DNA of 17,975 nucleotides, from assembly GCA_004321885.1 (NCBI GenBank), contig SCQK01000003.1, positions 1 to 17,975 of the forward strand, in the 5' to 3' direction. How positions within the stretch are numbered: the stretch's first letter is position 1; every line of letters begins with the position of its first letter. Below, one piece after another: positions 1-17,975 of the stretch. The position numbers were made by a program, and so were the translations under genes. The stretch comes from Patescibacteria group bacterium. Lineage in GTDB: Bacteria; Patescibacteriota; Patescibacteriia; Magasanikbacterales; GWA2-37-8. The notes below the pieces were generated by a model that was not told where the DNA came from, did no database searches, and worked only from the letters and a program-made list of their open reading frames with translations.

Positions 1-108
1 AAATCACCTTACGAATGGATGAGCTATTACAATTTTGAACGAATACACATGTCCTTAAACGGACTCACACCGCAACAATTTTATTTACAAAAGTGTAACC
101 CTTGACTG
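1..108 (+). mobile_element. 3' end of an rve-type DDE transposase gene (IS3 OrfB / IS481-like), 5' part cut off by the window start
   Basis: Frame 1 reads through from base 1 to a TGA at 106-108: KSPYEWMSYYNFERIHMSLNGLTPQQFYLQKCNP*. The YYNxERxHxxLxxxTPxxF motif is the conserved C-terminal signature of retroviral-integrase-type IS transposases. No IR could be defined in 109-195. Confidence 0.6.
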
Positions 109-195
109 TTAACTATACAGGGTAGTGGTGTGGATAAGGTGGGGACAAAATTGTTCAAAAAAGCCCTGCGACACAGGACTTTAATCAAATTGTTC

Positions 196-720
196 TTAAT
201 CTCTTTTCCTAAATTCCACTTCCTCTTTATGCTTAATAAGCCAATATTCCTCAAGTCTTGGATCGTTCAGTAATTCAGCAAATCTCCTCAAATCAGCTGG
301 TATTACGGTTGAATCATGGGTAGATAAATAATCTTTCAAAAATCTCCGCTCCTCCTCCAAACTCGTGAGAGCGCCAGCAGCGCTACCAATATTTGCGCTA
401 TAAAGATCGAGACCATGCCGAATGTCTTGCGATAATTTTCCATATAAGTCTCCCATCTCCTCCCAAACAGGCAATAAGTACTTTGCTATTTCTCTCGCCT
501 TTCTGCCCAAAGCCTCCGCTACTGGTTTATTTCTAATACTATGATTCATTTCTAAGTCCATTTCTGCCTCCATCTGATTTTTTGCGTCTACAACTTGGTC
601 GAACGTAAACTCCCACCAGGTACCTTTTTTTTCTGCCCCTTTTTCTTCCATCTGATCTTCTACAATTTTACGAGATTCTTCTAAAATATTCTCTTCGCGC
701 GGTGTATATTTCTCACCCAT
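196..720 (-). CDS. hypothetical acidic cytoplasmic protein, 174 aa, family not recognised
   Basis: ATG-initiated intact ORF with no TM or signal peptide. It abuts the IS remnant (stop 196-198). On the minus strand a TATAAT lies 5 nt upstream of the ATG, which suggests a near-leaderless transcript. A C9 tract and repeat C1 sit in the upstream region. Confidence 0.5.
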   Translation of the reverse strand: MGEKYTPREENILEESRKIVEDQMEEKGAEKKGTWWEFTFDQVVDAKNQMEAEMDLEMNHSIRNKPVAEALGRKAREIAKYLLPVWEEMGDLYGKLSQDIRHGLDLYSANIGSAAGALTSLEEERRFLKDYLSTHDSTVIPADLRRFAELLNDPRLEEYWLIKHKEEVEFRKRD

Positions 721-768
721 ATTTTATTATAAATTATTTAAATCCGCCTATAGTCTACCCCCCCCCAG

Positions 769-805
769 CGGCTTTTGGCAAGTGGAGTTATGCACAGGCC
801 ACCAC
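769..805. repeat. repeat family C copy 1 (CGGCTTTTGGCAAG-N4-AGTTATGCACA)
   Basis: About 28 of 31 nt identical to 9398-9427. Both copies are flanked by C-rich runs. Confidence 0.6.
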
Positions 806-863
806 CAATATCAATCACGAATCTCGCGAATCTAATTTGTGTGATTCGTGTTCGCGATTAGTG

Positions 864-900
864 GTTCAAAAACAAAAATCAGTCGCCCTAGGCGACCGAT
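864..900 (-). terminator. intrinsic terminator downstream of the AAA ATPase gene
   Basis: Minus strand shows hairpin ATCGGTCGCC-TAG-GGCGACTGAT (10-bp stem, one mismatch) at 878-900, followed by TTTTGTTTTTG (plus 866-877). It lies 18-54 nt past the stop at 918. Confidence 0.65.
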
Positions 901-917
901 TTAACAACATTAAACGG

Positions 918-2051
918 CTAAATATACTCTGTCATTTTCGTAAGAAAAGAATTTATGGGCACTATGGTATTCTTGCCGTCATGCATCAATCTGTCGCTTC
1001 CATAAAGCATGAGAGTTTTAGCCATCGGATAATCAGCCAAAAATAAACTGAGCGAACGCAAATGCTTGGATTGAATATTTTTTGTCCTTTTTACTTCTAT
1101 GGCCACAATGCCGCGCTTGCCGTATAAAACAAAATCCACCTCGGCTTGATCGGCAGTACGCCAATAAAACAACTTATACCCAAGATTAAAATAAGCGTTC
1201 ACGGCCATTATTTCTTGAAAAATCAGTGTTTCCAAGGCGCTGCCATCAATTTCTTCCGGCGCATCAAGCGGCCCGGACGGTCGGATGCCCCGATATACGC
1301 CAACGTCGAAAAAATAAAATTTGGGATGAGCGACGACCCGTCTCTTGGCCTTTTTTGTAAATACAGGCACGCGATGAGCTAATAATAAATCCTCCAGAAT
1401 AGTAAAATATCCCTCAACGGTTTTGCGATTCGCAGAGCACTCCCTGGCCACATCGGAAATGTTAAGAACCTGACCCTGCGAAAAACTGGCTGTTTCCAAA
1501 AAACGAGAAAACGCTCCCAAATTTCGCGTCAGACCTTCCTGTTGGACTTCTTCTTTTAGGTATGTGGCAATATATGAAGATAAATAATTAGAAGGATCGT
1601 TTTCATTATACACTTTTGGCATCTGCCCGTACCGCAAGGCGCGGCCGATATCAAAATCTTTTTGCAACTCAACCGCCGTTAGCGGAAACATTTTATAGGT
1701 AAGAGCGCGACCGGCGAGCAAATCGGCGTGATTACGCTTTAAGCCTCGCGCGCTGGAGCCGGTGAGAATAAACTGGATTTTTTTTGATTCAATCAGGCGA
1801 TGGACCTCATGAAGCAAGGCCGGCACGCGTTGTACTTCATCAATAATAACGCAATTTTTTTTGTCCCTTGGGGTATACGCTTCCAATCTCTGCGGATTTG
1901 CCAGTAAAGATTGATACAGCTCAAACTCCAGCAAATCCAAATAAATGGCGCTTGGATATTTCGCTTTTAGCCAGGTAGTTTTTCCTACGCCCCTGGGGCC
2001 GAAAAGAAAAAAACTATGCTCTTTGGGTGGATTTAGTAATCTGGTATACAT
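918..2051 (-). CDS. AAA+ ATPase of the AAA_14/DUF4143 (COG1373-like) family
   Basis: Walker A FGPRGVGKTT lies near the N-terminus. A Walker B-like VIIDEVQ follows, then a long C-terminal DUF4143-like region. The length (377 aa) is typical of this family. Confidence 0.75.
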   Translation of the reverse strand: MYTRLLNPPKEHSFFLFGPRGVGKTTWLKAKYPSAIYLDLLEFELYQSLLANPQRLEAYTPRDKKNCVIIDEVQRVPALLHEVHRLIESKKIQFILTGSSARGLKRNHADLLAGRALTYKMFPLTAVELQKDFDIGRALRYGQMPKVYNENDPSNYLSSYIATYLKEEVQQEGLTRNLGAFSRFLETASFSQGQVLNISDVARECSANRKTVEGYFTILEDLLLAHRVPVFTKKAKRRVVAHPKFYFFDVGVYRGIRPSGPLDAPEEIDGSALETLIFQEIMAVNAYFNLGYKLFYWRTADQAEVDFVLYGKRGIVAIEVKRTKNIQSKHLRSLSLFLADYPMAKTLMLYGSDRLMHDGKNTIVPINSFLTKMTEYI

Positions 2052-2100
2052 AATTCCATTTTACACCTATTTTTGGACTTGTCAAGTCCAAAACAACAAA
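2052..2100 (-). promoter_or_regulatory. promoter plus 23-bp palindromic operator-like site for the AAA ATPase gene, near-leaderless
   Basis: Minus strand reads TTGACA-N16-TAAAAT-GGAATT-ATG. The -35 lies inside the near-perfect 23-bp palindrome TTTTGGACTTG-t-CAAGTCCAAAA (2071-2093). The -10 sits only 6 nt before the ATG, so there is no SD. Confidence 0.5.
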
Positions 2101-2374
2101 ACCGCCGGATTTCTCCGGCGGGTAAGTTGGGTTATGGCATAGGATTTATCACTTAGTTCGATTCTGACGCGCGGGGCCTTCATGCTTTAATTTTGCGGGA
2201 AATCTGTATTTTATTCCCTTGTCAATTATGATAGTTATTTGGGCCTCCGGAGCAGATTCTTCGCCGCGTACGCCATAATAAATAACCCTCGTTACGTCTT
2301 TCTCTCTCGTTGTATCAGGTGCAAAATTGGTGCATGTGTGTCTAAATCCCAATTCACGCATCGCCCTGCTAAAT

Positions 2375-2505
2375 GGGTCTGTCGCCAAATCACCGCATCT
2401 GTCATTCCTGCGCAAGCAGGAATCCAAAACAACAGCCTTTTAAGCCAAAATATGGATTCCTGCTTTCGCAGGAATGACAACTTTAACCATTTGGCGACAG
2501 ACCCC
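2375..2505. repeat. composite palindromic element: outer 16-bp IR GGGTCTGTCGCCAAAT enclosing two inverted family-A hairpins
   Basis: Outer IR sits at 2375-2390 and 2490-2505. Inner hairpins are TGTCATTCCTGCGCAAGCAGGAATC (2400-2424) and GGATTCCTGCTTTCGCAGGAATGACA (2454-2479). Listed ORFs 2149-2427, 2239-2589 and 2292-2600 are mirror translations of this palindrome (MDSC.RRND...ATDP on both strands). Confidence 0.8.
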
Positions 2506-2520
2506 AAGGGGAGGAAAACC

Positions 2521-2553
2521 GACAAAACAAAAATCGCCTCTGATGAGACGATT
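2521..2553 (-). terminator. intrinsic terminator for the 4593-2575 operon; a conserved module shared with 9478-9512
   Basis: Minus strand shows AATCGTCTC-ATCA-GAGGCGATT followed by TTTGTTTTGTC. The same AAACAAAAATCGCCTC..GACGA module recurs at 9478-9512, also preceded by GGGGAGGAAAACC. Confidence 0.55.
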
Positions 2554-2574
2554 CTCTGGTATCTAAATTGTAAA

Positions 2575-3606
2575 TTATTCACGGTATAATTTTCGGACAT
2601 CCACCAGTTCAGGATGCTGGCTTAATATGGTTATCGCGTCACTCATGGTTTTTCCCGAATGAAGCGCGATAATAATTCCTTCGGCGTCAGTCAGAGCCAC
2701 CAGCGATGATTTACCGCTCAATACATTCTCCGTCTCCAAGCCAAACAATTTAATCATCGCTGAATTATTTTTATCATTGGCCAGAAACCAGCCGCCCAAC
2801 TTTTCTATATGCTCGAATAAAAAATCATGCGCCGAATCCGGCTCGGGGTAGCGACAGCCGACCTCTAAAATACAAGCATATTTATTTTCATACGGCTCAT
2901 CAATGCCGACATCATCGTATTTTCTTTTTTGGAGAGCAAAGATATAAAACTTTTTATTTTTAGGAATTTTAGTAACGGAAAATTTGTCCAACTCATTTGA
3001 TTTAATAGAATCACCAGGCTTCAAAGGCGCTGTTCCCCCCACTTTAAGAATTCCGAATTTATTTATCCCATTAAGAAAATTAAAATTTGCCAAATTTGGA
3101 TAGAACCTCAAAATAAATAATACGTCCTTCAATCCCCTGTTTGGAAACATACCGGCAATTCTGCCTTCGTGATTTCCAACAATAACAAGTGATTTAATAT
3201 GCTTATTTTCGGGAAGATCAAGACCAAAAAATTCTTCGTCCGTTGCTTGATATGTATCCTCCACTTGCAGCCAGCCACCCATAGTTTGTATCAAAGCGCC
3301 GTCAACGCCGCAATCTTCGTTTATGCACCAGGTGCCCGGTTCTGCCACGCTCACATAAAATTTTTGCCCAGCGGGTATCTTTAGGTGGGGAGCAAAAGTG
3401 GTATCGCCAGGCCCGCCCGGCATTTTGCTTCCAATTGTTAACGAGTCAATCTTTGACGGATTTTCCCACGAGCGATTAATTTTTCGCACGCTGCCTTCCG
3501 GTAATTGGGTGTATGGTTGAATAACAGAGAAAATTACAATAAAAGCAAGGAAAATAATAACTAGGCCGAGAACAACCCATTTAGATTTACTAAAGCCACC
3601 CATCAT
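2575..3606 (-). CDS. hypothetical N-terminally membrane-anchored extracytoplasmic protein, 343 aa
   Basis: An N-terminal hydrophobic segment (WVVLGLVIIFLAFIVIFSVI) follows a short basic stretch. The start lies 3 nt after the upstream gene's stop, so the two are probably translationally coupled. No confident family was identified. An isolated GNHE tetrapeptide is not enough to call a metallophosphatase. Confidence 0.55.
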   Translation of the reverse strand: MMGGFSKSKWVVLGLVIIFLAFIVIFSVIQPYTQLPEGSVRKINRSWENPSKIDSLTIGSKMPGGPGDTTFAPHLKIPAGQKFYVSVAEPGTWCINEDCGVDGALIQTMGGWLQVEDTYQATDEEFFGLDLPENKHIKSLVIVGNHEGRIAGMFPNRGLKDVLFILRFYPNLANFNFLNGINKFGILKVGGTAPLKPGDSIKSNELDKFSVTKIPKNKKFYIFALQKRKYDDVGIDEPYENKYACILEVGCRYPEPDSAHDFLFEHIEKLGGWFLANDKNNSAMIKLFGLETENVLSGKSSLVALTDAEGIIIALHSGKTMSDAITILSQHPELVDVRKLYRE

Positions 3607-3609
3607 ATT

Positions 3610-4593
3610 TCAAAGAACAACTTCTAAAAAACCAATGCTTTCACCGTCGCCTTTTCTGGATTTCATCAATATCTGACACAACTCATCCCAGCGCTCAATT
3701 TCTGTTAAAGTAACGCAACCGAGCGAAAAGCTGCCGGGATGAACATAACGATCGTCGCTTTTATGGGTGGTCTTGAACCAGACCATTGCGAGGTCGGCTC
3801 TATCAAGATAATATCGGCCTCCATCATGAGAATGGTCAGGAATTTTAATGTCATAAAGTTTTCTTTGCCAAGGGTCTGGGTCATCTTTGTAGTCCTGCGT
3901 TTCGTAAGTTTTATTTCCAAACTTTAATAAATTTTTGGATCTGTAATAAATTAGATGAACCGGGCCGGTTTGGTGATTTGTCGATTCCAAATATGAAACA
4001 CCGCCCGATTCTAACTTTACGGAAGCTTTCTCATCACGCCAGGGGTCTTCTAAAATTGTAAAATACTGACGCTTTAAATCTTGCTTGTCTAATTTAACTT
4101 TGAGATATGCAGGCAAGGCAATCTCCATATTTTTATTTTCTAATTTCACGATAGTCCATCCGCCTTTTCCTTTTTCAAAAGAGACATATAAAAAGGCGTC
4201 GGACACTACGGCTTCCAGTGTTATTTCAAAAACAGCGGCTTTTGTTCCCCAGGACTTACCCGATGTTGAATGGGTTTCTTTAATCGGGACCTTGAAAGTA
4301 AGCTGTTTAAATTTTTTTGAGGTATTAATTTCTACATCGCTTTGGACACTGCCGACGTCGTTAAATAAAATGTCTTTTTCAATAACGGTAATTACGGCCT
4401 CGGCTTTAAATATCTGTTGATCAGTTTCAAATTTTCCCACTTCGCTGTCAATTTTAGCCGTTGCGCCGGCTTTGATTTTTTTATCCACGCGTAAAAACTT
4501 TCCCAGTATTTCAATTTCCACGCGAATATCATCACCAATGGAATCGCCGCTGTATTTTATTTTTGAAAGTTTTAATTGAACGGATTTAAGCAT
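3610..4593 (-). CDS. hypothetical protein, 327 aa; the C-terminus weakly resembles the L,D-transpeptidase (YkuD-like) His/Cys catalytic motif
   Basis: ATG-initiated ORF with no signal peptide. The C-terminal segment TTHKSDDRYVHPGSFSLGCVTL has His-x16-Cys spacing like hGT...SxGC(I/V)R in L,D-transpeptidase folds. This rests on motif resemblance alone. Confidence 0.5.
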   Translation of the reverse strand: MLKSVQLKLSKIKYSGDSIGDDIRVEIEILGKFLRVDKKIKAGATAKIDSEVGKFETDQQIFKAEAVITVIEKDILFNDVGSVQSDVEINTSKKFKQLTFKVPIKETHSTSGKSWGTKAAVFEITLEAVVSDAFLYVSFEKGKGGWTIVKLENKNMEIALPAYLKVKLDKQDLKRQYFTILEDPWRDEKASVKLESGGVSYLESTNHQTGPVHLIYYRSKNLLKFGNKTYETQDYKDDPDPWQRKLYDIKIPDHSHDGGRYYLDRADLAMVWFKTTHKSDDRYVHPGSFSLGCVTLTEIERWDELCQILMKSRKGDGESIGFLEVVL

Positions 4594-4605
4594 AAATTTA
4601 GTTTG

Positions 4606-4857
4606 TTAGCTTAATCGTTTTCTGTCTTCCGACTTTTTTAAATAATTTTTCTTGGAAACAATGCTTTTTCCAAGACGTTTTTCCAATTGTTTTCTCGCGC
4701 CACCGGCGATGTCGCTTCCGGCTTTGGCATCGTTTTTAAGCTTGGGCAGTCCTTGCGAATTTTCATTGCGGTGAATTTCCGTGGTAGCGCGCTCACCGAG
4801 CATGGTAAAAATTAACTCAAAATCATCCATGTGGTCGCGCAGATTTTCCCGCTGCAA
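4606..4857 (-). pseudogene. C-terminal remnant of a DinD/RhuM-like protein (DNA-damage-inducible protein D family), N-terminal Bro-N part missing
   Basis: The translation has DHMDDFELIFTMLGERATTEIHRNENSQG...SDIAGGARKQLEKRLGKSIVSKKNYL. The motif G(G)xxAR+xLExxxGKxVVSxxNYL is characteristic of the DinD C-terminus. The 'start' is a TTG at 4855-4857 directly abutting the 78-bp palindrome. Only about 80 of the roughly 270 aa are present. Confidence 0.5.
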
Positions 4858-4866
4858 ACCTTTTAC

Positions 4867-4944
4867 GGGTCTGTCGCCGAATTACTATTTCTGTCATTCC
4901 TGCGCAAGCAGGAATGACAGAAATAGTAATTCGGCGACAGACCC
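4867..4944. repeat. 78-bp perfect palindrome, family A with GGGTCTGTCGCCGAAT terminal inverted repeats
   Basis: GGGTCTGTCGCCGAATTACTATTTCTGTCATTCCTGCG|CAAGCAGGAATGACAGAAATAGTAATTCGGCGACAGACCC. The two halves are exact reverse complements. It lies between the DHS stop (4970) and the DinD remnant. Confidence 0.9.
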
Positions 4945-4969
4945 CAGTATCAATCCACAGCCCAAAAAA

Positions 4970-5992
4970 CTACCCTAAAAAAGAGGCGAAATTGCGCGGT
5001 CCGCGGTTCTTCCAATTGCCTTTGTGATAAACGTAGCTGACGATAAGCGGGAGGACGGTCGTGGCCTCGGCAAACACCATCTGATCGTTATTGCTTTTGG
5101 CGTCAACCTTGCCCCAAGAGCTGGCTTCTTTAAGGGTGGAGCTGGAGCAGGCGCCGTCACGCGCGTCGGCCACGGTAATTTGCACCGCGTATTTATGCAT
5201 GGGCACTTCCTGACCCAGCACCTCGGCGCAAACCACTGTGTCCTGGGTGAAATTTTTGGGCACGCCGCCGCCGACCATAAACACGCCGGTATCTCCGGCT
5301 TTTATTTTTATTTTCGTCAATTCGTAAAAGTCCTTTACCGAATCAATGGACATGTGCTTGTCCGGATTGTTCACCTGATGAAGCACCAAACCAAAACCGG
5401 CGCTGGAATCGGAAAAAGCCGGACAGAAAATCGGCACGTCGTGCTCGTAAGCCGCTTGCACCAACGAATCCTTTTTCTTGCCGTGTGTGACTAAATACTT
5501 ACCCATCTCGCGGATGAATTCGCGCGAAGAATACGGACGCGATTCCAGTCCGTCGGCGATGGCGAGAATTGTTTTGTCGCAAACCTGCAATGATTCTTCA
5601 TCAATAAAAGTGTCGTAAATTCTGTCTATGTACAACCCGCGCAAAATGCTGTCGTCTATTTCCTGCGAACCGCGGTAATGCTTAAATCCAAGGGCCTCAA
5701 AAAAGTCCATGTCCACGATGCTGGCGCCGGTGGCCACGATGGCGTCCACCATTTTGTTTTTCACCATGTCAACATAAATCTGCATGCACCCGGCCGCGCT
5801 GGTGGAGCCGGCCAGAGTGAGGATAACGCTGGCGCCTTTGTCGGCCAGCATCTTGTCGTAAATCTCGGCGGCCCGCGCCGTGTCGCGCGCGCTAAACGAC
5901 ATCTGCGCCATCTGTTCTATCACCGGCCGCGCGTCAAAACTCTTGATGTTAAAATGTTTTATCTCCTCCTTTAACAAATCTTGTTTTTGCAT
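4970..5992 (-). CDS. deoxyhypusine synthase family protein (DHS / homospermidine-synthase-like)
   Basis: Colinear matches to DHS motifs: VPIFCPAFSDSSAGFG (cf. IPVFSPALTDGSLGDM), MVGGGVPKNF (cf. ILGGGVVKHH), DARDGACSSS..SWGKV (cf. DGSDSGARPDEAVSWGKI), VFAEATTVLPLIVSYVY. Confidence 0.85.
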   Translation of the reverse strand: MQKQDLLKEEIKHFNIKSFDARPVIEQMAQMSFSARDTARAAEIYDKMLADKGASVILTLAGSTSAAGCMQIYVDMVKNKMVDAIVATGASIVDMDFFEALGFKHYRGSQEIDDSILRGLYIDRIYDTFIDEESLQVCDKTILAIADGLESRPYSSREFIREMGKYLVTHGKKKDSLVQAAYEHDVPIFCPAFSDSSAGFGLVLHQVNNPDKHMSIDSVKDFYELTKIKIKAGDTGVFMVGGGVPKNFTQDTVVCAEVLGQEVPMHKYAVQITVADARDGACSSSTLKEASSWGKVDAKSNNDQMVFAEATTVLPLIVSYVYHKGNWKNRGPRNFASFLG

Positions 5993-6126
5993 AAAAAATA
6001 AGTTATATTGGCTATGCCATATATGCTCATTCGCTCGGAAACAAACGAGCTTGCGCTCACTTGTTTCTCTCGCTCATTTCGTATATAATTGCCATAATTG
6101 TAGCAACATAAGCTTTTTTTTGCAAT
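5993..6126. promoter_or_regulatory. divergent promoter region between DHS and the aguB-aguA-apt-mtnP operon
   Basis: TATAAT at 6085-6090 lies about 36 nt before the amidase ATG. Direct repeats GCTCATTCGCTC (6025) and CGCTCATTTCG (6071). An imperfect IR GAAACAAACGAGC/GCTCACTTGTTTC is centred near 6052. A T8 tract sits at 6113-6120. Confidence 0.4.
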
Positions 6127-6990
6127 ATGTCCCACATAAAGAAAATCGTTACGCTCGGCCTCATCCAAATGCAATGCGACGACGACCCGAAAAAAAACTT
6201 AGCCACAGCCATAAAAAAAATACAAGCATGCGCCAAAAAAGGCGCGCAAATTATTGTTTTGCCCGAGCTATTTTTGTCCAAATATTTTTGCCAAGAGAAA
6301 AATGAAAAAAATTTCGCCTTAGCCGAAACCATCCCAGGCGCGGCCACCGAAATTTTAGGCCAACTGGCTAAAGAAAACAGACTCGTAATTATTTGCTCGC
6401 TTTTTGAAAAAAAGGCGAACAAATATTTTAATACCATTGCCGTCATTGGCACCGACGGCCGCGTACTGGGCGCTTACCGCAAAATGCACATCCCATCGCT
6501 TCCGCCCGACCTCTACGCCGAAGATTATTATTTTGAAAAAGGAGATAAATTCAAGGTATTTGACACGGCTTACGGCAAAATCGGCACACTCATCTGCTAC
6601 GACCAATGGTTCCCGGAGGCCGCCCGCTACTGTGCGGCTTTGGGTGCGCAAATTTTAGTTTATCCCACGGCTATCGGCTGGCCGCTTCATGACCCGCAAT
6701 GGAAAAAAAACGCGGAACACGAGGCCTGGCAAATTACCCAGCGCAGTCACGGCATAGACAGCAATGTGTTTGTGGCGGCGGTCAATCGTGTTGGCTTGGA
6801 AAAAAATATGAAATTTTGGGGCGCGTCCTTTGCCAGCGATTGTTACGGCCGCGTCATCGCCAAAGCCTCCAGTAATAAAGAAGAAAATATAATTGTTAAA
6901 TGCGATTTAGGACTAATTGAACTTATGCGCGAGGAATGGCCCATGCTAAGCGAGCGCAGAATAAAAGTAGAGAACCAAAAAATATTATGA
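6127..6990 (+). CDS. aguB: N-carbamoylputrescine amidase (carbon-nitrogen hydrolase family)
   Basis: Nitrilase-superfamily catalytic triad in context: LPELF (Glu), RKMHIP (Lys), LICYDQWFPE (Cys). It is 287 aa, sits immediately upstream of agmatine deiminase, and overlaps it by ATGA. Confidence 0.8.
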   Translation: MSHIKKIVTLGLIQMQCDDDPKKNLATAIKKIQACAKKGAQIIVLPELFLSKYFCQEKNEKNFALAETIPGAATEILGQLAKENRLVIICSLFEKKANKYFNTIAVIGTDGRVLGAYRKMHIPSLPPDLYAEDYYFEKGDKFKVFDTAYGKIGTLICYDQWFPEAARYCAALGAQILVYPTAIGWPLHDPQWKKNAEHEAWQITQRSHGIDSNVFVAAVNRVGLEKNMKFWGASFASDCYGRVIAKASSNKEENIIVKCDLGLIELMREEWPMLSERRIKVENQKIL

Positions 6991-7988
6991 AATACCGCCT
7001 GCCCGCAGAATGGGAGCCGCATGAAGCCACCTGGCTGGCCTGGCCGCACTACGAAAAACACTGGCCCGGCAAATTTGAGCCGATTCCATTCGTGTATGAA
7101 AAAATCGCGCATGCCTTGGCGCAAAACGAAAAGGTAAATATTTTAGTAAATGATGAAGCCATGGAAAATGGCGCTAAAAAAATTCTGGGGAACAACTTAA
7201 ATAATATCTATTTTTACCGCGTGCCAACCAACTCTTCCTGGACCAGAGATTACGGCCCCATTTATGTAAAGGATGAAAACGGAAATTTACTGGCCGAGGA
7301 TTGGATTTTTAACGCCTGGGGTGGGCAATGGGAATATAATTTAGACGATGTGGTGCCGCAAAAAATCGCCGGCCTGCAAAAAATCCCTCTCATTTCCACG
7401 AAATTGGTTTTGGAGGGAGGGTCAATAGACGTAAACGGCAAGGGTTCGCTTCTCACTACTCGCCAATGCCTGCTCAATAAAAACCGCAACGGCAATCTCA
7501 CGCAAAAACAAATTGAAAAGAGCTTGGCTGAATTTCTTGGAACCGCCAATATTTTATGGCTGAACGAGGCAGTAACCGGCGACGACACGAGCGGCCACAT
7601 TGATGAACTGGCCAGATTTACAGACGCGAATACTATTGTCTGCTCGCTGGAGGAAAATCCAGCTGATGTGAACTACGGGGGGCTGAAAAAAAATTACGAG
7701 GATTTGCTCGCCATGCGCGATGAGAAAGAAAAAAAATTCAATGTTGTTCCCCTGCCCATGCCTGATCCGGTGATTTACCAAGGGCAGAGATTGCCGGCCA
7801 GCTATTGTAATTTCTACATCGCCAATTCCGTCGTGCTGGTGCCTGTTTTTAACTGCCCCAAGGATAAAATCGCGCTTGAAACTTTACAAAAACTCTTTCC
7901 CGACCGCCGCGTCATGGGCATTGACTGCGTTGACCTGGTCTGGGGCCTGGGCACGATTCATTGTTCAACTCAACAACAGCCTAAATAA
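6987..7988 (+). CDS. aguA: agmatine deiminase (porphyranase-type peptidyl-arginine deiminase fold)
   Basis: MKYRLPAEWEPHEATWLAWPH N-terminus and C-terminal catalytic GTIHCSTQQQP. The start is moved to the ATG at 6987, overlapping the amidase TGA stop (ATGA). The listed ORF start at 6936 adds a 17-aa extension inside the upstream gene. Confidence 0.85.
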   Translation: MKYRLPAEWEPHEATWLAWPHYEKHWPGKFEPIPFVYEKIAHALAQNEKVNILVNDEAMENGAKKILGNNLNNIYFYRVPTNSSWTRDYGPIYVKDENGNLLAEDWIFNAWGGQWEYNLDDVVPQKIAGLQKIPLISTKLVLEGGSIDVNGKGSLLTTRQCLLNKNRNGNLTQKQIEKSLAEFLGTANILWLNEAVTGDDTSGHIDELARFTDANTIVCSLEENPADVNYGGLKKNYEDLLAMRDEKEKKFNVVPLPMPDPVIYQGQRLPASYCNFYIANSVVLVPVFNCPKDKIALETLQKLFPDRRVMGIDCVDLVWGLGTIHCSTQQQPK

Positions 7989-7993
7989 ATTAT

Positions 7994-14231: not shown

Positions 14232-15350
14232 ATGATAAAAAAAATCCTGTTTATCAGTTGTTCGGCCGGTTCGGGCCATATTAAAGCCGCCGAGGCCCTA
14301 CATCTGGCCTGTGCTAAAAAATACCCGCAAATCCAATCGTGGCACTTCAATATTTCCGACGACTGGAATTTTCTTCTGCGCCATTCAGTCACCACTCCTT
14401 ATGAATTCGCCTTAAAGCATTACCCGGCGCTTTTCGGCGCGGCCTACAAACTCACCGACAGCGCCCCCCTCACCAAGGCGGGCCAGCTCTTTAATTTTTT
14501 GCTCCGTTTCGGCGTGCAAAAACATTTGGATAAAATAAGCGAGTTCGGCCCGGAGGCCGTGGTCTATACCCACTTCATCCCGGCGCTGATGCTGTCTAAA
14601 TTTTTGGACGCGCCGCAATACATGCTCGTTACTGATTATTACGCGCACAAAATTTGGCGCGTGCCAAACATGAAAGCGTTTTTCGTGCCGACCGAAGAAA
14701 CCAAAAAAAGCATGGGCAAATTCGCGCCCGCTTGCGCGATTACCGGTTTACCAGTAAGCCCGGAATTCAAAAAAGTAAAACCCATCGCGGAGCTAAAAAC
14801 AAAACTGGGCCTGACAAACGACCAGCCGGTTGTTTTATTTATGCCGACGGTTCCCGGAAAAGTGGATATTGGGAAAGTGGTGCTGTCATTGCGAACGGAA
14901 CGAAGCGGAGTGAAGCAGTCCCCCGCGATTGCGGATGGGATTGCTTCGCCCTATCGGGCTCGCAATGACAAACAGCTAAACATTATTATTATCCTCGGAA
15001 AAAACCAAGGGGATATCGCGCCTTCTGAAAATTTACGGGTCATTAAGCCGGTCCCAAACATAGACGAATACATGCGCATTGCCGACGTCATCGTCACCAA
15101 AGCCGGGGGTATGAGCATTACCGAAATCGCCTATTTGCGCAAGCCAATGCTCATCATCAACCCTATTCCGGGCCAGGAAGAATACAACGCGAAAATTTTC
15201 TGCAAGCTTGGCTACTGCCTCGTTGCCCGCGACAACGACGAACTGGAAGCAAAAATAAAAGCCGCTCTAAGCGGCCAACTTTTCTTCAAGGCGCCGCCGC
15301 TACAGGATGCGGCGGAAAAAATTTTGAACACGATTTTTGGGCAGGGGTAA
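14232..15350 (+). CDS. GT28-family glycosyltransferase of the MGDG-synthase/UgtP (diacylglycerol glycosyltransferase) type
   Basis: N-terminal ILFISCSAGSGHIKAAEAL (cf. UgtP LILTANYGNGHVQVAKTL), central MLVTDYYAHKIWRVPNMKAFFVPTEE, and C-terminal VTKAGGMSITEIAYLRKPMLIINPIPGQEEYNA (cf. [33 protein letters not shown]). Confidence 0.75.
   Translation: MIKKILFISCSAGSGHIKAAEALHLACAKKYPQIQSWHFNISDDWNFLLRHSVTTPYEFALKHYPALFGAAYKLTDSAPLTKAGQLFNFLLRFGVQKHLDKISEFGPEAVVYTHFIPALMLSKFLDAPQYMLVTDYYAHKIWRVPNMKAFFVPTEETKKSMGKFAPACAITGLPVSPEFKKVKPIAELKTKLGLTNDQPVVLFMPTVPGKVDIGKVVLSLRTERSGVKQSPAIADGIASPYRARNDKQLNIIIILGKNQGDIAPSENLRVIKPVPNIDEYMRIADVIVTKAGGMSITEIAYLRKPMLIINPIPGQEEYNAKIFCKLGYCLVARDNDELEAKIKAALSGQLFFKAPPLQDAAEKILNTIFGQG
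14884..14970. repeat. 87-bp element bounded by 11-bp inverted repeats TGTCATTGCGA/TCGCAATGACA, inserted in-frame within the glycosyltransferase CDS
   Basis: Its ends share TGTCATT/AATGACA with family A. It is 87 bp (29 codons), encoding LSLRTERSGVKQSPAIADGIASPYRARND in the inter-domain loop. That loop is about 21 aa longer than the same loop in UgtP. Confidence 0.5.
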
Positions 15351-15354
15351 ATTC

Positions 15355-15822
15355 CTATTGCCTTCTCTCGTCCAGCCCCTGACTCTCGGGCTGGTAATTG
15401 GGCTGGATATAGACGCCTGACTGATTGATGTCTTCGTAGCGGTTTAGCGCCAGCTTGATGGCAAATGTGGTGATGGACCAGGCGGCCAAAATAATAATGA
15501 GCCCGATGACAGAATTAAACATCCATTTTTTCGCTTTAGTCACCTGCTCGTCGTTGCCCCCGGCCGTCATCCACAAAACTCCGGCATAGATGATAATGAC
15601 AACCATGAGCAGTCCCACCAGGCTCAACATAATGCGAATCATTCCGGCCGCGGTGATGCGCGGGTCCACTGGTTCGCCATAGCCCGCGCCTTTTTGGCCG
15701 CCGGCGGCCTGAAACTGGTTGCTGATATCCGCGCCCACGCTTTTATTTACGTCCGCGCTAAAAACAGGCGCCGCGAAAGCGAAGAGGGAAACGAGGAATA
15801 GTAAAATAATTATTTTACGCAT
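15355..15822 (-). CDS. VirB2/TrbC-like pilin family protein (paralog 1 of the tandem array)
   Basis: Signal peptide MRKIIILLFLVSLFAFAAPVFSA, then core LSLVGLLMVVIIIYAGVLWMTAGGNDEQVTKAKKWMFNSVIGLIIILAAWSI. Polar C-terminal tail with no Cys. Start is moved to the ATG at 15822, which overlaps the upstream stop as TGAtATG. Confidence 0.75.
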   Translation of the reverse strand: MRKIIILLFLVSLFAFAAPVFSADVNKSVGADISNQFQAAGGQKGAGYGEPVDPRITAAGMIRIMLSLVGLLMVVIIIYAGVLWMTAGGNDEQVTKAKKWMFNSVIGLIIILAAWSITTFAIKLALNRYEDINQSGVYIQPNYQPESQGLDERRQ

Positions 15823-15823
15823 A

Positions 15824-16339
15824 TCACCACAAATTGCTCCAAAAATTCTTGGCCGAGCCGGTAAAGCCCTTGCCAAAACCCTGCCAAAATCCGCCGGTCT
15901 GGGCCCCGGCGCTTTGGCCCACCTGCCCGGCGCCGGGCTCGGTGACCCGAAACACGCCCATTAAAATAAAGGCGGTCAGGCTATAGGCCGCCACCACGAT
16001 AATCAGGCCGACAACCGAAGAGCGGATAATTTTTTGCGCCTTTTCTACGCGCTCGTCATTGCCCCCGGCTGTCATCCACAAAATGCCAGCGTAGACAGTC
16101 AGTATCAAAAAAACAGTGCCTGTGAGCGACAAAATCACCCGAATTATCCGGCCTACATTTTCGGACAAGGTGGTGTCTGTCACGTTTGTTTCAAAACCGC
16201 CGGTGCCGGCCACATTGGAAGCCATCCCGCCCGGGCCAATGCCGATATCGGGCGCGGCCAAGACCATCGTGACGGATAAAAAGAATAGAGAATAGAGAAT
16301 AGAGAATAGAGAGACGAAGAAAATAATATAATTTTTCAT
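15824..16339 (-). CDS. VirB2/TrbC-like pilin family protein (paralog 2) with a Gly/aromatic-rich C-terminal tail
   Basis: MKNYIIFFVSLFSILYSLFFLS signal peptide, encoded by 4x GAATAGA. Core LSLTGTVFLILTVYAGILWMTAGGNDERVEKAQKIIRSSVVGLIIVVAAYSL. Start is at the ATG at 16339; the listed ORF start at 16447 is an upstream extension. Confidence 0.75.
   Translation of the reverse strand: MKNYIIFFVSLFSILYSLFFLSVTMVLAAPDIGIGPGGMASNVAGTGGFETNVTDTTLSENVGRIIRVILSLTGTVFLILTVYAGILWMTAGGNDERVEKAQKIIRSSVVGLIIVVAAYSLTAFILMGVFRVTEPGAGQVGQSAGAQTGGFWQGFGKGFTGSAKNFWSNLW
16283..16310. repeat. 4 perfect tandem copies of the heptanucleotide GAATAGA within the signal-peptide coding region
   Basis: 16283-16289, 16290-16296, 16297-16303 and 16304-16310 are identical. 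On the coding strand, (TCTATTC)4 encodes SILYSLFSI. Confidence 0.9.
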
Positions 16340-16343
16340 AATG

Positions 16344-16907
16344 CTATAAGGGTGAGCAATCCTGCGCGCAACTACTAACCGGCTGTCCCTGACAAGTGGA
16401 GGGACTTTGGCCGACATAACAAGTTCTACTTTCGAAAACGCCTCCATTAATTTTTACAACACAACAACCAGCATCATTTTGTGAACCGCTTGTCTGCTGA
16501 TTTTGTTGCTGTGACGCTGCGCCGCCGGATGAATTACTCCCGCCCATCTTCGTGGTCACAAAATACGTAATCGCGTAAGCCGACAAAGTGATAAACAAAC
16601 CGATAATGCAGGCCTTGATTATCTTATGCGCTTTTTCCACTTTTTCCTGCTCGCCCTGGGCCGTCATCCAAAGAATGCCGGCATAAACCATTAAAATCAA
16701 AAATAAAGTGCCCACCAGCGACAAAGCGGTTTTAACCACCGTGCCCACCGTGGTGGAAAGCTCTTTTTCCAGGCCAACGTCTCCGACCGCGTTGTCCAAA
16801 GTTTTCATGGCATTGCCCAATCCCTTTTGCGCCAGAGCATCGCCGGACAAAAAGAATAGCGAATAGAGAATAGGGAATAGAGAAACGAGGAAAATAATTT
16901 TTTTCAT
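16344..16907 (-). CDS. VirB2/TrbC-like pilin family protein (paralog 3) with a Cys-rich C-terminal domain
   Basis: MKKIIFLVSLFPILYSLFFLS signal, core LSLVGTLFLILMVYAGILWMTAQGEQEKVEKAHKIIKACIIGLFITLSAYAI. A Ser/Gln-rich linker leads to a tail with 6 Cys (CCVVKINGGVFESRTCYVGQSPSTCQGQPVSSCAQDC). Confidence 0.75.
   Translation of the reverse strand: MKKIIFLVSLFPILYSLFFLSGDALAQKGLGNAMKTLDNAVGDVGLEKELSTTVGTVVKTALSLVGTLFLILMVYAGILWMTAQGEQEKVEKAHKIIKACIIGLFITLSAYAITYFVTTKMGGSNSSGGAASQQQNQQTSGSQNDAGCCVVKINGGVFESRTCYVGQSPSTCQGQPVSSCAQDCSPL
16854..16881. repeat. degenerate heptanucleotide tract (GAATAGC GAATAGA GAATAGG GAATAGA) in the signal-peptide coding region
   Basis: Same position and register as 16283-16310 in the adjacent paralog. 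The two flanking ~60-bp gene 5' ends are about 85% identical. Confidence 0.8.
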
Positions 16908-16926
16908 ACATATACCCCTCTCATTG

Positions 16927-16948
16927 CCCCTCCCTTAAAAGGGGGGGG
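16927..16948. repeat. family B hairpin CCCCTCCC-TTAAAA-GGGGGGGG upstream of pilin paralog 3; contains a G8 tract
   Basis: G8 tract at 16941-16948. Lies 20-40 nt upstream of the ATG at 16907. Confidence 0.55.
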
Positions 16949-16970
16949 ATAAAGGGTGAGGTTTTAAAAA

Positions 16971-17564
16971 TCATTCATGACAACACACATTATCAACGCC
17001 GCCCGGACATAAACCCGACTCTTTAACTTTTGGCGGTAAACAGCTGGCGGCAGGGCCGCAAGAGCCAGTGGAAGAATACTCGCATTTCGTAATACAATTG
17101 CCACTTCTACAAACACTATTGTCACCGCATTTTGTATTATCGTTCTGTCCTTGGCAAGACGCCACTTGCCCTCCCGCGCCGCTCCCCCCGCCACCCCCCA
17201 CCAGATTGGTAAACACAAAGCGCGTAATGGCGTAGGCGGCCAAAACTATCACCAAGCCGATTATCGCCGTTTCCATTATCTCCTTACCCTTCTCCGCTTT
17301 TTCCGGCTTACCCAAGGCTGTCATCCACAACACGCCGGCGTACAGAATAAGCCCGAAAAAAATAATGCCGATGAGCCCCAGGCCCACGCCGATAATGTCG
17401 CCGATAAGTACCGGCACTGTTTTTTGGCTGATGGGCAGTTTGGAAAGCTCGGCGTTGTCGGCCGCGGTCTTTAAGCCGTATTTATCCTGCGCCAAAACAG
17501 CGGCGGCGGATAGAAGGCCGGTGATCAGCACAAAAATAAGGATTATTTTTTTTGTCAGTGACAT
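16971..17564 (-). CDS. VirB2/TrbC-like pilin family protein (paralog 4) with a Cys-rich C-terminal domain
   Basis: MSLTKKIILIFVLITGLLSAAAVLAQ signal, core IIGVGLGLIGIIFFGLILYAGVLWMTALGKPEKAEKGKEIMETAIIGLVIVLAAYAI. A Gly-rich linker leads to a tail with 10 Cys (…CQGQNDNTKCGDNSVCRSGNCITKCEYSSTGSCGPAASCLPPKVKESGLCPGGVDNVCCHE). Start is at the ATG at 17564; the listed ORF to 17696 runs through leader repeats. Confidence 0.75.
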   Translation of the reverse strand: MSLTKKIILIFVLITGLLSAAAVLAQDKYGLKTAADNAELSKLPISQKTVPVLIGDIIGVGLGLIGIIFFGLILYAGVLWMTALGKPEKAEKGKEIMETAIIGLVIVLAAYAITRFVFTNLVGGGGGSGAGGQVASCQGQNDNTKCGDNSVCRSGNCITKCEYSSTGSCGPAASCLPPKVKESGLCPGGVDNVCCHE

Positions 17565-17576
17565 AGTTATACGTTG

Positions 17577-17661
17577 GCTCCATAGTCCCCGCAGGGGCTG
17601 TGGAGCCAGCTTGCAACTTGCAACACGGCTCCACAGTCCGCCTTTGGCGGAACTATGGAGC
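17577..17661. repeat. family D hairpins (GGCTCCAYAG ... CTRTGGAGCC) plus direct repeat CTTGCAA x2 in the pilin leader
   Basis: 17577-17608 GGCTCCATAG-TCCCCGCAGGGG-CTGTGGAGCC and 17626-17661 GGCTCCACAGT-CCGCCTTTGGCGG-AACTATGGAGCC. Confidence 0.75.
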
Positions 17662-17678
17662 CACCCGTGAAAGTATTT

Positions 17679-17777
17679 CCCTACAGAGGGTTGCACGCGC
17701 GACCCCGACTGTGGATTCCTGCTTTCGCAGGAATGACAGTTGAAACAGGAACGCGCGCGCGAACCCTCTGTAGAGGG
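17679..17777. repeat. nested palindromic element: outer IR CCCTACAGAGGGTT..CGCGCG / CGCGCGCG..AACCCTCTGTAGAGGG around a family-A core (17713-17738)
   Basis: The core GGATTCCTGCTTTCGCAGGAATGACA is identical to 2454-2479. The outer arms are about 22 bp. Confidence 0.75.
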
Positions 17778-17790
17778 TTCCCATATTAAA

Positions 17791-17975
17791 CTAAGGCGTA
17801 ACAGGCGTGCCTCCGGCTCCGGTTGTCGCCGAAACCAAAGACTTCAGCACAAAGTTGGCCAAGGCGTAAGCCGCGAAAATAATAATCAGACCGATAATGC
17901 CCGAGAAAATCCATTTCTTGCCCTGGGTAACTTTCTCGTCATTGCCGCCGGCCGTCATCCAGGTAAAGCCGCCGA
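17791..17975 (-). CDS. VirB2/TrbC-like pilin family protein (paralog 5), N-terminus beyond the window
   Basis: The minus-strand frame gives GGFTWMTAGGNDEKVTQGKKWIFSGIIGLIIIFAAYALANFVLKSLVSATTGAGGTPVTP* with a TAG stop at 17791-17793. No start lies in the window, so it is absent from the ORF track. Confidence 0.7.
   Translation of the reverse strand, partial: GGFTWMTAGGNDEKVTQGKKWIFSGIIGLIIIFAAYALANFVLKSLVSATTGAGGTPVTP

Follow-up and report, generated by a model that had tools for sequence, protein, structure and literature searches.

The hairpin repeats found along this stretch of DNA (the window, a contig of 17,975 nucleotides from a Patescibacteria (CPR) MAG) are probably a local population of CGTC/TGTC-tagged REPs of type CGTC-1, known as dRS3 or NTS in Neisseria and as SRM elsewhere, and presumably non-autonomous derivatives of the unit formed by such hairpins with the gene of the nuclease Ssn. 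The CGTC-tagged REPs were described by Di Nocera, De Gregorio & Rocco (2013, BMC Genomics 14:522; PMC3733652), and NTS/SRM and Ssn by Chenal et al. (2025, Nat Commun 16:2388; PMC11893778). This kind of repeat is already known across many bacterial phyla; the local peculiarities are the GGGTCTGTCGCC and CCCTACAGAGGG palindromes in which some hairpins are nested, together with an in-frame insertion like those of the Rickettsia palindromic elements (RPEs). The features are the following:

2375-2504, no strand: composite palindrome, outer inverted repeat GGGTCTGTCGCCAAAT (2375-2390 / 2489-2504) around two hairpin units paired with their tags outward (HH dimer); fold of the ssDNA -46.6 kcal/mol, z = -12.5
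2400-2426, plus strand: unit TGTCATTCCTGCGCAAGCAGGAATCCA with TGTC tag, 8-bp stem, 4-nt loop and CCA tail; fold z = -4.5
2453-2479, minus strand: unit TGTCATTCCTGCGAAAGCAGGAATCCA, partner of 2400-2426, with a 26-nt spacer between them
4867-4944, no strand: perfect palindrome of 78 bp, outer inverted repeat GGGTCTGTCGCCGAAT shared with 2375-2504, 37-nt arms 100% complementary; fold -47.1 kcal/mol, z = -19
9679-9706, minus strand: degenerate unit with disrupted stem, following 9711-9738 in a tandem pair located between the stop codon and the terminator of pnp; fold z = -0.23
9711-9738, minus strand: unit TGTCATTCCGGCTCATGGGCCGGAATCT with 9-bp stem, 1 nt past the pnp stop codon (9740-9742); fold z = -5.1
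12978-13005, plus strand: canonical unit TGTCATTCCCGCGAAAGCGGGAATCCAG, 7 nt upstream of the minus-strand rpsO start (12971); fold z = -4.2
14057-14103, minus strand: unit with an inner GC hairpin that enlarges the loop; tRNA-His (14113-14185) lies 9 nt downstream; fold z = -2.5
14884-14970, plus strand: sister-type dimer TGTCATTGCGA...GCAATCC, tag-outward, in frame inside the glycosyltransferase gene 14232-15350
17679-17777, no strand: second type of composite, outer inverted repeat CCCTACAGAGGGTTGCACGCGCG / CGCGCGCGAACCCTCTGTAGAGGG around one minus-strand unit only, 17712-17738; fold -35.1 kcal/mol, z = -8.7

All the hairpin copies listed in a preliminary description of the window exist, and so do the three blocks nested in longer palindromes (2375-2504, 4867-4944 and 17679-17777). 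Exact matches to GGAATGACA number nine in the contig versus 0.12 expected from shuffles, and the pattern GATTCC-N10-40-GGAATGACA gives seven matches versus none expected. The copies correspond to eight oriented units of the form 5′-TGTC-ATTCCYGC-loop-GCRGGAAT-CCA. In the ssDNA folds, the paired stem is made of ATTCC plus 3 nt (ATTCCYGC/GCRGGAAT), giving 8–9 bp rather than the arms of 9–10 bp initially described, and leaving TGTC and CCA unpaired as a 5′ tag and a 3′ tail. Since both lie outside the stem, the units are asymmetric and oriented. The tag precedes the stem in 8/8 units and is uniformly TGTC, while the tail is CCA in five and CCC or CTA in one unit each; the fused copy at 4892-4919 has no tail and is the only one tagged on both ends, with TGTCATTCC/GGAATGACA on both arms. 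The loop is of 4 nt in six of the eight units, the exceptions being 14057-14103, where it is expanded, and the degenerate 9679-9706. Folding into an ssDNA hairpin went far beyond shuffles in seven of the eight units, while 9679-9706 folded no better than them. The copies other than 12978-13005, the one closest to the NTS consensus, are set apart mainly by one compensatory stem pair (C:G to T:A). Tag-outward dimers occur in the window at 2400-2479 and 14884-14970. The fused symmetric unit TGTCATTCCTGCGCAAGCAGGAATGACA at the core (4892-4919) of the 78-bp palindrome is what would remain of a dimer of the 2400-2479 type after a deletion from one of its GCAGGAAT repeats to the other.

Concerning identity, 12978-13005 is the Neisseria NTS consensus CGTCATTCCCGCGMAVGCGGGAATCYRG (taken from PMC11893778) with one mismatch, and satisfies the SRM regex, for which the background was 0.05 matches per shuffle. 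Three other units are at most four substitutions away from the consensus; 2400-2426 differs from it by four, two of them being a compensatory stem pair. This near-identity includes the GTC 5′ and the C 3′ of the palindrome, which are critical for SsnA cleavage and binding, respectively (PMC11893778): the former is kept in 8/8 units and the latter in 7/8, the fused copy 4892-4919 being without the 3′ C needed for binding. The contig differs from the NTS/SRM systems in being without an ssn gene and in the TGCGA-type hairpin of the sister dimer, which fails the published SRM regex.

The units also fit every descriptor of the CGTC family (PMC3733652): the CGTC tag with its variants TGTC and CCTC, the stem of 8–9 bp starting with A-T/T-A, the loop of 4–5 nt, the CCA tail, and the predominance of HH dimers, TT ones being rare. 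The same family includes intragenic in-frame dimers of 20–30 aa and, in some species, dimers nested in larger palindromes (PMC3733652). The likeness extends to the mostly intergenic location near ORF ends, the occasional in-frame dimers, the palindrome-embedded dimers and the absence of an associated transposase gene. The differences are the host, as CPR are outside the five phyla listed in 2013, the uniform TGTC tag, the two outer palindromes, and the collapse of one dimer into a perfect 78-bp palindrome. Chenal et al. (PMC11893778) make no mention of CPR/Patescibacteria, of intragenic copies or of RPEs.

The family had been considered genome-specific, but this hairpin is present in at least 120 loci of a species-level genome collection, where the chance expectation is about one match, and likewise in 120 or more viral contigs. 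The genome matches listed represent about two dozen phylum-level groups, with 13 CPR loci. Across the 240 loci listed from both collections, the consensus after GGAAT is C, C/T, A, G, and among the neighbour pairs in these loci plus the window the outward arrangement (59) is commoner than the direct (36) and the inward one (18).

Where it has been characterised, Ssn (cd10448) is a single-domain GIY-YIG nuclease of about 95 aa that binds the hairpin only as ssDNA and cuts a few nt 5′ of it; its gene is usually bracketed by a pair of hairpins with outward tags, in the manner of a minimal insertion sequence (PMC11893778). Unbiased clustering of the ORFs located within 50 bp of a hairpin in the 240 listed loci yielded the Ssn-type GIY-YIG proteins as the largest non-phage-structural cluster. 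Eight Ssn-type ORFs were found among these loci, 6/8 of them within 8 bp of the hairpin, and the ssn genes lie inside outward hairpin pairs with gaps of about 270–330 nt. The CPR homologues (Wildermuthbacteria and Gribaldobacteria; GCA_016186005.1 and GCA_002793155.1) are flanked by TGTCATTCC...GGAATCCAG hairpins, and these flanks include a 27-mer identical to the window copies 2453-2479 and 17712-17738; the 27-mer of 2453-2479 is the one present upstream of the Gribaldobacteria ssn gene. The SRM-ssn-SRM layout recurs in independent loci, two of them in CPR genomes. This 17,975-bp contig was found to carry neither an ssn gene nor a fragment of one; a detectable SsnA homologue is absent in about 19% of SRM-rich genomes (PMC11893778).

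By analogy, each unit would be a strand-specific ssDNA hairpin of the sort recognised by Ssn in characterised systems, strand-specific binding and cleavage of ssDNA hairpins being known for Neisseria and Wolbachia proteins only (PMC11893778). The copies would be non-autonomous derivatives of the ssn-hairpin unit, represented by single hairpins, by dimers with outward tags and by one fused dimer, and appear to have spread into the intergenic DNA of this Patescibacteria genome. In this lineage the hairpins are also found at the core of longer palindromic modules that resemble MITEs. It may be supposed that an Ssn is encoded in this genome and would cleave these copies, that they are or were formerly mobile, and that their effects would concern ssDNA handling and recombination rather than RNA. 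Neither presence/absence polymorphism nor target-site duplication was seen here. To our knowledge, no transposition mechanism has been demonstrated anywhere for Ssn or SRM. As GIY-YIG nucleases act by hydrolysis, the elements would depend on repair or ligation by the host in order to spread.

The placement of the blocks is strongly non-random. The TTCC-type blocks are intergenic in 6/6 cases, within the roughly 12% of the contig so classified by ORF, Pfam and tRNA calls (probability about 0.12^6 = 3e-6). The preliminary description had correctly placed one unit against the pnp stop codon (9711-9738), one in the tRNA-His leader (14057-14103) and one beside a truncated gene: the 78-bp palindrome adjoins a 5′-truncated gene on the minus strand (4606-4857), which matches positions 196-266 of the 274 of phrog_15286 and nothing else of it. 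The supposed overlap with the rpsO start codon was not borne out, as the S15 homology begins at ATG 12971, the likely start, 7 nt beyond the hairpin 12978-13005. These locations could be taken to mean that the hairpins act chiefly at the RNA level (as terminators, mRNA 3′ stabilisers or RNase targets) in the regulation of genes such as the rpsO-NYN-pnp operon and tRNA-His, as there is a sense-oriented pair of units downstream of the pnp stop codon, one unit in the rpsO leader and another 9 nt before tRNA-His, and CGTC REPs are often near ORF 3′ ends and probably transcribed (PMC3733652). This is quite improbable. The units do not qualify as intrinsic terminators, even a marginal T tail being present in just one of the eight (2456-2475, weak tail), and the canonical terminators are separate sites, that of pnp itself being located at 9633-9663 (minus strand), downstream of its units; the terminator role proposed earlier is thus not supported. 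Moreover, the orientation of the units with respect to transcription is mixed, the RNA form of the hairpin is not bound by SsnA (PMC11893778), and a generic stem-loop function leaves unexplained the near-identical sequence and the conserved unpaired tag and tail across many phyla. An RNA role could be a secondary effect, compatible with the derivation from ssn-hairpin units.

Mobilisers other than Ssn have also to be considered. The preliminary description was right about a REP-like, intergenic and partly nested family, but its suggestion of REP/BIME elements mobilised by RAYT (an IS200/IS605-type Y1 transposase) is scarcely credible and already contradicted by the present evidence. The general look is shared, with short palindromic hairpins, inverted dimers, intergenic sites and a flanked-gene layout like a minimal IS, and the analogy with REP/RAYT was drawn by the Ssn authors (PMC11893778). 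However, the tag is TGTC/CGTC versus the GTAG of RAYT-associated REPs, and the gene flanked by hairpins encodes a GIY-YIG nuclease versus a HUH Y1 transposase. No Y1 transposase was found in the window, nor a cluster of them adjoining hairpins among the 240 listed loci, and CGTC repeats flank no RAYT or other IS200-type transposase gene (PMC3733652). That the hairpins are maintained because IS110-family or phage recombinases integrate at them, as in the case of dRS3 and the meningococcal filamentous prophages, is very improbable as well: dRS3 is a phage recombinase target, several genera have REPs that are targeted by IS (PMC11893778, PMC3733652) and the hairpin is frequent in viral contigs, but no IS110/Piv-type gene or prophage junction occurs at any unit in the window, and such a use would be an exploitation of the repeat that leaves its origin and spread unexplained. 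More specific to this contig is the interpretation of the GGGTCTGTCGCC-bounded modules as independent MITEs of a conventional (DDE) transposon with a captured hairpin dimer, in which the TIRs, not the hairpins, would be mobilised. The four GGGTCTGTCGCC arms of the contig flank exactly two composites, 2375-2504 and 4867-4944; these modules, of which the window has two copies and an unrelated metagenome contig a third, share 16-nt TIRs (composite TIR lengths being 16–23 nt) and a constant spacing of 13 nt between GGGTCTGTCGCC and TGTCATTCC. Besides, an rve-type transposase fragment lies at 1-105 of the contig, and nesting is rare elsewhere, the window supplying three of the five best cases among 336 blocks. 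This interpretation has some plausibility but is judged unlikely, because target-site duplication is not evident in the flanks of the composites, no empty GGGTCTGTCGCC palindrome occurs in the window, and a parent IS with these TIRs was not found. Only one extra true copy was found in the JGI metagenome collection, the single matches in viral contigs being at chance level, and there is the precedent of Halothiobacillus neapolitanus, whose CGTC-1 dimers are always inside a specific palindrome, with no empty targets (PMC3733652).

The variant pair at 14884-14970 exists and is related to the other copies, but its in-frame location in a gene had gone unremarked. The 87-nt dimer encodes residues 218-246 of an MGDG-synthase-like glycosyltransferase (ORF 14232-15350, 372 aa), which is intact, as it is in an independent Logan contig. 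The insertion is absent from 11 homologues and is located between the two Pfam domains. In the structural model, otherwise confident (pTM 0.83), pLDDT falls below 50 in residues 225-246 alone, within the element-encoded stretch, so one sister-type dimer appears to survive in frame as a disordered surface loop. The protein is also without some 11 residues just downstream of the insertion, and its glycosyltransferase function is for that reason only putative. The sister type is enriched in the hairpin loci listed, with 52 occurrences versus about four expected.

In its architecture, the insertion resembles the RPEs (Ogata et al. 2000/2002, summarised in PMC10969869 and PMC3733652) in being a palindromic dimer, in frame in the gene of a metabolic enzyme, which adds about 29 residues while the fold remains intact in the model. 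It differs from them in being a single case, in a CPR bacterium. RPE-4 and RPE-6 are themselves CGTC-tagged repeats (Di Nocera 2013, PMC3733652).

The hairpin repeat reported in the preliminary description is real, as GGAATGACA occurs nine times in the window versus 0.12 expected, and the spaced pattern GATTCC-N10-40-GGAATGACA seven times versus 0 expected. Read in a single orientation, every copy displays the layout 5′-TGTC, ATTCC plus 3 nt, loop, 3 nt plus GGAAT, CCA-3′. The units are therefore asymmetric and oriented. They occur at a high local density, about one per 1.8 kb:

2400-2426, plus strand, unit
2453-2479, minus strand, unit
4892-4919, symmetric unit with the tag on both arms
9679-9706, minus strand, decayed unit
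9711-9738, minus strand, unit
12978-13005, plus strand, unit
14057-14103, minus strand, unit
17712-17738, minus strand, unit

Considered as ssDNA, seven of the eight form hairpins of 8-9 bp that fold far better than shuffled sequence, the eighth being the decayed copy 9679-9706. The loop is of 4 nt in most units. ATTCC/GGAAT is invariant, as are the tag and the tail, whereas stem position 6 covaries (T:A, C:G, G:C).

Very probably, family A consists of CGTC-1/NTS/SRM hairpins, which Ssn GIY-YIG nucleases target as ssDNA and which occur here densely in a Patescibacteria genome. In Neisseria, the NTS (CGTCATTCCCGCGMAVGCGGGAATCYRG, which contains the older dRS3 repeat) is bound and cut by SsnA, a 94-aa single-domain GIY-YIG nuclease (cd10448), only as ssDNA and on one strand only, and sequences resembling the NTS, the 'Ssn-related motifs' (SRM), lie on both sides of ssn genes in many bacteria (Chenal et al. 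2025, PMC11893778). Copy 12978-13005 fits the published SRM pattern and has one mismatch (T for the first C) to the NTS consensus, from which three other copies are four substitutions away, two of these making up a compensatory stem pair. The GTC located 5′ of the palindrome, needed for cleavage, and the C located 3′ of it, the most critical for binding (PMC11893778), are kept in 8/8 and 7/8 window units, respectively; the fused copy 4892-4919 is without the C and is predicted to be a poor binder. The same elements had already been defined as 'CGTC-tagged REPs', with a tag CGTC, often TGTC, a stem of 8-9 bp beginning A-T/T-A, a loop of 4-5 nt and a tail CCA, forming tag-outward (HH) dimers in most cases and without an associated transposase (Di Nocera et al. 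2013, PMC3733652). They are mostly intergenic, near ORF ends, with some in-frame intragenic dimers of 20-30 aa, the kind to which the Rickettsia palindromic elements RPE-4 and RPE-6 belong, and in some species they are always nested in a longer palindrome (PMC3733652). All these descriptors fit the window units. The general class initially proposed, that of REP/MITE-like intergenic palindromes, is right.

Concerning distribution, the family had been considered genome-specific, and it is not so, because matches to the pattern GATTCCYGCNNNNGCRGGAATGACA, with about one expected by chance in 596 Gb, are abundant in two collections: at least 120 loci in species-representative genomes and at least 120 in viral contigs. 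By their record titles, the genome matches listed span about two dozen phylum-level groups, and among them there are 13 CPR (Patescibacteria) loci and one Nanoarchaeota MAG. The consensus across the fetched loci was TGTCATTCC(C/T)GCG-AAA/AAG-GC(G/A)GGAATCCAG. Among neighbouring hairpins, 59 pairs were tag-outward, 18 inward and 36 direct. In a locus of Flavobacteriaceae bacterium GF1 (L083, 6556-7826), five tag-inward pairs are repeated about every 300 nt, as in an array, in contrast to the outward dimers commonly seen.

A RAYT (Y1 transposase) had been suggested as the possible partner. The ORFs located up to 50 bp from a hairpin in the 240 hairpin-bearing loci were clustered with no prior assumptions, and the families obtained were Ssn-type GIY-YIG proteins and structural proteins of phages, the latter from related viral contigs, with no Y1/RAYT family among the clusters. 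In these loci, the recurrent non-phage neighbour of the hairpins is a nuclease of the Ssn type, rather than a RAYT. Eight Ssn-type ORFs were counted in the 240 loci (2.0 Mb), and for six a hairpin was no more than 8 bp away; the ssn genes lay inside outward hairpin pairs 270-330 nt apart. An Ssn-type profile run against a protein database gave at least 8000 candidates, with CPR proteins included in the top matches. In Wildermuthbacteria (GCA_016186005.1) and Gribaldobacteria (GCA_002793155.1), the Ssn gene is flanked by TGTCATTCC...GGAATCCAG hairpins, and one of these flanking hairpins is a 27-mer found unchanged in the window as copies 2453-2479 and 17712-17738. The window itself gave no significant GIY-YIG/Ssn gene or fragment by regex, tblastn or --max hmmsearch. 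This genome may have its own Ssn, which would cut the copies, and the copies may be currently mobile.

The placement of the units is non-random, as had been claimed. The intergenic share of the contig is about 12% by our own gene calls, and six of the six TTCC-type (main unit) blocks are intergenic, with a probability of about 3e-6. Two units follow the pnp stop codon and precede a canonical terminator, which is a separate site, and unit 14057-14103 ends 9 nt before tRNA-His. The reported overlap with the rpsO start does not apply to the likely start: an earlier in-frame ATG at 12983 is inside the hairpin, but the S15 homology begins later, at the likely start 12971 (minus strand), and unit 12978-13005 ends 7 nt before it. 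A role as intrinsic terminators was rejected, because a T tail is present in a single unit and is weak there.

Other hairpins were observed in the same contig. A second family, CCCCTCCCCT-AAAA-GGGGAGGGG, occurs at 9444-9470, 13424-13446, 13616-13642, 14201-14227 and 16926-16952; three copies are directly upstream of starts (13418 minus, 14232 plus and 16907 minus), and their 3′ arm holds a GGAGG-like ribosome-binding site. Three terminator-like hairpins of the minus strand (862-902, 2515-2556 and 9476-9510) have in common the plus-strand lead-in AAAACAAAAATC and are possibly a third small repeat family. An Rfam scan of the window matched three tRNAs and no other known RNA family, with sub-threshold microRNA-like matches on the long palindromes.

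The variant at 14884-14970 consists of a dimer, tags outward, of a sister hairpin type, TGTCATTGCGA(G)-inner GC stem-...GCAATCC. This type falls outside the published SRM regex and, in the fetched loci, accompanies the TTCC type (52 occurrences versus about 4 expected). The dimer is in frame within the MGDG-synthase-like glycosyltransferase gene 14232-15350, as 29 codons (residues 218-246) positioned between the two Pfam domains, and the segment it encodes is absent from 11 homologues. Two of its six frames, including the one used by the gene, are fully open, and two more have a stop as the last codon only. In an AlphaFold model of the protein (pLDDT 82.8, pTM 0.83), pLDDT drops below 50 only at residues 225-246, where a loop connects a helix with a strand of the C-terminal Rossmann domain. 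Like RPEs, the insert takes the form of a disordered loop in the model. The same ORF is present, intact, in an independent Logan contig. The glycosyltransferase function is putative, because about 11 residues (one helix) are missing directly downstream of the insert. The dimer is the RPE insertion phenomenon known from Rickettsia (PMC10969869), in a CPR bacterium.

Three of the seven blocks of the window are nested in larger palindromes:

2375-2504, tag-outward dimer of two units bounded by a 16-nt inverted repeat, GGGTCTGTCGCCAAAT
4867-4944, single fused unit in a perfect 78-bp palindrome with the same outer repeat, GGGTCTGTCGCCAAAT
17679-17777, one unit surrounded by a different outer palindrome (CCCTACAGAGGG...)

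If a 2400-2479-type dimer underwent a deletion between its two GCAGGAAT octamers, the product would be exactly the core of 4867-4944. In the four arms of the window, GGGTCTGTCGCC and TGTCATTCC are 13 nt apart, and so they are in the one arm tested (left) of the only other true copy found, in the JGI metagenome contig L260. Both GGGTCTGTCGCC modules adjoin gene fragments, ORF 4606-4857 being the last quarter of a phage-type protein of about 274 aa. A complex nested palindrome (GGCTCCATAGT...CTGTGGAGCC...GGCTCCACAG...ACTATGGAGCC) at 17575-17660, directly upstream of a pilin gene, adjoins the 17679-17777 composite.

Nesting as a general trait of the family was rejected: when flanking inverted repeats were scored for 336 hairpin blocks, at least 10 matching flank bases were found in five only, and three of these five, the three strongest, came from the window. 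There is a precedent for nested palindromes in Halothiobacillus neapolitanus (PMC3733652). The outer inverted repeat GGGTCTGTCGCCRAAT gave 17 single matches in viral contigs, with no hairpin close by, a number consistent with chance level by a rough estimate, and the pattern of outer repeat plus hairpin gave, in JGI metagenomes, one true composite (L260) and two chance matches. Built round the hairpin dimer, the outer-repeat modules could form a MITE-like family restricted to the lineage; that a conventional MITE explains them is unlikely. In a further, quite improbable reading, the high frequency with which Ssn-type hairpins form the core of long near-perfect palindromes in this CPR lineage, the constant 13-nt spacing and the collapse of one dimer by deletion would record how Ssn-associated elements propagate. 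Either the elements would integrate into the single-stranded loop of extruded hairpins, or be copied through it, or they would be a new composite MITE with ends processed as ssDNA by a GIY-YIG nuclease. If this were true, the in-frame insertion in the glycosyltransferase would be the first RPE-like protein decoration in Patescibacteria.

The assignment to the CGTC-1/NTS/SRM hairpins places a Patescibacteria contig in the host range of a repeat/nuclease system only recently tied to ssDNA control and natural transformation. CPR bacteria are thought to be dependent on DNA uptake, so an Ssn/SRM system in them could shape which incoming DNA recombines. The gain is incremental, because the biology of the hairpins was already described in other organisms. 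In practice, the repeats fragment short-read CPR assemblies, and in MAG annotation they give rise to false ORFs and to unusual extensions of proteins, either N-terminal or internal. The Logan contigs of SRR8426592 recovered by exact-protein look-ups were short (1.4-2.4 kb) and ended at repeats. In L001, L002 and L269, which belong to them, this separate short-read assembly breaks at family A repeats, with L001 ending inside the 2375-2504 element.

The contig, complete with 17,975 bp and from a MAG labelled 'Patescibacteria group bacterium', contains CPR-like genes: six T4SS-pilin paralogues, an rpsO-NYN-pnp cluster, polyamine and purine-salvage genes, and three tRNAs. The pilin paralogues (13059-13418 and 15355-17975, five in tandem) are the source of most long 'direct repeat' families in a repeat scan of the window. 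Fragment 2149-2373 and genes 2575-3606 and 3610-4593 had zero matches in Pfam, NCBIfam and PHROGs. The contig start (1-105) is the C-terminal end of an rve/IS3-like transposase (…YNFERIHMSLNGLTPQQFYLQKCNP*). A GC-rich island (13700-14010, 62% versus 48% contig-wide), with a 61-aa Arg/Glu-rich ORF (13731-13916) inside, lies between tRNA-Arg and tRNA-His. At 6000-6100 and 8485-8585, two imperfect inverted repeats, each of about 100 bp and sharing about 70% identity, bracket a three-gene cassette (a CN-hydrolase, an agmatine deiminase and an adenine phosphoribosyltransferase); they may mark the limits of the cassette or represent a further repeat family.

Follow-up and report, generated by a model that had tools for sequence, protein, structure and literature searches.

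A probable in-frame inverted dimer of a REP-like palindromic repeat in a GT28-type glycosyltransferase gene from Patescibacteria

The 87-bp palindromic segment carried in frame by a glycosyltransferase gene of a Patescibacteria group bacterium is very probably an inverted dimer of a REP-like short palindromic repeat, which belongs to a widespread family and encodes a neutral passenger peptide. The gene is located in the window—the whole stretch of 17,975 nucleotides analysed, representing the 18-kb contig SCQK01000003.1—together with several related intergenic palindromes (Table 1). In-frame insertions of REPs and RPEs contributing 20-30 residues are already known, and the element represents this known type of event, with no new mechanism.

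Table 1 Coordinates of the repeat element, its host gene and the related palindromes in the window
Feature	Positions	Strand	Basis
Host gene, MGDG-synthase / GT28-type GT-B glycosyltransferase, 372 aa, frame intact	14232..15350	+	ORF list, Pfam, AlphaFold
Element, inverted dimer of two repeat units, tags outward, tails inward	14884..14970	.	fold, termini, pattern
Left unit: TGTC tag, ATTGCGA, inner ACGGAACGAAGCGGAGT, GAAGCAGTC; long type-2-like variant	14884..14920	+	pattern match 14885-14920
Spacer: two tails (CCC / GGG) and small apical hairpin CCGC-GATT-GCGG	14921..14938	.	fold
Right unit: TGTC tag, ATTGCGAG, inner hairpin GCCC-GATA-GGGC, GAAGCAATC	14939..14970	-	pattern match 14939-14969
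Intergenic inverted dimer of two canonical CGTC-1-type units, 26-nt spacer	2400..2479	.	family definition in PMC3733652
Intergenic 78-nt perfect palindrome, 37-nt arms 100% complementary, around CGTC-1-type unit 4892-4919	4867..4944	.	inverted repeat I4
Intergenic CGTC-1-like unit, 6-nt loop, just upstream of PNPase gene end	9710..9738	-	
Intergenic single canonical CGTC-1-type unit, TGTC ATTCCCGC GAAA GCGGGAAT CCA	12978..13004	+	
Intergenic single CGTC-1-type unit	17712..17738	-	

The element comprises 29 codons (3 x 29 bases) and is bounded, exactly as the earlier note had described it, by perfect 11-bp inverted repeats, TGTCATTGCGA being found at 14884-14894 of the forward strand and its reverse complement at 14960-14970. 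With at most one mismatch allowed, this string has four matches in the window against 0.34 expected, a number reached in none of the 200 shuffles. Both outer ends display TGTC (14884-14887 and the complement of 14967-14970), both arms have the tail CCC, and a second inverted repeat, GAAGCAGTCCC / GGGATTGCTTC, lies further inside. The pattern of the family, GTCATTGCGA-N(5-25)-GAAGCARTC, is present in both arms (two matches in the window, 0.00 expected). For the element as a whole, the calculated folding energy is -28.3 kcal/mol with DNA parameters (z = -5.9) and -52.9 kcal/mol for RNA (z = -6.6), neither value being equalled by any shuffle, and its GC content is 58.6% vs 49.0% in the remainder of the host gene.

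Concerning the two arms, the right one is a canonical type-1 unit, which folds on its own into the ATTGC/GCAAT stem plus an inner 4-bp stem (-7.3 kcal/mol, z = -2.5); it is identical to units from other phyla, and its inner segment, GCCCGATAGGGC, recurs identically three times in other genomes. The left unit alone exhibits no significant fold (z = +0.8); a similar variant is present in a locus from Anaerolineales (L148), and a 22-mer from this arm gave 0 matches in the JGI metagenomes. No target-site duplication accompanies the element, the flanks GGTGC and AACAG having no direct repeat in common, and no T-run is present 3' of the hairpin. Rfam yielded no family match for the element at the gathering thresholds and none at E <= 10 on 14780-15080.

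The assignment of the host gene to the GT28 / MGDG-synthase-like group, proposed previously, was confirmed by both Pfam domains scoring above their cut-offs, i.e. the N-terminal MGDG_synth (PF06925; 7.5e-16, 59.1 bits, cut-off 25) and the C-terminal Glyco_tran_28_C (PF04101; 7.1e-12, 46.1 bits, cut-off 22). The AlphaFold model is a confident GT-B fold (pLDDT 90, pTM 0.89), with the MGD1 from A. thaliana (4wyi) as the top Foldseek match (E = 6e-16). All 13 columns invariant in the alignment of 77 sequences are kept (including G13, G15, H16, T134, D135, K290, G292, E298, P313, G314, E316 and N319). The features by which a GT28 / MGDG-synthase-like GT-B enzyme is recognized—both domains, the fold, the conserved G-loop and the PIPGQEE motif—are all found in the protein.

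The first base of the element is the second of codon 218 and its last base the first of codon 247; it thus encodes residues 219-246 as a whole and codons 218 and 247 in part, (L)SLRTERSGVKQSPAIADGIASPYRARND(K). Only two of its six reading modes are free of stops; the actual frame is one of these two, and with 3 x 29 bases added the gene is not interrupted but acquires 28-29 residues encoded by the repeat. The tryptic peptide predicted for the insert is QSPAIADGIASPYR. The insertion site is in the C-terminal domain, where the insert separates helix C-alpha1 from strand C-beta2. In the model, about seven leading residues of the insert prolong helix C-alpha1 (helix 213-225) and the remainder forms a low-confidence loop before C-beta2, residues 227-244 being the only ones in the protein with pLDDT < 50.

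None of the 76 homologues in the alignment possesses a counterpart of the segment, in agreement with its lineage specificity, the closest of them being only 42% identical, i.e. there is no close orthologue for an empty-site comparison or for dating. A search for an empty site or a near-identical strain with a 20-mer from the left flank gave a single chance match, in an unrelated HD-domain gene (L241). The span from L202 to G256 consists of 55 residues in the host protein vs 31-38 in the homologues, the net gain in length being 22 residues. The earlier note, expecting an inter-domain linker longer by about 21 residues, was thus close as to the length, but it misplaced the insert, which belongs to the C-terminal domain. 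It should be pointed out here that a simple clean insertion is not the full account of the locus: the element adds 29 codons and the net gain is +22 residues, and therefore about 5-7 host codons would have been lost, either at the insertion or afterwards.

The contig is rich in palindromes. The termini TGTCATT/AATGACA are, as noticed before, common to the element and to the intergenic palindromes at 2400, 2453, 4892, 12978 and 17712. These palindromes, originally called family A, are canonical CGTC-1 units, six of them being present in the contig, all intergenic. The two units forming the dimer near position 2400 consist of TGTC, ATTCCTGC, a GNAA loop, GCAGGAAT and CCA, and the single unit at 12978 folds at -9.0 kcal/mol (z = -4.8), leaving the 4-nt tag and the 3-nt tail unpaired. 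The family of the element itself is represented in the 18-kb contig by one dimer only.

The unit of that family reads TGTC, ATTGCGA(G), a variable mini-hairpin, GAAGCAATC and CC; in terms of architecture, a (C/T)GTC tag is followed by the 5-bp stem ATTGC/GCAAT, a GA/GAA internal loop, the variable mini-hairpin and a CC(A) tail. The inner segments measure 5-29 nt, and units made up of the stem, the internal loop and the variable inner hairpin are therefore 26-45 nt long. The motif occurs in at least 120 phage-like (viral) contigs and at least 120 genome contigs covering at least 15 phyla, from Patescibacteria to Bradyrhizobium, one isolate genome included. Of the 394 units, 207 have T and 163 have C in front of GTC, GCAAT is followed mostly by CTC (148), CCA (89) or CCC (67), and the stem opens in all pattern matches with the A-T pairs of ATTGC...GCAAT. 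Perfect hairpins are formed by 48 of the 102 distinct inner segments but by 10% of shuffled ones, and stems of at least 4 bp come in 15 different versions. The commonest unit variants, like the left arm, do not give a significantly stable hairpin under the nearest-neighbour model; the support for a unit structure therefore comes from the compensatory variation of the inner hairpins and from the extra stability published for DNA mini-hairpins of the GCGAAGC type (PMC13037366). A K-turn reading of the GA/GAA internal loop was ruled out on inspection because it has no 3-nt bulge.

The family forms 78 dimers including the copy in the window; the other 77 are 66-126 bp long with spacers of 7-58 nt, a range that covers the 85 bp between GTCATT and AATGAC of the window dimer, and the nearest of them is 85% identical to it. 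Tandem arrays excepted, no target-site duplication was seen in these 77 dimers. Their identity is only weakly informative, with a median of 0.79 within genomes vs 0.76 between them; seven of the 27 within-genome pairs are, however, at least 0.89 identical, some genomes possessing near-identical copies. Of the units, 79% lie outside long open frames. The family is found elsewhere in frame within the genes for the PolA 3'-5' exonuclease domain, PheT, LpxB, NadA and an SPP1-type portal. Among closely related lpxB alleles from Omnitrophota, one site is polymorphic for presence and absence, being either empty or occupied by one unit, by a rearranged unit or by the complete dimer. With regard to mobility genes, tblastn with 10 RAYT/TIRYT sequences gave no match at E <= 1e-5 in the 241 loci plus the window (~1.9 Mb, 394 units), no Y1/HUH transposase-like ORF is present within the 241 loci, and there is neither a transposase domain among the window genes nor an insertion sequence in the window. 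The idea that single units of phage contigs could be leader elements, placed shortly before a ribosome-binding site of the same strand, was abandoned with 13 cases vs 27 on the control side. Literature searches with sequences and peptides (TCATTGCGAG, CGAAGCAATC, CHCEERSDEAIS, VIASEAKQS and similar strings) retrieved only primers and unrelated matches.

Among the systems described to date, the closest are the CGTC-tagged REPs divided into families CGTC-1 to CGTC-4 and reported from five phyla (Di Nocera, De Gregorio & Rocco 2013, BMC Genomics 14:522; PMC3733652), for which TGTC variants of the tag, dimers and intragenic copies encoding 20-30 residues have all been documented. The element resembles them in its unpaired terminal tag (CGTC or the variants TGTC/CCTC there, TGTC here), in a stem opening with A-T and T-A pairs (ATTGC...GCAAT) and in the arrangement as an inverted dimer foldable into one long hairpin, in which the CGTC REPs mainly occur, often as heterodimers. 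The short tails may be comparable as well (consensus CCA there, CCC here). The CGTC REPs are multi-copy in their host genomes and mostly intergenic; PolI, UvrD-type helicases and tRNA synthetases stand out among the proteins with intragenic copies. Unlike the compound stem of the family studied here, however, their stem is a simple helix of 8-9 bp closed by 4-5 nt of loop, and the unit of the element therefore falls outside families CGTC-1 to CGTC-4 as defined. The distribution differs as well, i.e. at least 15 phyla and phage-like contigs as opposed to five phyla. The strings ATTGCGA, ARND and KQS were not found in PMC3733652 or its supplements. Of the four families, CGTC-3 would be the nearest, as suggested by VIAGLDPAIH, a peptide encoded by it within genes, for which back-translation would give a stem of the form ATTGC...

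The RPEs of Rickettsia (Ogata et al. 2000, Science 290:347) are likewise palindromic repeats residing in frame in unrelated housekeeping genes and adding a fold-compatible peptide, but they probably are of a different sequence family, their host is different, RPE-1 has ~150 bp, and 44 intragenic copies were reported in R. conorii vs one in the 18-kb contig. RPE-4 and RPE-6 are REPs of the CGTC-4 and CGTC-1 type, respectively (PMC3733652); compared by their published description, their stem and loop dimensions differ from those of the element's unit. The REPINs (Bertels & Rainey 2011) share the design of two inverted REP units with a short spacer forming one long hairpin, but they carry a GTAG tag and flank a RAYT gene, whereas the tag of the element is TGTC and the ~1.9 Mb around the units of its family contained no RAYT-like gene. 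Bacterial MITEs (Correia, ERIC, Coxiella QMITE) are similarly small, have terminal inverted repeats and are occasionally fused in frame with host ORFs, as documented also for RPEs (PMC10969869, PMC5896051). The element differs from them in having no target-site duplication, no parent insertion sequence with matching ends among the window genes, and two autonomous hairpin units instead of paired transposase-binding ends. Of the two identities offered by the earlier note, MITE or REP-like, only the latter is thus retained, supported by the unit pattern and the dimer.

Some other explanations have to be weighed against a REP-like passenger. That the segment is ancestral coding sequence with a coincidental inverted repeat is hardly credible: by our own rough estimate ~0.4 lone 11-bp inverted repeats within 100 bp are expected in a stretch of 18 kb, which makes one no rarity, but the two-block pattern in both arms, the identity of the right arm to units from other phyla and the absence of the segment from 76/76 homologues all oppose this origin. 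An assembly artefact, with a repeat mis-spliced into the gene, is highly improbable as well; the contig does come from a metagenome-assembled genome and abounds in palindromes, but the element is below the typical read length, the reading frame of the gene runs on at both flanks with no conserved residue lost, and comparable in-frame copies occur across many independent assemblies, the family being found also in an isolate genome.

Two further alternatives ascribe a function to the insert. At the RNA level, a hairpin in the mRNA could be kept as a modulator of expression (ribosome pausing between the two domains, an RNase site or an internal promoter for the downstream part), and it could be pointed to the strong RNA fold given above, to the view that many REPs act as RNA elements (PMC3733652) and to the promoter-like ATGACA-16 nt-TATTAT at 14965-14992. 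This is improbable, because promoter-like sites are not elevated (two found vs 1.4 expected from shuffles), Rfam gives no match even at E = 10, the hairpin is not followed by a T-run, no homologue has a comparable structure at the site, and the counts of 13 vs 27 in other loci show no orientation bias to downstream starts. An exaptation of the peptide—whether within helix C-alpha1, in a loop that faces the membrane or binds a partner, or to compensate for the shortened C-alpha2 region—also seems unlikely. In the model, helix 213-225 indeed ends with the leading ~7 residues, which take positions filled by host residues in the homologues, the 11-bp termini remain perfect, and the host protein is eight residues short between G256 and D285. 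However, a similar shortening of C-alpha2 is seen in other homologues, free of any insert (span of 30 residues here, 29-58 across the homologues), the 76 homologues neither have nor need the segment, residues 227-244 are the sole stretch with pLDDT < 50, and the family occupies unrelated sites of unrelated proteins, which argues against a specific function of the peptide. For the 'domestication' previously suggested there is thus no evidence, the insert being the only low-confidence, coil-like stretch of the model; nor is the event 'rare', in view of the in-frame copies of the same family in PolA, PheT, LpxB, NadA and portal genes and of the documented intragenic REP dimers of 20-30 residues and Rickettsia RPEs (PMC3733652, PMC10969869).

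A copy of the dimer became fixed inside the glycosyltransferase gene of this lineage of Patescibacteria, probably arriving by the same process that spreads the CGTC-type REPs. Candidate movers are a trans-acting single-strand DNA enzyme of the HUH/Y1 type or hairpin-driven recombination; to our knowledge, no dedicated transposase is known for the CGTC class, a trait in which the element resembles it. As judged from the general topology of the Rossmann fold, the site would be a tolerant one because it belongs to the alpha-to-beta side of the C-terminal domain, which is Rossmann-like, and is remote from the cleft for the nucleotide sugar. The proposal of a tolerant surface loop with the frame kept is in accordance with the repeat lying in frame and with the loop being modelled out. 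The peptide would then be a neutral passenger adding no function, selection having filtered presumably only the frame and the site.

As far as the classification is concerned, a tentative reading, for which the case is somewhat short of even, is that (C/T)GTC-ATTGCGAG-[variable mini-hairpin]-CGAAGCAATC-CC defines a fifth, so far undescribed type of CGTC-tagged REP with a compound hairpin rich in G-A mismatches. In this reading it is nearly unchanged across at least 15 phyla and phage-like contigs, lodges repeatedly in frame in housekeeping genes, turns over at single sites among close relatives and has no RAYT nearby. If this is true, the family would correspond, in bacteria at large, to the RPEs of Rickettsia, and either phages or a conserved host function would account for its spread.

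The consequence for the glycosyltransferase gene itself, which is that of an uncultured lineage, is small. Its loop of 28-29 repeat-derived residues should be treated as an insert by annotation pipelines and in structure-based comparisons. Numerous small ORFs arising from the motif of the family are spurious, their peptides being of the kind of VIASEAKQS, SLRG..RSN and LLR.ARND, and the motif also produces true in-frame inserts in essential enzymes. Gene calling in metagenome-assembled genomes would benefit from a catalogue of the family, which would also provide cross-phylum data on where proteins tolerate insertions of 10-30 residues and sharpen the question of how the CGTC-type REPs move.

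The element reads TGTCATTGCGA ACGGAACGAAGCGGAGTGAAGCAGTCCCCCGCGATTGCGGATGGGATTGCTTCGCCCTATCGGGC TCGCAATGACA, and the perfect 11-bp inverted repeats described in the earlier note were found exactly where it had placed them, the terminal 11-mers being exact reverse complements of each other. With one mismatch allowed at most, the 11-mer occurs four times in the window, where 0.34 matches would be expected. The element also contains an inner inverted repeat (GAAGCAGTCCC / GGGATTGCTTC) and a small apical hairpin, and for a 96-nt stretch containing it the folding energy is −28.3 kcal/mol for DNA (z = −5.9) and −52.9 kcal/mol for RNA (z = −6.6). The element extends from the second base of codon 218 to the first base of codon 247 and encodes the peptide (L)SLRTERSGVKQSPAIADGIASPYRARND(K). 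Since its length is a multiple of three and only two of its six reading modes are free of stops, survival within a gene requires both the right phase and a tolerant site; this requirement is a selection filter and not evidence for function. The view of a REP-like element residing in frame in a tolerant loop is borne out, whereas no sign was found of the domestication also proposed. It should be mentioned that the right terminus (ATGACA) and the host TATTAT 16 nt downstream give a 10/12 match to a sigma-70-like promoter; such sites are no more numerous in this region than in shuffles. The coordinates of all features are collected in the table.

Coordinates of the element, its host gene and further features (window positions unless a viral contig or a locus from another genome is named)
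Feature	Position	Strand	Remark
Glycosyltransferase ORF (host)	14232-15350	+	372 aa
Palindromic element	14884-14970		within the host ORF
Sigma-70-like promoter match	14965-14992		
Glycosyltransferase residues 256-285	15000-15040		
CGTC-1-type units	2400-2479, 4867-4944, 9710-9738, 12978-13004, 17712-17738		intergenic
CGTC-1-type unit with nested hairpin	14056-14103	−	
CCCCTCCCCTAAAAGGGGAGGGG palindromes	9444-9470, 13589-13667, 14191-14227, 16913-16965		
Ribosomal protein S15 ORF	12609-12983		124 aa
T4SS-pilin-like paralogues (PF18895)	13059-13472 and 15355-17975		six or more
Repeated AGAATAGAGAATAGAG stretch	16273-16327, 16844-16898		within 15355-17975
Tandem unit arrays	L047 2694-2818, L021 28-101, L022 5117-5172		viral contigs; single units, head to tail
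lpxB hot spot	L196 6340-6520; L242, L243, L244		Omnitrophota

Concerning the host protein, Pfam recognizes MGDG_synth at residues 16-162 and Glyco_tran_28_C at residues 246-352, the latter match beginning only at profile position 27. The segment encoded by the element is absent from all 76 homologues compared (22-42% identical) and in this comparison is lineage-specific. From the L202 column to the G256 column, the window protein measures 55 residues, and each of the 76 homologues only 31-38 (mode 33). The net gain of 22 residues compares with 29 codons of the element, so either 5-7 host codons have been lost or the ancestral helix was unusually short. The protein collection contains no closer orthologue, and two metagenome scans gave neither a further copy of the element nor a near-identical strain, so that no empty site was found for this gene. 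The AlphaFold model, based on a 77-sequence alignment, is a confident GT-B fold (mean pLDDT 90, pTM 0.89) with Arabidopsis MGD1 as its best solved relative, pLDDT falling below 50 only at residues 227-244, within the element-encoded 219-246. In the model, the predicted helix 213-225 continues into the first seven element-encoded residues, strand C-beta2 following at 250-254. The insert, as modelled, is located not in the inter-domain linker, as had been supposed, but within the C-terminal domain, where it forms part of the alpha1-to-beta2 connection. This side of a Rossmann-type fold is opposite the substrate-binding loops, and by this general topology the insert would face away from them. The family-wide invariant columns are all kept. 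Between C-beta2 and C-beta3, residues 256-285 are eight residues shorter than in most homologues and helix C-alpha2 is largely missing, the same shortening being seen in a few insert-free homologues.

Both arms of the element match the two-block pattern GTCATTGCGA-N(5-25)-GAAGCARTC, with two matches in the window against 0.00 expected. The pattern was found in at least 120 stretches of viral contigs and, in a narrower form, in at least 120 further stretches of species-representative genomes. The genome matches listed cover Chloroflexota, Omnitrophota, Bacteroidota, Elusimicrobia, Deltaproteobacteria, Fibrobacterota, Spirochaetota, Gemmatimonadota, Planctomycetota, Nitrospirota, Acidobacteriota, Alpha- and Gammaproteobacteria, Margulisiibacteriota, Zixibacteria and others, and include one isolate, Bradyrhizobium sp. 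CSA112. In the 240 loci of the listed viral and genome matches, 394 units—single copies of the repeat—were counted, with the consensus (C/T)GTC + ATTGC + GA + G[inner segment]C + GAA + GCAAT + CC/CT, the base preceding GTC being T in 207 and C in 163, and the tail CTC in 148, CCA in 89 and CCC in 67. The inner segment is either a perfect hairpin with very variable stems (type 1: GCGAAGC, GCCCCGAAGGGGC, GTCCCGATAAATCGGGAC, GGCTGACGAAGTCAGCC) or GGAGC...GCGAC with an extra GA/GA layer (type 2). An unbiased viral sample has 102 distinct inner segments, of which 48 form fully paired hairpins whose loops do not exceed 5 nt, the share in shuffles being 10%; they use 15 different stems of at least 4 bp, and this compensatory variation shows that the inner hairpin itself is under constraint. 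The commonest inner segment, GCGAAGC, is called an “extraordinarily stable” DNA mini-hairpin in PMC13037366; under the nearest-neighbour model, however, the stability of the commonest units is not significant.

The right arm of the element is a canonical type-1 unit, folding as expected (−7.3 kcal/mol, z = −2.5), with an inner segment (GCCCGATAGGGC) identical in three other genomes, and the left arm is a longer, type-2-like variant resembling one in an Anaerolineales genome. Inverted dimers of units are frequent (tags outward, 66-126 bp), and such a combination of both arm types occurs in many of the 78 found, of which the element, measuring 85 bp from GTCATT to AATGAC, is typical. Tandem arrays apart, none of the 78 dimers exhibits a target-site duplication; the bases on either side are mostly Y and R, extending the palindrome by one pair. 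Viral contigs also carry tandem arrays, the one in L047 consisting of four copies with a 33-nt period (11 codons); since the frame that holds its first two units is open for at least 60 codons in both directions, such arrays may form peptide repeats. Two units, in the viral contigs L002 and L052, have identical flanks and inner stem with an inverted inner loop (GATAAATC versus GATTTATC), which looks like a flip of the inner hairpin against the outer stem.

REPs have been divided into GTAG- and CGTC-tagged superfamilies (Di Nocera et al. 2013, PMC3733652), the latter being reported from five phyla. CGTC REPs carry CGTC, in many cases TGTC, at the end; their stem measures 8-9 bp and opens with A-T pairs, their loop has 4-5 nt and their tail is CCA. 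They occur mostly as inverted dimers, and no dedicated transposase was found for them; CGTC-1 equals Neisseria dRS3 and Rickettsia RPE-6 (PMC3733652). The window contains six canonical CGTC-1-type units with TGTC, an 8-bp ATTCCNGC stem, a GNAA-type loop and a CCA tail, e.g. TGTC ATTCCCGC GAAA GCGGGAAT CCA at 12978-13004 (−9.0 kcal/mol, z = −4.8); the intergenic family A palindromes fit CGTC-1 exactly. In its tag, AT-start stem and dimer habit the element agrees with CGTC REPs, and its CCC tails share the CC of their CCA consensus; this accounts for the TGTCATT termini that the earlier note had seen in common with family A. Its stem is, however, compound instead of a simple 8-9-bp helix, and its motif and characteristic peptides are absent from PMC3733652 and its supplements; we therefore place its family beside, and not within, the four CGTC families described. 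No Rfam family matches the element.

The window, which is an entire contig (17,975 bp) from the metagenome-assembled genome of a member of the Patescibacteria, further encodes PNPase, ribosomal protein S15, an NYN-domain protein, deoxyhypusine synthase, agmatine deiminase, a CN-hydrolase, two nucleoside/phosphoribosyl enzymes, an AAA/DUF4143 protein and the pilin-like paralogues, a content ordinary for such genomes, and it has three tRNA genes and no transposase. Its CGTC-1-type units include one dimer with a 26-nt spacer and one unit central in a 78-nt perfect palindrome, and a further one has a nested hairpin (CCCGCC-TTTG-GCGGG) in place of the loop, showing that compound hairpins arise also within the CGTC-1 family of this genome. 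The S15 ORF, with its Pfam domain at residues 11-90, has an annotated start that overlaps the CGTC-1 unit at 12978-13004, and at the 3′ end the ORF shares 17 nt with the NYN-domain gene; translation probably begins further downstream than annotated. The CCCCTCCCCTAAAAGGGGAGGGG palindromes form a second family: three directly follow tRNA genes (Arg, His and, on the minus strand, Leu) and the fourth has pilin-like genes on both sides. They may be hairpins of a terminator-like kind that lack a T-run. Five of the pilin-like paralogues are in tandem on the minus strand; every paralogue ends in a conserved segment.

Elsewhere, 370 units are not close to a locus end, and 79 of them (21%) occupy a frame that stays open for 60 codons or more in both directions, compared with 65% of random positions. 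Among ten such cases examined with Pfam, seven are inside recognizable proteins—the PolA 3′-5′ exonuclease domain, PheT, LpxB, NadA, a histidine-kinase/receiver protein, a UvrD-like helicase and an SPP1-type portal—two are ambiguous (a GT2-HAD junction and a C-terminal extension of a portal protein) and one probably precedes the true start. PolI, UvrD and tRNA synthetases are likewise named as hosts of intragenic REPs in PMC3733652. Omnitrophota orthologues 69-90% identical to the unit-bearing LpxB, with nearly identical flanking DNA, exhibit four states at one lpxB site: a full dimer, a single type-2 unit encoding VIARSAATKQS, a rearranged unit and a GCCATT remnant only; most orthologues at 70-76% identity have nothing there. 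These states and empty alleles show that the family is gained, lost and rearranged in frame within real genes. The LpxB of L242, one of the Omnitrophota loci (P0082), also has an unrelated 33-residue insert further upstream.

The near-identical dimers seen in some genomes (7 of 27 within-genome pairs at least 0.89 identical) and the polymorphism in lpxB jointly point to ongoing turnover. No RAYT-like ORF was detected in the window or in 1.9 Mb around the 394 units; the repeats might be mobilized in trans via a single-stranded hairpin intermediate or spread by hairpin-promoted recombination. The element itself is a case of a documented phenomenon, that of the RPEs and of intragenic REP dimers encoding 20-30 residues. 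The more interesting by-product is its repeat family, set apart from the four published CGTC families by the comparison with PMC3733652, extremely widespread and recurrent in frame in essential genes.

What the first reader, a model, noticed from the sequence alone, without database searches (positions are those of the whole stretch)
15355..17975. Tandem array of five VirB2/TrbC-like pilin paralogs with a shared core and divergent C-terminal tails, two Cys-rich
Five consecutive minus-strand genes, plus a sixth at 13059-13415, share the same architecture. Each has a signal peptide and a two-helix membrane core with the near-invariant motif YAG(I/V)LWMTAGGN(D/P)E..KAKK...IGLII..AAY. Their C-terminal extensions differ: absent, polar, Gly/Trp/Phe-rich, or Cys-rich with 6 and 10 Cys. 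Junctions are tight: TGAtATG overlap and a 4-nt gap. That suggests co-transcription and a recently expanded family. A core pilin scaffold with exchangeable, possibly disulfide-knotted tip domains looks like a surface-display or adhesion repertoire. In episymbiotic CPR bacteria, T4SS-like pili are thought to mediate host attachment. No VirB4/B6/B11 genes lie in the window, so the machinery must be elsewhere.
Basis: partly seen in the sequence, partly recalled or inferred. Interest (0 to 1): 0.8.

Follow-up and report, generated by a model that had tools for sequence, protein, structure and literature searches.

The report
Pilin gene array with swappable tails
This is the end of a conserved row of about nine small pilin-like secretion-system genes typical of ultrasmall Patescibacteria; such rows are already published, but here two subunits carry exchangeable cysteine-rich end domains, one resembling modules found on cell-wall-degrading enzymes, which may act in host binding.

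Summary
Six minus-strand genes all pass the Pfam T4SS_pilin (PF18895) threshold: A >17975-17791 (cut by the contig end), B 17564-16971, C 16907-16344, D 16339-15824, E 15822-15355 and F 13415-13059. Each complete protein has a signal peptide and two membrane helices. Tails differ: none, polar, Gly/Trp/Phe-rich, 6 Cys, 10 Cys.

Tandem VirB2-like pilin arrays in Patescibacteria are already published (Wang 2023; Quinonero-Coronel 2025), so the array itself is not new.

Comparison with 80 related genomes changes the reading.
- The window holds positions 4-8, plus the detached ninth gene, of an ancient syntenic array of about nine genes. It is not a recent expansion.
- The array sits among housekeeping genes. 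In relatives a solute-binding-protein gene leads it, and no VirB4 lies within 10 kb.
- Cys-rich tails are cassettes. Two species have position-6 pilins 96% identical up to the end of helix 2, followed by unrelated tails.
- Tail cysteine counts are almost always even.

Best reading: pilin subunits that display envelope-binding domains. Pilus assembly and binding are inferred, not shown.

The parts
17791..17975 (-). Pilin gene A, 3' part only (60 aa visible; 5' end lost at the contig end). Ortholog of array position 4; short tail KSLVSATTGAGGTPVTP.
   Evidence: Translation. PF18895 33.1 bits. Core is 66-74% identical to position-4 genes of syntenic genomes, whose tails read NSLVSATTGP.
17565..17790 (-). 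A-B intergenic spacer of 226 nt carrying palindromic repeat elements (GTCATTCCTGC..GCAGGAATGAC type at 17712-17742; inverted repeat 17575-17598 / 17640-17663).
   Evidence: Sequence. Repeat families D5, D6, D8, I5, I8 and I13. A gap between positions 4 and 5 is also present in relatives.
16971..17564 (-). Pilin gene B (197 aa), position 5. Signal peptide, two-helix core, Gly-rich linker, 10-Cys C-terminal domain.
   Evidence: PF18895 34.9 bits. AF2 helices 50-81 and 87-124, linker disordered, tail pLDDT 84-91. Identical NCBI protein EPN28_00640.
16974..17171 (-). B tail domain (residues 132-197, 10 Cys). The C-terminal 6-Cys module C-x7-C-x5-C-x10-C-x7-CC maps to 16980-17084.
16908..16970 (-). 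B-C spacer of 63 nt with a palindromic CCCTCCC..AAAAGGGG element, followed by a GAGAGGGG ribosome-binding site.
   Evidence: I1 and D12; copies also at 13601-13653 and 14191-14227.
16344..16907 (-). Pilin gene C (187 aa), position 6. Gln/Ser-rich linker and a 6-Cys 'GCC' tail (Cys-rich part 16347-16469).
   Evidence: PF18895 39.8 bits. The tail is a divergent member of a recurrent GCC-x9-14-C-x7-8-C-...-C-x3-C family seen only on pilins. Identical protein EPN28_00635, also seen in run SRR8426592.
15824..16339 (-). Pilin gene D (171 aa), position 7, with a Gly/Trp/Phe-rich tail. A perfect 7-nt repeat (4.4 copies) lies at 16282-16312 in the signal-peptide codons.
   Evidence: PF18895 34.1 bits. 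The same tail type occurs in L003 and L011. Tandem repeat. 55 nt at the 5' end are 91% identical to gene C (D7).
15355..15822 (-). Pilin gene E (155 aa), position 8, with a polar 33-aa tail without Cys.
   Evidence: PF18895 44.2 bits; sub-threshold TrbC hit of 15.6 bits. Weak tblastn hits to plasmid genes annotated as pilin-like or TrbC/VirB2.
15260..15276 (.). Terminator-like GC hairpin flagged on both strands, about 80 nt downstream of the stop of E and inside the 3' end of the convergent glycosyltransferase gene. Candidate end of the array transcript.
   Evidence: Pattern scan only.
14232..15350 (+). MGDG-synthase-like glycosyltransferase, convergent with the array. Its place between the array and the lone pilin is conserved: its homolog cluster occurs in 14 of the 81 sources, the window included.
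   Evidence: Pfam MGDG_synth and Glyco_tran_28_C. Synteny.
13526..14185 (+). tRNA-Arg(tct) 13526-13598 and tRNA-His(gtg) 14113-14185, conserved neighbours of the lone pilin. Here they are split by an extra insert of about 460 bp (13654-14112).
   Evidence: ARAGORN and Rfam. In six relatives the two tRNAs lie 13-96 nt apart.
13059..13415 (-). Pilin gene F (118 aa), the detached ninth array member, tail-less, followed by rpsO, NYN and pnp.
   Evidence: PF18895 42.7 bits. Positional orthologs in L003, L005, L006, L010 and L013.

Best explanation
The region is the distal part of a conserved, co-oriented block of about nine anciently diverged VirB2-like pilin genes (Pfam PF18895). It holds positions 4-8 plus the detached ninth gene. 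The block is typical of ABY1-class Patescibacteria (Magasanikbacteria and Falkowbacteria relatives).

Shown. Each product has a cleavable-looking Sec signal peptide and two long hydrophobic helices joined by a short charged loop (WMTAGGNDE..KAKK). This puts both termini outside the cell. Paralogs keep their order across genomes. C-terminal tails are modular and are replaced exactly at the end of helix 2, both between genomes and between paralogs. Cys-rich tails have even cysteine counts. B's tail folds in silico into a small beta-rich domain. The last 35 residues of that domain have beta-defensin-like cysteine spacing, and the same module recurs on secreted peptidoglycan hydrolases and an RNase.

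Inferred. The subunits are taken out of the membrane and assembled by a VirB4-type T4SS encoded elsewhere in the genome, forming a filament or envelope-spanning conduit. In that assembly the C-termini face outward, as in conjugative pili. Tail-less or short-tailed paralogs would form the scaffold. Tailed paralogs (B, C, and perhaps D and E) would act as minor or adaptor subunits that decorate it with disulfide-stabilised binding domains on flexible Gly/Ser/Gln linkers. The Cys-rich domains would bind the envelope (cell wall) of the host or prey bacterium, and their cassette-like exchange would tune partner specificity.
For: Family membership:
- All six genes exceed the PF18895 threshold.
- All six give consistent sub-threshold hits to NCBIfam 'Mbov_0395 family pilin-like conjugal transfer protein'.
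- hhalign against such a protein in a VirB4-containing Pontibacillus cluster gives probability 97.3% over 125 columns. Against a Macrococcus 'TrbC/VirB2 family protein' next to VirD4 it gives 87%.

Architecture: signal peptide plus two helices.

Synteny and positional orthology: the order is SBP, then 8-9 pilins, then the glycosyltransferase, tRNA-His/Arg, the lone pilin, rpsO, NYN and pnp. Same-position core identity is 46-74% in the five best-conserved syntenic genomes (42-47% for F in two others) against 31-59% between paralogs.

Tail modularity: position-5 and position-6 tails differ between genomes. L006 and L013 position-6 proteins are 96% identical for 120 aa and then have unrelated tails.

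Disulfides: tail Cys counts are even in 74 of 77 Cys-bearing tails.

Literature: pilin arrays lie inside the essential T4SS locus of Southlakia (PMC10633639). 441 arrays are reported in Patescibacteria (PMC12102498). ABY1 genomes are listed as VirB4-positive.
Against: - No T4SS machinery gene was found in the window. None is recurrent within +/-10 kb of the arrays in 80 related genomes. The link to a T4SS therefore rests on homology and on other lineages.
- PF04956 TrbC/VirB2 itself is below threshold.
- No solved pilin is recovered by sequence or Foldseek. A helical hairpin is too simple a fold to be diagnostic.
- No pilus has been observed for this family.
- Binding function comes only from domain co-occurrence.
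- Whether this MAG has virB4 could not be checked.
- Expression and co-transcription are not shown.
Confidence: 0.55

Rival explanations
1. The proteins act without a T4SS. They stay in the cytoplasmic membrane as two-helix anchors that present small extracellular domains. They may work with the carbohydrate-type solute-binding protein that leads the operon in relatives, for example as a capture or uptake platform at the contact zone.
For: In 45 of the 46 loci that hold the SBP gene, a same-strand pilin gene follows it directly. No VirB4, VirB6 or T4CP is recurrent near the arrays. The context is housekeeping. No pilus has been shown for this family.
Against: Homologs lie inside T4SS clusters in Saccharibacteria and near virB4 in 1135 of 1948 assemblies. 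Profile homology links them to pilin-like proteins of VirB4-containing conjugation clusters. Nine conserved paralogs of a mere anchor would be hard to explain.
Confidence: 0.2
2. The array is a recently expanded repertoire for antigenic or phase variation, with one or a few alternative pilins expressed at a time.
For: Published analogy to the Bartonella and Anaplasma VirB2 paralog arrays. A perfect 7-nt repeat (4.4 copies) lies in the signal-peptide codons of gene D and could shift frame. Genes C and D are 91% identical over 55 nt at the 5' end, which suggests local gene conversion.
Against: Paralogs are old and positionally orthologous across genomes. The gaps of 1-4 nt between C, D and E suggest co-expression. 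No invertible element or silent-cassette architecture was seen. Four repeat copies is a short tract, and it is unique to this organism.
Confidence: 0.1
3. The tails are C-terminal pro-domains that are cleaved during maturation, as happens to the C-terminus of RP4 TrbC (from my own knowledge). They would then be released as soluble cysteine-rich, defensin-like peptides acting on the host cell. The pilin core would serve as an export carrier.
Against: No conserved cleavage motif is seen at the linker. Many tails (polar, Gly/Trp/Phe-rich) are not peptide-like effectors. Neither an antimicrobial role for this module nor cleavage has been tested.
Confidence: 0.1

Closest known systems
VirB2-like pilin arrays of Patescibacteria (Southlakia epibionticum ML1 T4SS locus SEML1_0006-0019, Wang et al. 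2023, PMC10633639; survey by Quinonero-Coronel et al. 2025, PMC12102498)
   Same: The Pfam family is the same (PF18895). Both are tandem arrays of divergent paralogs; the survey reports 2-11 genes with about 25% mean identity. The host is monoderm, the products are Sec-type preproteins, and no relaxase is in sight.
   Different: Here and in 80 related ABY1-type loci the array is not next to virB4. It sits among housekeeping genes, is led by a solute-binding-protein gene, and is interrupted by a glycosyltransferase and two tRNAs. Arrays reach 14-15 genes. Positional orthology, modular Cys-rich tails and the SBP link do not appear in the text passages and supplement portions of those papers that I term-searched or read, and a three-term library search found nothing.
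Pilin-like small membrane proteins of monoderm conjugation systems (NCBIfam NF045849 'Mbov_0395 family pilin-like conjugal transfer protein'; 'TrbC/VirB2 family protein' of Macrococcus plasmids)
   Same: The architecture is signal peptide plus two helices, with a similar loop and helix-2 motif (G-D/N-x-x-x-x-x-A-K...IGL.I..AA). hhalign probability is 97% and 87%. These relatives are encoded beside VirB4-like or VirD4-like genes.
   Different: They are single-copy, lack Cys-rich tails and sit within mobile conjugation modules. The window proteins score below the NF045849 cutoff (22-33 against 40 bits).
TrbC/VirB2/TraA conjugative pilins of diderm T4SS (Pfam PF04956; F, RP4 and Ti systems)
   Same: They are small Sec-exported two-helix hairpin subunits with termini outside. 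The multi-paralog precedent in Bartonella and Anaplasma is cited.
   Different: PF04956 is below threshold. No similarity to solved pilins was found. There are no adjacent virB genes. Long folded C-terminal domains are not a feature of the classical pilins, as far as I know.
Beta-defensins (trans-defensin fold; e.g. human beta-defensin 2, PDB 1fd3; AvBD11, 6qeu)

Membership tests
Pfam PF18895 T4SS_pilin | Score at or above the curated gathering threshold (26.6 bits) | tested here: met
   All six genes score 33.1-44.2 bits. The precomputed PF18895 label is on nearly all homologs.
Pfam PF04956 TrbC/VirB2 pilin | Score at or above the gathering threshold (27.9 bits) | tested here: not met
   Only gene E hits, at 15.6 bits and E 0.019.
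VirB2-type T4SS pilin (functional class) | Signal peptide followed by two hydrophobic helices joined by a short charged loop | tested here: met
   Hydropathy shows three hydrophobic segments in each complete protein. AF2 gives the helical hairpin 50-81 / 87-124 in B.
VirB2-type T4SS pilin (functional class) | Encoded with, or demonstrably used by, a VirB4-containing T4SS | tested here: not met
   No T4SS gene was found in the window. None is recurrent within 10 kb in 80 related loci. The rest of this MAG could not be searched. Related ABY1 genomes are listed as VirB4-positive.
VirB2-type T4SS pilin (functional class) | Polymerises into an extracellular pilus | not testable with these tools
   Needs microscopy or biochemistry. 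The reviews read here speak only of a 'potential to elaborate conjugative pili'.
NCBIfam NF045849 Mbov_0395 family pilin-like conjugal transfer protein | Score at or above the cutoff (40 bits) | tested here: not met
   21.7-32.7 bits for all six. Homology is nevertheless supported by hhalign probability 97.3%.
Patescibacterial VirB2-like pilin array (as published) | Two or more PF18895 genes in tandem, or separated by one non-pilin gene, that are strongly divergent | tested here: met
   Five tandem genes plus one detached gene. Full-length identity to gene E is 28-45%, and core-only identity among the six paralogs is 31-59%.
Type IV pilin (T4P, PilA-like) | N-terminal class III signal or N-methylation motif | tested here: not met
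   No N_methyl hit in any of the six. The N-termini are ordinary Sec signal peptides. True N_methyl proteins lie upstream of the array in relatives.
Beta-defensin / trans-defensin fold (B tail, residues 161-195) | Six-Cys spacing C-x4-8-C-x3-5-C-x9-13-C-x4-7-CC | tested here: met
   C-x7-C-x5-C-x10-C-x7-CC, read from the sequence. The consensus spacing is quoted from my own knowledge.
Beta-defensin / trans-defensin fold (B tail, residues 161-195) | Significant structural or sequence match, and C1-C5/C2-C4/C3-C6 connectivity | tested here: inconclusive

The most novel reading that the evidence does not exclude
VirB2-like pilins of ABY1 Patescibacteria act as a display scaffold for interchangeable, disulfide-knotted domains that target the host envelope. 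One of these domains carries a beta-defensin-like 6-Cys module. The same module is found on peptidoglycan hydrolases, and the full 10-Cys domain that contains it on a large protein of DPANN archaea. On this reading the T4SS filament of these episymbionts would bind, or even locally breach, the partner's cell wall. Cassette swapping of the tails would set host range. The conserved SBP gene leading the operon hints at a link to uptake rather than export.
Probability: 0.2. Interest if true: 0.8.

Novelty: new variant of a known kind. Interest (0 to 1): 0.55.

Why it matters
The T4SS and its pilin array are essential for the epibiotic life of the one genetically tractable Patescibacterium, yet their role is unknown. 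If the tails are host-envelope-binding modules displayed on the pilin scaffold, they give concrete handles on how ultrasmall bacteria recognise partners. The domains are about 40-70 residues long and can be expressed, tested for binding and used as probes.

Tail swapping also gives a sequence-level marker for host-range change. The recurrence of the same cysteine module on muramidases, amidases, a toxin RNase and a DPANN surface protein suggests an undescribed family of envelope-targeting domains. If the tails do none of this, the locus is simply one more member of an already published class of pilin arrays.

Tried and rejected
- Exact look-up of gene C's contig gave only a 1.4-kb Logan contig, so there was no way to extend beyond the window.
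- Foldseek of the full-length B model against PDB gave only generic helical hairpins, all with E of at least 0.4. A PDB sequence-profile search of the pilin alignment gave only eIF2B noise. Solved pilins were therefore neither confirmed nor excluded.
- Foldseek of the tail against PDB gave nothing with E below 3.
- A PDB sequence search with the B-tail profile hit only putidaredoxin noise. The C tail hit nothing.
- Pfam found no family for either Cys-rich tail.
- The word-indexed homolog search with the GCC-tail alignment returned nothing, so the distribution of the GCC tail outside the fetched data is unknown.
- tblastn of gene F against plasmids gave no match. The F plasmid accession AP001918 is not in the collection.
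- Rfam in E-value mode on 13400-14300 gave only tRNAs and spurious miRNA hairpin hits on the palindromic element.
- The promoter and terminator scan gave no convincing internal promoter in the A-B spacer.
- T4P pilins were considered and rejected, because there is no N-methylation motif.
- 'Recent expansion' was considered and rejected on the basis of positional orthology.


Full report
WHAT IS THERE

The ORF listing and the minus-strand sequence give six genes of one family.
- A: >17975-17791. Only the last 60 codons are present.
- B: 17564-16971, 197 aa.
- C: 16907-16344, 187 aa.
- D: 16339-15824, 171 aa.
- E: 15822-15355, 155 aa.
- F: 13415-13059, 118 aa.

All six exceed the Pfam gathering score for PF18895 'T4SS_pilin', at 33-44 bits against 26.6. 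All give consistent sub-threshold hits to NCBIfam NF045849 'Mbov_0395 family pilin-like conjugal transfer protein'. The alignment shows the shared core, with invariant G, WMTA, G, E, G, A and F. Hydropathy gives a signal peptide and two long hydrophobic segments in every complete protein. AlphaFold2 on B with 18 homologs gives helices 50-81 and 87-124, a disordered Gly-rich linker and a confident beta-rich tail with pLDDT 84-91.

Gaps between genes are 226 nt (A-B), 63 nt (B-C), 4 nt (C-D) and 1 nt (D-E). The window is the complete 17,975-bp contig of an NCBI 'Patescibacteria group bacterium' MAG, with B = EPN28_00640 and C = EPN28_00635. The array is cut by the contig end.

The larger ORFs scanned in the rest of the window hit housekeeping families (DUF4143 ATPase, deoxyhypusine synthase, CN-hydrolase, agmatine deiminase, MTAP, NYN, an MGDG-synthase-like glycosyltransferase), and two ORFs had no hit. 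PNPase and S15 are assigned by clustering with syntenic genes, and the phosphoribosyltransferase was recognised by eye only. There are three tRNAs. No T4SS machinery gene was found.

WHAT IS ALREADY KNOWN

Wang et al. [quoted passage not shown]

Quinonero-Coronel et al. 2025 (PMC12102498) used PF18895 and reported 441 VirB2 arrays of 2-11 genes in 383 Patescibacteria assemblies, with about 25% mean identity. They raised antigenic variation or host adaptation as possible roles.

[quoted passage not shown] NCBI already names some homologs 'pilin'.

A tandem array of VirB2-like pilins in a CPR genome is therefore a known kind of feature. In the same literature, host adhesion is assigned to type IV pili, not to the T4SS.

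HOMOLOGY TO T4SS PILINS

PF04956 TrbC/VirB2 itself is below threshold. No solved pilin is recovered by sequence or Foldseek, but a helical hairpin is too simple a fold for that to count against homology.

tblastn of gene E against PLSDB gave five weak hits. Four fall on genes annotated as pilin-like conjugal transfer protein or TrbC/VirB2 family protein. Those genes sit in monoderm conjugation clusters beside a VirB4-like CD1110 ATPase, or beside VirD4-like and pLS20_p028 proteins.

hhalign of the six-gene profile against the Pontibacillus protein gives probability 97.3% over 125 columns. Against the Macrococcus protein it gives 87% over 31 columns. I accept that the window genes belong to the VirB2-like pilin superfamily of monoderm T4SS.

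COMPARATIVE GENOMICS

A scan of species-representative genomes returned 80 loci, mostly Magasanikbacteria and Falkowbacteria, which the 2025 paper's Table S1 places in class ABY1. A core HMM found 597 distinct pilin ORFs in those loci and the window. Nearly every well-covered locus holds a tandem array of 5-15 genes.

The closest loci are syntenic with the window. The order is two T4P-like N_methyl proteins, an unknown gene, an NTP-transferase and a carbohydrate-type solute-binding protein. Then come 8-9 pilins, the MGDG-synthase-like glycosyltransferase on the other strand, tRNA-His and tRNA-Arg, a lone pilin, rpsO, NYN and pnp. The window thus holds positions 4-8 and the lone ninth gene. Positions 1-3 and the SBP gene lie beyond the contig end.

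Core identities show positional orthology. Each window gene is 46-74% identical to the same-position gene in the five best-conserved syntenic genomes, falling to 42-47% for F in three others, but only 31-59% identical to its own neighbours. The family is therefore old and ordered, not recently expanded.

Among the 30 commonest neighbour families and 45 large neighbour ORFs there is no recurrent VirB4, VirB6 or coupling protein. By contrast, in 45 of the 46 loci that hold the SBP gene, a same-strand pilin gene follows it directly. Magasanikbacteria and Falkowbacteria genomes are listed as VirB4-positive, so machinery elsewhere in the genome is plausible. I could not check this for the present MAG.

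THE TAILS

Across the 597 pilin ORFs, 491 have short Cys-free tails. Cys-rich tails with at least 4 Cys occur in 27 of the 81 sources (80 loci plus the window), mainly in the Magasanikbacteria-like group and mainly at positions 5 and 6.

Cysteine counts are even in 74 of 77 Cys-bearing tails. This is what disulfide-bonded extracytoplasmic domains predict, although orthologs are not independent observations.

Orthologous cores carry non-homologous tails. Position 5 has the 10-Cys domain in the window, no tail in L002, a doubled GCC domain in L005 and L010, a 4-Cys domain in L006 and L013, and 22 Cys in L004.

The clearest case is position 6 in L006 against L013. The proteins are 96% identical for 120 residues up to the end of helix 2. 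After that they have unrelated tails, 27 aa with 2 Cys against 57 aa with 4 Cys. Each of those tails resembles a tail elsewhere in its own array. This points to intra-array recombination with a breakpoint at the junction between core and tail.

Within the window, C and D share 55 nt at 91% identity at their 5' ends. This also fits local gene conversion.

Gene D's Gly/Trp/Phe tail recurs in L003 and L011. Gene C's tail is a divergent member of a 6-Cys 'GCC' family found only on pilins in the data at hand.

GENE B'S TAIL

A profile of the 10-Cys domain found only 38 proteins among 1.84 billion representatives. About half are pilins of about 200 aa with the same tail. The rest carry 2-10 copies of its C-terminal module, C-x6-8-C-x5-C-x8-10-C-PGG-x4-CC.

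Those non-pilin carriers include:
- GH25 muramidases;
- a polysaccharide deacetylase;
- a Tae4-type peptidoglycan amidase;
- a GH19 enzyme;
- a barnase-type ribonuclease;
- a 1026-aa Nanoarchaeota protein that carries the complete 10-Cys domain.

The cysteine spacing fits the beta-defensin pattern with each loop one residue longer. I regard 'beta-defensin-like' as a lead and not as established. The co-occurrence with cell-wall enzymes is the stronger argument that the module targets bacterial envelopes.

MECHANISM

Shown:
- family membership;
- the architecture of signal peptide plus two helices;
- the conserved ordered array;
- tail modularity;
- even Cys counts;
- a confident small-domain model.

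Inferred:
- N-out, C-out insertion in the membrane;
- extraction and polymerisation by a distal VirB4 T4SS;
- outward-facing C-termini;
- tailed paralogs acting as minor subunits that display envelope-binding domains;
- tail exchange tuning partner specificity.

Rivals are a T4SS-independent membrane display platform linked to the SBP, a phase- or antigen-variable repertoire, and tails released as soluble peptides. None is excluded. The second is weakened by positional orthology and by the tight coupling of C, D and E.

VERDICT

The core interpretation (VirB2-like pilins with exchangeable tails) is supported. 'Recent expansion' and the attachment claim as stated are not supported.

The array is a new member of a published class. 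Four things were not found in the literature I could search:
- the conserved nine-position organisation;
- the location away from virB4, led by an SBP gene;
- the cassette-like Cys-rich tails;
- the shared envelope-enzyme module.

I rate it a new variant of a known kind and of moderate interest.

Noticed in passing
window 13599-14112 (between tRNA-Arg 13526-13598 and tRNA-His 14113-14185): The two tRNAs lie 13-96 nt apart in six syntenic relatives but 514 nt apart here. The extra GC-rich DNA of about 460 bp has no convincing ORF and no Rfam family. It starts with a palindromic CCCTCCCCTAAAAGGGGAGGG element that recurs at 14191-14227 and 16913-16965. It may be a small insertion or MITE-like element.
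   Followed up: partly
window 2375-2506, 4867-4946, 12988-13009, 14051-14105, 17712-17765: A second family of palindromic repeats (GTCATTCCTGCGCAAGCAGGAATGAC, some within longer 49-nt units) is scattered in intergenic DNA, including the A-B pilin spacer. These repeats create spurious ORFs such as 'SFLRKQES' and 'IPACAGMT'.
   Followed up: partly
window 16282-16312 (gene D) and 16853-16884 (gene C): A 7-nt tandem repeat (AGAATAG on the + strand) lies inside the signal-peptide codons. It has 4.4 perfect copies in D and 4.6 imperfect copies in C. A unit that is not a multiple of three could shift frame by slippage. The repeat is unique to this organism among the 81 sources. The Logan contig L001 ends about 6 nt after a copy of it.
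   Followed up: partly
L003, L005, L006, L010, L013 and 41 other loci (e.g. L010 6062-7450): A carbohydrate-type extracellular solute-binding protein gene (SBP_bac_1/8, about 465 aa) directly precedes a same-strand pilin gene in 45 of 46 loci. This holds even in Falkowbacteria-type loci, where that pilin is separated from the main six-gene array. No ABC permease was seen next to it. The term 'solute' does not occur in the main text of the 2025 T4SS survey.
   Followed up: partly
window 14232-15350 and its homolog cluster, found in 14 of the 81 sources (window included): An MGDG-synthase-like glycolipid glycosyltransferase is conserved between the pilin array and the detached ninth pilin. Conjugative pili contain stoichiometric lipid (my own knowledge), so a link to pilus lipid is conceivable. 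It was not tested.
   Followed up: no
L010 1127-3612 and equivalents in L003, L015, L023: Two type IV pilin-like proteins with N-methylation motifs (about 620 and 212 aa, one with a CarboxypepD_reg domain) lie a few genes upstream of the VirB2-like array in the syntenic relatives. T4P-type and T4SS-type pilin genes are therefore neighbours in this clade.
   Followed up: no
window 2575-3606 and 3610-4593 (minus strand): Two adjacent ORFs of 343 and 327 aa have no Pfam hit. The second ends with HPGSFSLGCVTL, which resembles the L,D-transpeptidase (YkuD) active-site motif by eye only.
   Followed up: no
locus titles (e.g. L002, L003, L006, L007): Many clearly patescibacterial contigs, with the same synteny and pilin arrays, are deposited as 'uncultured Gammaproteobacteria bacterium'. 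One is deposited as Methylomirabilis, one as Bacillota and one as Nanoarchaeia. These are probably taxonomic mislabels or binning errors in the public records.
   Followed up: no

Follow-up and report, generated by a model that had tools for sequence, protein, structure and literature searches.

The closest described systems are the opa genes of Neisseria, the neuO gene of Escherichia coli K1, the TAACTGA arrays of several bacterial groups and, as regards the genes themselves, the pilin arrays of Patescibacteria. The opa genes form a multi-copy family of surface proteins in which the leader peptide owes its hydrophobic core to a pyrimidine-rich, non-triplet repeat (CTCTT/CTTCT) and the number of units sets the reading frame. 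The CTTCT tracts of these genes comprise 5-24 units, vary from one locus or strain to another and are frequently out of frame; those opa loci that have 1-4 units have been classed as non-variable (PMC5953494). The repeat of neuO, (AAGACTC)n, is a translated 7-nt unit located at the 5' end of the ORF and requires an in-frame count. Across 64 genomes this gene had between 3 and 53 units and was OFF in 65.6% of them; variants in length can be measured even in a single culture (PMC13001214). In Beggiatoaceae, Cyanobacteria and Bacteroidetes, the TAACTGA arrays are tandem 7-nt units near start codons, intergenic, upstream of the starts and present as many sets per genome (PMC4679880), and a protein recognising heptamer repeats has been proposed for arrays that adjoin start codons in other bacteria. 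Finally, the VirB2-like pilin genes of Patescibacteria are known to form arrays of 2-11 divergent members, 441 arrays having been identified in 383 assemblies; of 1948 assemblies that contain VirB4 and have VirB2-like pilins, 1135 have a pilin gene near virB4 (PMC12102498). Simple-sequence repeats and shared signal-peptide segments are unmentioned in that description of the Patescibacteria arrays.

The DNA analysed here, called the window, is the whole 17,975-nt contig of a metagenome-assembled genome from a Patescibacteria group bacterium, and the contig ends inside a pilin array. This array comprises five tandem PF18895 genes (P1 to P5, at 15355-17975) with one more paralogue nearby (P0), all on the minus strand, and the six of them score above the gathering cut-off of the PF18895 T4SS_pilin family, 26.6 bits (Table 1). 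The set matches the published Patescibacteria arrays (PF18895/PF04956; PMC12102498), and the array of the window is of an already described kind. The product of P2, the gene that carries the repeat described below, is identical to NCBI protein P0001, locus tag EPN28_00630. The initial annotation had referred to alternative pilin tips, a term to be abandoned since P1 to P5 are VirB2-like major pilins. Matches to the VirB4, VirB6 and coupling-protein families were absent among the scanned ORFs of the 18-kb window, whose contig ends inside the array.

In the alignment of the pilin with 31 relatives a YAG..WMT core is invariant. Alignment and AlphaFold model both depict P2 as a signal peptide at the N-terminus and, after it, two hydrophobic helices that form a hairpin; the model contains a helix at residues 2-28 and long hydrophobic helices at residues 56-90 and 95-132, with pLDDT of ~80-88. 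Foldseek of this model against the PDB gave no match at E <= 0.001, helical hairpins being too simple to discriminate, and a profile search of PDB sequences with the pilin gave spurious matches only. The genes are closely packed: the P3 stop is 4 nt ahead of the P2 start, the P2 stop is 1 nt ahead of the P1 start, and no Shine-Dalgarno sequence is visible before P2. The terminator-like hairpin found downstream of P1 is likely the end of the pilin operon, judged by its pattern. Because of this hairpin and of the tight spacing from P3 to P1, the pilin genes are probably co-transcribed and translationally coupled.

Table 1. Pilin genes, repeat tracts and related features of the window, ordered by position
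Feature	Position	Strand	Evidence
P0, solitary sixth paralogue, 137 aa, 1.9 kb from the array	13059-13472	minus	PF18895, 42.7 bits
Terminator-like hairpin followed by a T-run, downstream of P1	15260-15276	minus	consensus scan, pattern match only
P1, 155 aa	15355-15822	minus	PF18895, 44.5 bits
P2, 171 aa, EPN28_00630, VirB2-like T4SS_pilin	15824-16339	minus	PF18895, 34.6 bits
P2 signal-peptide coding region (predicted), 28 codons, MKNYIIFFVSLFSILYSLFFLSVTMVLA then APDIGIG	16256-16339	minus	alignment with 31 relatives
55-nt segment of P2, signal-peptide codons 5-23	16273-16327	minus	91% identical to P3 16844-16898
Perfect heptanucleotide tract in P2	16282-16312	minus	TRF: period 7, 4.4 copies, 100% matches, score 62
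P3, 187 aa, Cys-rich C-terminal tail	16344-16907	minus	PF18895, 39.8 bits
55-nt signal-peptide segment of P3 matching that of P2	16844-16898	minus	repeat search, sliding identity
Degenerate tract in P3, 4.6 copies	16853-16884	minus	TRF: period 7 at 84% matches, period 14 at 94%
P4, 197 aa, unrelated signal peptide, Cys-rich tail	16971-17564	minus	PF18895, 35.5 bits
P5, C-terminal part only, cut by the contig end	17791-17975	minus	PF18895, 33.1 bits

The repeat of P2, read directly in the sequence, is GAATAGA in four copies on the plus strand (16283-16310). The coding-strand form of the unit is TCTCTAT, and the whole tract, (TCTCTAT)4.4, has a length of 31 nt; it begins 27 nt past the ATG and comprises nucleotides 28-58 of the CDS, that is codons 10-19, translated as SLFSILYSLF. 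These four copies had been assigned from the start to the signal-peptide region of a pilin gene, and the sequence, TRF, the PF18895 match and the cleavage-type motif agree on this point. A 14-mer probe of two units, with up to two mismatches allowed, found 7 matches in the window, all in the tracts of P2 and P3, where 200 shuffles gave 0.04 on average and never as many as 7; the number of perfect tracts of such kind expected in an 18-kb window is ~1e-10 to 1e-9. Shuffles and expected number being so far below what is observed, a chance origin is excluded, and the repeat at 16282-16312 is real. The tracts of P2 and P3 are the only two within the 18 kb, both at paralogous coding positions.

Two candidates for a function in the RNA were rejected. 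An RNA element at the P2 tract is ruled out by the absence of Rfam matches and of any predicted RNA structure, and a programmed ribosomal frameshift site is discarded because TCTCTAT does not fit the slippery heptamer X XXY YYZ. The tract strand is also predicted to be free of secondary structure able to stabilise slipped intermediates.

The alignment with the 31 relatives presents a conserved cleavage-type motif, LA↓(A/G)P(D/N)I, after residue 28 of P2, where the signal peptide would be cleaved. The P2 signal peptide is ~5-7 residues longer than those of most of these relatives and fills gap columns of the alignment, an excess that fits 21 nt, or three units. It is found in none of the 119 listed homologues of P2, the best of which is 56% identical, so its sequence is lineage-specific and not a conserved functional module. 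In the reading preferred here, with a probability of about 70%, the P2 tract is a low-copy microsatellite born by slippage, tolerated in a weakly constrained signal-peptide core and copied between paralogues, and not a high-frequency switch. It would have originated by replication slippage within the hydrophobic core of P2's Sec-type signal peptide. The unit has zero stop codons in its three sense frames, where it encodes Ser, Leu, Phe, Ile and Tyr alone and yields the periodic peptide SLFSILY; its reverse complement contains TAG. The tract would persist because of this stop-free composition, because ~10 such residues may suffice as a workable signal-peptide core, and because the restriction of in-frame counts to 1, 4 or 7 units would help to retain it.

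Simulated changes of unit number bear out, for P2, the initial premise that gain or loss of one 7-nt unit breaks the frame and that four units keep it. The gene stays in frame with 1, 4 or 7 units, and counts of 2, 3, 5, 6 and 8 lead to a stop after 44-58 codons, the products with 3 and 5 units having 50 and 51 residues. Such a tract could serve as a contingency locus, where slipped-strand mispairing at elevated frequency would switch P2 between ON (4 units) and OFF (3 or 5 units), modulate P1 and vary the pilins on display; P3 would then be a locked-ON derivative. In favour of this explanation, which is unlikely, are the perfect non-triplet tract near the start of the ORF, the stops after 50-51 codons that follow a one-unit change, and the membership of P2 in a multi-paralogue surface-protein family, a typical target of phase variation. 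The tract also passes a permissive screening cut-off for candidate phase-variable loci (at least 3 units, for units of 6-9 nt).

P2 shares with opa the pyrimidine-rich non-triplet repeat in the core of the leader peptide, the multi-copy surface-protein family and the frame set by unit number; with neuO it shares the translated heptamer at the 5' end of the ORF and the need for an in-frame count, although the repeat of neuO does not form a signal peptide. Unlike the opa tracts, those of P2 and P3 have 4 units, are of equal length in both paralogues and have no known variant. The initial likening to the opa signal-peptide tracts holds for the anatomy, and P2 adds a further, as yet unproven example to a known type in which a non-triplet repeat occupies the coding region of a leader peptide. 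Four units are also at the bottom of the proven range; proven loci mostly have far more and vary between strains, and this counts against a switch. If the tract is a by-product of slippage, as preferred here, a one-unit slip could still inactivate P2 and would probably make P1, to which it is tightly coupled, less well translated; with four units this would be an occasional loss-of-function mutation, not a programmed high-frequency switch.

The tract of P3 reads GAATAGC/GAATAGA/GAATAGG/GAATAGA on the plus strand (16854-16881), exactly the degenerate version that had been described for this neighbour. On the coding strand it is TCTCTAT TCCCTAT TCTCTAT TCGCTAT TC, translated as SLFPILYSLF, and it differs from the P2 tract by two substitutions, at the same position in units 2 and 4. 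Both tracts are located in the N-terminal hydrophobic segment, ahead of a cleavage-type motif (LA↓AP or LA↓QK). Sliding identity between P2 and P3 is 0.90-0.93 in the 55-nt segment and 40-77% in the rest of the genes, and the longest perfect matches between them are of ~13 nt. This difference between segment and remainder suggests a single origin of the tract, followed by copying of the signal segment from one neighbour to the other. A one-off conversion between P2 and P3 probably happened; gene conversion at the 5' end, or a partial duplication, would have transferred the segment between the adjacent genes, and it would have changed since then by point substitutions only. The tract length is equal in the two genes despite the 9% divergence of the segment, and this equality in length argues against a switch. 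A recombination cassette for paralogue shuffling was rejected, as 55 nt with perfect runs of ~13 nt are too short for efficient homologous recombination. P1, which had been said to keep relics of the repeat at 15781-15810, holds a single GAATAG and no repeat, and may instead represent the unexpanded state; codons for LVSLF are common to P1 and P3.

It is extremely improbable that the repeat number, or the similarity of P2 and P3, comes from short-read mis-assembly across paralogues. The contig is metagenome-assembled and ends inside the pilin array, and many heptamer arrays elsewhere are at contig ends. However, a sequencing read is longer than the 31-nt tract, the perfect P2/P3 matches are too short, even at their longest, to mislead an assembler, and P2 and P3 are both intact and in frame.

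The same heptamer was identified at 120 or more loci by a scan for ~3.3 TCTCTAT units that covered one genome per prokaryotic species. Among the matches listed, the (TCTCTAT)n loci span many phyla and comprise from 3 to 31 units, and most of the arrays are non-coding. Many of the heptamer arrays of other assemblies are located at contig ends. In Chloroflexota and Bacillota (L082, L093 and L107) the arrays end a few to ~30 nt before start codons. Signal-peptide cores of unrelated proteins from other phyla are built from ~4 units each in L020, L086, L058, L079 and L042/L085, and this occurrence in several unrelated proteins suggests that TCTCTAT has been repeatedly tolerated as a signal-peptide core. 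When (TCTCTAT)n arrays were used to search for OFF phases, most of those among the listed loci proved to be intergenic or just upstream of genes, and L040 was the only OFF candidate, a doubtful one, among the long ORFs adjoining them.

The arrays of L082, L093 and L107 resemble the TAACTGA arrays, being also tandem 7-nt units near start codons (PMC4679880), and they favour a role of the tract at the nucleotide level, either as an unstructured pyrimidine-rich stretch aiding translation initiation or as a site for a heptamer-recognising protein. The lack of a visible Shine-Dalgarno sequence before P2, its start 4 nt after the P3 stop, the predicted absence of structure and the AT-rich signal region (32% GC versus 53% for the P2 gene) point the same way. 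A role of this kind is nevertheless very unlikely. Unlike the TAACTGA arrays, which are intergenic and in many sets per genome, the P2 tract is translated, lies inside the ORF and not upstream of it, and has two copies only in 18 kb, both paralogous; it is not an array of that type. In addition, the P3 copy is substituted, the 5' regions are AT-rich in every pilin gene of the window, also in those without any repeat, and the tract sequence is present in no other listed homologue.

The Levybacteria protein of L042/L085 is a TrbL/VirB6-like membrane protein, with PF04610 in some members, and its family allows a comparison among orthologues. Five of them read as DNA (L042, L085, L203, L204 and L205, with 57-100% identity to the query) have a single tract length, and their tracts decay via point substitutions, synonymous and non-synonymous. 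A second class (L201 and L206) is longer by 9 nt and in frame, which corresponds to one extra unit plus compensating indels. OFF alleles were absent in this family: all the orthologues checked, as DNA or by the full N-terminus, are ON, and shortened gene calls considered as OFF alleles turned out to be GTG-start miscalls. The +9 nt class indicates that slippage occurs over evolutionary time, yet the tracts are length-stable and always ON. For a switch at P2, the single slip-plus-compensation event and the purity of the tract kept across two species are favourable; the equal lengths, the interruptions being gained and the frame kept in all orthologues are against it. L042 and L085, which belong to two species, differ in 87 of 172 codons but agree in 15 codons in a row, a run that covers the tract together with its non-repeat 3' flank. 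This identity implies constraint at the nucleotide level or homogenisation, which the by-product reading does not require, and the conserved synonymous sites in tract and flank favour a nucleotide-level role.

The survey of pilin genes comprised 80 metagenome loci plus the window; a start could be assigned to 386 of the 458 pilin ORFs identified there. In the first 105 nt, perfect repeats whose unit has at least 4 nt were identified in three genes only, P2, one of L180 and one of L162 (TCTT x3), and those with units of at least 5 nt were totally absent from the remaining 141 kb of surveyed pilin genes. When imperfect repeats were allowed, non-triplet tandem repeats were found in 5 of 386 5' regions (first 105 nt) and in 0 of 1132 internal stretches (Fisher p=0.001; p=0.016 minus the window's own two genes), so that non-triplet repeats cluster at the 5' ends of pilin genes. 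SSRs were also present just upstream of pilin starts in other arrays, (AAATAGT)x4 in L199 and (AAAATTT)x3 in L159. Both observations favour a switch, and the 5' enrichment keeps a small chance for one of low rate at P2; a purely neutral view accounts for the enrichment only by relaxed constraint. On the other side, a perfect long-unit SSR is present in just 2 of the 386 genes, which argues against a family-wide strategy and, with it, against a switch.

The search for length variants was based on the locus itself and on its protein. A pattern specific to the locus, combining the 5' flank with two units, had no match in the JGI metagenome contigs, the exact P2 protein had no entry in the assembly index, and the protein search gave no P2 relatives above 56% identity, the locus being known from one sampling. 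A query with the 42-residue signal peptide gave no candidates and missed its own protein too, and its result is uninformative. No variant allele of the P2 locus was identified in the databases searched, another point against a switch. The phase-variation switch proposed in the initial annotation is sound in its mechanical premises, and its function is disfavoured by indirect evidence, namely the equal lengths of P2 and P3, the stable Levybacteria tracts, the lack of OFF alleles and the four units.

If P2 were a true switch, ultra-small episymbiotic bacteria could vary the pilins shown to their hosts, a variation only speculated upon in published work on Patescibacteria pilin arrays, and the locus would be the first contingency locus described in the episymbiotic Patescibacteria radiation; papers linking Patescibacteria with phase variation were not found. 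A low-frequency ON/OFF switch, with Patescibacteria arrays toggling their pilins via non-triplet repeats in exchanged signal segments, is quite unlikely. As a by-product of slippage, the preferred reading, the case would illustrate how slippage can build and lengthen signal-peptide cores and how repeat-bearing segments can move between pilin paralogues.

A comparable arrangement was identified in a second pilin array, L180, where the signal region of one gene contains a perfect octamer tract, ATTGTTTT x3.75. In the related locus L160 the octamer tract is degenerate, equal in length and located in a paralogue with a different mature domain, and the true L160 orthologue of the L180 gene has a signal peptide without the repeat. 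This placement of the octamer indicates that here, too, a signal segment has passed from one paralogue to another together with its repeat.

In the metagenome locus L180, the signal-peptide region of one pilin gene holds 3.75 repeats of the octamer ATTGTTTT. In the related locus L160 a degenerate copy of this tract, equal in length, was identified in a different paralogue, while the L160 orthologue of the L180 mature domain bears a non-repeat signal peptide. Since the repeat lies on different paralogues and the orthologous mature domain carries a non-repeat signal peptide, the signal segment has been exchanged between pilin paralogues.

A second pattern was identified in the TrbL/VirB6-like orthologues of Levybacteria (L042, L085, L203, L204 and L205), where synonymous sites are nearly invariant across species in the 3' half of the sequence that encodes the signal peptide and the remainder of the gene is divergent. 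The near-invariant stretch takes in the non-repeat QSVSAQ codons as well as the heptamer tract. Selection at the protein level does not account for the invariance of the synonymous sites.

The scan of genome contigs identified more than 120 loci in many phyla with (TCTCTAT)n arrays of 3 to 31 units (e.g. L003, L018, L039, L082, L093 and L107). Among the matches listed (L001-L120), several arrays stop only a handful of nucleotides short of a start codon. The number of units varies among arrays of the same genome with similar flanks, being 14 versus 18 in L003 and 6 versus 4 in L045/L065. These arrays look similar to the reported TAACTGA heptamer arrays of Beggiatoaceae.

In 386 pilin genes from L121-L200 and the window, the 5' ends (the initial 105 nt of each gene) contain 66 A8/T8-9 homopolymers in 40.5 kb versus 22 in the 141.6 kb of gene remainder, a density about 10 times higher, which is probably due to Lys (AAA) and Phe (TTT) codons. 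In further arrays, other short repeats are located a short distance 5' of pilin genes.

Coordinates of repeats, spacer, tRNA genes and tails
Feature	Locus	Position	Strand	Remark
Pilin signal-peptide region with octamer tract	L180	627-740		
Related-locus regions compared (degenerate octamer copy in a different paralogue; orthologue with non-repeat signal peptide)	L160	434-550 / 2979-3090		
(AAATAGT)x4	L199	2264-2292		~50 nt upstream of pilin start
(AAAATTT)x3	L159	613-634		immediately 5' of pilin ATG
(AGAAT)x3	L197	703-718		after G/C-rich hairpin
P5-P4 spacer	window	17565-17790		226 nt
tRNA gene	window	13526-13597	plus	
tRNA gene	window	14113-14184	plus	
Cys-rich tails of P3 and P4	window	16344-16500 and 16971-17160		

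In the window, the spacer between the pilin paralogues P5 and P4 is predicted to fold into two very long hairpins (-134 kcal/mol; z = -11.7 relative to shuffled sequences), and GGCTCCAYAG occurs in it four times, the orientation alternating from copy to copy. The spacer matched nothing in Rfam, and none of the retrieved loci has a copy of it. Both tRNA genes are located just past the start of P0, between this solitary paralogue and a glycosyltransferase gene. Finally, P3 and P4 have Cys-rich C-terminal extensions past the pilin core, exemplified by CQGQNDNTKCGDNSVCRSGNCITKCEY...CCHE, and similar tails are present in some database homologues (P0028 and P0061).
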